Below, piece after piece: positions 1 to 64,000 of a stretch of DNA of 64,000 nt; position 1 is the first letter of the stretch; every line of letters begins with the position of its first letter. The notes under the pieces were generated by a model. The model saw only the letters and a list, made by a program, of their open reading frames with translations, did no database searches and was not told the DNA's origin. The stretch spans positions 101,806,001-101,870,000 of the forward strand of contig NC_086107.1 of the NCBI RefSeq assembly GCF_963921235.1. The letters run 5' to 3'. Both the position numbers and the translations under genes were made by a program. Source of the stretch: Mobula hypostoma. Its lineage: Eukaryota.

Positions 1-400
1 TCCCAATTAACTCTTCTTAGTTCCTGCCTAATGCCTTTGTAATTTGCCCACAAAGACCATAGCTATCCTGAACATCAAGAAGTTGTGGTGACTGTTCTCT
101 ATCTGTTCACCCACTGAAAGGTCAATCACCTAGCTAGGCTTATTATCCAACACCAGGTCCAGAATGGCTCCTCCTCTCATTGGACTGTTCAGATTTAAGA
201 AACCTTCCTGGATACACTTAAATTCTGCCAGTCTAAACCTTTTACACTAAGGAGGTCCCATTTTATATTAGGGAAGTTGAAATCCCCCATGACAACAACT
301 CTATTCCTTTTACACATATCCTCCTTCTGATTACATATCTGTTCCTCAATGTCCCAGTAGGTATTAGGGGGTCTATAGTACAATCCCATTCCAGGCACCT
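1..400 (-). mobile_element. CR1 LINE ORF2 fragment (APE endonuclease region), decayed
   Basis: ORF 195-398(-) has YYRPPN and VVVMGDFNFPNI.W, CR1-type endonuclease motifs. Confidence 0.85.
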
Positions 401-2410
401 ACCATCCTACCACTCTCTGTTTTAAAAAAAAACTTGTTTTGCATATCTCCTTTAAACTTTCTCCCTCTCATGTTAATTATATATCACCTTGTATTTAATA
501 TTTGCTTCCCAGTGTTTGCCAAGATCGTGCTGGAATATAACAATTCTTTGCAAGCTGTTCTTAGCAGATCCAATTTTAACCTCAGAGACAGACTCTGACT
601 GTCTGCCCCATCTATGCCTCACATAATTTTCTATCAGGTCTCCTCTAATCTAGGCAAGGAACCTCTTCTGTGGTTTCAGTGGCTCCAGGTCCTTGCTGTA
701 ATGGGGCAACCTGAACTGCATACAATTATGTAAGTGCAGCCTAACTGAAGTTTTATATATACTTTTGTATTCATTGCCTCAACCAATAAAGGCAAGCATA
801 CTGTATGCCTTCTTGACCAACCTATCTACTTGTGTGGCCACTTTCAGTGAATTATGGACTTGGACCCAGGATCCCTCTGCACATCAAAGCTGTTAAGGGT
901 TCTGCCATTAACTATATAATTTTCCCTTCCAAAGTGAACCAGCTCACACTTGCTCAGATTAAGTTCCATCTGCTGTTTATATGCCTATAACTGATGTATA
1001 ATCCTGCTGTACCCTTTGAAATCCCTTTACTCTGTCCACAATTCCGCCAATCTATGTGTCAACCCATGCATCTACATTTTCATCCAAATAATTTATATAC
1101 ATCACAAACAAGAGGCCTTAAGACCAATCCCTATGGAACACCACTGGTCACAGCCATCCAACTAGAACATTGCAGGGCACTGCTGTAGCACAGCATTAGC
1201 ACAATGCTATTACAGCTTTGTGGGGGGGTAGGGGGTAGAGTTCAATTCTGGCATAGTCGGTAAGGAGTTTGTGCATTCTCTCCATCACCGTGTTGGTCTC
1301 TTCTGGGTGCTTCAGTTTCCTCCTGTAGTCTAAAGTACAGGTTAGCCCGAAAGAACCTGTTCCACACCGTATCTGTAAATAAAATAAATAAACAATACCC
1401 TTCCACCCTCAGCATCTATGGGCAAGCAAATTCTGAATCCAAACTAGCAATTTACTGCCAATCCAATGCATGATACTCATATGGTTCTGCCTACCATAAG
1501 GGACCTTGTCAAGTGTCTTACTGAGGTCCATGTTGGCGTTATCTACTGCCCTACGCATTCATCGCCTCCTCAAAAACTGAATCAGATGTGTAAGACCTGA
1601 CCTGCCATGCACAAAGCTATGCTCACTGGTACAATTCCCAAATCCTGTTTTCCAAATGCTTTTAAGTCCTTTCTCAAGAAATTGTCTCCAATGGCTTCCC
1701 TATGATGGAAGTAGGGCTCACAGGCCTATAATTTCTTAGATTATCCCTATTTTCCTTCCTGAACAAAGGAACAACAACATTGGCTACTCTCCAGTTGTCC
1801 AGTACCTCACTTGGTTCTAACAAGGATACAAAAGTCTTTGTCAACATTCCAGCAATTTACTCTCTTGCCTCTTTCAATAACCTGTGATTTATCTAGTTGG
1901 GGTCTGAGGGTTTATCCACCTTAATGCTCTTCAAAAGATGAAGCAGCACTTCCTTCTCGATCTTACAATTCCCCACACTGCTCTCACTATCCTCTATGTA
2001 CTTTTTTTTAAGGAATACTAACTCAAAGTACTCATTTAGTACCTCACCCACATCTCCTGACTCTATCCTTTGTCCTACAGTTTCTTTGGTTATCCTCTTG
2101 TTTTAAATGTAAGTATAAAATGCCTTGGGATTCTCTCTAATACTACATGCCAAGGACATTTCATGGCCCCTTTTGGCCACCTTAATTCCCTGCTGGAGCA
2201 CTTTCCTGCTATCTTTATATCCCTCAAGGGACCTGTCCAATTTTAGCTTCCTCAACCTTACAAATGCTTCCTTTTTCTTTTTAACTAAATTCATTACTTT
2301 TCTCATCATCCAGTTTCAGTTACCTTGCCATCGTTGTCCTCCCTCCTACTGGAGCATACTTGTCAAGAGCACTGATCAGCTGGTCTTTGAATAACTCCCA
2401 CTTTCGGATG
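400..2410 (-). mobile_element. CR1 LINE fragment (3' region, RT and linker), decayed, split by a V-SINE
   Basis: Antisense of GVP.G.VL near 1115-1150. ORF 2103-2309(-) ends in ENPKAFYTYI, a CR1 linker motif. Confidence 0.8.
1171..1390 (+). mobile_element. tRNA-derived V-SINE (HE1-like)
   Basis: B-box-like GTTCAATTC, V-domain-like GGGTGCTTCAGTTTCCTCCTGTAGTCTAAAG and an (AAAT)n tail. AACA on both sides; the CR1 host resumes afterwards. Confidence 0.75.
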
Positions 2411-2477
2411 GAAACTCAAAGCAACATATCTTAAGCTCCTCCAGTTAAATGCTGTAACATTGTTGTGAAGCACTTTC

Positions 2478-2682
2478 CTTTAAGAGAACTGGAATTCTTT
2501 CTGGTGTCTTAGTTAACATTTATCTTTCAACAAATGTCACCAAAACTGGTGACCTGATGATTGCTATTTGTGGGATATAGATAGTACAAATGGCTACACA
2601 GAATGATTGTAATAATGCTTCATTGGTTAATAATCTGTGCCAGGATGTGTTCAGGTTGTAAAAAAAGTGCTATGTAAATGGT
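2478..2682 (+). mobile_element. Old Deu-domain SINE remnant (SacSINE1/AmnSINE1-like)
   Basis: GGTGTCTTAGTTAACATTTATC...TTGCTATTTGTGGGA...CTTCATTGG...GTGCTATGTAAATG follows the Deu domain and tail as I recall them. Heavily diverged. Confidence 0.55.
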
Positions 2683-3179
2683 GACTCTCCATGTTTTGCC
2701 AGGTTTTTTTGTTAGTGCATCTGGAGCGAGCCAGTGAAACAGCTTTTGGAGTTAATTATTGGTGTGCAATTGTTGGGTGATGGGGCTGTTGTTGGTCGCT
2801 GACTGCTGCTGATAGTGGGGCTTTTGTGAAATATTAAATCAATATATATTTATTTTCAATTTTCTTGAATTTTTTTTAGTTGATAGGTAGGTGTAAAAAT
2901 GCATTTTAACCACATGAAGCAGATCATATGATGAAACCTCAAGGAATGTGTTCAATACGATTTTTGGTGGGGAAAGGCTGAGATAGCTGCCAAACACCAA
3001 TATTCAGTCATTCTGGAAAAACAGTTTTCTACAATTAATGTTCTTCAGTCTGGAAAGGCCTCTAGTCCATTACCGATTACAAAAAGAATGCATCCCTACC
3101 CCAATGATCACTTCCTTCCAAACGAATAAATGAGAGGTCTTTGATTCACAGATTACCATTAAACCCCCCCCCCCCCGCA

Positions 3180-4556
3180 GTGCCCATTCAGCCAGACCAT
3201 CACTAATGCCTCACACTCTTCATCAAAGAAGATGAGGTGAGAAAGCTGTTCAGGAAGCAAAATATCCCAAGGATGCGCTTGGAAGACGAGTGCGCCTTCA
3301 TGGTTGTGGGATTTCGTAGCTCTGGTGCCCCTGACTGAAGTGTCGCGGGAGAACATGGAACATTGGGAGTTGCGCCTTATTGGTGCCAACTCTCTGGGCA
3401 CAGTGCTTAGAAAAAGCAATGCAACTGATTTACAATGTTATGTCTCCCCTCTCACTGTGAAACAGGGACACCTCTTTTTCCCTTATTAGGGAGACAGGGA
3501 GCTTGTGGTATGTCGAATTACCGGATGAATGAGTAGTTTTTGGGGTACTGCAAGTCTGTGTCTTTATTGATGCTTTGCTGCACGCTTGAGTGCTCAGTGG
3601 AGGGTGCTGATGCCTTTTTTGCTGGTGGGGGTGGTGGAGGGGTTTTGGGATTCTAACTTTTTAACTGTCATTCATTCTTTGGGGCACTCCTAGATGTCTG
3701 CAAAGAAAAAGAACTTCGGGATCTATATTGTATACATTTTTCTGACATTAAATATACCTGTTGAAATATCAAGAAGGCTGCAGCACCTGTTTGTCTCTCT
3801 CCTTTGCCACCTTTAAAAATTGTGCAGTGTTCCAGCATGTTTCAAGAAATCTGTTATTATCCCAGTTCCCAGAAAAATCAAAGATCCATGCACTCAATGA
3901 CTACAGGCCAGTTGCACTCACATCAGTCACAATGAAGGCTTTTGAAAGGTTGGTTAAGTTATTTCTCAAATCCATAACTCAAAATTTTCTTGAGTCATTG
4001 CAATCTGCTTACAGAGCCAATAGATCTGTTGATGATGTAATTAACATCAGTTTGGACTTCATGCCACAGCATCTCGAGTCTGCTGGTACATTTGTTAGGA
4101 TTTTCTTTGTTGATTTCAGTTCGGCCTACAATATCATCATCCCTGAGCTTCTGCAAGAAAAACTACCATAACTTAACATACCAGCTCCCATGTGCAGATG
4201 GATCACAAAGTTTCTCTCTGACAGGAGGCAGTATGTGAGACCAGGTAAGCACGTCCCACATTCTGCTCAGTTAGGGGTGTGTTCTCTCTCCTCTCCATTT
4301 TTCTCTATACACCACTGACTGCATCACCAGATCACCGCCATACTAGTGCTCCCTTCTGTAAAGTGCTATAGCACTACTAAAATATAAACTTCATGCCATC
4401 TTAAAAGTTTCTTCCACCAGGCAGTTAATCTGATCATTCTAGTTAGCCCCTCCCCCATCACCCCAACCCCTCTCTATTACTTCAATCACTGAAAAGCTGT
4501 GTAAGCATTTTTTATAAGGTTGTAAGTACATGCTGGTATTTATGCATAGTTTATTC
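3180..4556 (+). mobile_element. Rex1-clade LINE, 5'-truncated and internally deleted
   Basis: IKEDEVRKLFRKQN near 3220-3260. ORF 3761-4171 has LNDYRPVALTSVTMKAFERLV, LQSAYRANRSVDD and FVDFSSAYN. C-terminal LKSFFHQAV near 4400. Confidence 0.85.
3267..3763 (+). mobile_element. Non-coding retroposon inserted in Rex1, 7-bp TSD
   Basis: AAATATC at 3260-3266 and 3764-3770. Rex1-like coding sequence on both sides; LINE-like AT-rich tail (TGACATTAAA). Confidence 0.7.
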
Positions 4557-4558
4557 TA

Positions 4559-4630
4559 CAGTACTGTGCAGAAGTCTTGGGCACATACTGTATATACTGC
4601 TAGGGTACCTAAGGCTTTTACACAGTAGTG
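4559..4630. mobile_element. 72-bp Tc1/mariner-type MITE
   Basis: 26-bp inverted repeats at 4559-4584 and 4605-4630 (20/26 match), starting CAGTAC and flanked by TA at 4557-4558 and 4631-4632. Confidence 0.7.
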
Positions 4631-5768
4631 TAGTAATTTTGTGTATTGCATTGCACTGCTGCCACAAAAACAAACAAATTTCAGGACATATGTGAGTGAT
4701 GATGAACTTGATTCTGATTGAGTCTCTATTGTGAACTGACAGAGGCATGAGTCAGGGAGAGCTTCACACCATTTTTCTCTGATTTGGACAATCCACGTCG
4801 GGGTGCATTTATATATTTTTTTAAAAAGTTACCTTTTAATTAGGACGGCGATCAAGATTTTAAAGTCAGAGTTTTGTGGCAGTTTCTCTGAGTTGAGCGA
4901 CTAATCAGCAAGAGGGATTCATTAGATAGGCCAATAAAAATAATTCAAATGCAAGTGGAGCTACCATTGTTTTGGAGTGTATCAGTGTTTGAAGTGGTGT
5001 TGGCTCATCAGGTTTAGGTGAGATCAGGTTTGGAGGTAAATTGTTTTGCAAGTTACTCTCTCTCTCTTCTTATCTGATCATTCCTTATTTGTTGGGGCAT
5101 GGTCTCCAGTCTCCCAGATAAACAGATCTACACCAGGTGCACAGAGTTGCAGCTCCTAAGAGATCGTATTAAGGAACTGGAGCTGCAGCTTGATGACCTT
5201 CAACTCATATGGGAGAATGAGGAGGTAATAGACAGGAGCTACAGAGAGTTAATCACCCCTAAGTTGCAGGAGACAGGTAGCTGGGTGACTGTCAGGAGGA
5301 GGAGAGGAAATACACAATCGGAACAAATATACCTGTAGCCATTCCCCTCGATAATAAGTATAATGCCTATAAAAAGTATTCACCCCCCTGCTTTGGAAGC
5401 TTTCATGTTTTATTGTTTTGCAACATTGAATCACAGTGAATTTAATTTGGCTTTTTTGACACTGATCAACAGAAAAAGACTTTTGTGTCAAAGTGAAAAC
5501 AGATCTCTATAAAGTGATCTAAATTAATTACAAATTAAATTCAAAATAATTGATTGCCTAAGTATTCACCCTGCCCCCTTTAATATGGCACACCAAATCA
5601 TCACTGGCGTAGCCAATTGGTTTTAAAAGTCACATTATTAGTTAATTGGAGATCTGTTTTTTGGAGACCTGTATGCAATCAAGGTGTTTCAATTGATTAT
5701 AATGAAAATACACCTGTATCTGGAAGGTCCAACAGCTGGTGAGTCAGTATCCTGGTAAAAGCTACACC

Positions 5769-7546
5769 ATGAAGACAAAGGAACACTCCAAGCAACTCCA
5801 CAAAAGGGTTATTGAAAAACACAAGTCAGGAGATAGATACAAGAAAATTTCCAAGTCACTGAATATCCCTTGGAGTACAGTTAAGTCAATCATCAAGAAA
5901 TGAAAAAAAAAATGGATGGACCCTGTGCAATCAGAACAATGCTGCGTTAGACTGTTATTTAAAGCAGACCATGGTGGTGGAAGAGACTACGCTTGACCAG
6001 AGCTGATAGTTAACGGGACTTCAGTTTTGTGCTTGAATGAGCTTAGGCAGTAGGAATTCAAAACAGATTTTCCTGAATGCAGTCAGGAGGAACAATATGG
6101 TTTGTCACAATACAGCATAGTCTGCTTACCAGAAAGAGGATATTTGTGTAAATGTTGAGATTTCATGTCTCCTGTGTCTTGGTAGCATGTAGTTGTAATT
6201 ATTGTGGTATAATAATTAGAGGGCTGGAATATAGGAGCCATGCATCTGTTCTTTATCTGCATTATATTCTGTGTTGCATGTTTATTATGGTAACTAGTCA
6301 CATGAGTGGGGGACGTGGTAAATGCAAAGGGAATAAGTTACGTACTCGTGCTTTGTTTGTGGCAGTCTGGGGATGGGACTGACGTATCTTTTCCCAACTG
6401 CTCATATATGCTTAACTTACACTTGGGTACACTTGTTTCATCGCTTCAAAGATGTATGTGTGTGATAATAAAGGATCAAATACATATCTTCGACTTTGGA
6501 ACAGTCATTATTCAGGCTGAAGGTGCATCATGCAAGTATAACAAATCTGTGGGGTTGCCAACAGCAGCAATTGTTTTGGTTAGAATTTGCTGCAACAAAC
6601 GGATTCCACTGTATGTTTTGATGTTTCGATGTACATGTGACGAATAAAGCTAATCTTTAATCTTTTTTAAAAAAAAGAATATGGCACAGCTGTAAATCTG
6701 TCTAGAGCAGGCCATCCTCGAAAACCGAGTAACCATGCAAGAAGGGGACTAGTGTGGGTGGCCACCAAGAGACCTATGACAGCTCTGAAGGAGTTACAAG
6801 TTTCCTTGACTGAAATGGGAGAGATTGCATACGAGAACTGTTGCCTGGTGCTTTACCAGTCGCAGCATTATGCAAGAGTGGCAAAGAGAAAGCCACTGTT
6901 GAAAAGAACTCACTTGAAGACTCAGCTAGAGTTTGCGGAAGGCATGTGGGAGACTCTGAAGTTAGCTGGAAGAAGGTTCAACGTTCTGATGAAACCAAAA
7001 TTGAGCTTTTTGGCCATCAGACTAAATGCTATGTTTGGCATCAACCAAACACTGCATTTCATCAAAAACACACCATCCCTACCATGAAGCATGGTGTTGG
7101 CTACATCATGCTGTGGGGATGCTTCACTGCAGCAGGCCCTGGAAGGCTTATGAAGGTAGAGAGTAAAATGAATGCAGCAAAATACAGGGAAATCCTGGAG
7201 GAAAACTTGATGCAATCTGCAAGAGTACTGTGACTTGGGAGAAGGTTTATTTTCCAGCAAGACAAGGACACCAAGCACAATGCCAAAGCTACCCAGGAAT
7301 GGCTTCAAAACAACAAAGTTAATGTCCTAAAGTGGTCAAGTGAGAGTCTAGGTCTCAATCCAATTGAGAATTTTTGGCTGGACTTGAGTAAACAGCCCTT
7401 TTCATGATTCCCATGCAATCTGACAGAGCTTTTGTAAAGAAGAATTAGGAAAAATTGCAGTGTCTAGAAGTGCAAAGCTGATAGAGGCCTGTACACACAG
7501 ACTTGAGGCTGTAATTGCTGCCAAAGGTGCATCTACTAAATACTGA
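5769..7546 (+). pseudogene. DD34E transposase pseudogene
   Basis: Starts MKTKEHSKQ...STVKSIIKK and resumes EYGTAVNL...GHPRK at 6677. SDETKIELFG; QQD (7261) to NPIE (7366) spaced by 34 residues; ends AKGASTKY-stop. Has stops, a frameshift and a 756-bp insert. Confidence 0.92.
5913..6668 (+). mobile_element. Non-coding retroposon inserted in the transposase gene
   Basis: A-runs on both sides (5903-5912 and 6669-6676). Ends TGTACATGTGACGAATAAAGCTAATCTTTAATCTTT. The transposase sequence resumes after it. Confidence 0.75.
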
Positions 7547-10500
7547 CTTGAAGGGAATGAATACTTGTGCAATTAATGTGTTTTATATTTGTAATTAATT
7601 TAGATCACTTTGTAGAGATCTGTTTTCACTTTGACGCGCAAGAGTCTTTTTTTTTCTGTTGATCAGTGTCAAAAAATTGAAGTTAAATCCACTGTTTCAA
7701 TGTTGTAAAACAATAAAAAAAAGAAAACTTCCAAAGTGGGTAAGTACTTTTTATAGGCACAATATATAACTTTATTGAGGGGGACAACCTACCGGGGAGA
7801 GCCACATTGACCGGGTCTCTGGCACTAAGCCTGGTGCTGTGGCACAGAAGAGCAGGGCTAAAGAGAACTCCAGTGTTGATAGGAGATTCCCTAGTCAGAG
7901 GAACAAAGATGAGATTCTGTGGGTGTGCTAGGGACACCCAGATGGTATGTTTCTCCCCCAGATGCCAGGATCAGGGATATCTTGGATTGGATTCATGGCA
8001 TTCTCAAGGGAGAGGGTTAGCAGCCAGAAGTCTTGGTATATATTGGCACCAATGACATAGGTAGACAAGGTGAGGAGGTCTTCAAGAGAGATTTTAGAGA
8101 GCTAGGTAGAAAGCTGAGAAACAGGACCTCCAGGATGGTAACCTCTGGATTGCTGCCTGTGCCACATGCCAGTGAGGGTAAGAATAAGATAAATTGGCAC
8201 TTGAATGAGTGGTTGAGGAGCTGGTGCAGGGGGCAGGGGTTCAGATTTATGGATCATTGGGTCTCTTCTGGGGAAGGTATGGCCTGTACAAAAGGGATGG
8301 ATTAGATCTGACCTAAGGGGGTCCAATAATCTTGCAGGCAGGTTGGCTAGAATTGTTTGGGTAGGTTTAAACTAATTTGGCCAGGGGATCAGAACCAGAG
8401 TGATGGTGCTGAAGATGAGGTAGTTGATTTACAAATAGAGGCAATGTGTAGTGAGACTCCGAGCAAGGAGAGGCTGATAAGGGAAAATTTCAGGTAACAG
8501 GATGAATTGCAACATAAAAGGTGGCCAGAATTGAAAAGGTTGAATATAGGACTAAAAGTGTTATATTTGAATGCGCACAGTATACAGAATAAGGTAGATG
8601 AATTTGAAGCACATTTATAGATTGCCATGTATGATGATGTAGGCATCACTGAATTGTGGCTGAAAGAAGATTATGGCTAGGAGCCTAATATCCAAGGATA
8701 CACATTATGTCAAAAGGACAGGCAGGAAGGCAGGGGGTAGCATTGCTCTGTTGGTAAGAAATGAAATCAAATCATTAGAAAAACGTGACATAGGTCCGGA
8801 TGGTGTGGAATCATTGTGGATAAAGGACTCCAAGGGTAAAAAGACCCTGATGGGAGTTATATACAGACCCCCAAACAGTAATAATTTGTAGATCACATCC
8901 TTGCAATGGGGGATAGAAAATGCATGCCAAAAGGGCAAAGTTACAATAGTCATGGGAGATTTCAATATGCAGGTAGATTGGGGAAATAAGGTTGGTGCTG
9001 GATTCCAAGAGGGGAAATTTCTGAAATGCCTACGAGATGGCTTTCTAGAGCAGCTCATAGTTGAGCCCATTAGGGGATCAGCTATTCTGCATTGGGTGTT
9101 ATGCAATGAACCGGAATTGATTAGAGAGCTTAAGGAAAAAGAACCCTAAGGAGTAAATGATCATAATATGATCAAATTCACCCTGAAATTTGAGAAGGAG
9201 AAGCTAAAGTCAGATGTATCAATATTACAGTGGAGTGAAGAGAATTACTGAGGCATGAGAAAGGAGTTGGCCAGACTGATTGGAAAAGAACACTGGCAGG
9301 AATGACGGCAGAGCAACAATAGCAGGAATTTCTGGAAGCAATTCGGAAGGCACAGGATATATACATTGCAAAGAGGAAGAAGTATTCCAAAAGCAAGGTG
9401 ACACAACCATGGCTAACAAGGGAAGTCAAAGTCAACATAAAAGCCAAATAGAGGACATGTAATAGAACAAAAATTAGTGGGAAGTTAGAGGATTGGGAAG
9501 CTTTTGAATACCAGCAGAAGGCAACAAAAAAAACATTAAGAAGGTAAGGATAGAATACAAAAGTAAGCTGGCCGGTAATATTAGAGGATACCAAAAGTTT
9601 CTTCAGATACATGAAGTGTAAAAGAGAGGCAAGAATGCATATTGGACCACTGGAAAACTATGCTGGACAGGTAGTAATGGGGGAAACGAGGAAATAGCAG
9701 ATGAACTGAGTAAGTATTTTGCATCAGTTTTCTCTGTAGAAGACATTAGCAGTATATTGGAAGTTCCAGGTGTCAGGGATCATGAAGTGTGTGAAGTTAC
9801 CATTACTAGGGAGAAGTTCCATGGGAAACTGAAAAATCTGAAGGTAGATAAGTCACCTGGACCAGGTGGTATATACCCCTGAGTTCTGAAAGAGGTGGCT
9901 GCAGAGACTGTGGAGGCATTAGTAACGGAAGACTGGAAAATTGCAAATATCAGTCCACTTTTCAAGAAGGGAGAAGGAAATTATAGGCCAGTTAGTCTAA
10001 CCTCAGTGGTTGAAAAGATGGAGTTGATTGTTAAATATATGCTTTCAGGGTACTTGGAGGCACATGATAGAATAGGCTGAAGTCAGCAGGTTTCCTCAAG
10101 GGAAAATCTTGCTTCGGTTGATGTTGTGTACTTAGATTTTCAGAAGGCCTTTGACAAGGCCACACATATCTGCTTAACATGCTACGAGCCCATGGTATTA
10201 CAGGAAAGATTCTAGTATGGATAAAGCAGTGGCTGATTGGCAGGAGGCAAAGAGTGGGAATAAAGGGAGCCTTTTTTGATTGGCTGCTGGTGACCAGGGG
10301 TCTGTGTTGGGACCAACTCTTTTTACATTATATGCCACTGATTTTGTTGATGGAATTGATGGCATTGTTGCAAAGTTTGCAGATGATACAAAGAGAGGTG
10401 GAGGGACAAGTAGTTTTGAGGAAGTGGAGAGGGCTTGGTAGAGTGGATATGGAGAGTATGTTTCCTATGGTGGGAGAGTCCAAGACCAGAGGACACAGCC

Positions 10501-11302
10501 TCAGAATAGAGGGGCGTTCTTTTAGAATGGGGATGAGGAGGAATTTCTTTAACCAGAGATTGGTGAATCTCTGGAATTCGTTTTCATTGGGAGCTGTGGA
10601 GGCCAAGTCTTTGTGTATATTTAAGGCAGAGGTTGATGGATTCTTGATGGATCGGGCATGAAGGGATGCAGGGAGAAGGCAAATTCCTAATACATAAATG
10701 TTGATATTTGATATGCATGCACTCAGGAGGTTGCTTCAGAAAATATACGATTGAAATAGCAGCTTTTCTGATAGGCAGATCCAGTTAAATTTGGGCTTTT
10801 CGTGACTTAGTTCCACCAATAAAGGAAGACCGTCTGGCATGATCAGTGCAAGTCAATACGTTCCTGGGGAATTGGAAGAAATATTTTTATGAAGTGAGCA
10901 CAAACAGTATCGAAGTTAAAAATCAGCTAGCTCAGTGAATGCTACTGAAAGGGACAACTGAGAGATTAGAATGGATTTTACCATTAAATTATATTCAAGG
11001 GAGCTCAGTGCCAGCATATTTTCAAATATCATGGATACCAAAATACCCCTGAGGATTGACTCTAACAAGTGTCATTTCATAACAGTTCTAATAACCCCAG
11101 AGATCAGTTTGCAGATCATGTCTTAGATGATAATCTCAAACAGCAGTTTCCAGAAAAACACCAATTAAGTAGCAATCTATGTCTTGTATTTGGAAAAGCA
11201 GGCAAGCAAATAGAAACACTGGTAATAACTCTAAGTGGAAGTTAGTTTTTAAACCTTTGTAATTGGCAACATAAAATAGCTTTGCCCAAATTAGTTCATT
11301 CA

Positions 11303-12626
11303 TATCAGAGGCCTCTCTGTTGGTCAGGATCGACCACGGATGTAGCATCCCAGCTGTCTCTGTGATGCACAAGCCAGGGCAAGCTGCTGTCCATGTAGCA
11401 GGCTTCCCTTCTGCACGCAGCTGATGAATCTAAAGGAACAGCAGAGACCAATACAGTTTGGCACCAGTGGCATCGCATGAATTGCCAGTCAGCTTTGAAC
11501 TCAATGTAGAACTACTTTGGGGGACTCCAAGTCCAGATATTTCCTCAGGGTTTACTGAAGCTTCCTCTATAAGTAGGTATTGCTGAAATGCAGCAGAGGT
11601 TTGCGATTGAGTACTGCCTATAGGATGGAGGCATGCTCGGACGCAGTAGCTTCTATGGGGTCAACCAGAAGTGTTATTGTCTTTTCGTAAACATTTTTTT
11701 TTAAGACAGTGCTGAACGTTAAGAACTCAAAGTGCTGCAAGTCTACCTCTCTGCTAGTTGCACATTGGCAGAGAAACTGAAGGAGCTGGATTTGGTGCAG
11801 ACCAGGATGCTGGTGTGCAAGGGAGGCATGTAGTCTAACCGTGAGTGATCGTCTTAATTGCTTTGCTTCTGATCACAAGACCCTTTCGGACATTGGTGGT
11901 GTGGAATGTTGCAAGTCCAATTCATTGGTCTATTGGCAAACACCAGGGGAGCAGCGTGACCTCCATTGTAGTAAGGACTAGGCCTCAATGCATGGTGTCG
12001 CCTATTTGCAGCCACCCAGGGGGAGGCGTCGGAATTGAGCGCTCCACTGAAGGTGTTGTGGCACAGCATGTATGCCGATGGTGGTGCTGCCCCGCAGCAC
12101 TCACTTGGCTGAAGACTAGCTGTATTGTGTTCGACTGCAGACTGCTGTAACATTCATGGACTCGGGGACTTGGACTATTTTTTTAAGTGACTGTATTTTA
12201 TTGCTATCTTGTATGTGCTTGCTATTTTGTATGTGCCTGCTATCTTGTGTGTACCTTGTGCTTTGTGTGACTGTTGGAACTATGTTTGTACCTTGGCTCC
12301 AGAGTGATACTGCTTCATTTGCCTGTATTCATGTATTGTTGAATGACAATTAAACTTGAATTTGAACTAGATTAGCTACCAATTACAGCGGATGAGGCCC
12401 ATTTGTCCAAAGCAACTCGTTTTAAGGCACCAGTAACCCACCTTTGCCCCTTTTCCTGTCAGTAGAAACAGTTCTGCCAGGGTTAGCAGCTAAACCCCAC
12501 TTGAAGGCCAGGAGCTGGACTTGGTTGTCAGAGACTATTAGAGATACATGCCATTGGGAGCATTTAATAGCTAGTGGTAGCTCATCCCCACTACCACTCC
12601 TAGCTATAACAACCTTAAGGAACCCC
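11303..12626 (-). mobile_element. Unclassified structured non-coding retroposon, possibly RTE-related, split by a later insertion
   Basis: GC-richer segments 11303-11620 and 12367-12626 read as one element from my recollection of elasmobranch repeats. Hairpins at the presumed 5' end. Confidence 0.45.
11621..12366 (+). mobile_element. Non-coding retroposon with a Rex1-type 3' tail
   Basis: Ends CATGTATTGTTGAATGACAATTAAACTTGAATTTGAA, matching the reverse complement of the Rex1 tail at 55970-56050. CTA on both sides. Confidence 0.65.
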
Positions 12627-13094
12627 ATTCATATCAAGACCATCAGAAACTTACCAGTTCAAGAAGTAATAGGATTTTTAAAATGGTGAGAATATGTACA
12701 TCAAAGAGACTGAGATACAAACAACTGAAAATGATGGTAAATGATTGATTTTTTTTTGAACCAGAATGAAGAATGCAAGGGTGTCTCTCCATCAGGATCT
12801 GATGTTGAGATTACTTCTCTCATATATATTAAGCACCAAACTCTGGTACATGCACCATAATTTCAATGTTTGCAATATTTTTACAACATTTTTGAAAAAT
12901 ATATAAAACAGGATGGGAAGAACAGAGGTCTTCAGGAGTATATAGACTGGTAAAATGGGAAGAAAAATGGAAGATCAGTTTTAATACAGAGATGTTGAAA
13001 TGATGCATTAAGGTAAAGAAAAGCTAGAGAATGAGAAAATGTAGCTATAGGAATGAGAGAATTTCCTGCAACTGCAAGCTCCATTATCTCCCCA

Positions 13095-13420
13095 TTCAAT
13101 GCCATATTTATTGCTATATGCACAAGTACATGTATGCATAGGTGCAATTAAAAAAACTTGCAACAGCACTCACGAGCAATAATGAATTAATTTTTATAAG
13201 AAAGAAGATAATTGAACAAAATAAAATCCATTTTAGTGAAAAGTGTTGTTAAACTCTAGTGATTAGAGTTGTGCCAAATGGTTGAAGGGAAGGAGCTAAT
13301 CTTGAGGCTGGTAGTGAGGGTCTTCAGACTTCTGTACCTTCTACCTAATTGTAACAATGAAAAGATGGCATGGCCCACATGGTAGAGATCTTTGATAAAT
13401 GTTATCTTCTTGAGGCAGTT
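13095..13420 (-). mobile_element. Rex1 3' fragment
   Basis: ORF 13256-13447(-): CLKKITFIKD.YHVGHAIFSLLQLGRRYRSLK...SSFPSTI. Confidence 0.8.
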
Positions 13421-14747
13421 CAACCTATTTTGTGGTGATACAGTCAAAGAGTACTACAGCACTGAAACAGATCCTTCAGTCCATCTGGTCAATGTGTACA
13501 TAATCATTCTGCCTATTCCCGTTAACCTGCACTTGGACCATAGCCCTCTCACACCCCTCCCATTCATGTACTTATCTAAACTTCACTTCAATGTTGAAAT
13601 CAAACTCGCATCCACCATTTTCATGGGCAGCTCACCACCCTCTGAGTGAAGAAGTTCCCCCTCATGTTCTCCCTAAATATTTTACCATTCACCCTTAACC
13701 TATGACTTTTAGTTCTAATCTCACCCCAATCTCCATGGAAAAGGCCTGCTCATTTACCCTATCTATACCACTCATAATTTTGTACACCTATATCAAATCT
13801 CCCCTCATTCTCTAACACTCCAGGGAATAAAGTCCTAAGCTATTCCACATCAACCTATAACTTGGGTCCTCAAGCCCCAGCAACATCCTTATAAATTTTC
13901 TCTATACTCTTTCAATCTTGTATCTTTCCTGCAGGTAGGTGACCAGAACACAACACTCCAAATTAGGCATCACCAACATTTTATACAACTTTAACATCCC
14001 AACTCTTGTATTCAGTACCTTGATTAAGGAAGGCCAATATGCTAAAAGCTCCCTTTATGACCATATCTACCTGGATGCTACTTTCAATAAATTATTGACT
14101 GTACTCCTAGGTCCCTCTGTTCTACAGCACTCCTCAGTGCCCTACCATTTACTGTTAAAACTTACCTTGGTTTGCCTTCACAAAGTACAACACCTCACAC
14201 TTATCTGCACTGAAGTCCATCTACCATTTTTAGCCCATTTTTCCAGCTGGTCCAGATCCCAAAGTAAAATTTGATAGGCTTTCTTGCTGTCCACTACACT
14301 CCCAGTCTTGGTGTCAACTGCAAGTTTGCTGATCCAATTTACTACATTAACATCCACATCGTTGATATAGATGACAAACAACAGAAGATCCAGCACTAAT
14401 CCCCGTGGCACATCATTTGTCACAGGCTTCCAGTCAGAGATGCAACCATCCACCACTCCTTGCTAGCTTCTCCCATGTTGCCAATATCGAATCCAATTTA
14501 CTACTTCATCCTGAATGCCAAGTGACTGAACCTTCTTGACCAACCTCCCATGTCAAATGCCTTGATGAAGTTCATGTAGACAACACCCACTGCCTAGCCT
14601 TCATCAACTTTCCTGGTAACTTCCTTGAGAAACTCGACAAGATTGGTTAGGCATGATCTTCCATGCACAAAGACGTTTTGATTGTTCTTAATCAGACACT
14701 GTCTTTCCAAATACTTATATATCCAGTCCCTTAGAATACCTTCCAGT

Positions 14748-17270
14748 GAGAGTTGTCTATAGGCCACCAAATAATAACATTACAGTGGCACAGGCAATAA
14801 ACGGAGAAATATCTGAGGCATGTAAAAATGGAACAGTAGTTATTGTGGAGGACTTTAACTTGCACATAGATTGGGTGAGTCAAGTTGGTTGAGGCACTCT
14901 TGAGGAGGACTTCATAAAATGCATACATAATAACTTTCTTCAACAGCATGTTACTGAACCTACAAGGGAATGTGCTATCTTGGATCTGGTCCTGTGCAAT
15001 GAGACAGGTAAAATTAGCAATCTTGTAGCTGGGGATCCTCTTGGAAACAGTAATCACAGTATGATTGAGTGTCTCATATAAATGGAGGGTGCAATAGTTT
15101 GATCTAAAAACAAGGGAGACTACAATGGGATGAGGAAGGATTTGGATAAGGTAGACTGGGAACACGGGCTGTCTGGTAGGATGGTTGAGAGACAGTGGAG
15201 GACTTTCAAAGAGATTTTTCACAGTGCTCAACAAAAGTATATTCCAGTTAAAAGCAAGAACAGTATGAATGGGGAGAGCAGGCCATGGATAACTAAGGAA
15301 ATGAAAGCATCAAATTAAAATCTCATGCGTCACCAAGAATAGTGGGAAACTGGAAGATTGGGAAAGCTTTAAAAGGCAACAAAGAACCACTAAACAAGCA
15401 ATAAAGCAAGGGAAGATAGATTATGAAAATAAATCAGTGCAAAATATAAAAACGGATAGTAAAAGTTTTTATAATTATATAAAGCGGAAAAGGGTGCCAA
15501 AGTGAGCGTAGGTCCCTTGGAGGACAAGGGGGAGTTGATATTGGGTAATGAGGAAATGGCTGAGGCTTTGAATATCTATTTTGTGTTGGTCGTCACGATG
15601 GAGAACACATCTGACATGCCATAGAGAGATGATATGGATGCAGTTGGAGGTGAGGATCTCGATACAGTAGCTATCACTAAAGAGGCAGTGCTGAGCAAAC
15701 TTGTGGGCCTAAAGGTAGATAAGTACCCTCGTCCTGATGGAATATATCCCAGGGTACTAAAAGAAATAGCAGAGGTTATAGTTGAGGCTTTGGTGATAAT
15801 TTACCAAAATTCTCTGAACTCTGGGCAGGTCTCGGCAGATTGGAAGAAGGTGAATGTCACGCCACTATTCAAAAAAGGATGTAGGCAAAAGGCAGGTAAC
15901 TATAGGCCAGTTAATTTAACATCTGTAGTTGCTTGGGGCTATCATCAAAGAAGAGATAGTGAGGCATCTGGAAAGAAATGGATCCATCATACAGACACAG
16001 CATGGATTTAGCAAAGGCAGATCCTGTCTGACAAACTTACTGGAGTTGTTTGAGGATATAACAAGCGCAGTGGATAGAGGGGAACAGACATTATATACTT
16101 ATATTTCCAGAGGCGTTTGATAAGGTGCCACATAGAAGACTTATCCATAAGATAAGCATATATAGAGTTGGGGTTGGTGTATTGGCATAGATAGAGGATT
16201 GATTAAACAATAGAAAGCAGAGAGTTGGGATACATGGGTGTTTCTCTGGTTGGTAATTAGTGGTGAGCAGTATGCCACAGGGGTCGATGCTGGGCCCACA
16301 ACTGTGCACGATATAAGTTTATGATCTGGAAGAGGGTACTGAGTGTAGTGTATGTAAGTTTGTTGGTAACACTAAATTGAGTGGAAAAGCAAATTGTGCA
16401 GAGGATACAGAGAGTCTGCAGAGAGATATAGATAGGTTAAATGAGTAGGCAAGGGGCTGGCAGATGGAGTACAATGTTGGTAAAGTGAGATCATGCACTT
16501 TGGAAGGAAAAATGGAAAAGCAGTTTATTATTTAAATGGTAAAATATTGCAGTATGCTGCTGTACATAGACTTGAGAGGGCTTGTGCATGAATTGAAAAA
16601 GGTGCAGCAGGCTATCAAGAAGGCAAATAGAATGTTGGCCTTCATTGTTAGAGGGACTGAATTTAAGACCAGGGAGGGTATGCTGCAACTGTATAGGGTA
16701 ATGGTGAGGCTGCATCTGGAATACTATGTGCAGTTCTGGTCTCCTTATTTGAGGGGGATATATTGGTTTTGGGGGCAATGCAGAGGAGGTTCACCAGGTT
16801 GATTCCAGAGATGAGGGGGATAGATTATGAGGAGAGATTGAGTCACCAGGGCCAGTACTCGCTGGAGTTCAGAAGAATGAGAGGAGATCTTATAGAAACA
16901 TATAAAATTATGAAAGGGATAGATAAGATAGAGGTAGGAAAGTTGTTTCTGCAGGTAGGTAAGACTAGAACTAGGGTACATCACCTCAAGATTCAGGGGA
17001 GTAGATTTAGGATGGAGATGAGGAGGAACTGCTTTTCCGAGAGAGTGGTGAATCTGTGGAATTCTCTGCCCAATGAAACAGTGGAGGCTACCTCAGTAAA
17101 TATATTTAAGACAAGGTTGGATAGATTTTTGCATAGTACGGGAATTAAGGGTTATGGGAGAAAGGCAGGTAGGTGGAGATGAGTCCATGGTCACATCAGC
17201 CATGATCTATTGAAAGGCGGAGTAGGCTTAATGGGCCAGATGGCCTACTCCTGTTCCTATTTCTTATGTT
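14748..17270 (+). mobile_element. CR1 LINE ORF2, 5'-truncated, with intact 3' end
   Basis: VVYRPPN, GNYRPVNLTSVV, QHGFSKGRSCLTNLLE, LEYYVQFWSP, RMRGDLIETYKIM; tail CCTATTTCTTATGTT at about 17270. Confidence 0.92.
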
Positions 17271-18160
17271 ACCTACTACTGATAACCAGCTCACTGGCTT
17301 ATAATTTCCAGGCCTATTCTTCAAATCTTTCTTTAAAAATGTAACAACATTGGCTATCCGGCACCTCATCCATGGCTAAGGACATTTTCGATATTTGTAC
17401 TAGGGTCCCTGCAGTTTCTGCACCAGCCTCCCACCATGTCTGAGGGAACACTTTGTCAGGCCCTGGGGATTTATGCATCCTAATTTGTCTCAGGATAGCA
17501 AGCATCTTCTCCTCTGTAATCCAGTTATGGTCCACGCCCTCACTGCTGTTTTGCTTCCATTCTGTAGACTCTTGTGTCCATCTCCCGAGTAAATACAGAT
17601 CCATAGATGACCACATTGATCTTCAAGAGGACAAATTTGGTCCCTTACTATCCTTTTGCTCAACATATCTGTAGAAGCCCTTGGGGTTCTCCTTCACCTT
17701 GTCTGCCAGAGCAACCTTCTTTTAGCCCTTCTGTCTTCTCTCTTAAGTATTCTCTTGTATCCCTTATACTCGTCAAATACCACATTTCTTCTTTGCTGTC
17801 TATACTTGCTATGCACCTCCTTCTTCTTAACAAGACTTCAATAGTTCTCAAAAACCATTGTTCCCTGATCCTGTTCTGACAGAAACATATAAACTCGGTA
17901 CTCTCAAAATTTCACTTTGCCAGAAAACAATCTATACCAGTCTATACTTGCCAGATCCTTTCTGATGCCACCAAAATTGGCCTTTCTCCAATTTAGAATC
18001 TCAACCCAGTAACCAGACCTAGTCTTCTCCATAATTATCTTGAACTAAGGAATGTGATCATTAGATCCAATGTGTTCCTCTACTCATCTGCCATACCTTG
18101 TTCCCTAATAGGAGATCCTGTATTGCACTATCTTTATTTAGGACCTCTATGTATTGATGA

Positions 18161-21100
18161 TTTTACTTCTTGTGTCACACATATCCAATATCTTGTTAGT
18201 GACCCATGGTTTAGACTTGCGGCGGCTTTTCCCCAGAATCTTGCTTGCTGTTTCCTTCATCACTGTGTTAAAGTTATTTGTGGTGGTCTCCAGGTCTTCA
18301 TCAAGGAGGAGTATTGGTGCAAACTCCTCCCCCCCCCCCAATTACTGCCTGAAATTCTTCAAAGATGGCGGGGTCTTTCAGTTTTTCAAGGTAGAATCTC
18401 AGCCAGCTGTTTTTCGGCTTGTTGATTTTTCTCAAGCGCACTCTGATGTTCATCATGACAAGGTCATGGTCACTGCCCACGTCTGCTCCTGGGAATGTTC
18501 TGGTCTTCAGTCTGTTCACACCAGATTTGTGCCATCTTTGCACCAGGATGTAGTCAATCTCATGATGTTGACCATTGGGGGCATGCCAGGCCCATCTTCG
18601 GGATGCTTTGTGCTCTCCAAGAGTGTTTGACAGCACTATGTTGTTATAACTGGCAAATTCCAGCAGGCGTAGTCCCCTCTCATTGGAGGTGTCATTGCAT
18701 GAGGTGCCGATCAGATCTCCCCAATCATCTTGTGCGTCTCTGCCCACCTTGGCATTCCAGTCACCCTGAATGATCAAAATATCTTTTTTGTCCACCTTGT
18801 CGATGGCGTCTTGTAGTTTCTTATAGAATTCTTCAATGTGTTCATTGTTGTAGTCTGTTGTTGGGGCGTAGACTTGTGCCACTGTGATGTTGAATGGCTT
18901 TACTCATAGGCGGATGGTATTGAGCCTGCTTGACACTGGTTGACATTCTAGGACAGCGTTCTTGATGGATTTGTTGACTAGGAACCCTACGTCATTTTCA
19001 TGTCTGTTCTTTTCTCCACTGTAATAGAGTACATGTCCTTCCTCAGTATGCACTTCTCCAGCGTTCTTCCATCTGGCCTCACAGAGCCCGAGGAAGTGCC
19101 AGTTGTATCTTTCCATCTCATGCGTGAGTTCCTTAAGTTTCCCTGCTTAGTTCAGCGTTCTTACATTCCATGTGGCAATTGTGATGTTCTCTCTGCCATG
19201 GATCTTCTGTGTCGAATCACCACTAGCACATTTATCACGTCCACCCTGGTGTGAGACAGATAGCGTTGTCATTGGTAACCCGGGCTGTGACTGATCCTGT
19301 ATGAAGTTGCTTTTTGGTGTGCTCATCATGCTGCGTGTCTTGGGCATCTGAAATCTGAAGCCCATTCCTCTCCAGGTTAAACCACAGCCGATTTCCTCCA
19401 ACTAGGTGGCTTGCCTTGGTCATGAACATGTGGCCGTTATACTTCATCTATGGAAGTCATTCACCCAGTGGTGCCATGTTAACACCACCCCCTCACGTGG
19501 TTTAGCCTGCCAGCTGAAGCGGTTTACCAGGGTATGGCACTTGCAGCCAACACCTGAGAGATTTAGGAGATGGATGAGTACCGGTGATGCCCGTCCACCC
19601 TGTCTGGTAAGGAGCAGCATGCCAGACATCAAAGGTATTACCTCTATCCAGAGCCCCCTATACCCCAGCAGAGGGAAGAACAGAATCCAGGAAAACCAAC
19701 AAGGATATCAGGAGGGAAATGAAGGAAACAAAGCAAAGATGGATAGCGGAACAATGTGCAGACATTGAAGACAGCCTCTCCAACAACACAAAGAAGACAT
19801 TCCAACTGTTGAAAGATCTTACCAAAGAAAAATAAGCCAAAGTAAACACCATCCAAGACAAAAATGACAAAAGTCTCACAGAAGAAAAGGAAATAATGGA
19901 AAGATGGACAGAGTACCGTTCAGAACTGTGCAACTACCAGAGCAAAGGGGATCCAAGCGTACTGAATGTACAGGAATCTTCCAGTGAGGATGACTATCTA
20001 ATCATGTGTGAAGAAGTTGAAGCCGCAATACGATCACTGAAGTGCAGGAAGTCAGCAGGAGTTGACAACATCCCTGCTGAACTGCTGAAGCATGGAGGAC
20101 AGGCCACGATAGACATGCTTACCACCATCTGCAATAAGATCTGGCAGACAGATGAATGGCTGACACCTTGGACTCAGAGTCGCTGATCATTGTGCTTCCC
20201 AAGAATGGCAATCTCCAACTTTGCCAGAATTACCTTACCATCAGTTTGATCAGCCATGTAAGCAAGGTAATGCTCAGAATCATCTTGAACAGACTGAGAT
20301 CTCAGGCAGAAGACATCATTGCTGAGGAACAAGCAGGCTTCTATAAGGGCAGAAGCACCACTGAGCAGATTTTCAACCTCCGCGCCCTCTGTGAGAAACA
20401 CCTTCAGCACCAGAGAGAGTTCTACCATGTCTTCATAGACTTCAAGAAGGCGTTTGACAGAGTCTGGCATGATGCCTTATGGGCCACCATGAAGAAATTC
20501 AACATGGGGCAGAAGCTGATTCATACAATCCATTGGCTTTATGCCAAGGCAACCAGTGCAGTACTCACTCAGAGCACAATTGGGGAGTGGTTCCATACCT
20601 CTGTAGGAGTTCATCAGGGCTGCCTCCTCTCCCCCACTCTCTTCAATGTCTTCCTGGAACGAATCATGAGTGTTACCCTTGAAGATCATGTGGGCACAGT
20701 CAGCATCGGAGGGAGGAACATCACAAACCTAAGATTTTGCTGACGACATTGATGGACTTGCAGGAAAAGACAAACTGGCCAACTTGGTCAGCCATCTTGA
20801 CAGAGCTTCCACAAAGTCTGGAATGGAAATAAGTGCCGAGAAAACCAAGCTCATGGCAAATGCCAATGGTGCCATCACAACAGACATTTCAGTCCATGGT
20901 CAGAAACTTGAGAAAGTGCAGCAGTTCAAATACCTGGGGGCAATCATCAGTGATGAAGGATCAAGACCAGGATTCCTGGCAAGAATCGCACAGACAATGA
21001 CTGCACTATCCAAACTCAAGACAATATGGAGGGACAGCAACATCACCATGAAGTACAAGATCAGACTCCTGCGTGCATTGGTATTCTCCATCTTCCTGTA

Positions 21101-21541
21101 CGCATGCGAGACATGGCCCATCATAGCAGAGCTACAGAGGAAGAGACAGGCATGGGAAATGAGATGCTATTGCATCATCTTGGGCATCTCATACTTGGAC
21201 CACATCACAAACGAGCAGGTCCGCAAGACCATCCAACACCACATTGGCCCTCATGAAGACCTTCTCACAACAGTGAAGAAAAGAAAACTGAGATGGTACG
21301 GCCATGTAACAAGATCCAGTGGCCTTGCAAAGACCGTTCTACAAGGAACTGTGGAGGGGAAAAGAAGGAGAGGTAGACAGAGGAAAAGATAGACGGACAA
21401 CATTAAAAAATGGACAGGGAAAACATTTGTGGTGACCCATGCTCTGGCACACAACCGCGACAGATGGAACAGACTGGTGAAAATCTTGTCATGACGCCGC
21501 CCCGACGACTCCACCAGGAGTTAAGGGTGCAAGGCAAGGCT
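18161..21541 (+). mobile_element. RTE-clade LINE, essentially full length, with inverted 5' half
   Basis: Minus strand 18161-19666: 5' UTR and APE (ATWNVRTL, QVYAPT, GDWNAKVG, GSDH). Plus strand 19667-21541: linker, RT (FIDFKKAFDRV, QGCLLSPTLFN, F-ADD), LRWYGHVTR, GKRRRGRQRKR, (CAAGG)n tail. TSD TATTGATGA 18152-18160 and TATTAATGA 21542-21550. Confidence 0.93.
19490..19666 (-). ncRNA. HDV-like self-cleaving ribozyme at the 5' end of the RTE element (degenerate copy)
   Basis: P1 GGGGUAU/AUACCCU with a G1-U wobble; P2 CUCUCAGGUGUU/ACCACGUGAGGG; P3 GGC/GCC; GG after P1; short P4; J4/2 GCUAA. All elements are in HDV order. Confidence 0.75.
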
Positions 21542-22904
21542 TATTAATGAAGGAAACTTTGTTGAACACGTCGGACAAACTCTATCGCATCTTGCCCTTC
21601 TATAATATGGGAGTCCCAGTCAATATGTAGAAATTTAAAATCGCCTACTATCGCAGCCTTATGTTTCTTGCAACTGTCTGTGATCCCTCTACAAATTTGT
21701 TACTTGAAATCCTGCTGACTATTGGGTGGTCTGTAATATATAATTCATGATGCTTACTTCCCAAAAATATGTCTCACTGCAAAAGTAATTGCAAGTGGAG
21801 CTGAAGTTGAAAGTTTGAGTCAGGTGAAAGAGAAGGGGAATTATTCCTACTATCTCATAAAATTTGCAATGTGATGCACGACAGAATTCAAGTAATCAAA
21901 GAAGCACCTGCAGTTAACCATCAGCGATTAATTTAGCTATTTGTTTACCACATCCATAGCTACAAGTTATGATCCTAATAACTTCAGCACATTAAAACCA
22001 GAGGAAAACCTGCTCCTTCTGTGCTTCTGCAAGCCAGAATGAGCTAAATTGAATTCCTTGTTAGGTAGTGGAGGAAGGACTAGATAAGACATGGAGTTCC
22101 TGAGAGTGGTCTATATATACCTATCTTGCCAATTCTATAAACTCACATTTCTGAAGCAGCAGCACATCTGTCCTGTAGGACATTTGAGAACAGACTAGTT
22201 GAGATTAATTCTGCCTTGAGAGCACCGGTCCATTCTGTACATCTTCTTATTTATGTAAGTTAGATTGCAAATCATAGTCAGAGTTGCAAAACAGCACTGC
22301 AAATTTGAAGAGAGCGTTTCTGACAGCAATGCTTCTGCCTGGCCACAATTTCAATGGAGGTGTCTACATTGTAGATTACAGAACTGAGCATTTCAGCACT
22401 TCCTACCTCTGCTTCACTGCCTTTAGTATTTTTTTTGCTGCCCCCTGGGATTTTGTATTTCAGGTTTGCTGAGCTTCTGATTTATATTCTCCAAAAACTG
22501 GCCTTGCACCTCGATTTGCTTCTTCTCACTGTTGTGAAACTCACTCTCAGCATACATCCAACTGAATGACTTTCCACTTAGTGTATTGCTGTGTGCACTG
22601 ACACCTACAATAGATGAGTGTAATGTGGTACTCCCAGGAAAATTCCTCTCTAACCTAGAGCTCTGTCTACTTTCTGTGAGTGTCCAAGAGGAAAGAAGAA
22701 AAGATGAATATTTAGAACTTAGAAAGTATCAATGTGTCCAAGAGGGAAATAACAAATTGGTTGATGTTAAAATTGTCTGAAGGTGACTGCTTTGTGGTAC
22801 TGAAAAACTGCTTTAGTCAGTCTACTTTGCTGTGGTTGAGAGTGTTGGAGGTACAGTATGTCCAATCTCCAAGGTTCCCCCTCTTTTGGAGTCATCTGTA
22901 GCAT

Positions 22905-24030
22905 CAGTTCATAGAACCATAAGAGTTATGTATTACAGAAACAACCCATTCTGCCCACCCCGTCTAAACTGACCTTTTTGCTTATCTACACTAATCCTAT
23001 TTGCCCACATTTGGTTTGTATATCCTTTCATGCCTTAAGTGTTTCTTAAGCGTAATTACTGCATCTAACTCCATCATCCCCTGTGGCAGAAACTGTGAAC
23101 ACAACTTTCCACTCAAATTCTCTTTTAAAACTCCTTCCTCACAATTTAAACCAATGTTCGCAATACAAGACTGCTCAAGCCCTGTCAGATTTTATGGGGA
23201 TCATGAGGGGACAGTCTTTTTCAAGTCCAGCCAGAAATTCTCAATTGTATTGAAGCCTGGACTCTGACTTGGCCACTCCAGGACATTAACTTTGTTGTTT
23301 CGAAGCCATCCCCGTGTAGTTTTGGCTTTATGCTTGGGGTCATTGTCTAGCTGGCAAACAAATTTTCTCCCAAGAGACTGCATCAGGTTTTCCTCCATGA
23401 TTTCCCTGTATTTTGCTGCATTCATTTTACCCTCTACCTTCACAAACCTTCCAGAGCCTGCTGCAGTGAAGCATCCCCACAGCATGATGCAGCGTGTCCT
23501 TTTATCACTACCCTCTGCTTCCTGTCAACAATTCAATATTGAATCCAATTATCTAGTGCGCTTAGGATCCCTTGTTCCTTAACCTTTTGGACCAGTCTAC
23601 CATGAGGGACTTTGTCAAATGCCTTACTGAAATCCACATAGAACACATCTACCTCCCTGCCTTTATTGTTCTTCTTAGTTACCACTCAAAAAACTAAATT
23701 AAGTTATTCAGGCAGGATTTCTATGCTGACAATTACTAATCAGCCTCAGCCTTTTCAAATGTACATAAATCCTGTCTCTTAGAGTTACTTGCCTCGAGTT
23801 ACCTAGCTTATCCCTGCAGCTTTTCTTAAATATAGGAAAAACACTTGCTATCTTCCAATGTTTTGGAACCTCACCTATGGCTAACAAAGATGCAGAAACC
23901 TCCACCTGGGTCTTCCTTGCTTCTTAGCAATCTGGGTTAGATCTCATTGGATTCTGAGGATTTATCAACACTTTTGAGTCCCATGATATCCAACACCATC
24001 CTCCTTAATACTGACCTGTTCCAGATTAAT
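22905..24030 (-). mobile_element. CR1 fragments, decayed
   Basis: 3' tail near 22910. ORF 23708-23905(-): GEVPKHWKIASVFPIFKK. Confidence 0.75.
23175..23492 (-). mobile_element. Internal Tc1 transposase fragment without TIRs, same family as 5361-7762
   Basis: MLWGCFTAAGSGRFVKVEGKMNAAKYREIMEENLMQS...DNDPKH...WPSQSPGFNTIENFW, closely matching 7108-7380. Confidence 0.9.
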
Positions 24031-24033
24031 ATT

Positions 24034-25930
24034 GTAGAACATAGAACATGAACAATACAGCACAGGAACAGGCACTTAGGCCCACAATGTTGTACCAAAC
24101 CATTTTAAATTTGTATTCAATTAGCTAGCTAAACTAATCTGCTCTGCTTACACAACGTCTGTATCCTTCCATTTTCCTCACATTCATGTGCCTATCTAAG
24201 CATCTCCTAAAATTCCCTAATGTATATGCCTCTACCACCACACCAGCTAATGCATTCCAGGTACCCACCACTCTCTGTGTATTTAAAAAAAAAACATACT
24301 CCTCACATCTCATTTGGAATTACTCCCCTCTCACCTTAAATGCCCTCTGGTATTAGACATTTCAACCCTGGGAGAAAAGATGGTATCTGTCTACTCTGTG
24401 CTTCTTCTCGTAATCTTATAAACCTCTATCAGATCTCCCCTCATTCTCCGCCAAACCAGAGAAAACAACCCAAGTTTATTCAACCTCTTGTTACAGCACA
24501 TGCCCACTAATACAGACATCTTGGTGAACCTTTTTTGCACCCTCTCCAAAGCCTCAACATCCTTCCTATAATGGGGCAACACCAGAACTGTATGTAATAC
24601 TCCAGATGCAGCCTCACTAGAGTTTTATTAAGCTGCAACAACTTCCTGACTTCTGAACTTAAATGTCTCAACTGATACAGGCAAGCATGCCATATGGCCT
24701 CTTAACCATATTTTCAATCTGTGAACTTGGACCCCAAGATCCCTCTGCTCATCAACACTTTAAGGGTCTTGCCCTTAACAGTGTACTGTCTCTTTATATT
24801 TGACCTACCAAGGTACAGTTCTTGGCTGGGTTTTACTCCGTATGCCATTTCTCTGCATATATCTGCAACTGGTCTATATCCTGTTGTTTTTTTGCCAGTC
24901 TTCTTCACTGTCCACAACATCCCCAATCTTCAATCTTCATATCATCTACAAACTTACTATCCCACCTATCTACATTTTAATACAGGCCTTAGGATTCTCT
25001 TTAATCTATTTGGCAATGCCTTTTCATGGCCCCCCTGGCTTTCTTAATCCCCTTTTCTGGCTTCTTTATAATCATCAAGAGCTCTGTTTTAATCTAACTT
25101 TCTAAGGTTTTTTTCTTTTCATTTTTCTTCTTGACTAAATTCTTCACCTCTCGACATCAAAAGTTCTCTCAACTTGCTATCCTTGTCCGTCCTTCTGACA
25201 GGAACATACCTGTCCTGTTCTCTGTGCAGTTGGCCTTTAAATACCGTCCACATGTCAGATGTGGAGTTGCCCAAAAACAGATGTTGCCAATTAACTTTCC
25301 CTAGTTCCTGCCTAATGCTCTTGTAGTTTTCCCTGCTCCAATTTCATACTCTCACATAAGGTCCTTACTTGTCTTTATCTGTAGCTATCTTTAAGTTTAA
25401 GGAATTTTAGTCACTGTTCCCTAACTGCTTACCCATTGAAAGGTCAGACACCTGGCCAGGCTCATTACCCAACACCAGGTCAAGTTCAGCCCCATCCCTT
25501 GTTCACTGTCTACATACTGATTTAATAAACCCTCCTGGATGCACAAAACAAATTCTGCCCCATCTAAACTTCTTGCACTAAAAAGGTCTCACTTTATATT
25601 AGGGAAGTTGAAGTCCCCCATGATAAATAACCCCATTGTTTTTTTCACCCTTCCTTAATCTGCCTGCATATCTATTTTTTTAATATTCTGCTGGCTATGG
25701 GGGGCGGGGTGGTCTGCAGTACAATCCCATCAGAGTGATTGTATTTTAGAGTTCTACCCATGTAGATTCAGTAGACGAGTCTCCATTATGTCCCTTCTGA
25801 GTGCAGCTATGATACTGTCCCTGATTAATAGTGCAATTTCCCCACTTCTTTTACCTCATTCTCTATCTTTTCTAAAACTTCGAAACCTTGGGATATAAAA
25901 CACCTATTCCCATCCCTCTCTCAATCAAGT
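24034..25930 (-). mobile_element. CR1 fragments (3' end, RT C-terminus, endonuclease region)
   Basis: AGAACAT-repeat tail at 24034. PHYRKDVEALERVQKRFT (24391-24582). Antisense of MGDFNFPNI near 25600. Confidence 0.8.
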
Positions 25931-26684
25931 ATTCCGAGCTCACTATTTTCCATGTCATTCTCCTAGATGAATATAGGTAAGCAATTATTTAGAACCTTCT
26001 CCACATCACCTGGGTCCACACATATAATACCCCTTTGGCCCCTAAGGGGACCCATTCTTTTTTGACTACCATGTTGCTCTGGATATACTAATGGAATATT
26101 TTGGTGATCAGGATTGCACACAGTACTCCAAGTGCTGCCTAATCAAAGATATATGCAGCTACAAAATTACTTCCTACTTGTGCTGACATTCTCAAGGAGC
26201 TGTGAACTTGGTCCCCAAGATCCCACTACACATCAGTGTTGTTAGGAGTCTTGTAGTTAACTATTTATTTTCCTCTGACATTTAACCTCCCTAAGTGCAG
26301 CTCTTCATATTACTCAGATTAAACATCTACCATTTCTCCACGCTTAACAGCAAATGATCTGTATTCTGCTGGATCCTTTAACAACTTTCTTCATTGTCTG
26401 CAACTCCACCAGTTTTGTGTTATCTACAAATGTATTAGCCAATCCATCTACATTTTCATCTGAGTTATTTAGATTTGTTATAAACAACAGAGGTCCCAGC
26501 ACCATTACCTGTGGGACAGTACTGGTCACAGACCTCCAGCTAGAAAAACACTCTTGTGCTACAGCTCTCTCCTATGAGCAATCCAATTCTGAATCCAAGC
26601 TATTAAGTCACTGAGCATTCCATGCATCTTGTACATCTTGGATCAGCTTACCGTGAAGAATCTTGTCAAATGTCTTGGTAAGGA

Positions 26685-27062
26685 TGCCAATATAATCAAT
26701 GACCCCCATCCACCCAGACATTCTCTTTTCTCTGCCATCCCCCTATTGAGCAGATGATACAAAAACCTGAAAGCATGTAACAACAGGCTCAGGGGCAGCT
26801 TCTTTCCCACTTTTATAAGACTATTGAACAGTTCCCTTGTATGATAAGGTGAACTCTTGACCTCACAATCTACATTATGACCTTCTACCTTAGTGTCTGC
26901 CTGCACTGCAAGTTTACTGTAACTGCAACACTTTTTCTGTATTCTGTTATTGTTTTTCTTTATACTACCTTGTACACTGCTGTGATGAAATGATCTGTAT
27001 GGATGGCATGCAAAACAGTTCTTCACTGTACCTCAGTGTATGTGACAATAAAAAACCAATTT
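26685..27062 (+). mobile_element. Rex1 3' fragment
   Basis: DPIHPDI...RLRGSFFP remnant and tail GTATGTGACAATAAA. Confidence 0.7.
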
Positions 27063-27526
27063 ACGGAAGTCCATGGAAACAACATCCACTGCCTTATCCT
27101 CATCAGTCACTTTCATCAGCTCCTCAAAAATCTCAAGTTTGTTAGACATGGTCTGCCCTGCGCAATGCTGTGCTGACTGTCACTTATTGGCCCATTATTT
27201 TCCCAATGTGAGAAAAATGCTTTCCTTAAGAATCCTCTCAAGTATCTTCTGATGTGGAATTCTCTAGCCTGTAATTTTCTGGATTAAACTTATTTCCTTT
27301 CATAAACAAATGAACAACCTTGTTTCAGTCCTCCAGGCTCTTACTTGTGGCTAGAAACAATACAAAAATCTTCAACCAGGTCCCAGCAATCTACTTTCTT
27401 GCCTCTCTTAATAACTTGATTCCTGATGGGATCTATTCCAGGGACTTAACTGCCCTAATGCTCTTCAAGAGACCAAACACCATCTCCTTCTTTATCTAAA
27501 AATGCCCTAATATAGTGGAATACTAG

Positions 27527-28040
27527 GCCTACAGCGGATGCAATCTCAATGGCTTGCCACTTAGCCTTGGATCACCTGGGCATAGCAATACCTACATCAG
27601 GCTACTGTTAACTAATTACAGCTTAGTGTCAAACACAAACATACTCTCAATTCTAAGAAACAAGCTCCAAAACTTCAGCCTCTGTACCTTCCTTCGCAAC
27701 TGGATCCTTGACTTACTCATCAGGAGACCAAAGTCAGTGCTTAGCCCACTGCTTTTCTCTCTCTACACCCATAGCTGTGTGGCTTGGCACAGCTCAAACA
27801 CCATCTGACACAACTATTGCAGGCAGAATTTCAGATGGTGATGATAGATCGGTTGATTGAGTGGTGTCGCTTCCCTAGCATCAAGGACACTTTCAAAAGC
27901 CAATGCCTCAAAAAGGTAGCATCTATCATTAAGAAGCCCCATCACCCAGAACGTACCGTCTTCTCATTGCTACCATCAAGAAGGCAGTACAGGAGCTTGA
28001 AGATACACACTTAAAGTTTCAGAAACCGCTTCATCCCCTG
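27527..28040 (+). mobile_element. Rex1 RT/3' fragment
   Basis: YIRLLL.NYS, NWILDLL, LSPLLFSLYTH, CLKKVASIIK.PHHP...LPSRRQYRSLK. Confidence 0.8.
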
Positions 28041-28384
28041 ATTCCAAACATAGTCCCAACTTTATCCTTGAGTTATCCTACCCTTTCCCTAATTATCCTT
28101 TTGTTTTTAATGTAAGTATAACATGACTTGGGATTCTTTTTAATCCTACTTGCCCAGGGCATTTCTTATCTCCTTTTGGCCCTCCTAACTCCCAGTTTGA
28201 GTTGTTTTGTGCTTTCTTTATTCCTCAAAGACTGGCTGATTTCAGCTTCTTAAACCTTACATATGCCTTGTTTTGATTTTGACTAAATTTAGAACATTTT
28301 GTCATCTAGATTCTTACCTTGCCAGTTTTGTCTTTCTTCCTTACTGGAACAATATAAACAGAAATATAAATGTATAGTTCTTCT

Positions 28385-28520
28385 TGTCTGGAAATGCTCA
28401 GAAGATCAGGCAATATCTTTGGAGACAGAAACAGTGTTAACGTTTCAAGTCAATAACTCTTTAACTTAATAACATTGTTCCTCCCTCCACAAATGCTGCC
28501 TTATCTGCATTCTTTGTTTT
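28385..28520. mobile_element. Penelope-derived short repeat remnant
   Basis: GGAAATGCTCAG...GAAACAGTGTTAACGTTTCAAGTC resembles 56880-56940 and 57900-57990. Confidence 0.45.
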
Positions 28521-30221
28521 TGCGATTGAGGGACATGTTGCTTGAGCAAGGCAGGGGAAGGAAACGTTGGGGTTGTTTACAGCAATAAGAAGGGCATGTG
28601 GGAAGTGACCTTGTGCAAAGAGAGAGGTTGTGTTGAATTGAGGGAATGGAAGGAAGGAATTTGTAAGAGATTAAATAAAGCAGAACATATTCTGACGTTT
28701 CATACCTAGTAGTGAAATTTGCACTATTTTCTGCTCCAGGTACTGAGCATTATGCTCCTGTCACTAATATACTCAACCATCTCAATACAGATCCTTTTGA
28801 TAGCTGCAGCAGATTCTTCTTCCCTTTCTTTTGAGGGGTGATACATTCATTCTGACCTCACTGCACCCAGCATTACTTATCATGGCAGAAGATTGAACCT
28901 GTGTATCAGTTTCCTTCCTTAGCTCAGCTATCCTAACAATTACCAATGATTATTTCACTCTTTAAAAATCCTCTTCTTCATCCTCCACTATAGAGCTGAA
29001 ATATGCCAGATACAGCATTCCAATAAGAAATCAGGAAACTTTATTTAACAGCCTGTTGCTAAAATGGACTGTGCTTGACTTGAAGATGCATATTCATCAG
29101 GCATTTGGACTTCAGACACTATTTTCCTACATCAGTCACTACTGGCCTTCACACTGATACCAGTGAGTTATTTCAAACATAATTTGAGGAAATTATTTTT
29201 AGGTAGCTTGTGCCTTTTTTCTCCACTTAGATTACAATCTTAGGGCAAGCAGCCAACCTATTATCCCTGGCAAAGCTGCAGTAAAAATCGTCTTGGAAGC
29301 AATGAAAGAACACTGCTATTTGGCACTCTTTCCAACCTTTCTCCTGTTAATTCTGTCCATTGAGAGAACTGTCAAGATTGGGATCTTTGTAAGTGAAGAA
29401 CGCCCTGCAAGTTCACAACCTAATCTCTTTGAGTGACAACATGCAGAGCCAGAATATTCCCTTCTACACTTGAATCCTTGATAGCATCTCCCAAGAGGCA
29501 GAAATGCGTGACTGTTTTGTAGTGACATAAGATTAGCATGGAAGTGTGTGTGACAGGCAAACTGCAATTAATTTTAATTGCACCAGAAGAGATTAGGAGA
29601 GGTTCAATAACTGTATATTATTCTTAGGATCTGAGAACTGGGCGAGTTATATGTAATCACTTTCTTGTACTTAAGCTCTTTCAAGTACTGATGTTATTGC
29701 ATTTATTGTCAGATTTGTTACATTTTCAAAAAAATTTATTGAAATATTAAGCTCAGTTTGCATATATCTATTGAACAGTAATAGTTGCCATTTATGTGGA
29801 CAGTGATGTGTTGCTGTTCTATCAAGCCTAATCACACTCAATTCCAATAATAATAGGACAAGTAGGTTACCCATTTCACAACCTTCTGCTGCTATTAAAT
29901 CTGAACAATTACTTGTCTGCCTGTTAAGCTGATGTAGGTCATGACTTTGTGCAGTTGTGTAAAATTTAAGATAGCAACTGGGCATATATCAATGGAAATA
30001 AAAATCACCAACTATGTTAAGTGGACTACTGACTAGATATCATTTATTTTAAATGATCACATACAGTTGTAATCTACTACAATGACCGAAGGTGTTTCTC
30101 TTCCAGATGACTTAATATACCAAGAAACTGGATTGTATTTTGTTCCCTTTTCCAGCACTACACAACTAACAATCAATGTCTGTTGCCCCAGATCAAGAAA
30201 ACAGCTTCTCCTTCTCAAACT

Positions 30222-31585
30222 GCAGAATAAATTCTATCAAATCATGATCATTTCCCCTAAGGGTTCCTTTATCTTAAACTCTCTAATCAATTCTGGTTCA
30301 TTGCACAACACCTATTCTAGAATAGCTGATCCCCTCATGGGCTCTACCACGAGCTTTCTAAAAAGCCATCTCATAGGCATTTTACAAATTCCCCCTCTTG
30401 GGATCCAGCACCAGCCTGATTTTTCCAATCTACCTACGTATTGAAACTTCTGTAACATTGCCCTTTTGACATGCATTTTCTATCTTCCCATTGTAATTTG
30501 CGGACTATATCTTTGTTACTGCTTGGAGGTCTCTATATAACTATCATCAGGGTCTTTTTACCTTTGCAGATTCTTGGCTCTAACCACAACGATTCTACAC
30601 CTTCTGATCCCATGTCACCTCTTTCTAATGATTTGATTTCGTTTTTTACCAGTCGAGCCACCCACCTCCTTTGCCTGCCCTTTTGATACAATTTGTATCC
30701 TTGAACATTAAGCTCCCAGCTATAATCTTCTTTCAGCTGCAATTCAGTGATGCCCACAATGTCATACATGCCAATCTGTAACTGTGCTACAAGTACATCT
30801 ACCTTATTCCATGTATTTAAATAAAGCACTTTCAGCCCTTTATTCATCAACCTTTTCAACTTTGCCCCCTATTAACATTGCAACTCATCCCATTGACTGC
30901 AATTTTGCCCTATCATCAGACTCCCCTTGCTAGCAGTCTAACTACATATTGCCTCTGCTTATAAACCAACCACTCCATCCACAGCCCTATCACTCCAGTT
31001 CCCATCCCCATGCCAAATTAGTTTAAACCCTCCTGAACAGCTGTAGCAAAAGTGTCTGTAAGAATATGGGCCCCTCGGGTTCAGGTGTAACCCATCCCTT
31101 TTGTACAGGTCATACCTTCCCCAGAAGAGATCTCAATGATCCAGAGATCTGAACTCCTGCCTCTTGTAGCAGTTCTTCAGCTAAATCATCCTATTCTTGC
31201 CCTCACTGGCACGTGGCACAGGCAGCAATCCAGGGATTATATTCTGGAGGTCTTGCTATTTGGCTTCCTACCTAGCTCCCTAAAATCTCTCTTCAGAACC
31301 TATGTCATTGGTGCCAATATGTACCAAGACTTCTGGCTGCTCACCTTCTCCCTTTAGAATGCTGTGGACCTGAGCCAAGAAATCTTTGACCTGGCACCTG
31401 GGAGGCAACATACCACCTGGGTGTCTTTATCGCATCCTCAGAACCTTGACTCTGTTCCTCTAACTATGTAATCTCCTATCTACACTGCAATCCTCTTCTG
31501 AGCCATAACACCAGACTCAGTGCCAGAGACCTGGTCACTGCAGCTCTCCTCTGATAGATTGACCCCTCAACAGTATCCAAAGGTA
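30222..31585 (-). mobile_element. CR1 fragment (ORF1 esterase and ORF2 endonuclease), related to 7770-9150
   Basis: LKVLYLN...IGMYDIVGITE...GKKTL (30533-30859). Antisense of IGTNDIG at about 31300. Confidence 0.85.
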
Positions 31586-32459
31586 GGTAGACCATCTGTA
31601 CTAGTCCTTCCCAAAACATGCCTTTACCTATTTTCAGGCTATCCTTGGGCAATATGAGGAGGAGCTGGTAACAACAACCCCAAGAGTAATGATGACACAC
31701 CTCTTAGCAGTGCAGAGGCTCTGCAGAGACAAGAGACTGTGATCGAGTCCAGGACTGATGAAAGACCATAGAGCTCAGGCTCTCAAATCCCAGATGCCTG
31801 TTCCCAGGCCCCTTTCCAAGAAGAGGAGTGAATGGAGGGGGGAATGACAGAGAGACAAGAAGGGGAATAGAGTGGTGAAAACAAAGAAGTCTCAGCTGAC
31901 AGCATGCAAAAGATAATAGGCTTCTGAGAAAAGTATGAGAAGGAAAGAGCAATGCAACAGACAGGAGCCAGCAACTTTTCCTCATCAGAAGATGAAGCAT
32001 GACACAGGCAGAGGAAGTGTCAAAATGGAGGGCACAAAGAGAAAGGGAGCCTATGGCCAAATACAATGAGGGAGAAATGAAGCCTGCCACCTATTAGCTA
32101 CAGGAGACAGGTATTAGCACAGAGCCTATCAACCCCTGAGAGTGGTACAAAGGCCATTAGCCCCCAGTGCCATGCAACTGGAAGTGGCACAAAGCTGCCA
32201 GCACCTATCTTTGGGAGACTGGGAGCAGCACATCATCCAATGCACCCCAGCTCTAAGAGATGAAGGGTATGAAACAATCAGAGCTACAAGTTAGAACAAG
32301 AGCACAGACTGATCTCTCTCCGTTGACACCTCCAGCATTGCCACACTTGAGAAGGACCATTCCCAGTACCTGAGCTCACAGTGTGGCAGTTCACCAAGGC
32401 TCTGGGTATGAGGGCTCAGGCTGATTGACAACAGACTGTGATCCCTGAACTCAAACTGT

Positions 32460-34640
32460 GGAAATAAAACTGGCATCTCTAAATTTGTGCAGTGTGAAGT
32501 GTACCTTGAGATGTGTTCACATCTTGCAGTAGCATATCAAGGTCAAGGCAGATGTAATTCTTTTACAAAATTATGGGCTGCCACATCACCACACCTTGCA
32601 ACTATTGGAGGTGATTATGGTGGTGATCCCAGAGGCTGTCTATATGATTAGGTTGGTGGTGTGGGATGGGACCCTGAAGGAGATAATTAGCTTCATCCAA
32701 GGAGTAGTTGACTGGTTCTATCCATTCCCTTTGCATGAATAAAGCTCCAAGAAGCAATGACTTACCAACAGAGTGGTACTCGGCTCTGTGGGACTGGATG
32801 GCGCAGACCTGCTGGAACTCTACAGTATTATACTTCGTGCTGGCAGCATGTCAGACTCCATGAGAAAGGGAATCATTGTGCTTATCAACAAGGCCAAGGA
32901 GGAGAGGGAAGACATCAAGAATTGGAAACCCATTTCACTTTTGAATATGAACTATAAGATCCTGTCCAAGGTCATTTCCAACTAAATCACGTATGCTGTG
33001 GAAAAGGTGGTACACCCAGTCCAAACTTGTTCTGTACCTGGCCAGAAAATCTCTGCTAGCCTTATGCTGCTCAGGGCTACCATTGTCTATGTGCAGGACA
33101 GAGGGCTAGGATCCTGAGAAGGCTTTTGACAGATGCATACATGATCGACATGTTCTCCAAAATGGGTTTTAGAGAGAGAGTCAGAAATTGGATAAATCTG
33201 TGCTGTACAGATATCCATAGTGTAGTTCAAGTCAATAGATGGGAAACAAGCAGCTTAACAGACCATCAAGTCTGGAGTCAGATAGTGTTGTACATTGTCT
33301 TGTTCGTGTGTTGTGCAGAACCCATCAGAAAGGACAAAAGCATAAAAGAGATGACATTGCCAGGTAATGGAGACACACGAGTCAAACATCCCTGTACACA
33401 GATGATGTTGCCATCTTCTGCTCAGATCCATAATCAGCATCTGCAACCAGTTTGAGTTTGCAGACTCAGTCACAAGAAGAGCAAAGCCATACTCTTCAGT
33501 AACTGGCCCAATTGATCCAACATCCCCTTCACTGGCAGGTCTGACTAAATAGACAATGAACCCATGAACAGTTCCTCAGTTGTTTTTCTCTCTCTTTTTA
33601 CACAACTTATTTAAGTCTTTTTATATACTTATTGTAATTTATAGTTTTTATTACCATGTATCGTAATGTACTACTGCAAAACAAATTTCACAAAAATGCC
33701 AGTGATATTAAACCTGATTCTGGTTCTGAAGTGTCACTACGTGCTAAGGTGCTGCCTGTCCCCGGAGTTGTGGAAAATGGGCTTTGCTCCGTTACTGCAC
33801 AATGTCCCAGTCAGCTGGACATTGCTGGACTAGCTGTCCTTTGTGGAAGACTTCTTCCAAGCAAACACCTTTGGCCACAAGACTATTAGACAATGGTCAG
33901 CACAGAAAGTACTGCATACACTATGGGACAAGCACACTATGGATTCTATAAGTTTCTTCCCTGAGCAAATATCCAAACCATCTGAGAGAATGCTTTATTG
34001 CACAAATCTGACCAGGAAGTACCAAGACCTCACTTGGCTGGTGGTGAGAGAGGCCCTCCCAGTCAGTGCCTTCCCTTACAGATGACATATCACCCCCCAA
34101 CATACATTCCCTTTGGGACAGCTGCAATGAAGAAAAGATGGCCACCCACATTTTTGGAGACTGTGGATTAACATATAGGGTGTAGGAAAGAATGCAAGTT
34201 CCATTTCATCCCTAGCAGCTGCTTATCAGAGATCTCTGATCTACAGACTGTTCCCAGGGACACACACCAGAACAGACATCAAGTGCTGCTGTAAGATCAC
34301 CAGCCTGATGAAGGATGCCTTTTGGTCTGCCCAAAATGTATTAGTCTTCTAACACAGTGAGATGTCTGCAAGGGAATACTGCAGACGGGCACATTTCAGG
34401 ATGCAAGAGTAGGTACTGAGGGATGATTTGAAGCTCTGTCAATCAATGCTAAGGCTCTGTGGGAAAAGACCCATAGTCTCTTTCTGTTACCACACATGAA
34501 AGGGCAGAGTTTGTAAATGTAATGACCATGACTGTAAGACTTCTTTTTTACACTGTTTCTTCCTTTGTACATATATTTGAAATATAAAGTCAATTTTAAT
34601 AAGTCTATTGTACAAGTCTTTTGATGTACATGAAGTTTAT
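32460..34640 (+). mobile_element. Tx1/L1-clade LINE remnant
   Basis: KADVILLQ (APE); MRKGIIVLINK...NWKPISLLNMNYKILSKV then VHPVQTCSVPG (RT); YQDLTWLVVREALPV (C-terminal zinc-finger region); A-rich end. A Rex1-type tail sits at about 33545-33730. Confidence 0.75.
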
Positions 34641-34649
34641 TTTTGAAAT

Positions 34650-34990
34650 AATAAAAGGCATACTGTAGATTGGGTAGATTGAATCTTTTACCCAGCATAG
34701 GAATGTCATATACTGGAGGATATGCCTTTGAGGAGGGACAGGAAATGTTAAAAGAGATGTACATGACAAGTTTTTTTTTGCACAAGAAGAGGTAGGTGCC
34801 TGAAATGGGCTGCCAGGAATGCTGGTGGAAGCAAATATAATAGTGGCATATAAGAAGCTTTTACAGGGGCATAAGAATATGCAGGGAATGTAGAAATATG
34901 GATCATACTGTATATGGACAGAAGGGATTTAGTTTAATTCATCTTCAAATTTGACACAGGCATTGTGGGTTGATGTGCCTGTTCCTGAAT
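34650..34990 (+). mobile_element. CR1 3' fragment
   Basis: Resembles other CR1 C-terminal/3' ends in this window (TTTTTTTGCACAAGAAGAGGTAGGTGCCTGAAATGGGCTGCCAG). Confidence 0.65.
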
Positions 34991-35559
34991 TCTCCCAGCT
35001 TTAGATACATTTAATGACCAAGCCTCCACAACATTTCATAGTGCTTGTCCCACATGTCCTTAGCCTGGAAGATAAAAGGGGAAAATTACTGGCTTGATTT
35101 TTTTTTTCTCCCATTTCCTTGCTATAAACTACCCACAGGTTGCAGGTCATTTCCAAAAGTGAAATATGGTCTATCATGACATGGAGACACATGAGATTGC
35201 AGATGCTGGAATCTAGAGCAAAAGACAAACTACTGGAAGATTTCAAAGATCAAACAGAAGTTCCTTCAGTTCTTTTGCTCAAGTAACACATGCTTACTTT
35301 AATGTAATTTGTGTCATCTACCAAATTGGTAATAAGAAGGCAATAGCATATACTGGAAAGGTTAGCAGATTGTGACACTAATCCTTGTACATTATTAACA
35401 GCACTGATAAATTGGATCAAGATACCCAAAGAGAAATAATTTCAACTGTTTGTGTAAAGAAAATTAGCCAAAGAGAATATAGGGATTTATGAAGATAGTG
35501 GACTTCCCATTGTTGCCCGCACCAGTGGTTGTGCTGCTAGCTAAACAAGGGTAATAAAG

Positions 35560-35745
35560 ATCTGTCCGATAGAAGTGAAATAGAGAATTAAAGTGATAAG
35601 GAACTGGAAATTCAAGGTCCCTCTTGCAGACCGAAAGGAGGTATTCTGCAGAACTATTACCCAAACTGTTTTTGGTTTCCCCAGTGTAGAGAATAGTGCA
35701 TCACAAGCACTGAATGCAAAACACTAAATTAGTAAAGGTACTGAT
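35560..35745 (-). mobile_element. Penelope-like element, GIY-YIG endonuclease remnant
   Basis: Minus-strand translation NLVFCIQCL*CTILYTGETKNSLGNSSAEYLLSV...PVPYHFNS fits the VYCI.C..C...YIGET.R.L..RF.EH pattern. Confidence 0.75.
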
Positions 35746-36577
35746 TTTCTCCTGTGGTCACTTCATTATCTCCTTAAGAGGTTTTCCTGGCTCACTGTCC
35801 ATGTTCTCTGGACTTGCATCAGAATTCCAGGACTCTTGCCTGTGATTTTAAAAAAAACCCAGCTTCCAACAAGTGTCAGAGAATTACCTTCGCACCCAGT
35901 TATAGCTGTAAACTACCCCCACAGAAGTGCAGACAGGGTTTTATTCAGGAGGGGATAGATTTAAATGTTGTTAACTACATGCAAAATTGAAACACACTGA
36001 TTAATCAGACACTGAAAACACATAGTGTAATTTTGTGTGCGGTGCTTATTAAAGATAAAACAAAAGTGGGTTAACATCCGCAAAAAAATCACCCCATTTT
36101 CTATCACAATTTAGAATAATTATCCAAACTTTTAAAAAAATATATTAAATATAGGTCATCCAAATCGTATTGCTTCTTACAATTCACCTGTTTTAAAATA
36201 GTGACAAAGATGAGTTTCCACTTAAATAATTTGGATCAGAGTAATGGAGAATATTGTCCAGTGAAAAGGCACGAATAAAGTTGCATTTATATGGCCTATT
36301 TCATAACCTTGGCTTGAAAATTTGTATTTTGATTTTAAAATAAGGAATGGAAGTGATAAGCTACAGATTATAGTAAAAACGACCACAGACTGTCAAAAAG
36401 TTCAATGGTTCATCTTCAGTGAAGAAAATTTCAGTCCCATCTGACTGGTGTATGCATGACTACATAATTTTACTCAACTCTTCATTTGCTTTTTGAAATA
36501 AACTCAGCTAAGTTTTACAAGGGCCCAGAGTAGCTGTGAAAGACATTGACCCTTCCACTGACTCTTACTTCCTGATA

Positions 36578-39500
36578 TTCAGAATGAGGTTTAATATCAA
36601 AGTTCCAAGTAAAATTTTTACTATTAGAGTACATACGTGTCACCACATACAACCCTGAGATTCTTTTTTCTGCTAGCATACTTAACAAATCTATAGAACA
36701 GTAATACTAAACAAGATCAATGAACAACAAGCTGTGCAAATGCAAATATAAATAAATAGCAATAAATAACAAGTATGAAAGAGCATGAGATAACAGGAGT
36801 CCTTAAAGTGAGACCAACTATTGTGGGAACACCAGAAAGAGAATGTGTAGTTATTCCATTTTGTTCAAGAGCCTAATGGTTGAGGGGTAGTAACTGTTCT
36901 TGAACCTGGAGGTGTGAGTCCTGAGGTACTTGTACCTTCTACCTGATGACAGCAGCGAGGAAAGACCATGGCCTGGGTGGTGAGGATCTTTGATGATGCA
37001 TGTTGCTTTTCTACAACAACATTTCATGTAAATGTGCTCAATGGCTGGGGGGGGGTTTACCCATGATGTACTGGGCCGAATCCACTACCTTTTGTAGGAT
37101 TTTCCACTCAAAAACTTTGGTGTTTCTGTACCAGGCTGTAATGCAGCCAGTAAGCACACTTTCCATCCCACATCTATAGCAGTTACCCAAAGTTTTTGAT
37201 GACATGATGAATCTCCACAGACTCCAGAAGAAGTAGGACCGCTGTCGTGCTTTCTTTGCGATTATATTTATATGATGGGTCCAGGACAGATCCTCTGAGA
37301 TAGTGACACCCAGGAATTTAAAGTTACTGACCCTCTCCACCTCTGATCCTCCAATGAGTACTGGCTCATGAACCTCTAGTTTACCTCTCCTGAAGTCTAC
37401 AATCAGTTCCTTGGTCTTATCGACATTGAGTGAGAGGTTGTTGTTATTAAACCACTCAGCCAAATTTTCAGTCTCTGTCCTGTATGCTGATTCATCGCCA
37501 CCTTTGATACAGCCCACAATGGTGGTGTCATCAGCAAACCTGTATATGGTGCGTTGGAGCTCTACTTAGCCACACAGTCAAGCGAGTAGAGCAGCGGGGT
37601 AAACACACATTCCTGTAGTGCTCCTGAGATGTTTTCACCAATCTGAACTGACTGGGGTCTGCAAGTGAAGAAATCTAGGATTCAATTGCATATGGGGGTA
37701 TTGAGGCCCAGGTCTTGGAGTTTACTGACTAGCTTTGAGGGGATGATGATGTTAAATGCTGAGTTGTAATCAATAAAGAGCATCCTAATGTATGCATCTT
37801 TGCTATCCAGAAGTTCCAGGGTTGTGAGACAAGCCAATGAGATGGCATCTGCTGTAGACCTGTGTAATATCACTGGCATATGTCATGAAATTTATTAACT
37901 TTGCAGCACCAGTACAATGCAATACGTAATAGAAGAAAAACTATATAGATAGAATAGTTATATTAAATAAGTAGTGCAAAAATAGATCTAACAGAGTAGT
38001 GAGGTACTGATCGTGGGTTCAATGTCCATTCAGAAATCAATGGCAGAGGCAAACAAGATGTTCCAGAATTGTTGAATGTGTGCTTTCAGGCTTCTATATC
38101 TCCCTCCTGATGGCAGCAATGAGAACAAGGCATGATCTGGGTGATGAGGGTTTTTGTGATGGACGTTGCCTTTTTGAGGCATTGCTCCTTAAAAATGTCT
38201 TGTGCCTTTTTTGTAGCTGCGTTAAAATGTAGGGTCCAGCTTAGATGCTCAGAGATATTGACACCTAGGAACTTCAAACTGCTCACCCTTTCCACTTCTA
38301 ATCCCTTTGAGGACTGGTGTGTGTTCCCTCGTCATACCCTTTCTGAAGTCCACAATCGGTTCTTCGGTCTTACTGGCGATGAGTGCAAGATTGTTGCTGT
38401 GACATCACTTCACTAGCTGATATATCTCACTTGTGTACACCTCTTGTCACCATCCGTATTTCTGCCAATAGTTGTATTGTTAACAATTTGTATATTGCAT
38501 TTGAGCTGTGCCTAGCCACACAGTCATGGGTGTAAAGAGAGTAGAGCAGTTGGTTAAGCGTATATCCCTGAGGTGTGTCAGCAAGGTGGAGGTGTTATTT
38601 CCGATCTGCACAGGTTGTGGTCGTCTTGTTAAGAAGTCAAGTTCCAGTTGCAGAGGGAGATATAGAGGTCCAAGTTCTGGAGCTTGTCAATCAGAACTGT
38701 AGGAATTATTGTGTTAAATGCTGAGCTGTAGTCAATAAACAGCCTCCTGACATGGGTATTTCTATTGTCCAGGTGATCCAAGACTGCCAATGAGATTGCA
38801 TCCACCATAGACCTATTGTGCTGATAAGCAAATTGCAGTGGGACCAGGTCCTTGCTGAGACAGGAGTTAATTCTAGCCATAACCAACCTATCAAAGCACT
38901 TTATCACCATAGATGTGAGTGCAACTGGACGGTTGTCATTAAGGCAGCTCACCCTGCTCCTCTTAGGCACTGGTATAATTGTTGCCCTTTTGAAGCAAGT
39001 GAAAACTTATAACTGGCATAATGAGAGATTTGAAAATGTCTATGAACACACCTGCCAGTTGTCGGTGTGGGTTTTCAGAGCCCTACCAGGTACTTTGTCG
39101 GGGCCTGTCACCTTGCAAAGGTTCACCCTTTTGAACGACAGCCTGATGTTGGCCTCCAAGACAGGGATCACATGGTTACTGGGTGCTGCAGGGCTCCTCA
39201 TAGCTGTAGTTTTACTCTCCCTTTCAAAGTGAGCATAAAAGGCATTGAGCTCGTCTGGGAGTGAAGGATCACTGCCATTCATGGTGTTGAGGTTTGTTCT
39301 GAGGGAACTAATGGCTTGCAGACCTTACCAATGTTCATATGCATCTGATTCCACCTCCAACCTTGTTTGGAATTGTTCTTTTACTCTTGAGATGGCCCTC
39401 CACAAGCCATACCTGGTTTTCTTGTACAGACCTGGGTTGCCAGACTTGAATGCCATTGATCTAGTCCTCAGCAGACTACAAACCTCCTGGTTCATCCACA

Positions 39501-40155
39501 GCTTTTGACTTGGGTATGTGCAGTAAGTTCTCGTAGGCACGCACTCATCCACACAAGTTTTAATGAAGTCAGTGACAGTGCACTCATTCAGACTCTGAGA
39601 TGAATCCCTGAATACAGTCCAGGTCAACAGATTCAAAATAGTCCTGTAGGTGCTCCTGCACCTCCCTTGTCCATACCTTGGTCCTCACTGGTGCTGTAGT
39701 CTTCAGTCCCTGCCTATACTCAGGGAGTAGAAATATAACCAGGTGATCAGACTTTCCAAAGTGTGGGCATGGGATAGTACAGTAAGCACTTGGTGGTGTA
39801 ACAGTAGTCCAGTGTGTTGATTCCTCTGGCACTACATGTGATTTGTTGGTAATAATTATTTAGAGACTTTTTAAGCTGGCCTGATTAAAATCCCCCAAAA
39901 TGATAGGGAAGATATCAGGATGTGCTGATTGATTACATTGCTCAGTTTGTCTAGAGTCTGTTTTACACTGGCCTGAGGTGGGATGTACACTGCTACCAAG
40001 ATGATCGCTGAAATCTTCTGCGGCAGGTAAAATAAATGACACTTGATTGCAAGTTATTGCAGCTTGGGTGAGCAGGCCTGAAACAGCACCACAAGGAGTT
40101 GATCATAAACTATACTCTGCCTCCTCTGCCTTTGAAAGACTCAGCAGTCCTCTCT
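36578..40155 (-). mobile_element. Rex1 LINE (APE, RT, 3' tail), decayed
   Basis: [52 protein letters not shown]; tail at 36578-36599 and from 37865. Confidence 0.88.
36600..37864 (-). mobile_element. Second Rex1 copy (5'-truncated) inserted in the tail of the first, 8-bp TSD
   Basis: TAATATCA at 36592-36599 and 37865-37872. ORFs 37038-37517 and 37682-37879 carry Rex1 RT motifs (KTKELIVDFRR, FKFLGVTIS). Confidence 0.88.
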
Positions 40156-40752
40156 TAGCGGCTTCAAAGAGACAATCAAGAAAATGAGTACCATAGAAAA
40201 TAATATAGGAAATGAAACAGTTAAATTGTGCACGGTCAGGTCCCACAGCCATATTATAGTAATTAAGTAGTCTCTTTTTTTTAAAGTGTAGAATAATTAT
40301 TTAACAAGTCTTGGAGGAAATCTCCCTACCCTCCCTTCCAAATGGACCTATAATAGTCCAGAATTTCCAGAAGTACCAAGCCACTTATTCTACAATTGAC
40401 CTGCTCCCTCACCTTTGCCCCTCTGAATCTAAATACCGTTGCCTGTCAGGGCTGTGTCCTAAACCTCCTCCTTTACTCTCTGTATACCCATGACTGTGTC
40501 GCCACCCACAGCTCCAATCTGCTAATTAAATTTGCTGACGACACTACACTGATTGGCCTAATCTCAAATAATAATGAGGCAGCCTACAGAGAGGAAGTCA
40601 TCACCCTGACACAGTGGTGGCAAGAAAACAACATCTCCCTCAATGTTGCCAAAACGAAGGAGCTGGTTGTGGACTACAGGAGGAATGGAGACAGACTAGC
40701 CCCCGTTGATATCAGTAGATCTGGGGTTGAAAGGGTGAACAGCTTTAAGTTC

Positions 40753-41124
40753 ATAGAAACATAGAAAACCTACAGCACAATACAGGCCCTTCAGCCCACA
40801 AAGTTGTGCGGAACATGTCCCTACCTTAGAAATTACTAGGGTTACCCATAGCCCTATGGGCACGTGGCAAAGTGGTTAAGGCGTTCGTCTAGTGACCTGA
40901 AGGTCGCTAGTTCAAGCCTCAGCTGTGGCAGAGTATTTGTGTCCTTGAGCAAGGCACTTAACCACACATTGCTCTAGTGTCTGTGCGAGGAGTGGTGCCC
41001 TACACAGACTTCCAATCTGTGCCTTATTAGGCACGAAGACGCCAGTCGCAGGCATCTCATGGTCTGAGTCGACGTTCCCTCCCCTTCCCTCCCCCTCCCT
41101 CCTACTCATAGCCTTCTATTTTTC
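40753..41124 (-). mobile_element. Very short CR1-type 3' tail insertion inside Rex1
   Basis: CATAGAAACATAGAAA tail and GGCCCTTCAGCCC; flanked by TAAGTTC (40746-40752) and TAAATTC (41125-41131). Confidence 0.7.
40856..41102 (+). mobile_element. tRNA-derived SINE with a CORE-like central domain
   Basis: A box TGGCAAAGTGG, B box GTTCAAGCC, GTGTCCTTGAGCAAGGCACTTAACC and a (TCCC)n tail. 13-bp TSD at 40843-40855 and 41103-41115 (11/13). Confidence 0.8.
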
Positions 41125-42619
41125 TAAATTCCTCGGCATACACATCACAGAGGATCTCACGTAGTCTCTACAGACTGGCTGTGCGGTGAAAAAGGCACAA
41201 CAGCGTCTCCTTCACCTCAGACTGTTGAAGAGGTTTGGTATGGGCCCCTAAATCGTAAGAACTTTTTACAGGGGCACAACTGAGAGCATCCTGATTGGCT
41301 GCATTCACTGCTTGGTATGGGAACTATACTTCCCTCAATTGCAGGACTCTGCAGAGAGTGGTGCAGACAGCCCAGGGCACCGGTAGATGTGAACTTCCCA
41401 CTCTTCAGGACATTTACAAAGACAGGTGTGTATAAAGGGCCCCGAAGGATCGTTGGGGTCCTGAGTCACCCCAACCACAAACTGTTCCAGCTGCAACCAT
41501 CCAGGAAACAGTACCGAAGCATAAAAGCCAGGACCAACAGGCTCCAGGACAGCATCTTCACAATTGTATTTCTATGTTATATTGACTGTCCTGTTGTACA
41601 TACTATTTATTATAAATTGCACATTTAGACAGAGACGCAACATAAATATTTTTACTTCTTATGTATATGAAGGATGTAAGTAATAAAGTCAATTCAATTC
41701 ACAACTTGATACATTCTGTTTTAGGGAGATTTATTAGGGAAGACGCTAAAAATGTTTCTAGTGAGTCCCAGCAAGGGAGAGGGAACATTCTGCCACATGA
41801 ATGACTTTCTGTATATGGGAGGGCAGGCTTGGGGCTAGAAGTCCCACCAACAACATCACTCAAACAAATTTTGCCAGTAAGTCATAACCCCACCTTAGGC
41901 AACTGATAAAACTGTCAAAATCTATACCTCTGAATATTTCATGAAAAACTAATAACATTTTTTAAATTACTAATGAATTTTTAAACTTTCATTACCTTTG
42001 GAAAAACCAAAAAAATTGAAAATATACAAAATATTTGAACATTTTAAAATCCTAAAACATTAATACTTTAGTTGGTTAGCTTACTGAAATCGGTTTAGCA
42101 AAGATCTCCAAACCAAATCAAGGCTGGCACAGTTTGTTAACGAAGATTCTCCCTCATGAGGAATCTCTGCAGCTTTGTTCTCTGGACTAGAGGCAATGGG
42201 GGAGTCCAGCATCAGAATATCTTCAATGAAAGGATGGTTAACAGATGTCAACAAGCTTAAGAACTCTTCATTCATATACATGTACAAATAATTCCAAACT
42301 TTTTGGTACTAATATGGGCAGATTCTGGAATTACATATAAAATGTCATCACTTAACTCCAACACAATATCTCAAATGTTTACCTGAGAGAATAAGTAAAG
42401 CCTTTGTTTAACATCCCAGCTAAAAGATAAAGCTATCTTACCTGAAAATGTCTGATTAAATAGGGTCACATTTTGAAGCAGCACCCATTTCTTATGTGGC
42501 CTTGAAAATCCCCTTTCTCTAGAACGTGACATGTAAGTGTCATGTGATGCCTGGAATGTTTTGGTGGTTGTACATAATCACTTTTTCCATTGGCAAGAGC
42601 TCTTAATGGAACCTCCAAG

Positions 42620-45393
42620 CAGTGAACATGAGATGGTGCACCTGAACCAGCAGGAGAGGCAGAATTCAAACCAGGCTGAAGTGCAGAAGGATGAGGCTCC
42701 TCTGCCTACCATCTTGTTAGTGAACGTATAGTCACTTGAAAATAAGATTGACGATAAAGGCAAGGCTGCTGTATCAGAAGCAGATGAGGCAGATCTCAGT
42801 TGTTTGTTTTATTGAGACTTGCTTAACAGCGAACATGCCAGATGCAGCTATCCAACCAGAAGCTTTTACGATTTTCGGAATGAATCAAACCTCCACTTCT
42901 GGTAAGGAAAGAGGTGGCAGTGTGTGTTTTTTATTCAATTCTCGTTGGTGCACAGACGTTGGGGTTATATTGACTTCTTGTTCCCCTGATTTAGAACGAT
43001 TAAATGTAGACCATTCTGTTTGCCTCGAGAGTTTACATACTGCTAGCAGCCGATCATAAGCAAGCACTCACAAAACTGTGCGATGCTGTGTGTAAACAAG
43101 AAACAGTTCATCCTGACGCATTTCAAACTATAGTTGGCAACCTTTACCAGGCCTGTTTGAAGAAAACCCTGCCCAGTTATGACTCAGTACGTAACCTGTT
43201 GCACCAGAGGTCCCAACACGGTAGACCACTGCTACACTATGATAAGGAATGCCTGTCGTTCCTTCTTCAGACCACATTTTGGAAAGTCTGATCATTTGGC
43301 TGTATTTCTGTGACCTGCATATAGACAGAGAGTAAAGAGCAAGGCTCCAGAGATAAAGACAACTTAGAGGTGGTCACAGGGGCCATGTTCAAGAACTCAT
43401 CTGAGGATCTGAGTGACTACACCAGGGTCGTTAAAGACTTTATTAAAATAGCTATGGATGAATGTGTTCGCACAAAATCATTTTCCCCAATCAGAAACCC
43501 TGGATGAACAATGAAATCCAGAACCTGATGACAGCCAGATCAGAGGCATTCAAGTCTGGAGTTCAAGAATGCTACAAGAGGTACAGGTATGATCTCCGGA
43601 AAACCATCTCTCAGGCGAACTGGAGATTCTGGACTAGACTGGAATCAACAAGGGATGCTCAACAGCTGTGGCAGGATTTGAATGCTGTAACCTCCTACAA
43701 AGCTAAATCTTGCAACATAGGGGACAGCAGAGCTTCGCTTCTAGATGAGCTCAATGCCTTCTATTACCGCTTTGACCATTGGAACGGGGGAAACCATAGC
43801 GCACCCCCATGTCTCCCGATGATCCTTTGGTCTCAGTATCTGAAGATGATTTGCGGGCTGCTTTCAAGAGCGTGAATCCAAAGAACTCATCCAGTCCAGA
43901 TGAGTACCTGGAAGAGTACTGAAGATGTGTGCCGACTAGCTGACTTGTGTATTCATGAATATCTTCAACCTCCCACTCTGGCAGTATATGGTACCCCACC
44001 TGATTCAGCCAGGCTTCAATCCTACCGGTGCCCAAGAAGAGCATGATAACCTGTCTAAATAACTTATTGCCCAGTGGCACTTGCATTCACAGTAATGAAG
44101 TGTTTTGAGAGGCTGGTGTTGAAGCACATCAACTCCTGTCTGAATGGTGACTTGAATCTGCTCCAATTCACCTACTGAAGCAACAGGTCTACAGCAGATG
44201 CTGTCTTGTTGGCTCTTCACACAACTCTGGAACTTCTGGATAGCAAAGGTGCATACATCAGGATGCTCTTTATCAATTACAGCTTGGCATTTAACACCAT
44301 CATCCCTCAAAACTAATCAGTAAACTCCAAGGCCTGAGCCTCAATACCACCTTATGCAATTGGATCCTAGATTTCCTCACTTGTAGATGCCAGTAAGCTC
44401 GCATTAGCAAAAACATCTCCTCCACAATCACCATCAGCTCAGGAGTACTGCAGAGATGTGTACTTAGCCCTCTGTTCTACTCGCTTTACACCTATAACTG
44501 TATGGCTAAGTGCAGTTCCAACACCATATGCAAGTTTGTTGACAATATCACTGTTGTGGGCTGTATCAAAGGGATGATGAATTAGCATACAGGAGGAGGG
44601 AGATTGAAATCTCTCACTCAACGTCGACAAGACCAAGGAACTGATTGTAGACTTCAGGAAAGGGAAACCAGAGGTTCATGAGCCAGTACTCATCGGAGGA
44701 TCAAAGGTGGAGAGGGTCAGTAACTTTAAATTCCTGGGTGTCGCTATGTCAGAGGACCCGTCCTCGACCCATCATAAATATTATTGTGAAGAAAGCATGA
44801 CAGCACCTCCACTTCCTCAGGAGTCTGCGGAGGTTCAGCATGTCATCAAAAACCTTGGCAAATTTCTGTAGATGGGTGGTGGAAAGTGTGCTTACTGACT
44901 GCATTACAGCCCGGTATGGGAACACCAATGCCTTTGAGAGAAAAATCCTACGAAAGGTAGCGGATTCGGCCCAGTACATCACGGGTAAAAACCCTCCCAA
45001 CTATTGAGCACATCTACATGAAACATTGCTGTAGAAAAGCAGCATCCATCATCAAAGATTGTCACCACCCAGGCCATGCTCTTTTCTCGCTGCTGCCAGC
45101 AGGTAGAAAGTACAGGTGACTCAAGACTCATACCACCAGGTTCAAGAACAGTTACTACCCCTAAACCATCAGGCTTTTGAACAAAATGGGATAGCTACAC
45201 TCATTTAAGGATTCTGTTATATTGTTATTACATACTCATTATTTATTGCTATGTATTTATATCTACATTTGCAGTTTACAGTTAATTCCTGATGTTTACA
45301 GTTACTGCTGTATAGATTTGCTATGTATGCCCATAGAAAAAGAAACTCAGTGTTGTATGTGGTAACATATATGTACTCTAAATTTCACTTTGA
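42620..45393 (+). mobile_element. Near full-length Rex1 LINE, decayed
   Basis: PLPTILLVNV.SLENK, CFIETCL, GKERGGSVCF, CSPDLE, NQKPWMN, DELNAFY, RT and 3' tail. Same subfamily as 36600-37864. Confidence 0.9.
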
Positions 45394-45584
45394 AGACAGG
45401 GTAATGTAAGCTAGTGGCAAAAGATAACAAAAGTAATTTGATGGAACTTTATGAAAGAAAATAAGGAGCAGTAGATTAGAGAGATTAGAAGTAGTCAATC
45501 CTCAGAAGTCAACATGGACTAAATGGGCTAAATAGTCATCTCTGTTTTTATCATTGTAAGAAATGGGAATAGACATTCGTATTA

Positions 45585-46005
45585 CTGACACTAGCCTACC
45601 TGCCATCAATGATTTGTATACAGAAAGGTGCCTGAAAAGGGTGAGTAACGCACTGCTCATGGACTGTGTCCCACTCCCATCATGAAGGAGGCTACATAGT
45701 ATCCACGCCAGGACACCAGATTTTTTAAAAAAGTTACTTTCCCCCAAGAACCAAGACTGATCAACACCTCAACCCACTTACTCCTCCACAACTTTTATTT
45801 CCCATCAGTTATCTTATATACATAGACTGATTTAATGTTCATAAAGTGATGCTAGGCTATACATCAGTTAGTTATTTTATTCTTATTATTGTTGTGTTCT
45901 TTATCTTTTCTGTCTTTTTTGTGTTGCATCAGATCCAGAGTAACAATTATTTTGTTCTCCTTACACTTGTGTACTTGAAATAATGTTAAACAATCTTGAA
46001 TCTTG
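45585..46005 (+). mobile_element. Rex1 3' fragment
   Basis: SLPAINDLYTERCLKR...LPS*RRLHS...SYFP and an AATCTTG-repeat tail. Confidence 0.65.
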
Positions 46006-46469
46006 TGCCTCCAATGAATATTTGGCCTGTTAATGATGGAAATGCACACTTGTGAAAAGCATCACATATAGCACTCACATATGAAAGAAAAAAGGGCAGA
46101 ATCTTGAAATTGGTGATTCCTGATCCAGCAATGAAGGCTACTTTTAAAATAGCATTTTGTGAAAATCACATGAAGAATGAGAACTTCAACTTACTGGCAC
46201 TATGGGGTGCAGTCCTGCATTCAGCATTGAAATGTTGCAAGTTCTATCAGTTGTTACAATGTAATGAAATAGGACACCTCTTAAAAGGGACAAGCCATTA
46301 AATTGCAACACTTCTGCTCTGAGGAGCATTTCGGAGGAGCTCGATGACTTGGGTAAGAACAGGTCCTTTAGTTTACACTCATGTTGAGCAACATTTTTGC
46401 CATTAAAGCCTGACCCCCCCCCCCCCCACCACCACCACTGCTTGAGCCCTACATTTCTCTCATCTCACA

Positions 46470-46860
46470 TTTCAAAGTCAAAGACAGTTTATTGCCTTAT
46501 GTACAAATACATGTGTACATAGTTGCAGCTAAAAACTTAATAGCAGTATATCACAGACACAGTGAGATTTAAGCAGCATTCACAATAAAAACACAACACA
46601 TTTCTTTACAAGAACACAATTAGAACAAAAAAAAGTTATTTTAGTTCAAAGTGATCAAAGGGTCATGATTAGGGTTGTAACTATTGGTTCAAGAACCAAA
46701 TGGTTGAAGGGAAGTAGTTATTCTTGAACCTGGTGGCATGGGATTTCAGGCTTCTGTACTTGCTACCCAATAGTAGCTGCGAGCATGGTGGAGATCTTTT
46801 GAGAATGGATGTTGCTTTATTGAGGCAGTGCCTCCTGTAGATACTACCAATGGTGAGAAT
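46470..46860 (-). mobile_element. Rex1 3' fragment
   Basis: ORF 46681-46899(-): CLNKATSIL...YRSLKSHATRFKNNYFPSTI. Confidence 0.75.
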
Positions 46861-47224
46861 TAAGCATACATACTGGTTGATAACACTGCTGTGTGACAAG
46901 CAACACTCCTGTATAAACTATATTTATACAAAGGTAATTTATGTGGAAGTGTCTAATATTTAGTTTGTTTGGTTTTGCTACAATTAATCACATAGCTTAT
47001 AAAAATGAGATTTTTCAGTCAGCTGTTCTGATGATGCAGCACTCCCTCAGCAGTGCATTATCAAGATGTGGGATACAGATTACTAAGGCAGATAGAAAAA
47101 GCATGTAAAAAGGGCAATGTTACAGTAGTCATGGGGAATTTAAATAGGCATGTACATTGGGAAAATCCAAGTAGGTGCTGGATCCCAGGAGAAGGATTTT
47201 GTCGAATGCCTACAAGATGAACTC

Positions 47225-49290
47225 TCAGTAGTGTATTCAGATTTTTGGCGCACAAGTTGAAAAAGGCTGCTTCACAAGTTTTTGTATGCTTGGCTCTAGG
47301 AACACTATTGAATCCAGTATTCATGGATCTAAGATTACGATTAGGATTGTAAGGGGATAGACACTCCAAAATATATGGAAGAGCTAGATTATTCAAAACC
47401 TTATGTAGTGTCAATAAATCTAATGTCCTTCAAGAAAGGAACTCTATTATCCTTACCTGGTCACTGGATTCTGAAATGGTTCCAGAGGACTGGAAAATTG
47501 CACATCTCACCCCACTCTTTAAGAAGGGAGGGAAGCATTAAAAATGAAATTATAGGCCAGTTAGACTGGCTTCTGACTTCAGTGGTTGGAAAAATGTTGG
47601 AGTCCATTTTTAAGGATGAGGTTTTGAAGTACTTGGAAGCACCTGATAAAATAGGCTAAAATGGTTAGCTCAAGAGGAAATCTGATCAGACAAATCTGTT
47701 GGAATCGTTTAAGGAAAAGCAGGGTAGACAAAGGAGAACCAGTGGATATTGTTTACTTGGATTTTCAGAAATCTTTTGACAAGATGCTGCACACGAGACT
47801 GCTTAACAAGATAAAAGCCCAAGATAGTACAAGAAAGATATGAGCATGGATAGGAGTTTGGCTGACTGGCAGGAGGTAAAGAGTGGGAATAAAGGGAGCC
47901 TTTTCTAGTTGGCTGCTGGTGACTAGTGGTGTTCCACAGGGTCATGTGGGACCGATTCTTTATTTGTTATATGCTAATGACTTGGATGATGGAATTGATG
48001 GCTTTGTGGCCACATTGTGGACGATATGAAGAAAGGTGGAGGAGCAAGTAGTATTGAAGAAGCAGAGAGTCTGCTGAAGGAATTAGACAGATTGGGAGAG
48101 TAGGCAAAGAAGTGGCAGATGGAATATAATGTAGGGCAGTGTATAGTCATGCACTTTGGTAGGAATAAAGACATAAACTATTTTCTAAACGGGGAGAAAA
48201 TTAAAAACTCAGAGGTACCAAGGGAATTGGGAGCCCTCATGCAGGATTCTCTAAAGGTTAACTTGCAGGTTGAGTCACCAGTAAGGAAGGCAAATGCAAT
48301 GTTAGCATTTATTTCAAGAATATAAAAGCAAAGATGTAATGCTGACTTATTGGTCCAACCACAATTGTATTGTATTGACGAGTATTGTGAGCAGTTTTGA
48401 GCCAGTTATCGAAGAAAATATGTTCTAGTATTGGACAGGGTCCAGTGAAGATCCATAAGAATGATTCTGGAAATGAAATGGTTAATGTATGAGGAATGTT
48501 TGATGGCTCTGGGCAGTACTCACTGGAGTTTAGAAGAATGAGGGAGAATCTCATTGAAACCTGGTTAAGGAGAGAAGGCTGAAGAATGGAGTTGAGAGGG
48601 ATAATAAACTAACCATGATGGAATGGTGGAACAGACTTGATGGGCTGAATAGCCTAGTTCTGCTCCTCTGTCTTATGGTCTTATGTACAATTAAGGGTGT
48701 TTTAAAATTGATCCTAAAGGACACAGGCAGCCAGTGTAATGATGCCAAAACCTGTGAAATGTGCTCAGATTTTGTTTTTTTTTGGTTAAGATTCTTGCTG
48801 CTGAATTTTGAACAGTCCTGAAAAGAGTGCATTACACTAGTCTAATCGGCTAAAACAAAAGCATTTGTAAGAATTTTTCAGTATCTTGAGCTGTTATAAG
48901 AAATTGAACTCTTGTAATGTTCCTTAAATGAAAACACAGTCTTAATACGGTAATATGGTTAATATATGATTTGAAATTTAGCTCAGTCATTAATAATGCC
49001 TAAATTCTTTACTTCTGGCTTGATTTGTAAGGCCAGGTGATCAAACTTATCTTTAAAATTCACACTTTTTTTAATGCTACCAATAACCAATATTTTTGTT
49101 TTTTCCTTACTTAGTTTAAGGAAATTTGAATTCATCCATTCTGTAATGCTAGAAGTCACCTGACCAGATAGTTTAGAGCCTCAGGGTTATGTGGCGTAAT
49201 AGTCAAATATAGTTATGTGCCATCTGCATAGCTGTGATAATTCACTGTGTATTTTGAAATAATCTGACCTAATGGGAGCATGTAGAACAT
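47225..49290 (-). mobile_element. L2-clade LINE fragment split by a CR1 insertion
   Basis: Antisense of YHSYADGT near 49220. EHISQVLASLHWLPVSFRINFKTPLIVHK (48551-48832) joins VLNNLALPYI...PYNPNRNLRS...VPRAK (47061-47414). Confidence 0.82.
47408..48679 (+). mobile_element. CR1 (5'-truncated) inserted in L2, 8-bp TSD
   Basis: CTTATGTA at 47400-47407 and 48680-48687. VDIVYLDFQKSFDK, KANAMLAFI, 3' tail. Confidence 0.85.
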
Positions 49291-50534
49291 TAGTTAGACC
49301 ACACTTGGAGTACTGCGAGCAATTATGGGCCGCTTATTTAAGATAGGGTGTACTAGCATTGGAGAGGGTCCAGAGAAGATTCATAAGAATTATCCCAGGA
49401 ATTAAACAGTTAATGTAAGAGAGGCATTTAATAGTTCTGGACCTGTACTCACTGGAGTTTTGAAGAATGAGAGAGGATCTCATTGAAACCTATTGAGTAT
49501 TAAAAGGCCTTGATGAAGGAACATAGAGAGAATGTTACCTATAGTGGGAGAGTTTAGGACCAGAGGGCACGGCCTCAGAACAGAAGAATGCCCCTTTGGA
49601 ACAGCGATGAGGAGGAATTTCTTTAGTCAGAGGGGAGTGAATCTGTGGAATTCATTGCCACAGATGGCTGTGGAAGCAAAGTCATTGGGTATATTTAAAG
49701 CGAAGGTTGATAGTTTCTTAATTAGTAAGGGTGTCAAAGGTTATGAGGTGAAGACAGGAGAATGGGGTTGAGACAGATAATAAATCAGCCATGATTGAAT
49801 GGTGGAGCAGACTTGATGAGCCGCATTGCCTAATTCTGCTCCTATGTCTTATGGTCTAGTCTGGATAATGTGTTTGAGTCTCTGTAGTAAGGTTTTTCTT
49901 GTCCTACAGGCTCTGAGACTAGTGTGTTACCCACTGAACCACAACTAATACTTTATTAATACTAATAAAATTAATGTCTACTCAGTGATTTTAATCAACG
50001 TATATATTATTATGAAACCAAAATGGAGAATGCAATTCAGTTAGATTCGAATTAATGAAAAACATTTGAGGTCTGGAAAAAAAAAGCATTTGTCAGAACT
50101 GGAAAAGAGGAAAAGCAAGTTACTTTTGCATGACAGAGATAAGAGGGTGGCAGGGATGTGATTATAACAAAAGGTTTATCTCTGACAGGGTGAGACCAGA
50201 TTACCAAATGTGGTAGTGAAGTAGCATATGAAGTTCCTTTATTTTATAATCTGTCACTAATGATAAATTTTGAAGCATGCACAACAGACCAGAATATACA
50301 AAGAAAAGAAAGAAAAAACTGAGCTAAAGTAATGGTAGACACAAATGGTCAGTTTTGATACATTAATCTGATTTCCCTTTCAACCTTACACTGACATCAA
50401 TTGACCGGTTACCACTCTATATCCTTACACAAAAGTTATATTTCACATTAAAAAAAATGAAATGAGCACAATTTCAAAGTGGCCTTAAAGTTACGTAGAT
50501 TACTGCCTCCATCTCCTGTCAAGGGAACAAGCAT

Positions 50535-50690
50535 AACGGGTCAATAGTGAGAGAGTCCAGGACCAGAGGGCACAATCTCAGAACAGAAGAATGTCCCTTT
50601 GGAACAGAGACGAGGAGGAATTCACCAGAAGGGTGGTGATTCTGTGGAATTCGTTGCCGCAGATGGCTATGGAAGCAAAGACTGAGTTCA
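50535..50690 (+). mobile_element. CR1 C-terminal fragment
   Basis: Close match to 49540-49685 (ESRTRGHNLRTE...LWNSLPQMA). Confidence 0.75.
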
Positions 50691-50939
50691 CTAACAACCT
50701 TCAAGGAAACAAATCAAGATTGTCATTTAGAAGGTTCACGTCCCTGAGGGAAGTAGCCGGTTGGTTATTTTATCACACTTTTATCCAGGAAAATGAATTA
50801 TTATACAGTTAATGATGCTGTCTCTGGGAGTTACTTTGAAAAGTCATTTACCCAAAGCTTTTAACTTCATTTCTCTCTCAACAGATATTGATATTTCTAG
50901 CAACTTCTGTTGTTATTTTAGACTCAAGTATTTGCTTTA

Positions 50940-51030
50940 TGAATTTGTTTTAGTAATGTTGGTTGATGGGAATAATACTTGTTTGGGACACTGGGGAAAT
51001 TCTCCTATCATTTGTAGTATGTTGGGATCA
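50940..51030 (-). mobile_element. Deu-domain SINE remnant
   Basis: TTTTAGTAATGTTGGTTGATGGGAATAAT...GGACACTGGGGAAATTC is antisense-similar to 2490-2545. Confidence 0.45.
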
Positions 51031-51179
51031 GTTTGAACAGTTCCTATATTGCAATACAAGTATTGCAATACAATCACTTCTCCAGAGCAAGGGTTTGGCC
51101 CTCAACCTTTTAAGCAGAATGCAGCTCCTGAGTCAGCGGTTTGCTGAACAAAACAAGAAAGCTACAAGATCTCAGCCAG

Positions 51180-51590
51180 TCAATCAGCATCTATAGAGAC
51201 AAAAGATACAAGTCAATGTTTCAGGTCAACAGTGCATCTGGACTTTGAGAGAAGGTAAAAGGTTGCCAATAATGTAGTAGTACTAGGGAGAGGGAAGGGC
51301 AAGAGTAGTGAGATGGAGACAGGTATGTGATAAGTGGAGCCAGATGGAGAGACAATAGTAAAAGATGGGTGGAGGGGGAACAGAAAAGGTGAAGAAAGCT
51401 AGGTGGACAGGTGAATTTGTTTGGCAGAGGGTTTGGTTTACCTGAAAATGGAAAATTAATTGTTCAATTGAGTTGTCAACTATCTAAGGGAATATGAGAA
51501 GTTGTTCTTCCAATATGTGTTTGCCCTCTCTGCTTCCCACTCCCACAGTGACTTGTCTGCCTTTGGCCTTCTCTGTTGCTGCAGAGTTAA
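51180..51590 (-). mobile_element. Penelope-like terminal remnant
   Basis: GCATCTATAGAG...GTCAATGTTTCAGGTC, a purine-rich tract, and antisense of an EEQ.LIF.L-type C-terminus. Similar to 57900-58690. Confidence 0.5.
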
Positions 51591-52619
51591 ATGACAAACA
51601 GCCAGAAGCTTGAGATGGCCATGTGGTTATCTAGTCTATGATTATTTCACAGCTGCATTGTGTTCTGAAGGAACAGAAGACTACCTCATACATTGATCCT
51701 TCATTTTTATCCTTTGAATTCCCAGTACTCTCTGTAATCATTAATTCCCATTATGGTGTAGAATTACCAATGCTGGAATGTTGCTGGCTTGCATTAAAGC
51801 AAATCTGAAAGTGTACATAACTCTAAGCTGGTATTCTTTTCACCATCTGAATGAGAAATTAAGACTGCAAGAGATTAAGCACAAAGTAATAACGAATAGT
51901 AGTCTAAGGCTTGGACTGATAATCAAAGTGAGGTGAGTCAAATTGTAATATAACCGTTGAAAAATTTAAAATAATCCTTTTCAAGAAAATACAAATCCAG
52001 TGTAATAAATAACTGTGAAGTTACAGAATTCACTTAGATTCCTCTAGGAAACAAGCTATTCTTACCAAGTCTGATCTACTTGTTATACTCCAGTATTCAT
52101 GATTCTTACTGTTTAATAGGTGCTTGGTTAATATCTGCATTTATACATTCTACCACTACCAGGAGGACTGAGTACAACTCTTCATGCAATTTTGGATCGT
52201 TTTCTGGTTTTAATTCCAAGCATGAGCTGTCAAGTGACTTCTTACCTCTTGTTATAGTCTGTTATCAGTAAAGCAATTTGATCCTTAATAGCAGAGGTTG
52301 TCCCCATCCCCCACCCACTCTCAGTTCAGTTCCTAGTTATGTCTTAGTAATAACTTTAATAACATATCCTCTACATAGAAATGCAGCTCAGTCTGTTTCT
52401 TGTTCCCTTGTTAAGAACGCTTATGTGTTTTGATTCTGAATCCTGCTCTCATCATTTTTATTTTAAACTTCTGGTTTAAGTACTTTATATCTTTTAGTTT
52501 TTCACATCCAATACACATTGAAAAATTCTCACCAATGTTCTGTTTGCTTCTTTGTTTTTTTTTTATTCGCTTATGGTTTCCCTGAGCTCTTCCTTCACTC
52601 ATTTACCAAAGTCCCCAAA

Positions 52620-53153
52620 GTCAATAGACAATAGGTGCAGGATTAGGCCATTCGGCCCTTCGAGCCAGCACCGCCATTCACTGTGATCATGCTTGATCAT
52701 CCACAATCAGTATCCAGTTCCTGCCTTATCCCCATAACCTTTGATTCCGCTATCTTTAAGAGCTCTATCCTTCTCTTTTTTGAAAGCATCCAGAGACTTG
52801 GCCTCCACAGCCTTCTGGGGCAGAGCATTCCATACATCCACCACTCTCTGGGTGAAAAAGTTTTTGCTCAACTCTGTTCTAAATGGCCTGCCCCTAATTC
52901 TTAAACTGTGGTCTCTGGTTCTGGACTCACCCATCAGCGGGGGGAATATGCTTTCTGCCTCCAGCATGTCCAATCCCTTAATAATCTTATATGTTTCAAT
53001 AAGATCCCTTCTCAGCCTTCTAAATTCCAGAGTATTCAAGCCCAGTCGCTCCAATCTTTCGACATATGACAGTCCCGCCATTTCGGGAATTAACCTTGTA
53101 AACCTTCGCTGCACTCCCTCAATAGCAAGAATGTCCCTTCTCAAATTTGGAGA
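52620..53153 (-). mobile_element. Relatively young CR1 3' end
   Basis: Uninterrupted 145-aa C-terminus (52707-53144), retained CpGs and a CAATAG-repeat tail. Confidence 0.92.
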
Positions 53154-54339
53154 CTTTATTAATTAATTTCACAAGAATGTCTGTCTAAGACCAGTTCAGG
53201 TAGACTCTGTGTCATCGCTACAGTTCTATTACTGATCCCAGTGTCCTATTAAATGTTGACATCCATGCAAATTCCATGACATTTTGGCCAGAAAAGAATA
53301 TTTTCTCCAAAATGTCCAATGGAAATTTTATGGAAATATCAAAGCAAAAATGAGCTTTGTCTGAAAGCTTGGGGATTTTATATTATGGTTATGTTGTGAA
53401 AACTAGTGGTAATTAGATAGGTGTGGCTCAATAAAGCAGCTGATACTCTGTACTTGGCTCAGAGCTGATTGCATTTCTCTTCCCTAGGAAACACCACAAT
53501 TGTGTCAGCAACATAGTTGACACTTAAGGAAGTTCACAATGGTTGTTGTATAATGATTCTGTCACATGATTGTTGCCAGTGGCGACCAAAATGACAGGAG
53601 ATGCTAAAGAATGCTAAAGAAGGAACTGTAAAGGTGCCAAACTAGGGTTTGTAAGTGGAATGAGCTTTCACCCATTCAGTCTGTACAATAGTTCCCAAGT
53701 GATAAGGGCTGGAAACGAATAATAATTATAACAGGGTAAAAAGGATAAAATCTTTCTGATGCCATTATTCAACCATCTCAATGAAAAATGTGGGAGGTAT
53801 GTAAAATCAGCTGAATTGATATTTTTCACTCTGTGATCACCCAAAATCACTCATCTAAGTTTTTGCAGTAATCTGATAGCTACCACAATTTTGAAATCTA
53901 TGCTTTGATTCAATGGGAATTGATCCAGGAGTATCAGTGGCCCAAGAACTATAGGATGAGAACTACTGCTAAGCATTAATTGTGTGAGAAATGAGAAGCA
54001 CCTTCATAACCAAGTGCAGTGTGCCAGATATGACAGTAGCAGGAATTACTCATTCTAGCCTTTGTGTTTTCCTATTCAGTTAGATCATCTGCCTACCACT
54101 GTTCCCATCTCAATCATTGCAATGTTGCTTTCATAGTCCTTAACACATTAACTTATTATACTTCACTGAAATTTGATACAGGAAGGGGTTTCAGAATATC
54201 CCCATGCAAAATAGTGCCACAATCTCAAAGATGCATGTGATTGAAAAAGATAAGGCAAAAGCATTTGTACACACCTAAAGATGTGGCCATCTCCTCAGAT
54301 CTTCGCCATTACTGAACCCAGACTAACCACTTTATCCAT

Positions 54340-55330
54340 TCCATGTATCATCAAGAAACTGAGAAATAGTTATTAGCCTTGACAACATGTTGACTGTGGT
54401 ATCAAAGACATGGCGTGGAAATACCTATGCAGAAGGCATATTGATCCATTATAGCTACAACTCTGGCACTTACAGTATATGACTATATGAAAAATGATTC
54501 AGATATGTCCTGCCTATATATAGTAAGACAAATCCAAAACAACAAAATTCTATTAAGTTGTAAGCCCAATAATGATAGATGTTATCAACAATACTGATAA
54601 AGGGTCTCTTATTAACTGATAATTTCCCTATGATTGCTTAGTTTGGCTTTGCCACTCTGCTGTGGTCTTCATTAGAGACTAAGTTCAGAAGTGTATCTGA
54701 ACTCTAGAGATCTGATGAAGTCAGGTCAGCATTTGACCAAGTATATCAATGCTAGTGAAATTGTTGTTAGGAATTGTGAAGTGGAAATTGGGAGTACCAG
54801 ATCTGATTGCAGTCAAATTAAACACAAAGAAAGGGGAGTCCAGTCACTGTGGTCCCAGCACACTTCTGCAGGAGTTCCTTGGGAAAGTGTGCTACACCCA
54901 ACCAGTTCCAGGTGCGTCAGCATTAACTTTCATTGACCGTAAATTCATATGCTTGTTCAACAATATGTACCGTTTACTTCCATGCAGGGTATTTACAATA
55001 ATGAAGCAAACCATATTTACACTCAGTTTTTTGTTCACAAATCACATAAATAGAAGGCAATGGCCATTGTCACAAAGTGAGAGTGAGGGCCTAGGACCCT
55101 TCCTTAGATTTTAACAGCAATACTATTACCGGTTCCCCTCTCCATCAATTCTGGCCAGAAACCTAACAGATCAGCCACAAAGATACTGTCTCTGCATGAC
55201 CAGGTAAGAAGCTGACTCCTCTATGATGAGTGCCTCACCACTTAACAAATTACTGCTTTTCTGTCATGTACAGTACATGAATGTGATGGAATTCTTCACC
55301 TGAATGCCTGCAACTCCAGTATACAAACTG
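54340..55330 (+). mobile_element. Very old CR1-like LINE remnant
   Basis: Residual HYSYNSG, KMIQICP and DKSK motifs, and TSAGVPWESVLHPT (degenerate GVPQGSVLGP). Confidence 0.5.
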
Positions 55331-55699
55331 TACATTGTCGTGGACAAAACAATCTTCTTGATCAGCATATCATTGCCATATTCAGAATCAGAATTAATAA
55401 TTGTCAACCTGTCTAGTGATGCACACATTCCAGGAAATAATAAAAGGAATTTCAATTTTCAATAAACCACAATTCTCAACAGCTTTCTGCAGAAGGAGTT
55501 TCAGATTCCCAGTATCATCTTTGAAGAAATGTATACAAATATATCGCCATGCCAGCTCAAACAACATTGCCTACAGGATATCGTATCCATTCCAGCTCCT
55601 AGGAAAGCAATCCCATTAATTCCATTTGCATCTTATTTTCCTGAACTCCAACTTATTTTCTGTCATACATGCCCATAAACTTCCCTTTGAATCTATTGG

Positions 55700-55890
55700 C
55701 TATTAACCTATGTTAAAGGACAATTTACAATAGAAAATTGTCCACCAGTACATATTTAGAATGTGGAAGGGAACCAAAGCATCTGAGGAAAGTTATCCAG
55801 TCACAGTGAGATTTGCAAATTCCACACAGAAATCGGGTTTGGACTTGGGTCCATGGAGCTATGAGGTAGCAGTAGTTACTGCTGCAATCA
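55700..55890 (-). mobile_element. V-SINE remnant
   Basis: AATGTGGAAGGGAACCAAAGCATCTGAGGAAA...CAAATTCCACACAGA is antisense to the V domain seen at 58190-58260. Confidence 0.65.
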
Positions 55891-55969
55891 CATACTAAAG
55901 GTCAGTAAATTAACAATGCAAGCAGGTAAGTGGATATAATATTATTACATATTTCAGAAGTATGGCTGC

Positions 55970-57180
55970 AAAGTTCAAGTTCAGTTTATTGGCATTCAAC
56001 CATACTCATGTATACCGCCGAATGAACAGCGTTCCTCCGGATCAAGATGCACACACAAAGAAATATAGCTGTAAATAAATTAATAAATAATAAGATGCAT
56101 TTATGAAACAAAAAGTAAACAGTATAATGCTATTAGCTCTTCACACGTGAACTGGGGTGATGGCAAGCAGTTCAGTAGTTTTACATCCTGGGGGAAGAAG
56201 CTGGTTCCCATCTTAACAGTTTTCGCCCTATGGTACCTCCTGATGGTAAAGTGGGGTGGGTGGTCAAAGAGATCGTTGGACAGATGGGAGGGATCATTGA
56301 CAATGTTAAGAGCCCTGTGTATGTAGTGCTTCTGATAAGTATCCCTGATGGGTGGAAGGGAGACTCGATAACCCTCTCAGCAGTCCTCGCAATCCTTTGT
56401 AGGGACTTGCGGTCAGATCTCTTGGAATTTCTGTACCAGATGGTGATGAAGCTATTCAGGACACTCTCGATGGTGCGCCTGTAAGAATTGGTTAGGGGGC
56501 GAAAGGTGCCTCAACTTCCTCAGGAAGTAGAGGCACTGTTGTGCTTTCTTGACCAAAGAGGTAGTGTTGGGGGACCATCTAAATTGGACTATAATGTACA
56601 ATCCCAGAAACTTAATGCTCCAAACTTTCCCCATAAAGGAATCATGTATGTTCAGTGAGGAGTGGTCAGCTTGTACCTTTCTAAAGTCCACAATAATCTC
56701 TTGTCTACATTGAGACTCAAGTTGTTGTGCTTGCACCGTTCTACCAGGTGCTCTACATCTTCTCTGCATACTGTCTCGCTGTCATTGTTGATGAAGCTAA
56801 CTACTGTCGTGTAATCAGTGAACTTGATGATTCACTTTGAACTGGATCTAGCAGTAAACCATAAAAACAAGAAAGTTTAAAACGTCGGACAACTCAGATA
56901 GCATCTATAGAAGTTAATAAACAGTCAACATTTCAGGCTGGCCCTGAAGAAGGGTCTCGGCTTGAAACATCAACTATTTGTTCATTTCCACAGATGGTGC
57001 CTGATCTACTGAGTTCCTCCAGCATTTTGTATGGATCTAGCAGTGCAGTCATGTGTCAGCAGTGTCCTGAGCACACAGTCCTGAGGAGTGCTGGTACTCA
57101 GCGTGATGGAGCTAGGGGTGTTTCTGCTGAAAGGGACTAACTGTGGTCTTTCTATCAAGACGACCAGGATCCAGTTACAA
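55970..57180 (-). mobile_element. Rex1 3' half
   Basis: HDCTARSSS..IIKF.D.TTVV, QEIIVDFRK, KKAQQCLYFLRKLR; AAGTTC-repeat tail at 55970. Confidence 0.82.
56856..57031 (+). mobile_element. Palindromic Penelope-derived short element with a hammerhead core, 13-bp TSD
   Basis: TGGATCTAGCAGT at 56843-56855 and 57032-57044. Imperfect inverted arms. CTGAAGA (56944-56950), then AGGGTCTCGGCTT, then GAAAC (56964-56968). Confidence 0.7.
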
Positions 57181-57879
57181 GGGGACTAAGGCTAGAACCT
57201 AAATATCTAGGATATTTGGTATTTAGGAAGGGCATACAAAAAGGTAAAGATGATGGTGTGATATTATTAATAAATGATTGAAGTCTATGCAATAGTGCAA
57301 AAGTGTATTTGTTCAGAAAATAAGACATTGATTCAATACAGATGAATCCCTGAAATACCAAGGAGTTGAAGACATTGGTGGAAGTTGCTTCTGAGCCTCC
57401 AAACAAGCATGGTGATGCAGAAGGCATCAAACAGAAATGAAAAGATGTACATGGCAAGGTACTAAAGTTAACATCGATATCATTAATCTACACACAGACT
57501 GATCAAACCAAAGTAGTAATACCATGGAGAAAGAATTCCAGCAGTATGGATTGGCTGGCATTTTTAGACCAGTTATGTTGAGCAGCCAAGTAGGATACAA
57601 CTGATGGTGTGCAATAAGAGAGTGTTGTTTTATGTTTTAGTAGTGCAGTATTCATTATGGAAGAGTGATTATTACATGATAGAACTCTTCACTCAGATGA
57701 AAAGTTAAGTAGTTTTGAAACTCCTGAAGCTGGGCAAAGGAAACAGAATTATGAAGAGTGTGTTGGCTACGGGAGATTGGGGACCATCATTAAAAAGCAT
57801 AATAGTAGACTGCCAATGGCTAACATTTAGGGGCAAATCAAGGAACTACAACAATATATGTTCCTAAAAAGAAAAAAAA

Positions 57880-58690
57880 TGTTAGAAGTCTGAAATTAAA
57901 ACACAAAATTCAGGAAACAGTCAGCAATACAGTCAACATCTGTGGTAAGAGAAACAGTTCTTAGATTTCAGACTGAAGACCCTTTATCAGAACTGGAAAA
58001 GAGAAGAATAAGTTTTAAATTCAGAGTAGGAAGGGTATGGGATGAATAAGACAAAGGGAGTATCTGTGATACGTTGAGACCTGAGTTGCTGTGGGACAGA
58101 TTTGCTAAAGGGGCTGTTGGAGGGTAACACAGTAGCCTAGTGGTTAGCTCAATAATTTACAGTCCCAGTTACTCTGGTTCAATTCTGTAAGGAGTTTGTA
58201 CTTACTCCCCATGACTGTGTGGGTTTCCTCCGGGTGCTCCTGTTTCCTCCCACAGTATAAAGACATACTGGTTGGTATGTTAATTTGTCATTGTAAATTG
58301 TTCCTTGATTTGACTAGGGTTAAATTGGGGGTTGCTGTGTGGCACGGCTCAAAGTGCTGGAATGGGCTGCTCCATGCTGTATCTCGTAAATCAATCAATA
58401 ATTAAATAAATAAATTGATGGTTCGTGTGATATGTTGCAAATAATAGGTCAGGGTGTGCTAATGAGAGTGAAAAAGTCTTGAGGCAATATTGCAAACAGA
58501 TAACTTATAAAAGAAAGGGCCATTGCTGATAAAGATGGAGAAAGTGAATTATTGGAAGTTGGTGAATTCAGTATTGAGACTAGAAGGCTACAACATGCCT
58601 AGATAAAAGATGAGGTACTGTTCCCCAAACTTGTATTGGGCTTCATTATAACAGTGCAGAAAGCCAGGGACAGATGGGTCACAGCACCCA
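57880..58690 (-). mobile_element. Penelope-like element 3' remnant
   Basis: Antisense of EAQYKFGEQYLIFYLGML*PSSLNTEFTNF (58555-58680). Mutated hammerhead core CTGATAA...GAAA on the minus strand at 57965-57990. Confidence 0.65.
58120..58415 (+). mobile_element. V-SINE (HE1-like), near full length
   Basis: A box TAGCCTAGTGG, B box GGTTCAATTC, V domain GTGGGTTTCCTCCGGGTGCTCCTGTTTCCTCCCACAG, CR1-like 3' end and (AAAT)n tail. Confidence 0.85.
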
Positions 58691-60099
58691 GTCCAGGATA
58701 ACTTTTGCCCTAAGTGGCTCCTCAATACATTGGTCCCTTGCAGTATTATTTCTGATTTATTTTGGTCAGCCTACACACAGATTATATTAACCGTGATATT
58801 CATAGTACCTCAATACATGCATTATTAATTTCCTGTATGGTGCAGACTGCTACATTAAAGCAAGTGAACCAACATATCTAACAAAAGAATAGTATTATCC
58901 AACAAACAGTGATAACATTGCCATACCAAAGTAGCAAATCTGAGAATTGGGAGTGGTTTAGGTTTCAGTAAAAAAGGACAAATAAATTAATTTAGGAAGC
59001 ATATAGAATATGAGAGGAAACTTGCATTAAAATGAATTGTAAAAGTTTATATAGAAATGGGAAAAAAAGGAAAAGGTTGCTGTGCAGAATAGTCAGAAAT
59101 AGGAGACTTCATAATGGGAAACAGGATAATGGCAGAGCAAATGGATTCTTTGGTTTAATCTTTACAGAGAAGGATGCAAGTAAATTTCCAGAAATGTTAG
59201 TGCTGAAAGAATGCAATAAAAGTAAGGAACTTAATACTAGTAAGAAAATAGTCCTGAAGAAATTAATGGCACTGAAAGGCAATAAATCCTCAGGGTTATC
59301 GTTGCAACCCAGACTATTACAGGAAGAAGCTACAATTGTGTAAATCATGAATGAACAGGTTATCGTTATGGAATAGTTCCTTCAGATTGGAAGATAGCAA
59401 GTGTAACTATTTTAAAAAGGGAGAAAAGGAAAACAGAAAGCTACCAACTGGTTAACCTAGCATCAGTAGGTATTTAAATATTAGAGCCCATTATAAAGGA
59501 TGAGATAATATGACACTTGAAAATATAAATGGGATTAAACAAATTTGTTGTGCTTTTCTAAAAGGGAAATCACATTTGACAAATAAACTCGAAATTTTTG
59601 AGGATGTAATTGGTGTAATAGATAAAGGAAAACCAGAGGACATGATGTACTTGGAATTTCAGAAAGCCTTTGATAAAATCCATGGAACAAATTAGTGTGT
59701 AAAGTTAAAACACATGATATTGAGGATGATGTATTGGTTTACAGACTGGAAAGAGAGTGGCAATAAATGAGAGCAGAAATCTTTTCAGATGCGCAGTTGA
59801 TAACTAGTGGGATTCTGCATGGATCAGTGTTTGGGACACAGCTATTCATGATATATTTCATTGATTTAGATAGGGGAACAGATTGCAGTTTTCACAGTCT
59901 GCCAGTGACTCCAAACAGAGTGGGATTGTAAGAGGTGAGGAGCATGCAAAGAGACTTCAAGATGACAGACAGATTGACCAAGTAGATAAATACATAACAG
60001 TTGCAGTATAAAGTGAAGAAATGTGAATTTATCTGCTTCAGTAAAGAAAAATAGAAAGGCAGCTTGTTATTTAAATTATGTTAGAATGGAATGCGTTGA

Positions 60100-61040
60100 T
60101 AGACAAAATCTAGTTGAGTGGTGCCACAACAGCAACCTCTCACTCAATATCAGCAAGACCAAGGAACCAAGGAGCTGATTATTTACTTCAGGAGGAGGAA
60201 ACCAGAGGTCCATGAGCCAGTCATCATCCAGTGGGGGGGGGGGGGGGGTTGGGAATCAAACATTGAAATGATACCACTAAGAAATTTAGAGTTGCTGACC
60301 CTCTTTCTGAGGGCCTGTCCAGAGCCTAGTATATGTGCAATTATGAAGAAAGCACAGCAGTGTCTCTACTTAAAAGTTTGCAAAGATCTGGCATAACATC
60401 CAGTACTTAGAGAAACTTCTAAAGATGTGTGGTGGGGAGTATATTGACTGGTTTCATCATAGTCTGCTATGGAAACACCAGTGCCCTTGAATGGAAAATT
60501 CTATTAAAAAATGTATTTAATACTGCCCAGGTCCATCACGGGTAAAGCCCTCCCCTCCATTGAGCACATCTGCACGGGGCACTGTTGCAAGAAAGCAGCA
60601 TCAATCATCAAGGGCCTTCACCACCCAAGTCATGCTCTCGTCTCGCAGCTGCCATCAGGAAGAAGGTACGTGAGCCTCAGGACTCACATTACCAGATTCA
60701 GGAACAGTTATTAACCATCAGACTCTTGAACCAGTGGGGATAACTTCATTCAAATTCATTCGTCCGGTAACTGAACTGTTCCCAGAAACTATAGGCTCAC
60801 TTTCAAAGACTCTTCATCTCATGTTCTTGATATTTATTGCTTATTTTTCCTCTCTTTTGTATTTGCTCAATTTGTTGTCTTTTGCACATTGGTTGTTTGT
60901 CCACCCTGTTAGGTGTGGTCTTTCATTGATTCTATTATGGTTCTTGGATTTACTGAGTATGCTTGCAAGAAAACAAATCTCAGGGTTGTATATGTGACAT
61001 ATGTATACTTTGGTAACAAATTTATGTTGAACTTTGAAAT
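60100..61040 (+). mobile_element. Rex1 3' fragment, related to 42620-45393
   Basis: TKELIIYFRRRKPEVHEPV, KKAQQCLY, LPSGRRYVSLRTH..RFRNSY; TTGAACTTTGAA tail. Confidence 0.85.
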
Positions 61041-62499
61041 TTGACAAAGAAATCCAGATGTTTTTAAGTAACATTAACCTGAAAATGAACATAAAAGTAC
61101 AAGTAATTATAAAATGATGAATGATATGGTGGCCTTCATAGTAAGCAGATTTGAGAACAGGAGCAAAGATATCTTGCTGTAGTTATAGGCAGCTTTTGTA
61201 ATACATGCTTTGAGTATTGTATGAAGCTTTGATCCCCCTCTAAGAAAAAAAATACATTTTTCACAGAAAGAGTAGAACAGTGGTTCACCAGACTGATTCC
61301 TGAGATGACAACACTGCCAAGTGAGGAGAGATGAGGCAAATGTGGTTTGGAATCACTGTTTAGAAGCAATGGTGGGGGGGGGGGCAAAGGAATTTAAATG
61401 AAACTTAGAACATTCTGATTGGATGAGCCAGACTAGATTCAGGGAGGATATTTTACCTAGCTGGGATGTTTTATAAGATGTCAGAGTCTGACTCTTTAGA
61501 ATTTGCTGCCACAGGAGGCTGCAGATGTCAAGTCATCAAATATAATTAAAAGGAGAGAGGTAAATTTTTAATGTAAAAGGCATCAAGGGTTACAGGGAAA
61601 TGGAACTGAGAAAGACATTGATTGAAAAAAAAATGGAGGAGCAGGTGAGGGGGTTAATGGCCTCTTATGTTCAATGTTTCTAATTCAAACTTTAGGGTTA
61701 TGATGCATTATTGAATATTGTGGACTTGCTGGGGACTCAGTGTGACCTAAAACTAACAAGTTGCTAGCCTCTATTGTCTCTAGAAGCTTTATGTTGCATC
61801 CTGAGCCACCACTGGCCATAGTTTATGCGGTGGTCCATAATCCTGCTGTGGACGTGCATTGCTTCATCTCAATTTGGAGGAGAATAGTGCAAGAGAAATT
61901 TTTAGGACTAATCTAGTTGGAACAATTTTGAAGGGCAATGGACAAACCTCTAGTGGTGGGATGTGGACAGATTCTGCAGATGATTCAGCATTTTATAAAG
62001 GTAGAAGTACAATATCATGGAGAATACAGTTATTATACTGCTACTCCTTAAAGCTATGAAGTATACTTATGTTTAATGAGCACAGAAAGTTTTCCCTGTG
62101 TTTTCTTGCTCAAATTGGAAATCAGTCCTTTTACCCTCTATCATGGTTACTTGAAAACAAACCCAAACTGATGAGAGACTAAGCCAAGGTTCTCTACACT
62201 GTATGACACACTTCCAAATTATGAATTCCCAAATGGAAATATGCACATTTGATCCTTTATTACAAAACCACCAAAGACGAGCGATCTTGTAGTGATCCTT
62301 TTTCAAAAAAACAAAAAGTAAATTAGCATTTTAATGGTTTAAATTGCAGTCTAATAGCAATATTAGAAATAGTGTAACTAACCATTATAATAGTGTTCCA
62401 ATTAGTGATCTAGTTAGTGAAATCATGAAGTTAGTGTAACTAATTAGCGTATTTAAGCAAAGTTGGCGATTGCGTCCCAATTAGAGGTTAAGTTTAAAA

Positions 62500-64000
62500 A
62501 AAATAGCATTCCTGGCTGCCTCTAACTCTCAACTAGACTAGACTAAACTAATAACAAAACAAGAACATGTAACTATACTTACTTGCTTCTACCATGCCCC
62601 AAACCCCATGACAGATTACTGTAATAAACATGCCAGAAACTACAATACAGACAGAAAATAGATATATGGCTCCTACGCCCTGTATGGAAGTAACTTGTGA
62701 ACCTGCAGTTATTAGAGTCAAAGACATCCCAGCCCCTTAATTATTACAGTATTATACAACTTAATTATTACAACTGCATACTACTAAAACAAGAGACATG
62801 AAAACTTCAAAAGCAAACATCATTACATTTACATTATACAGATGTCCTTTTTCTTCTCTTTTCTTCCAGTCAAGTCATGTCAGTCATCCAGACCTACCAG
62901 CATTTAGCCCAGTACAGGAGGATCTTTACCGCCTCTCTCTGTCAATTCAGTAAGTCAAGTCAACGTCACGAAGCTTCGAGTTGTAGCACCTTAAAATTCT
63001 GCCTTCTGTAGAAGACAGATCTTGGTTATGGGCCTGTCATAACAGCTTGACTTGGTCTATATGTACACTTGCCACATAAATACTCAATTGTCTGAAAAGA
63101 TTTGAATGACTGGTCCCACGACCCATGAGTTTCAAGGTGTTGTGTCATCAACTGTGTCTCCTGAGAGGAAATTGCATTTTATACCTGATCATTTCTGGAG
63201 TTCCTGTAGCTGTGGTAAAAATTCCTTGATGCACCATTTCCAAAGCAAATTTGACATGTATTGGACCTGCTTCCTTCAACCTTCTAGAGGTTACATCTGC
63301 TGGGTTGCTTGAAGTGTTTACACACCCCCATTGGGATGCTTGTGAGATCTAGAAATTTCTGAAACTCTGTTTGCAATGAAGGTTCGGAACCTGGAAGTTT
63401 CAATGTTGATATACTTCAGCACAGAAGTACTATCAATCCAAAACACTGAGTCATGAAGCTGTGCGTGCAACTCCTTCCTCAATATGGCAGTGGTAAGCTC
63501 CATATGAGTGATGGAAACTGACTTCAACAAAGCTACCCTAGATTTTCCCATGATAAAAGCACTGCACACATGAAAGCATGTGTTGTGCAATAATATGTAT
63601 AGTAGGTCACTGCTCCATAGCCATCTTCGCTTGCATCTGTTAAGTGCTATAACTGCGCAGCAGCAACATCTCCAAAATCCAGGGATTTAAAACATCTAAC
63701 AACCCTGAAGTCTTCCAACTGGCAGAGTTCTCCCAGCCAGCTTGTCCACTCGTGAACCGCTGAGGTTGGTATAGTGTCATCCCAGCCAAGCCCTTTCTTG
63801 CATAGATCTTGTAGGATCTTCTTAGCAGATAACACCACTGGACTCAAGATTCCTAAGGGATCACAGATGGAACTAAATGTGGAGAGGATTCCCCCTTCTG
63901 GTGAGTGGCCTATCTTGGATCGTAATATTGAAAGTGTCAGACTATATGCACCATTGCACATCCAGTGTATTCTCCACCAAAGGAATATCTTGATCCATAT
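62500..64000 (-). mobile_element. BEL/Pao LTR retrotransposon remnant (RNase H region, C-terminus, PPT and 3' LTR), running off the window
   Basis: ILSTFSSICDPLGILSPV...LGWDD, TDASEDGYGAV, GKSRVA...ELTTA, FWIDSTSVL...FIANRVSEI, C-terminal RPITKICLL. PPT-like AAGGGGCTGGGA followed by TGT at 62726. LTR end not resolved. Confidence 0.85.

Follow-up and report, generated by a model that had tools for sequence, protein, structure and literature searches.

The twin-priming model for L1 is that of Ostertag and Kazazian (2001), taken here from the available portions of PMC2837659, PMC2912911 and PMC4245944. In a twin-primed mammalian L1 copy, as these partial texts describe it, the target site duplications (TSDs) enclose two opposite-strand fragments of one element, the 5' one of which is inverted, and the same arrangement is found at the locus described here. 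A study of LINE 5' junctions in cultured cells (PMC4245944), from whose assay, in the accessible part of the article, RTE elements were absent, proposed that 5' inversion needs a 3' overhang of the top strand that is long enough for pairing with the RNA. The same portion of that article quotes a TSD peak of 10-12 bp for the RTE clade, and it reports 5' inversions only with human L1 in human cells, with the exception of one Nimb-2_DR insert in DT40.

Two articles deal with insertion signatures of RTE-type elements. In the accessible text of PMC13295347 the words 'inversion', 'inverted' and 'twin' are absent, and in that of PMC6007223 'twin priming' and 'inversion' occur only in the title of a cited reference. 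Our literature search returned no account of twin priming in the RTE clade; Ichiyanagi and Okada (2008), which lay outside its reach, may tabulate RTE 5' inversions. The mechanism itself is known, and it is for the RTE clade that the literature searched held no earlier record.

The window, a stretch of 64,000 nucleotides from Mobula hypostoma, contains at 18161-21540 one insertion of a decayed, 3.4-kb LINE with a single open reading frame (ORF) encoding an AP endonuclease (APE) and a reverse transcriptase (RT). We assign a probability of roughly 0.87 to the reading that it arose when an RTE-type LINE retrotransposed once and twin priming resolved the event.

Anatomy of the insertion

The features are collected in Table 1, in which L031 denotes a natural collinear copy of the family. 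The two TSD copies, 9 nt each, agree at eight of nine positions, and a single T at 21541, of ambiguous origin, separates the tail from the right copy.

Table 1. Features of the insertion and its flanks (window coordinates)
Feature	Position	Strand	Basis
Left flank, older interspersed host repeat	17761..18151	.	Paralogue matches
Left TSD copy TATTGATGA	18152-18160	+	Sequence; 9-mer occurs once in host-repeat paralogues
Inverted 5' segment, 1505 nt	18161-19665	-	BLAST versus collinear copy L031, 88.6%
Internal junction	19665..19666	.	Comparison with collinear copies
Forward 3' segment, 1875 nt	19666-21540	+	BLAST versus L031, 92.0%
Right TSD copy TATTAATGA	21542-21550	+	Sequence; host-repeat paralogues
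Right flank, same host repeat continued	21551..21740	.	Paralogue matches

The inverted segment comprises the 5' UTR (about 19330-19665), the ORF start near 19329 on the minus strand, the AP-endonuclease domain (Pfam Exo_endo_phos_2, minus strand, 18301-18903, E 2.3e-07) and a linker down to ...DMCDTRSK, and it has decayed by frameshifts and stops. The forward segment, also decayed, continues with linker, reverse transcriptase (two plus-strand RVT_1 matches at 20156-20743, E 2.7e-25, and 20733-21392), C-terminal region, a TAA stop at 21522-21524, a 3' UTR of 16 nt after the stop, and the tail (CAAGG)2C at 21530-21540. An intact homologue of 1012 aa, P0002, covers both halves in tblastn, where the minus strand from 19329 to 18168 matches aa 1-384, and the plus strand from 19620 to 21521 matches about aa 381-1012. 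At the break, the minus strand encodes ...PWVTNKILDMCDTRSK and the plus strand AEGRTESRKTNKDIRREMK...WIAEQC; a collinear copy has ...PWVTNKILDMCDTRRKLKKDKNTAKGRTEYRKINKEIRREMKEAKQRWIAEQC. A first-pass annotation, made from the sequence without database searches, had proposed this division (5' UTR through APE on the minus strand, RT to the (CAAGG)n tail on the plus strand), had quoted the peptides at the break on these strands, and had placed the end of the right TSD copy at 21550, all of which agrees with the present results. The copy is inert and was dead on arrival, and there is no sign of a function.

The element is probably of RTE type, a placement that follows from its architecture and from weakly named relatives, not from a tree. 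The single ORF encodes an N-terminal AP endonuclease followed by the reverse transcriptase, as seen with Pfam and tblastn, and since only about 336 nt of the 3.4-kb element precede its start, there is no room for an ORF1. The nearest named relatives are a Podarcis protein and 'Craniofacial development protein 2 [Varanus komodoensis]', and the identity of just 33-34% sets the element apart from these Bov-B-type proteins. The name 'Craniofacial development protein 2' is one that we take to mark Bov-B-derived sequence.

Junctions, target site and age of the two halves

In BLAST alignments, window positions 18162-19667 (minus strand) correspond to L031 positions 1529 to 1, and 19666-21539 (plus strand) to L031 positions 1549 to 3424. 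In RNA coordinates, the outer end of the inverted segment thus lies upstream of the forward segment, with 19 nt (about 6 codons) missing between the two. The same 19-nt interval is present in seven of the nine natural collinear copies as aligned; trimmed alignment ends turn it into 24 and 21 nt in the other two. The earlier proposal that the halves are adjacent in the protein with only a few codons lost is borne out by these values. The internal junction connects the complement of base 1 of the element with position 1549, without filler and with at most 1 nt (C/G) left ambiguous. The exact 5' terminus of the family, gggtatagggggctctggat, is preserved at 19665, as it is in six of nine collinear copies.

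An identical end product would result if a normal, collinear full-length insertion had had its first 1.5 kb inverted later at the DNA level, by breakage and rejoining or by replication template switching, with loss of 19 nt. However, because the inverted segment ends at the family's 5' terminus, a later inversion would need a breakpoint exactly at the border between the TSD and the element's first base, and the breakpoints lack flanking inverted repeats, none of which were found there.

The flanks belong to one older repeat, and the claim that this host rejoins across the TSD is correct: the flanks match contiguously in seven of eight fetched host-repeat paralogues, in which the right flank follows the left directly. 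In the paralogue L047 both TSD copies map to the same nine positions, which confirms that one TSD pair encloses the two opposite-strand halves. The paralogues (69-79% identical) come from a search with 3803 first-look candidates, of which 40 were scored. In Pfam, 12 ORF fragments of this repeat lacked a LINE domain, which leaves the CR1 label of the first-pass annotation a putative one. Within the window, LINE copies are often nested.

No orthologous empty site was found among the contigs from public sequencing runs. Joints that skip the element (e.g. 18118 to 21542) were considered as an empty allele; with 27-33 other letters separating the two sides, they are host-repeat paralogues. Later inversion gains some room from the fact that neither an empty site nor a collinear orthologue has been found by which the inversion could be dated, and the arrangement is shared with a second organism (B, see below), which only says that it is old.

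The two halves carry similar loads of private differences: the 5' half has 48 at 1394 sites (3.4%), the 3' half 52 at 1748 sites (3.0%). The 5'/3' distance ratio of 1.13 lies within the range of eight collinear copies (1.01-1.21). As judged from this comparison, the halves are equally diverged, that is, of equal age, the outcome that the first-pass annotation had made a check on its reading. Neither subfamily-diagnostic differences between the halves nor a second TSD pair around one of them was seen. None of 39 other family copies matches across the internal junction, every match stopping at query position 1506, and thus the copy does not belong to a propagated rearranged subfamily.

The arrangement also has support from independent sequence. 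A 179-nt contig from organism B (a second organism label; runs X4 and X6, one sample) covers 18017-18195 with three differences and spans the left junction with 144 and 35 letters on either side. The internal junction is crossed by contigs covering 19640-19736 (X1, X2) and 19640-19778 (X6), at single-copy depth (about 13-15) and under two organism labels, with only 26 letters on the left side, which is below the threshold of 31. No contig across the right junction (21540/21542) was among the public-run contigs listed, which is neutral as evidence. For runs of organisms C-F, and likewise for skin metagenomes, the share was 0.14-0.18; such values probably reflect words of multi-copy repeats, and no conclusion was drawn from them.

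Repeats are prone to misassembly, and no available read extends across the whole 3.4 kb, so that one might think of a 1.5-kb block that was mis-oriented in the assembly. Against such an artefact stand the independent contig at the left junction and the single-copy contigs at the internal junction, though the latter have only 26 letters on one side. Moreover, it would not delete exactly the 19 nt between the pieces while retaining the TSD, and the same architecture is present at eight other loci. Its probability is practically negligible.

Recurrence in the family and the proposed pathway

The same topology, with the 5' part inverted at other breakpoints, recurs in 8 of the 82 further copies that were examined. 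They make up 6 of 39 copies, 1 of 18 and 0 of 13 new copies, and 1 of 12 copies from a list ranked by the 3' end, 20 of whose 39 loci were classified (12 fetched, 6 already in the set, 2 by coordinates). It should be noted that the samples were ranked by the search tool and are biased towards long copies, and that they are not a census of this abundant family (1408-1489 first-look candidates). Seven of the eight have a TSD of their own, of 6-10 nt, and the eighth is without its 3' end; the tails of other copies are (CAAGG)n, (GAAGG)n or (AAAGG)n. The offset of the second priming site relative to the forward start is -19 nt in the window, and about -45 to -52, -12, 0, +8, +12, +19, +19 and +20 nt in the other eight. 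A clustering at 19-20 nt was considered, and it is kept as a remark because microhomology turns two of the values into ranges (17-19 and 14-19).

All nine inversions lie on the 5' side of the element, and none confined to the middle or the 3' part was seen among the copies examined. This one-sidedness speaks against later inversion, which would also require the same coincidence of a breakpoint abutting the TSD in seven more copies. The breakpoint at the exact 5' terminus, together with the recurrence in the family, leads us to infer that the inversion occurred during insertion, and renders a later origin quite improbable.

The abundance of the family and the frequency of nested LINEs in the window bring to mind a third explanation, in which two molecules were involved, either as independent or nested RTE insertions in opposite orientation, or because the top strand primed on a second RNA ('dual priming'). 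To our knowledge, insertions by target-primed reverse transcription (TPRT) always carry the 3' end and the tail. However, the minus-strand piece has neither a 3' end nor a tail of its own, there is just one TSD pair, and the halves are equally diverged. In addition, the two pieces are complementary parts of the element to within 19 nt, and over all nine inverted copies the departure is at most 52 nt in an element of 3.4 kb; unrelated molecules or positions would not be expected to agree so closely. The participation of two molecules is thus very improbable.

Twin priming is supported by the gap, the equal divergence, the unshared junction, the organism B contig and the recurrence, and the following pathway is proposed for it. 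The endonuclease of the element would make a nick in the bottom strand, immediately left of the 9-nt target (T)ATTGATGA, and that strand's 3' end would prime reverse transcription starting on the (CAAGG)n tail of the RNA. Before the first cDNA is complete, the top strand would be cut 9 nt to the right, and its freed 3' end (...TATTGATGA-3') would serve as a second primer that lands at about position 1530 of the same RNA. The second cDNA would extend from there to the extreme 5' end of the RNA, while the first would halt at position 1549, and host repair would join both cDNA ends with an overlap of 0-1 nt. The predicted product consists of TSD, antisense 1529 to 1, sense 1549 to 3424 plus tail, and TSD, with 19 nt of the RNA missing. 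The anatomy, the single TSD pair, the 19-nt gap, the equal age of the halves and the recurrence in the family are observations; what we infer is the order in which the strands were nicked, the role of the top strand as a primer, and how the ends were joined.

The first-pass annotation had raised the complementarity of the TSD end to the RNA at the 18161 breakpoint. It turned out to be weak. At the second priming site, target and element overlap by 0-1 nt; a pairing over three terminal primer bases requires that G-U be accepted and that base 18161 be counted as extra. When paired without gaps to the RNA at the site used, the 9-nt overhang reaches at best four of nine Watson-Crick pairs (determined by hand), which does not exceed chance. 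With an overlap of 0-1 nt, the window alone thus gives no evidence of primer annealing. Microhomology of this kind is frequent in twin priming but not obligatory. Among the other inverted copies, four of eight have 2-5 nt at the outer end that occur in the target as well as in the element, namely TTT, TG, GCCTG and CAA, of which CAA is ambiguous with the tail repeat, and the summed microhomology of 10 nt over seven scored copies has a simulated chance probability of 0.002 to 0.02.

More generally, a 'stringent' single-ORF LINE of the RTE clade may regularly take the side-path of twin priming, in about one long insertion out of ten, and twin priming would not be specific to L1 or to mammalian cells. 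Staggered cuts would be roughly 9-12 nt apart, and a short top-strand overhang, paired over 0-5 nt, could let the RT start on an internal, non-cognate site of its own RNA. A footprint of two enzyme complexes that meet on one RNA may then lie behind the offsets (-52 to +20 nt, with +14 to +20 in three cases and -19 in one). For this wider view the arguments appear evenly balanced to us.

Comparison with L1 and RTE-type LINEs

If the inversions arise as proposed, twin priming would extend to a clade of LINEs that have no ORF1 protein and recognise their own 3' end. Recurrent RTE 5' inversions with TSDs of 8-14 nt offer a natural test of the overhang-length proposal, as worded in the available part of PMC4245944, and fit it. 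In practice, such copies would appear in a repeat annotation as two separate fragments on opposite strands, so that counts of copies and of full-length elements would be distorted. Whereas that study used a cell assay, to judge from the same portion of its text, the evidence presented here comes from genomic fossils of an RTE family.

The family has the features of RTE/Bov-B LINEs as described in the accessible portions of PMC13174262, PMC6007223 and PMC13295347: a length of about 3.4 kb, a single ORF of about 1000 aa with APE followed by RT, a short 5' UTR, a very short 3' UTR, a simple-repeat tail, and TSDs of about 10 nt that are mostly A-initial. With twin-primed L1, as far as the partial texts go, it shares a small deletion or duplication at the inversion point, copies that are dead on arrival, microhomology between overhang and element in part of the events, and a frequency of the order of a tenth. 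Unlike L1 in those same partial sources, it has one ORF and no ORF1, a 3' UTR of 16 nt, a (CAAGG)n tail instead of poly(A), TSDs of 6-14 nt in place of about 15, and first-strand priming on a microsatellite tail; and unlike in the mammalian L1 cases, the host is a non-primate genome of 3.48 Gb.

Structure of the composite LINE and its target site

The insertion is a 3380-nt composite of two pieces of a single LINE family that lie on opposite strands. An intact homologue from the protein collection, P0002 (1012 amino acids, with Exo_endo_phos at residues 50-287 and RVT_1 at residues 571-820), aligns by tblastn with residues 1-384 to the minus strand, from 19329 down to 18168, and with residues from about 381 to 1012 to the plus strand, from 19620 to 21521. 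Frameshifts and stops interrupt the ORF in both pieces, so that the window copy must be regarded as decayed. The 3' UTR comprises only 16 nt after the stop codon (21522-21524) and terminates in (CAAGG)2C. In architecture the element is RTE-type: one ORF of about 1000 amino acids encodes APE followed by RT, the 5' UTR is short, the 3' UTR is tiny, and the tail is a simple repeat. Its putative placement in the RTE clade follows from this architecture and from weakly named relatives.

Coordinates of the composite LINE, its target-site duplication (TSD) and other repeats in the window
Feature	Position	Strand	Detail
Left TSD copy	18152-18160		TATTGATGA
Composite LINE	18161-21540		
Flipped 5' piece	18161-19665	-	
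AP-endonuclease domain	18301-18903	-	Pfam
Forward 3' piece	19666-21540	+	
Reverse-transcriptase domains	20156-20743 and 20733-21392	+	Pfam
Right TSD copy	21542-21550		TATTAATGA
DDE_3 transposase domain, ORF fragment	23201-23524	-	E 3.2e-14
Large inverted repeat pair	36845-37439 and 44608-45200		arms 427 and 174 nt, 85-91% complementary

The flanks are part of an older interspersed repeat that is very abundant, with 3803 first-look candidates, 40 of them scored. The first-pass annotation had this host repeat rejoin across the TSD, and this is borne out by seven of the eight paralogues fetched, in which the right flank matches straight after the left flank; the remaining one, L049, matches the left flank only. 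Both TSD copies align to the same nine positions of the paralogue L047, and in the alignment the paralogues carry ...ctctatgtaCTGATTAaggaaac... once. Because the paralogues are contiguous and single-copy at the site, the 9-mer is a real target duplication. Its length is typical of the family, as the clear TSDs of non-inverted copies measure 8-14 nt; for RTE elements, the accessible text of PMC4245944 quotes a peak of 10-12 bp. A domain search of the ORF fragments of the host repeat did not confirm its identity as CR1.

Two other repeats were noted. The DDE_3 fragment, about 1.7 kb to the right of the insertion, is a DNA-transposon remnant, presumably Tc1/mariner-like. The arms of the inverted repeat are about 7 kb apart with more matching arms between them (I8, I9 and others), and the pair may be a single repeat present twice, in opposite orientations.

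Origin of the inverted 5' piece

The twin-priming origin proposed in the first-pass annotation is supported by the single TSD pair, a 19-nt gap between the halves, their equal age and the recurrence of the arrangement at other loci, and we consider it highly probable (roughly 0.87). When the genome that contains the window (3.48 Gb, 200 contigs) was queried with the composite, other family copies proved to be collinear; in these copies, the stretches that match the first 1505 nt and the last 1875 nt of the query adjoin each other, the matches being to opposite query strands. Measured against L031, a natural collinear copy of 3424 nt, the minus-strand piece corresponds to positions 1529 down to 1 (88.6% identity) and the plus-strand piece to positions 1549-3424 (92.0%). 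The two parts are separated by exactly 19 nt (TTAAAGAAAGATAAAAACA or near variants) in seven of nine collinear copies as aligned, and by 24 and 21 nt in the remaining pair, whose alignment ends are trimmed. Across this gap a collinear copy encodes ...PWVTNKILDMCDTRRKLKKDKNTAKGRTEYRKINKEIRREMKEAKQRWIAEQC..., and about six codons are thus missing from the window element, in agreement with the earlier estimate of a few codons lost.

The flipped piece has the 5' terminus of the family (gggtatagggggctctggat...) as its inner end, with an identical first base in six of nine collinear copies, and the internal junction contains no filler and at most one ambiguous base. A later inversion of an already inserted collinear copy would have needed a breakpoint exactly at the first base of the element, in the window and in seven other copies, and thus fares poorly. 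In twin priming, the second cDNA would have run to the 5' end of the RNA, and the first cDNA would have halted 19 nt before it reached the second priming site. Pairing at the second priming site of the window is weak (0-1 nt), and three terminal bases are pairable there only if G-U pairing is accepted and 18161 is counted as an extra base. It should be noted that four of the seven full-length copies starting with GGG (L031, L032, L033 and L045) have an extra G immediately upstream, which could be an untemplated or cap-derived base, or chance.

Private changes, defined as differences from the majority of eight collinear copies, number 48/1394 (3.4%) in the 5' half and 52/1748 (3.0%) in the 3' half, and the 5'/3' ratio of mean distances is 1.13, within the span of collinear copies (1.01-1.21); the halves are of the same age. 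Two separate insertions, or two RNAs, would not account for the missing tail of the minus-strand piece, for the presence of just one TSD pair or for the fact that the pieces are adjacent in each of the nine inverted copies, and this alternative also fares poorly. The junction match is absent from all 39 other copies scored in the genome search with the composite, and the window arrangement is not a propagated variant.

An assembly error, likewise a poor explanation, is contradicted by an independent contig over the left junction: a 179-nt contig of a second organism label (public sequencing runs X4 and X6, one sample) spans 18017-18195 with three differences and crosses the junction with 144 and 35 letters on either side. 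Single-copy-depth contigs of both labels cover the internal junction (19640-19736, 0 differences; 19640-19778, 2 differences), their left side being just 26 letters, below the bar of 31. Only the second label counts as independent, because the best-matching run may be the sample from which the window was assembled.

Recurrence of 5' inversions in the family

The same architecture is found at other loci and breakpoints, the inverted 5' piece adjoining the left TSD and its outer end lying near the forward start in element coordinates. Classified copies were 5'-inverted in 6 of 39 cases in the first search with the composite, in 1 of 18 and 0 of 13 new copies in two later searches, and in 1 of 12 copies fetched from a list ranked on the last 300 nt alone, giving 8 of 82 other copies (about 10%); the samples are search-ranked and biased to long copies, and the counts are not a census. 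In the 3'-end-ranked sample, 1 of 20 classifiable copies was inverted. The second priming site is offset from the forward start by -19 nt in the window and by about -45 to -52, -12, 0, +8, +12, +19, +19 and +20 nt in the others. A separate TSD of 6-10 nt accompanies seven of these eight, and the remaining one has lost its 3' end. The TSD continues into element-matching bases in four inverted copies (TTT, TG, GCCTG and CAA, of which CAA is ambiguous with respect to the tail repeat). In simulations, the probability that the summed overlap of 10 nt in the seven inverted copies scored arose by chance was 0.002 to 0.02. All nine inversions, including the window, are on the 5' side, and none restricted to the middle or 3' part was present among the copies classified.

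Several individual copies deserve mention. The target site (AAGGAAGGA) of one inverted copy (G000:C9:186238276-186241619) resembles the element's own tail repeat, which hints that first-strand priming can use microsatellite tail-target pairing. Two collinear copies have anomalies other than inversions, namely a 22-nt duplication of element sequence, interrupted by about 110 nt of other DNA (L029, G000:C1:5146186-5149138) and an internal deletion of 74 nt (L006, G000:C5:164226398-164229725), which may be template-switch or repair products. About 100 nt beyond the 3' end of one full-length copy there is a pair of 49-nt fragments of the element's extreme 3' end, which face each other head to head on opposite strands (G000:C2:97297889-97298043; L036).

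Relatives and comparison with known elements

Relatives of about 1010-1050 amino acids share 50-62% identity with the family; these intact proteins (P0002-P0070) stem from many metagenome or run-assembly contigs of about 3.3 kb. One of them is a crab protein (Petrolisthes cinctipes, 59% identity), and a turtle-labelled fusion protein matches along part of its length at 61% identity. Named squamate relatives, which we take to be of the Bov-B type, are 33-34% identical. In its patchiness this distribution is reminiscent of the horizontal transfers described for RTE elements.

The TSD starts with A in 12 of 14 clear TSDs (8-14 nt) of non-inverted copies (loci L009-L064) and in six of eight inverted copies including the window, whose TSD starts with TA, and several family insertions have T-rich runs about 10-20 nt upstream. 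Both features resemble the 'Tn-TA' insertion signature of RTE and Bov-B, as described in the accessible text of PMC13295347.

On twin priming outside L1, PMC4245944 holds that an overhang of about 5 nt may be too short for priming. Template-switch chimeras are all that the accessible part of PMC4476161 reports for RTE. In the accessible passages of the literature, neither 5' inversion nor twin priming was found described for an RTE-clade element; the work of Ichiyanagi and Okada in 2008, in which RTE 5' junctions were reportedly analysed, may bear on this point. Twin priming is a known mechanism, and its occurrence and recurrence in a putative RTE-type family would be a modest extension.

What the first reader, a model, noticed from the sequence alone, without database searches (positions are those of the whole stretch)
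19490..19666. HDV-like self-cleaving ribozyme forming the 5' end of the RTE element
Seen on the minus strand, in order: P1 5' GGGGUAU (19666-19660); a 99-nt J1/2 insert; P2 5' CUCUCAGGUGUU (19560-19549); P3 GGC; L3 UGCAAGU; P3' GCC; P1' AUACCCU (19535-19529), giving the canonical G1-U wobble; GG (19528-19527); P4 CCGC/GCAG; J4/2 GCUAA with the candidate catalytic C at 19505; P2' ACCACGUGAGGG (19501-19490). Established: this nested double-pseudoknot order defines HDV/CPEB3-type ribozymes, which are known at the 5' ends of RTE and R2 retrotransposons. Inference: the family releases its own mRNA 5' end from host transcripts. This copy has probable decay (L3 UGC rather than UCC, two P2 mismatches, one P4 mismatch) and may be inactive. 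I cannot tell whether this family's ribozyme has been described.
Basis: partly seen in the sequence, partly recalled or inferred. Interest (0 to 1): 0.85.

Follow-up and report, generated by a model that had tools for sequence, protein, structure and literature searches.

The report
Decayed HDV-like ribozyme heading an RTE
The flagged stretch is a mutated, probably dead copy of a hepatitis-delta-type self-cutting RNA that marks the exact first base of an RTE jumping gene and its short parasitic derivatives, a known kind of arrangement seen here in a family that seems undescribed.

Summary
Genomic copies start at the predicted cleavage base G1 (window 19666): 23 of 30 begin GGGGTAT after unrelated DNA. 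A strict HDV descriptor hits 6 of 30 copies, always at their first base, and 0 places in 5.1 Mb of shuffled window. A sister family (3,727 exact hits of a 17-base core word) and metagenome RTE contigs keep L3 UCC, GG and J4/2 GCUAA, while P1, P2, P4 and the J1/2 rod change by compensatory pairs.

The window copy differs from its consensus at 9 of 177 bases and has broken P1.1, P2 and P4, so it is probably inactive. It lies at the inversion junction of one RTE insertion of twin-priming type.

Limits: no Rfam model detects it, the consensus has G1-C rather than G1-U, and no cleavage or RNA data exist.

HDV-like ribozymes on RTEs are already known, so this is a new member of a known kind.

The parts
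19660..19666 (-). P1 5' strand GGGGUAU. G1 at 19666 is the predicted cleavage product end and the first base of the element.
   Evidence: 35 of 39 other scored copies start at query 33-36, i.e. window 19668-19665. 23 of 30 copies start exactly GGGGTAT after unrelated flanks.
19561..19659 (-). J1/2 insert: a closed, rod-like peripheral domain (P1.2-type).
   Evidence: The fold pairs its two ends: -38 kcal/mol, z -2.68 in the window copy, and z -0.44, +0.09 and -1.47 in three other copies. The sister family's 96-nt J1/2 folds at -45.8 kcal/mol. Its stems covary.
19549..19560 (-). P2 5' strand. C113>G in this copy breaks one pair.
19546..19548 (-). P3 5' strand GGC.
   Evidence: Invariant GGC/GCC in families A and B and in L108.
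19539..19545 (-). L3, UGCAAGU here and UCCAAGC in the consensus. C123>G removes one of the two P1.1 pairs.
19536..19538 (-). P3 3' strand GCC.
19529..19535 (-). P1 3' strand, AUACCCU here and AUACCCC in the consensus.
19527..19528 (-). GG that pairs with the L3 CC (P1.1).
   Evidence: GG present in 28 of 30 copies.
19507..19522 (-). P4 hairpin, CCGC/GCAG here and CCGC/GCGG in the consensus (G159>A).
19502..19506 (-). J4/2 GCUAA with the candidate catalytic C at 19505.
   Evidence: GCUAA in 30 of 30 family A copies. Also present in family B, L108, L111 and L116.
19490..19501 (-). P2 3' strand ACCACGUGAGGG.
18162..19666 (-). Inverted 5' segment of the RTE insertion (element positions 1 to about 1533), carrying the endonuclease ORF broken by in-frame stops.
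   Evidence: BLAST to full-length copies. Pfam Exo_endo_phos_2 on 18301-18903. ORF pieces abut at 19147/19146 and 18904/18903.
19669..21537 (+). Direct 3' segment of the same RTE insertion (element position about 1556 to the 3' end plus an AAG-type tail).
   Evidence: RVT_1 on 20156-20743 and 20733-21392. The 3' end motif shared with the short elements lies at about 21501-21530.

Best explanation
The stretch is one decayed genomic copy of an HDV-like (nested double-pseudoknot) self-cleaving ribozyme. The ribozyme occupies the first 177 nt of an RTE-clade LINE and of its short, internally deleted, non-autonomous derivatives.

Inferred mechanism, by analogy with R2, RTE and L1Tc ribozymes: the element is transcribed as part of a longer host or read-through transcript. 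The ribozyme folds co-transcriptionally, helped by a rod-like J1/2 domain and a long P2 that pinch P1 against P2. The J4/2 cytosine and a Mg2+ ion then cut immediately 5' of G1. This leaves an RNA whose first base is G1. That RNA is the template for target-primed reverse transcription, so full-length copies begin exactly at G1. The uncapped 5' fold may also help translation.

Shown here: the fold topology, restoration of the core in the consensus, covariation of the helices, conserved core nucleotides, and genomic 5' ends at G1. Inferred: cleavage itself. The window copy carries 9 changes, three of which break P1.1, P2 and P4. It is embedded in a dead RTE with a 5' inversion, so it is most likely inactive.
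For: (1) Anatomy matches to the base.
(2) 5' ends: 35 of 39 other scored copies start within 2 nt of G1. 23 of 30 start exactly GGGGTAT with unrelated upstream DNA. Contigs of other sequencing runs align up to L003 position 1725 (= G1) and then run on unlike it (table 8, records 16 and 30).
(3) The consensus of 30 copies gives L3 UCCAAGC, a P2 of 10 contiguous pairs plus one, P4 CCGC/GCGG, GG and J4/2 GCUAA.
(4) Specificity: the strict descriptor hits 6 of 30 copies, each at base 1. It hits nowhere else in 96.8 kb of loci, and 0 times in 40 dinucleotide shuffles of the window, 5.1 Mb in all.
(5) Covariation between lineage consensuses:
- P1 pair 6-133 is A-U in family A and G-C in family B.
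- P2 pair 114-170 is G-C (A), C-G (B) and A-U (L108, L136).
- The second P4 pair is C-G or G-C.
- In L108, P1 pairs 3-136 and 5-134 are A-U and C-G, against G-C and U-A in A.
- No consensus difference between A and B breaks a core pair.
(6) Within family B (53 copies) 90.7% of cells pair, against 36-51% with slid partners. 59 cells changed on both sides against 28.0 +/- 4.0 in shuffles, reached by 0 of 500 shuffles.
(7) More distant RTE contigs L111 and L116 have different P2, P3 and P4 sequences but the same order, with L3 UCCUCGU or UCCGAGU, GG and GCUAA. L111 gives sub-threshold Rfam matches to HDV-F-prausnitzii (22.1 bits, E 0.034 in a 241-nt search) and drz-agam-1 (14.3 bits) at exactly that place.
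(9) In the window the inverted cDNA segment ends at G1, as expected if the template RNA began there.
Against: - No Rfam HDV-type model reports the window or 12 consensus-like copies, even at E up to 5-10.
- The consensus cleavage-site pair is G1-C, not the G-U wobble of HDV and CPEB3. U occurs in 11 of 30 copies at a CpG site.
- Only 5 of 30 copies keep every feature.
- No RNA data could be had, and no cleavage assay exists.
- The L108 P1 is complementary at only 5 of 7 positions; its first two bases do not pair, so it is either truncated or divergent.
- L136 lacks a P1 5' strand.
- 78 of 80 metagenome RTE loci gave no hit to the core model. Most of them lack the 5' region. Of 13 loci with an N-terminal match, only 4 showed a core, and I read only 3 of the others' kind by eye.
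- A defined 5' end could also come from a transcription start.
Confidence: 0.85

Rival explanations
1. The conserved 5' fold is a structured leader (internal promoter, IRES or a binding site for the element's protein) that has HDV-like topology but does not cut. The 5' end at G1 would then be a transcription start.
For: Cleavage is not shown. LINE 5' ends can be set by internal promoters: in L1Tc the first 77 nt are both a promoter and a ribozyme (PMC3383444, search listing only). Rfam models miss the element. The large J1/2 rod covaries and could bind a protein.
Against: The invariant unpaired bases are exactly those that form the HDV active site (L3 UCC..G, GG, and the J4/2 C followed by NAA), across lineages whose helices differ. 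The long-range P1 pairing, 130 nt apart, covaries and starts at base 1. A promoter does not need a double pseudoknot.
Confidence: 0.08
2. The resemblance is chance: an ordinary GC-rich 5' UTR happens to fit a permissive descriptor.
For: The window copy alone fits only a loose descriptor, which is non-specific: 5.35 hits per shuffled window.
Against: The strict descriptor gives 0 hits in 5.1 Mb of shuffles, yet hits 6 of 30 copies at base 1. The consensus repairs all three defects. Compensatory changes occur in four helices across lineages.
Confidence: 0.02
3. This very copy (19490-19666) is still an active ribozyme that processes transcripts of this locus.
For: P1, P3, GG and J4/2 are intact, and G1-U is the canonical wobble. 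Fast HDV-type ribozymes can tolerate a non-Watson-Crick P1.1 pair (PMC13635239, passages).
Against: Three core defects occur together: L3 C123>G, a P2 G-G mismatch in mid-helix, and a P4 C-A mismatch. The host element is dead, with in-frame stops and a 5' inversion, so nothing maintains this copy.
Confidence: 0.1

Closest known systems
HDV-like ribozymes at the 5' ends of RTE elements (drz-Agam-2 family of Anopheles gambiae; Ruminski et al. 2011, Webb et al. 2009)
   Same: Both lie at the very 5' end of an RTE-clade LINE with cleavage at the first base. Both have a large structured J1/2 (P1.2) domain and a 12-position P2. Both have the inferred role of releasing the element RNA from a co-transcript. 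Sources: PMC4908430 part 1; PMC3774820 and PMC6765202 passages.
   Different: The Rfam library, which holds drz-agam-2-2 (its presence there is recalled, not checked), reports nothing here, so there is no detectable sequence relationship. The host genome and RTE lineage differ. The consensus has G1-C. I could not read the primary papers, which are not held, so I cannot exclude that this RTE lineage was listed there or in their supplements.
R2 ribozyme and R2 SIDEs (short internally deleted elements)
   Same: An autonomous element and its deletion derivatives share a 5' ribozyme and the 3' end needed for reverse transcription (PMC3414825, abstract). Here 20 of 30 sampled copies are elements of about 455-470 nt, made of the RTE's first 394 nt plus about 50 nt of its 3' end and an (AAG)n tail.
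   Different: R2 is specific to the rDNA site and is co-transcribed by Pol I. These elements are dispersed, and the short forms far outnumber the autonomous ones.
L1Tc / NARTc of Trypanosoma cruzi
   Same: An HDV-like ribozyme sits at the mRNA 5' end and is shared by an autonomous LINE and its non-autonomous partner (PMC3185411 and PMC3383444, listings only; PMC6765202 passages).
   Different: The L1Tc ribozyme is compact (77 nt) and doubles as a promoter. It belongs to a different LINE clade.
Rfam HDV-type families RF02682 (HDV-F-prausnitzii) and RF01787 (drz-agam-1)
   Same: The core of the related RTE contig L111 aligns end to end with both models. Its P3-L3-P3' letters agree with the drz-agam-1 consensus.
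   Different: The scores are below the gathering thresholds (22.1 against 44, and 14.3 against 37). The window's own family gives no match at all.

Membership tests
HDV-like self-cleaving ribozymes | Nested double-pseudoknot order P1-J1/2-P2-P3-L3-P3'-P1'-(GG)-P4-J4/2-P2' | tested here: met
   Window copy. Consensus of A and B, and L108. L111 and L116 from P2 onward.
HDV-like self-cleaving ribozymes | P1 of 6-7 bp beginning at the cleavage site, supported by covariation | tested here: met
   GGGGUAU/AUACCCC in A and GGGGUGU/ACACCCC in B. In L108 AGCAU/AUGCU pairs at positions 3-7, while positions 1-2 are unpaired.
HDV-like self-cleaving ribozymes | P1.1: two L3 pyrimidines pair with the two bases after P1' | tested here: met
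   UCC plus GG in the consensus: 26 of 30 and 28 of 30 copies. NOT met in the window copy, where L3 reads UGC.
HDV-like self-cleaving ribozymes | Catalytic cytosine in J4/2 | tested here: met
   GCUAA in 30 of 30 family A copies and in every lineage seen. This shows presence only; its role in catalysis is not testable here.
HDV-like self-cleaving ribozymes | G-U wobble at the cleavage site | tested here: inconclusive
   The consensus is G1-C (C 18, T 11, G 1 of 30). The wobble is not universal: the fast C. briggsae ribozyme has C at +1 (PMC13635239, passages).
HDV-like self-cleaving ribozymes | Match to a curated covariance model (Rfam) | tested here: not met
   0 hits at gathering score. No HDV-type hit at E up to 10 or 5. 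Only the distant relative L111 gives sub-threshold hits. The 99-nt J1/2 insert is a likely reason.
HDV-like self-cleaving ribozymes | Mg2+-dependent self-scission leaving a 5'-OH at +1 | not testable with these tools
   No RNA holder was listed and only contigs were available.
RTE clade of non-LTR retrotransposons | Single ORF with an N-terminal AP-type endonuclease and an RT, element about 3.2-3.5 kb, and a short 3' UTR ending in a microsatellite rather than poly(A) | tested here: met
   Exo_endo_phos_2 and RVT_1. Relatives of about 1,010-1,060 aa with EEP plus RVT on contigs of 3.2-3.9 kb. Element positions 1-1533 plus 1556 to the end give about 3.4 kb. The tail is AAG-type. No clade tree was built.
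Short internally deleted non-autonomous elements (SIDE-like) | The 5' ribozyme joined to the 3' end of the autonomous element, with the coding region missing | tested here: met
   20 of 30 copies share 1-394 with the RTE, then about 50 nt identical in kind to the RTE 3' end at window 21480-21530, followed by (AAG)n.

The most novel reading that the evidence does not exclude
The sister family is made of elements of about 570 nt, with 3,727 exact hits of its 17-base core word. Its version of the ribozyme carries a conserved 6-bp hairpin (96-97% of cells paired) inserted at the 3' end of L3, right beside the active site. It still keeps UCC, GG, GCUAA and covarying P1, P2, P4 and P1.2, and its copies begin at G1. 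If this form cleaves, it is a structural subclass of HDV-like ribozymes that fixed-L3 descriptors and Rfam models cannot see. In that case ribozyme-headed RTE derivatives may be far more common in large animal genomes than surveys suggest. The RTE lineage that carries this ribozyme also has RT proteins 72-81% identical to proteins labelled crab, tubeworm, sea spider and brittle star, which fits horizontal spread of a ribozyme-bearing element.
Probability: 0.4. Interest if true: 0.6.

Novelty: new member of a known kind. Interest (0 to 1): 0.45.

Why it matters
The finding shows how this RTE family and thousands of short derivatives in a 3.5-Gb genome obtain a precise RNA 5' end without a promoter of their own. 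It adds a well-supported case, with natural covariation in P1, P2, P4 and the peripheral J1/2 rod, to the RTE class of HDV-like ribozymes. It also shows that the curated models miss that class. For annotation, the conserved core (UCC..G, GG, GCUAA) gives a marker for full-length 5' ends. The L3-hairpin variant and the G1-C cleavage-site pair are natural test cases for how much the HDV active site tolerates.

Tried and rejected
- Rfam at gathering score on the whole window found nothing. Permissive scans of 19300-19900 and of 12 consensus-like loci gave no HDV-type hit.
- The loose descriptor is non-specific.
- A covariance-model search of the window's own genome is not accepted by the tool.
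- RNA evidence: no RNA holder was listed and all runs are contigs, so expression and RNA ends could not be examined. The flank I chose for read laying (L003 1727-1850) turned out to be a hugely abundant repeat, which spoils depth comparisons.
- The alignment fitted to model R2 (A3) shifts family B by 2 columns in P1 and P2, so I did not use it for covariation counts.
- MAFFT misplaces the L3 hairpin between families A and B and misplaces the L108 5' end. Comparisons between A and B and with L108 were therefore made by anchored reading, and A6 was not counted.
- RNAalifold on A5 recovers P2 and the apical J1/2 stem but not the pseudoknotted fold: 21 pairs, covariation term -0.69.
- The strict descriptor on 80 metagenome loci gave 0 hits.
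- Core model R1 with filters off on 13 loci gave only weak hits.
- The 186 nt upstream in L121 show no core.
- Earlier notes of this scan hold nothing on this genome or sequence.
- Literature: searches found no description of this family or of an L3 hairpin insertion. I saw listings and the passages cited only. The three primary papers on RTE ribozymes are not held.
Full report
OBSERVATION
- P1 GGGGUAU 19666-19660
- a 99-nt J1/2
- P2 19560-19549
- P3/L3/P3' 19548-19536
- P1' AUACCCU 19535-19529
- GG 19528-19527
- P4 19522-19507
- J4/2 GCUAA 19506-19502
- P2' 19501-19490

The listed defects are real. Taken alone, the copy is weak evidence. It fails a strict HDV descriptor. A loose descriptor finds about as many sites in shuffled windows, 5.35 per 64 kb, as in the real one. 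Rfam reports nothing, either at gathering score or in a permissive scan of the region.

FAMILY AND 5' END
The window lies in a 3.48-Gb eukaryotic assembly. A DNA search of that genome with window 19440-19700 gave 402 candidates, of which 40 were scored. Of the 39 matches other than the window itself, 35 begin at query position 33-36, where 35 is window 19666. In the 30 loci fetched, 23 begin exactly GGGGTAT. Four more are full length with one substitution. One (L030) has T in place of G1. Two lack the first 3-4 bases. The DNA upstream differs in every case. Contigs of other public runs align up to L003 position 1725 (= G1) and then continue unlike it (table 8). The family's first base is therefore the predicted cleavage product end.

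CONSENSUS
The majority consensus of the 30 copies reads L3 UCCAAGC, P2 CUCUCACGUGUU/ACCACGUGAGGG (10 contiguous pairs, one U-C, one more pair) and P4 CCGC/GCGG, with GG and GCUAA kept. The window copy differs from the consensus at 9 of 177 positions: 29, 57, 84, 88, 113, 123, 128, 138 and 159. Positions 113 (P2), 123 (L3/P1.1) and 159 (P4) break the core.

The consensus P1' ends in C, giving G1-C. U is present in 11 of 30 copies at a CpG site. That is more often than at other CpG sites of the region by my reading, so a G1-U source variant is possible but not shown.

Copies carry a mean of 6.3 differences, and only 5 of 30 keep every feature. This is expected for neutral decay after insertion.

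SPECIFICITY
A strict descriptor required all of the following:
- a 7-bp P1
- a 3-bp Watson-Crick P3
- an L3 of 6-9 nt with CC at positions 2-3
- GG directly after P1'
- a P4 of at least 4 bp
- CNAA in J4/2
- a P2 of at least 7 positions with at most one mismatch

It hits 6 of 30 copies, each time with G1 at the element's first base. It hits nowhere else in 96,791 bp of loci, and 0 times in 40 dinucleotide shuffles of the window on both strands, 5.1 Mb in all.

COVARIATION
Copies of one young family cannot show covariation, so I looked for relatives.

Family B. Laying contigs of four runs on L003 showed frequent variant letters at ribozyme positions 170, 155, 143, 133 and 130. A 17-base word carrying the position-170 variant occurs 3,727 times in the genome, against 1 for the reversed control. 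The window's own form occurs 78 times. I fetched 70 copies in positional order. They define family B, elements of about 570 nt ending in (AAC)n. Compared at consensus level with family A:
- P1 is GGGGUGU/ACACCCC, so pair 6-133 is G-C where A has A-U.
- P2 pair 114-170 is C-G where A has G-C.
- The second P4 pair is G-C where A has C-G, and two further single changes lengthen P4.
- P3 GGC/GCC, L3 UCC..G, GG and GCUAA are unchanged.
- No consensus difference breaks a core pair.

The J1/2 domain is a closed rod in both families (-38 kcal/mol in the window copy; -45.8 kcal/mol for the B consensus). By my reading of the alignment there are several A-U/G-C exchanges between the families.

Within family B (53 copies, alignment A5), 90.7% of 3,446 cells form standard pairs, against 36-51% when partners are slid. 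59 cells changed on both sides, against 28.0 +/- 4.0 in shuffles, a value reached by 0 of 500 shuffles. The double changes are concentrated in the J1/2 stems and P4. P2' was fixed by the search word, so P2 cannot vary within B.

Other organisms. The RT piece of the window's RTE has relatives of about 1,010-1,060 aa with EEP and RVT domains. A profile of 15 of them found 80 metagenome loci. The core model R1, built from family A, hits two of them just upstream of the ORF: L108 (77.1 bits, E 1e-16) and L136 (57.7 bits).
- In L108, P2 pair 114-170 is A-U and P4 is CCGCCU/AGGCGG. The bases at the position homologous to P1 read AGCAU against AUGCU in P1'. This makes pairs 3-136 and 5-134 compensatory relative to family A. 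The first two bases do not pair, so the copy is truncated or divergent.
- L136 is decayed and lacks a P1 5' strand.
- Two more distant contigs, L111 and L116, show the same order from P2 onward with unrelated helix sequences, L3 UCCUCGU or UCCGAGU, GG and GCUAA. In L116 the contig starts inside the ribozyme.
- L111 gives sub-threshold Rfam matches to HDV-F-prausnitzii (22.1 bits) and drz-agam-1 (14.3 bits) at exactly this place.

Against this: 78 of 80 loci gave no R1 hit, although most lack the 5' region. L121 shows nothing in its 186 upstream bases. I did not read the other loci that have an N-terminal match.

WHAT THE WINDOW LOCUS IS
Window 18162-19666 is element positions about 1533 down to 1 on the minus strand. 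Window 19669 onward is positions about 1556 to the 3' end on the plus strand, ending near 21537 with the 3' motif and an AAG-type tail. One insertion with its 5' part inverted, about 22 nt lost at the breakpoint, and the inverted segment ending at RNA base 1 has the layout expected from twin priming. I recall that model from work on L1; it comes from no call here.

The endonuclease ORF has in-frame stops. The copy is therefore a relic. Its ribozyme is not under selection and, with three core defects, is probably inactive.

ELEMENT TYPES
Of the 30 family A copies:
- 7, including the window, continue into RTE coding sequence.
- 20 are a short form of about 455-470 nt: the first 394 nt of the RTE, about 50 nt of its 3' end, and (AAG)n.
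- 3 are cut earlier.

This matches the logic of R2 SIDEs (PMC3414825, abstract) and of L1Tc/NARTc.

COMPARISON WITH WHAT IS KNOWN
HDV-like ribozymes at the 5' ends of RTE, R2, Baggins and L1Tc are established. This is stated in passages of PMC6765202 and PMC3774820; the primary papers are not held. The mosquito RTE-type ribozyme drz-Agam-2-1 has the same two unusual traits, a structured J1/2 (P1.2) and a 12-bp P2, which together accelerate cleavage (PMC4908430). A G-U at the cleavage site is not universal: the fast C. briggsae ribozyme has C at +1 (PMC13635239).

I therefore file this as a new member of a known kind. The L3 hairpin of family B is the most unusual item. I found no description of it (listing only), and its activity is untested.

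CONFIDENCE
- 0.85 that the family's 5' end encodes a functional HDV-like ribozyme.
- About 0.1 that this particular copy is still active.
- Cleavage, the 5'-OH end and any role in translation are inferences.

Noticed in passing
window 18162-21537: The two head-to-head RTE pieces are one insertion: element positions 1-1533 inverted, then 1556 to the 3' end in direct orientation, with about 22 nt missing and 1-3 nt of microhomology at the junction. This is the layout expected from twin priming. The flanks GTATTGATGAT (left) and TTATTAATGAA (right) may be a decayed target-site duplication (8 of 11 bases match).
   Followed up: partly
L031-L060, L067-L106 (own genome, contig C1): Family B: elements of about 570 nt with an (AAC)n tail and 3,727 exact hits of a 17-base core word. 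They carry a homologous ribozyme with a conserved 6-bp hairpin inserted at the 3' end of L3, and a duplicated GGGGUGU at the 5' end. Their autonomous partner was not identified.
   Followed up: partly
L003-L030 (20 of 30 family A loci): Short non-autonomous derivatives of about 455-470 nt, made of the RTE's first 394 nt plus about 50 nt of its 3' end and (AAG)n. In the sample they outnumber autonomous copies.
   Followed up: partly
window 20156-20743 (+) and proteins P0001-P0120: The RT fragment is 72-81% identical to proteins labelled as crab, tubeworm, sea spider and brittle star. This is high for such distant hosts and fits horizontal transfer of this RTE lineage. No tree was made.
   Followed up: no
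window 19468-19488 (-): Directly 3' of P2' lies a 6-bp hairpin (GUGGUG/CACCAC, 9-nt loop). It is also present after the cores of L108 and L136. Its function is unknown.
   Followed up: no
L003 1727-1850: The flank upstream of this copy's G1 is a repeat about 100 times more abundant in contig depth than the RTE 5' region. In other copies it continues into a GATA-type microsatellite, so this RTE copy abuts the tail end of another retroelement.
   Followed up: no
window 15625-17182 (+) and 17314-17622 (-): Fragments of other, unrelated LINE reverse-transcriptase ORFs lie next to the RTE insertion. The window is a mosaic of retroelements.
   Followed up: no
L009 496-555 (-): A tRNA-like match just below Rfam's threshold (28.8 against 29 bits), possibly a tRNA-derived SINE head.
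   Followed up: no

Follow-up and report, generated by a model that had tools for sequence, protein, structure and literature searches.

What does the junction between two oppositely oriented pieces of one retrotransposon, at position 19666 of the window, record? The window is the whole stretch of Mobula hypostoma DNA that was analysed, 64,000 nucleotides long. Our answer, held with good though not complete confidence, is that a single RTE insertion was produced by twin priming and that the 5' end of its template RNA was set by the element's own HDV-like ribozyme.

Layout of the insertion and its internal junction

Alignment against eight full-length copies showed that window positions 18152-21550 hold a single LINE insertion of RTE type whose 5' part is inverted. 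Its parts are the following.

18152..18160, plus strand: left target-site duplication, TATTGATGA; register confirmed by paralogous host-repeat contigs
18162..19666, minus strand: inverted arm, element 1-1526 (L061 numbering), with the 5' leader and a broken endonuclease region
18304..18903, minus strand: fragment of an apurinic-type endonuclease domain (Pfam PF14529, E 2.3e-7)
19492..19666, minus strand: predicted HDV-like ribozyme fold, decayed in the window copy
19666..19666, no strand: inversion junction, a single base common to both arms (element G1; forward-arm C)
19666..21540, plus strand: forward arm, element 1546-3417, with a broken reverse transcriptase region, 3' UTR and tail
20156-20740: reverse transcriptase match (Pfam PF00078, E 2.7e-25)
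21530-21540, within the forward arm: (CAAGG)n tail
21542..21550, plus strand: right target-site duplication, TATTAATGA, 8/9 identical to the left copy

The element has the features of an RTE: full-length copies of 3.3-3.4 kb, an apurinic-type endonuclease followed by a reverse transcriptase with no ORF1, an endonuclease region that starts some 0.5 kb into the element, and a 3' short tandem repeat tail, (CAAGG)n, with target-site duplications. Six of the nine named matches to the endonuclease (among 120 matches listed) were called 'craniofacial development protein 2-like', a label that we take to mark RTE endonucleases.

The target-site duplication is 9 bp long with one mismatch between its copies, and one extra T stands at 18161, between the left duplication and the inverted arm. 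The register, 18152 equal to 21542, was given by paralogous host-repeat contigs that run uninterrupted through the insertion site; one of them has exactly 33 letters from 18118 to 21542, the length of 18119-18151. Between the arms, 19 nt were lost relative to the eight full-length copies, or 20 relative to one copy with an insertion. The insertion has the hallmarks of twin priming, that is, opposite arms of one element inside one duplication and a small deletion at the inversion point.

The host of this copy (window 17600-18150 and 21551-21700) is an older, very abundant repeat, for which contig depth and read-through contigs point to many paralogues without the insertion. Elsewhere in the window lie a minus-strand open frame (23201-23524), presumably like a Tc1-type transposase fragment, and broken plus-strand frames (14893-17182), presumably like a CR1-type LINE.

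From 19666, the minus strand reads GGGGTAT, and the sequence-only reading was thus right to place the first G of P1 there. It had also seen no spacer between the arms, and the forward arm indeed matched from 19666 onward in 8/8 full-length copies compared; the codons gca gag gga begin at 19668, the two bases in front of them (19666-19667) closing a Thr codon. The consensus base before 19666 in the forward arm is A, not C (8/8 copies), and the templated microhomology amounts to 1 nt, base 19666 fitting either arm. The CC/CCA microhomology once proposed therefore shrinks to one C templated on both sides, as judged from the eight full-length copies. A single shared base cannot distinguish G1 from G2 as the end of the cDNA; the proposal that reverse transcription ran to the template's last nucleotide and was joined there holds, with last or last-but-one base as the wording. 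The same join was found at a second inverted locus (L101; C50:52840033), which ends at G1, has one shared C and continues with A. The chance of a 1-nt microhomology at both junctions is about 1 in 16. The concern that bases from 19667 onward might belong to the 5' leader found no support, as BLAST of window 19667-19730 against the first 400 nt and the upstream 500 nt of 39 copies returned no match.

The family 5' end and the predicted HDV-like fold

Judged from the aligned copies, 19666 is the first base of the RTE family. The pile-up of 5' ends at GGGGTAT, with unrelated flanks, that had been anticipated from the window was found: 52 of the 59 copies holding the 5' region start there, with at least 5/7 bases of the motif at position 1 (exact in 30). 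Upstream 30-mers of these 59 copies had a mean identity of 29% (maximum 60%), versus 90% inside the element, and flanks were likewise unrelated in the best 29 other matches to the leader. Element sequence conserved upstream of GGGGTAT, which would have spoken against the cleavage-site reading, was looked for in the 59 copies and no homology was found. Because the 59-copy set was partly picked by a query starting at G1, an internal query (element ~417-967) was also used. It matched 39 other copies; 31 extend to within 9 nt of position 1, seven lack RTE sequence at the expected place and one is inverted. Of 39 loci taken over 5 kb, a 3' end was identified in 31, and in 20 a duplication could be scored, 8-16 bp long (11 bp in 8/20). 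The duplication adjoined or overlapped G1 in 14 of these 20, one of which sits in a CA repeat, and 1-7 extra bases intervened in the other six, with offsets scored up to 8 nt.

Some copies showed peculiarities of their own. At L090 (G000:C21:101110705-101110965), the 5' junction carries roughly three tandem repeats of the element's first 7-9 bases, a pattern that resembles repeated jumping at the RNA end. Some copies, C55:24517629, C5:49357692 and C22:51212918 among them, break off close to the endonuclease start, either immediately ahead of it or within it (three at element 484-485, two at 584), possibly at pause sites or with a second leader type. L034 and L057, both on contig C5, are full-length, have the same 80-nt deletion and show 95% identity to each other, versus 90-92% for the family. 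Finally, G000:C55:56683812-56684056 is a 235-245 nt piece of element ~990-1230 that lies, in the same orientation, within a copy at its position ~2355.

The majority sequence of 40 aligned leaders can be laid out as an HDV-type fold, with P1 pairing 1-7 to 132-138, P2 pairing 109-118 to 166-175, a 101-nt J1/2, P3, L3 TCCAAGC, P1.1, P4 and J4/2 CTAA. In the HDV core consensus, a +1 purine pairs at the foot of P1, L3 contains U and G, and J4/2 contains C-N-A. These core bases were found, in the L3 and J4/2 just given and in a paired +1 purine at the P1 base (G1-C in 22/40 leaders, G1-U in 13/40). The corresponding predicted elements of the window copy are listed here.

19660-19666 with 19529-19535: P1
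19549-19558 with 19492-19501: P2, with a J1/2 of 101 nt
19536-19548: P3 and L3
19527-19528: P1.1 GG
19505: C at the catalytic position

The window copy departs from the majority at 19544 (P1.1) and 19554 (P2), and it failed a strict descriptor, which we had composed from general HDV features after the sequence was seen. The family majority matched this descriptor, with P1 at position 1 and the nested double pseudoknot in the right order. So did 10 of 39 copies, and in each of these position 1 was the sole match site within 5 kb, both strands considered; the remaining 29 failed it, besides the window copy. None of 3000 shuffled sequences matched, and 93.5% of helix cells were paired in register, versus 32-52% when the helices were slid. 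Covariation was no higher than in shuffles (score 0.063 vs 0.063) in this single young family of 94% identity, which is too uniform for the comparison to have power. Rfam gave no match at gathering score in the whole window, and by E-value just two chance matches in 19200-19900 (E 5.4 and 7). In the minimum-energy fold without pseudoknots, the first 13 bases pair with the end of J1/2 and P1 is not formed. We rejected as P1 a local hairpin at 19631-19666 (GGGGTAT with ATACCTT, 21 nt away): it has no P3/L3 in the right order and is absent from the family majority, the true partner being 19529-19535.

The family also has a shorter form. At 23 of the 39 loci fetched for the 5' leader (L032, L033, L035-L038 and others), the copies are ~450-nt bipartite derivatives made of the first ~390 and the last ~60 nt of the LINE. 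They keep the HDV-like fold, start at G1 and end in (AAG)n, not (CAAGG)n.

The junction had been read as a fossil record of self-cleavage, independent of the fold prediction. What it records is the 5' end of the template RNA, not cleavage itself, and it is not independent of the fold because it would mark that end however the end arose; in L1Tc, the promoter start coincides with the cut site at +1 according to the accessible part of PMC3185411. Nor can the junction alone separate cleavage from a sharp transcription start, and it adds little beyond the dozens of ordinary full-length copies, which record the same end. Published work would lead one to expect the coincidence with G1, the base at which any cDNA that has fully copied a ribozyme-trimmed RNA comes to a stop. 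The ribozyme-cut reading itself survived, supported indirectly by the descriptor match at position 1 and by the lack of a cap-derived G, and lost its claim to independence.

Could the RNA end instead be the start site of an internal promoter, twin priming having occurred all the same and the HDV-like fold being inactive or trimming to the same end? A sharp start would yield an identical pile-up, L1Tc offers the precedent just cited, and the lack of covariation (within one family) and the competing minimum-energy fold point the same way. Against this stand the five HDV helices and the core bases, all present, with P1 exactly at position 1. The bases at the junctions also bear on it. Full-length L1 and SVA are said, in the available text of PMC2912911, to carry a copied cap G, whereas here G at -1 occurred in 6/45 ordinary copies, versus a 20% background, and both inverted junctions reaching G1 (window and C50) have exactly four C, not five. 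No sign of a cap-derived G was seen in the 45 ordinary copies or at the two inverted junctions; an uncapped end, i.e. cleavage, is therefore favoured. By analogy with L1 and SVA, this would count against the internal promoter, an account that we regard as unlikely.

T stood at -1 in 26 of the 45 ordinary copies (p 0.0008) and at -2 in 20, and at both inverted junctions reaching G1 the terminal C is followed by A. This suggests, as a lead only, that an untemplated A is added to run-off cDNA; target preference could equally yield T at -1.

Inversions across the family and how they may arise

We surveyed the family by five whole-element searches, each scoring 40 of about 1,400 candidates, which gave 80 distinct loci. 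Two abutting arms on opposite strands were present at eight of them, or at 7/79 when the window is excluded (95% interval 4-17%); as the sample favours long copies, this value of about 9% is not a genome-wide rate. Two further loci, judged by eye, had no inversion, giving 7/81. Mid-element and 3' queries were left out of the 7/79 because their matches span the query and cannot reveal inversions. The values below come from alignment coordinates, with edges uncertain by a few bases; the junctions were read at the window and C50.

Window: outer end of inverted arm at element 1; 19 nt lost
C50: outer end at 1; 52 nt lost
C9: outer end at 85; 12 nt doubled
C40: outer end at 471; 3-7 nt doubled
C55: outer end at 485; 11 nt lost
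Second C40 locus: outer end at about 1200; 19 nt doubled
C5: outer end at about 1265; 19 nt doubled
C22: outer end at about 1655; 20 nt doubled

The seven inversions other than the window thus show 11-52 nt lost or 3-20 nt doubled at the inversion point; at C55, the opposite orientation was confirmed by a 261-base piece. A loss or doubling of 19-20 nt recurs at four of the eight (window 18161/19666, C22:89309700, C40:114525357 and C5:223643686) and may correspond to an enzyme footprint on the RNA. One further candidate, L087 on C36, was not counted: it had looked like an inverted arm reaching the 5' end and turned out to be full-length and collinear, preceded by a short inverted segment. That segment (G000:C36:92784836-92785096) is 137 nt of element ~1329-1465, joined to position 3 via a shared GG; it looks as if the first cDNA had overtaken a second priming event, or as if another RNA had been primed.

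Twin priming would explain all eight two-arm layouts. At the window, the parent transcript would have cleaved itself before G1, leaving an uncapped RNA, and the endonuclease would have nicked both strands 9 bp apart. One nick would have primed at the (CAAGG)n tail, its cDNA being copied to position 1546, while the other end primed internally at about 1527 and gave 1.5 kb of cDNA up to the RNA end. The two cDNA ends would then have been joined through one templated C, or perhaps CA if the enzyme added A, with the loss of the 19 nt. We infer that the 3' end of the left duplication, TATTGATGA, was the second primer. Its pairing is 3 bp including one G-U, offset by the extra T at 18161; internal-priming complementarity in L1 is mostly 2-5 bp in the portion of PMC2912911 at hand.

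The weakness of this pairing leaves some room for another insertion route, such as enzyme fold-back, a template jump or repair synthesis, with no second primer at the target, and the C36 locus, with a full-length copy behind its inverted internal piece, shows that other template-jump products occur in the family. However, 8/8 two-arm loci have the layout that twin priming predicts, in which the inverted arm has its inner end at the flank and this end almost adjoins, in element coordinates, the point where the forward arm begins; such a route is therefore improbable. An inversion of a full-length copy at the DNA level, after insertion and with one break at the element edge, would give the same final layout, yet a random break falls within 1 nt of position 1 with a chance of about 3/3400 per event, and a second such case among the seven other inversions with a chance of 0.006. 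The matches listed at the eight loci include no third 5' piece left uninverted, and of 217 inverted-repeat pairs the 25 longest include none that joins the two breakpoints; we give this scenario very little credence. An assembly artefact, or two separate head-to-head insertions, can practically be dismissed: none of the contig matches listed spans 19666 (36,628 pieces lie beyond them), but within a single duplication the two arms complement each other as pieces of one element, and a run X4 contig bridges the left junction (18017-18195, 3 differences). Mobilisation by L1 protein in trans was considered and not favoured, given the (CAAGG)n tail and a site that does not read TT/AAAA, the L1 target-site motif.

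Significance and comparison with known systems

Twin priming on a ribozyme-trimmed RNA combines known ingredients; that 5' inversions should be unexpectedly common in a non-L1, RTE family is the part worth following. In cultured cells, the available text of PMC4245944 (four datasets) has 5' inversion only with L1 in human cells, bar one Nimb-2 insert, and links it to overhang length, with long 3' overhangs. For RTE, the part of PMC4476161 at hand reports only template-switch chimeras. We found no report of RTE 5' inversion, and Ruminski 2011, Kojima and Okada 2009, Ichiyanagi and Okada 2008 and Ostertag and Kazazian 2001 may cover it. The words inversion, inverted, twin and ribozyme do not occur in PMC13295347, which deals with Bov-B insertion signatures, and in PMC5389967, PMC6007223, PMC3747384 and PMC11371274 such terms are confined to reference lists. 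A broader proposal, to which we give somewhat less than even credence, is that twin priming is routine, and unreported, in an RTE LINE outside mammals whose RNA is uncapped and headed by a ribozyme, and that run-off cDNA gains an A and joins via CA. If this were true, inversion would be no speciality of L1 (about 9% of long RTE copies), and inverted copies would show, across the genome, where template RNAs had their 5' ends and how processive the enzyme is. An often-inverting RTE family with duplications of 9-13 bp would also test the overhang-length model, and it would show that two priming events can occur on a LINE RNA that lacks both cap and poly(A).

The closest parallel is mammalian L1, whose twin-priming 5' inversions (Ostertag and Kazazian 2001) are described in the accessible parts of PMC2912911 and PMC4245944. 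As in L1, an inverted 5' arm and a forward 3' arm lie in one duplication, perhaps with short junction microhomology, and a few bases are lost or doubled where the arms meet (PMC12350158, accessible text). Unlike L1, the window element belongs to the RTE type, carries a (CAAGG)n tail and has no ORF1, and its duplication is 9 bp, versus mostly 10-20 bp in L1 inversions; RTE duplications peak at 10-12 bp in the available text of PMC4245944. About 9% of long RTE copies are inverted, compared with 31% for L1 (639/2068 recent human and chimpanzee insertions in the consulted part of PMC2912911), the two denominators not being alike.

The second parallel concerns the 5' end. HDV-like ribozymes are described at the 5' ends of the non-LTR elements R2 (PMC3774820) and L1Tc (PMC3185411), and at those of RTE by Ruminski et al. 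2011, as relayed by PMC3774820 and PMC5786205, all in the text accessible to us. In the same partial sources and the review PMC6765202, the 5' junction is established as the cut site for R2 and stated to be so for R4, L1Tc and RTE. As 5' junctions are already read elsewhere as a record of the cut site, the idea of the sequence-only reading was mostly right, and it was neither independent nor new. The bipartite non-autonomous Bov-A and RTESINE (PMC5786205, in part) resemble the ~450-nt derivatives in their retained ribozyme-like fold and their start at G1; with their (AAG)n rather than (CAAGG)n ends, these are context to the inversion, not the main finding. Like the R2, L1Tc and RTE ribozymes, the predicted fold would form a double pseudoknot from element base 1 with a long J1/2 insert, and genomic 5' junctions are read as the record of its cut site. 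Unlike them, it has no Rfam match, and the end is seen here inside the insertion, where one cDNA meets another, and not where cDNA meets target; because neither side of that junction is target DNA, it is a clean read-out, with no cap G and no upstream leftover.
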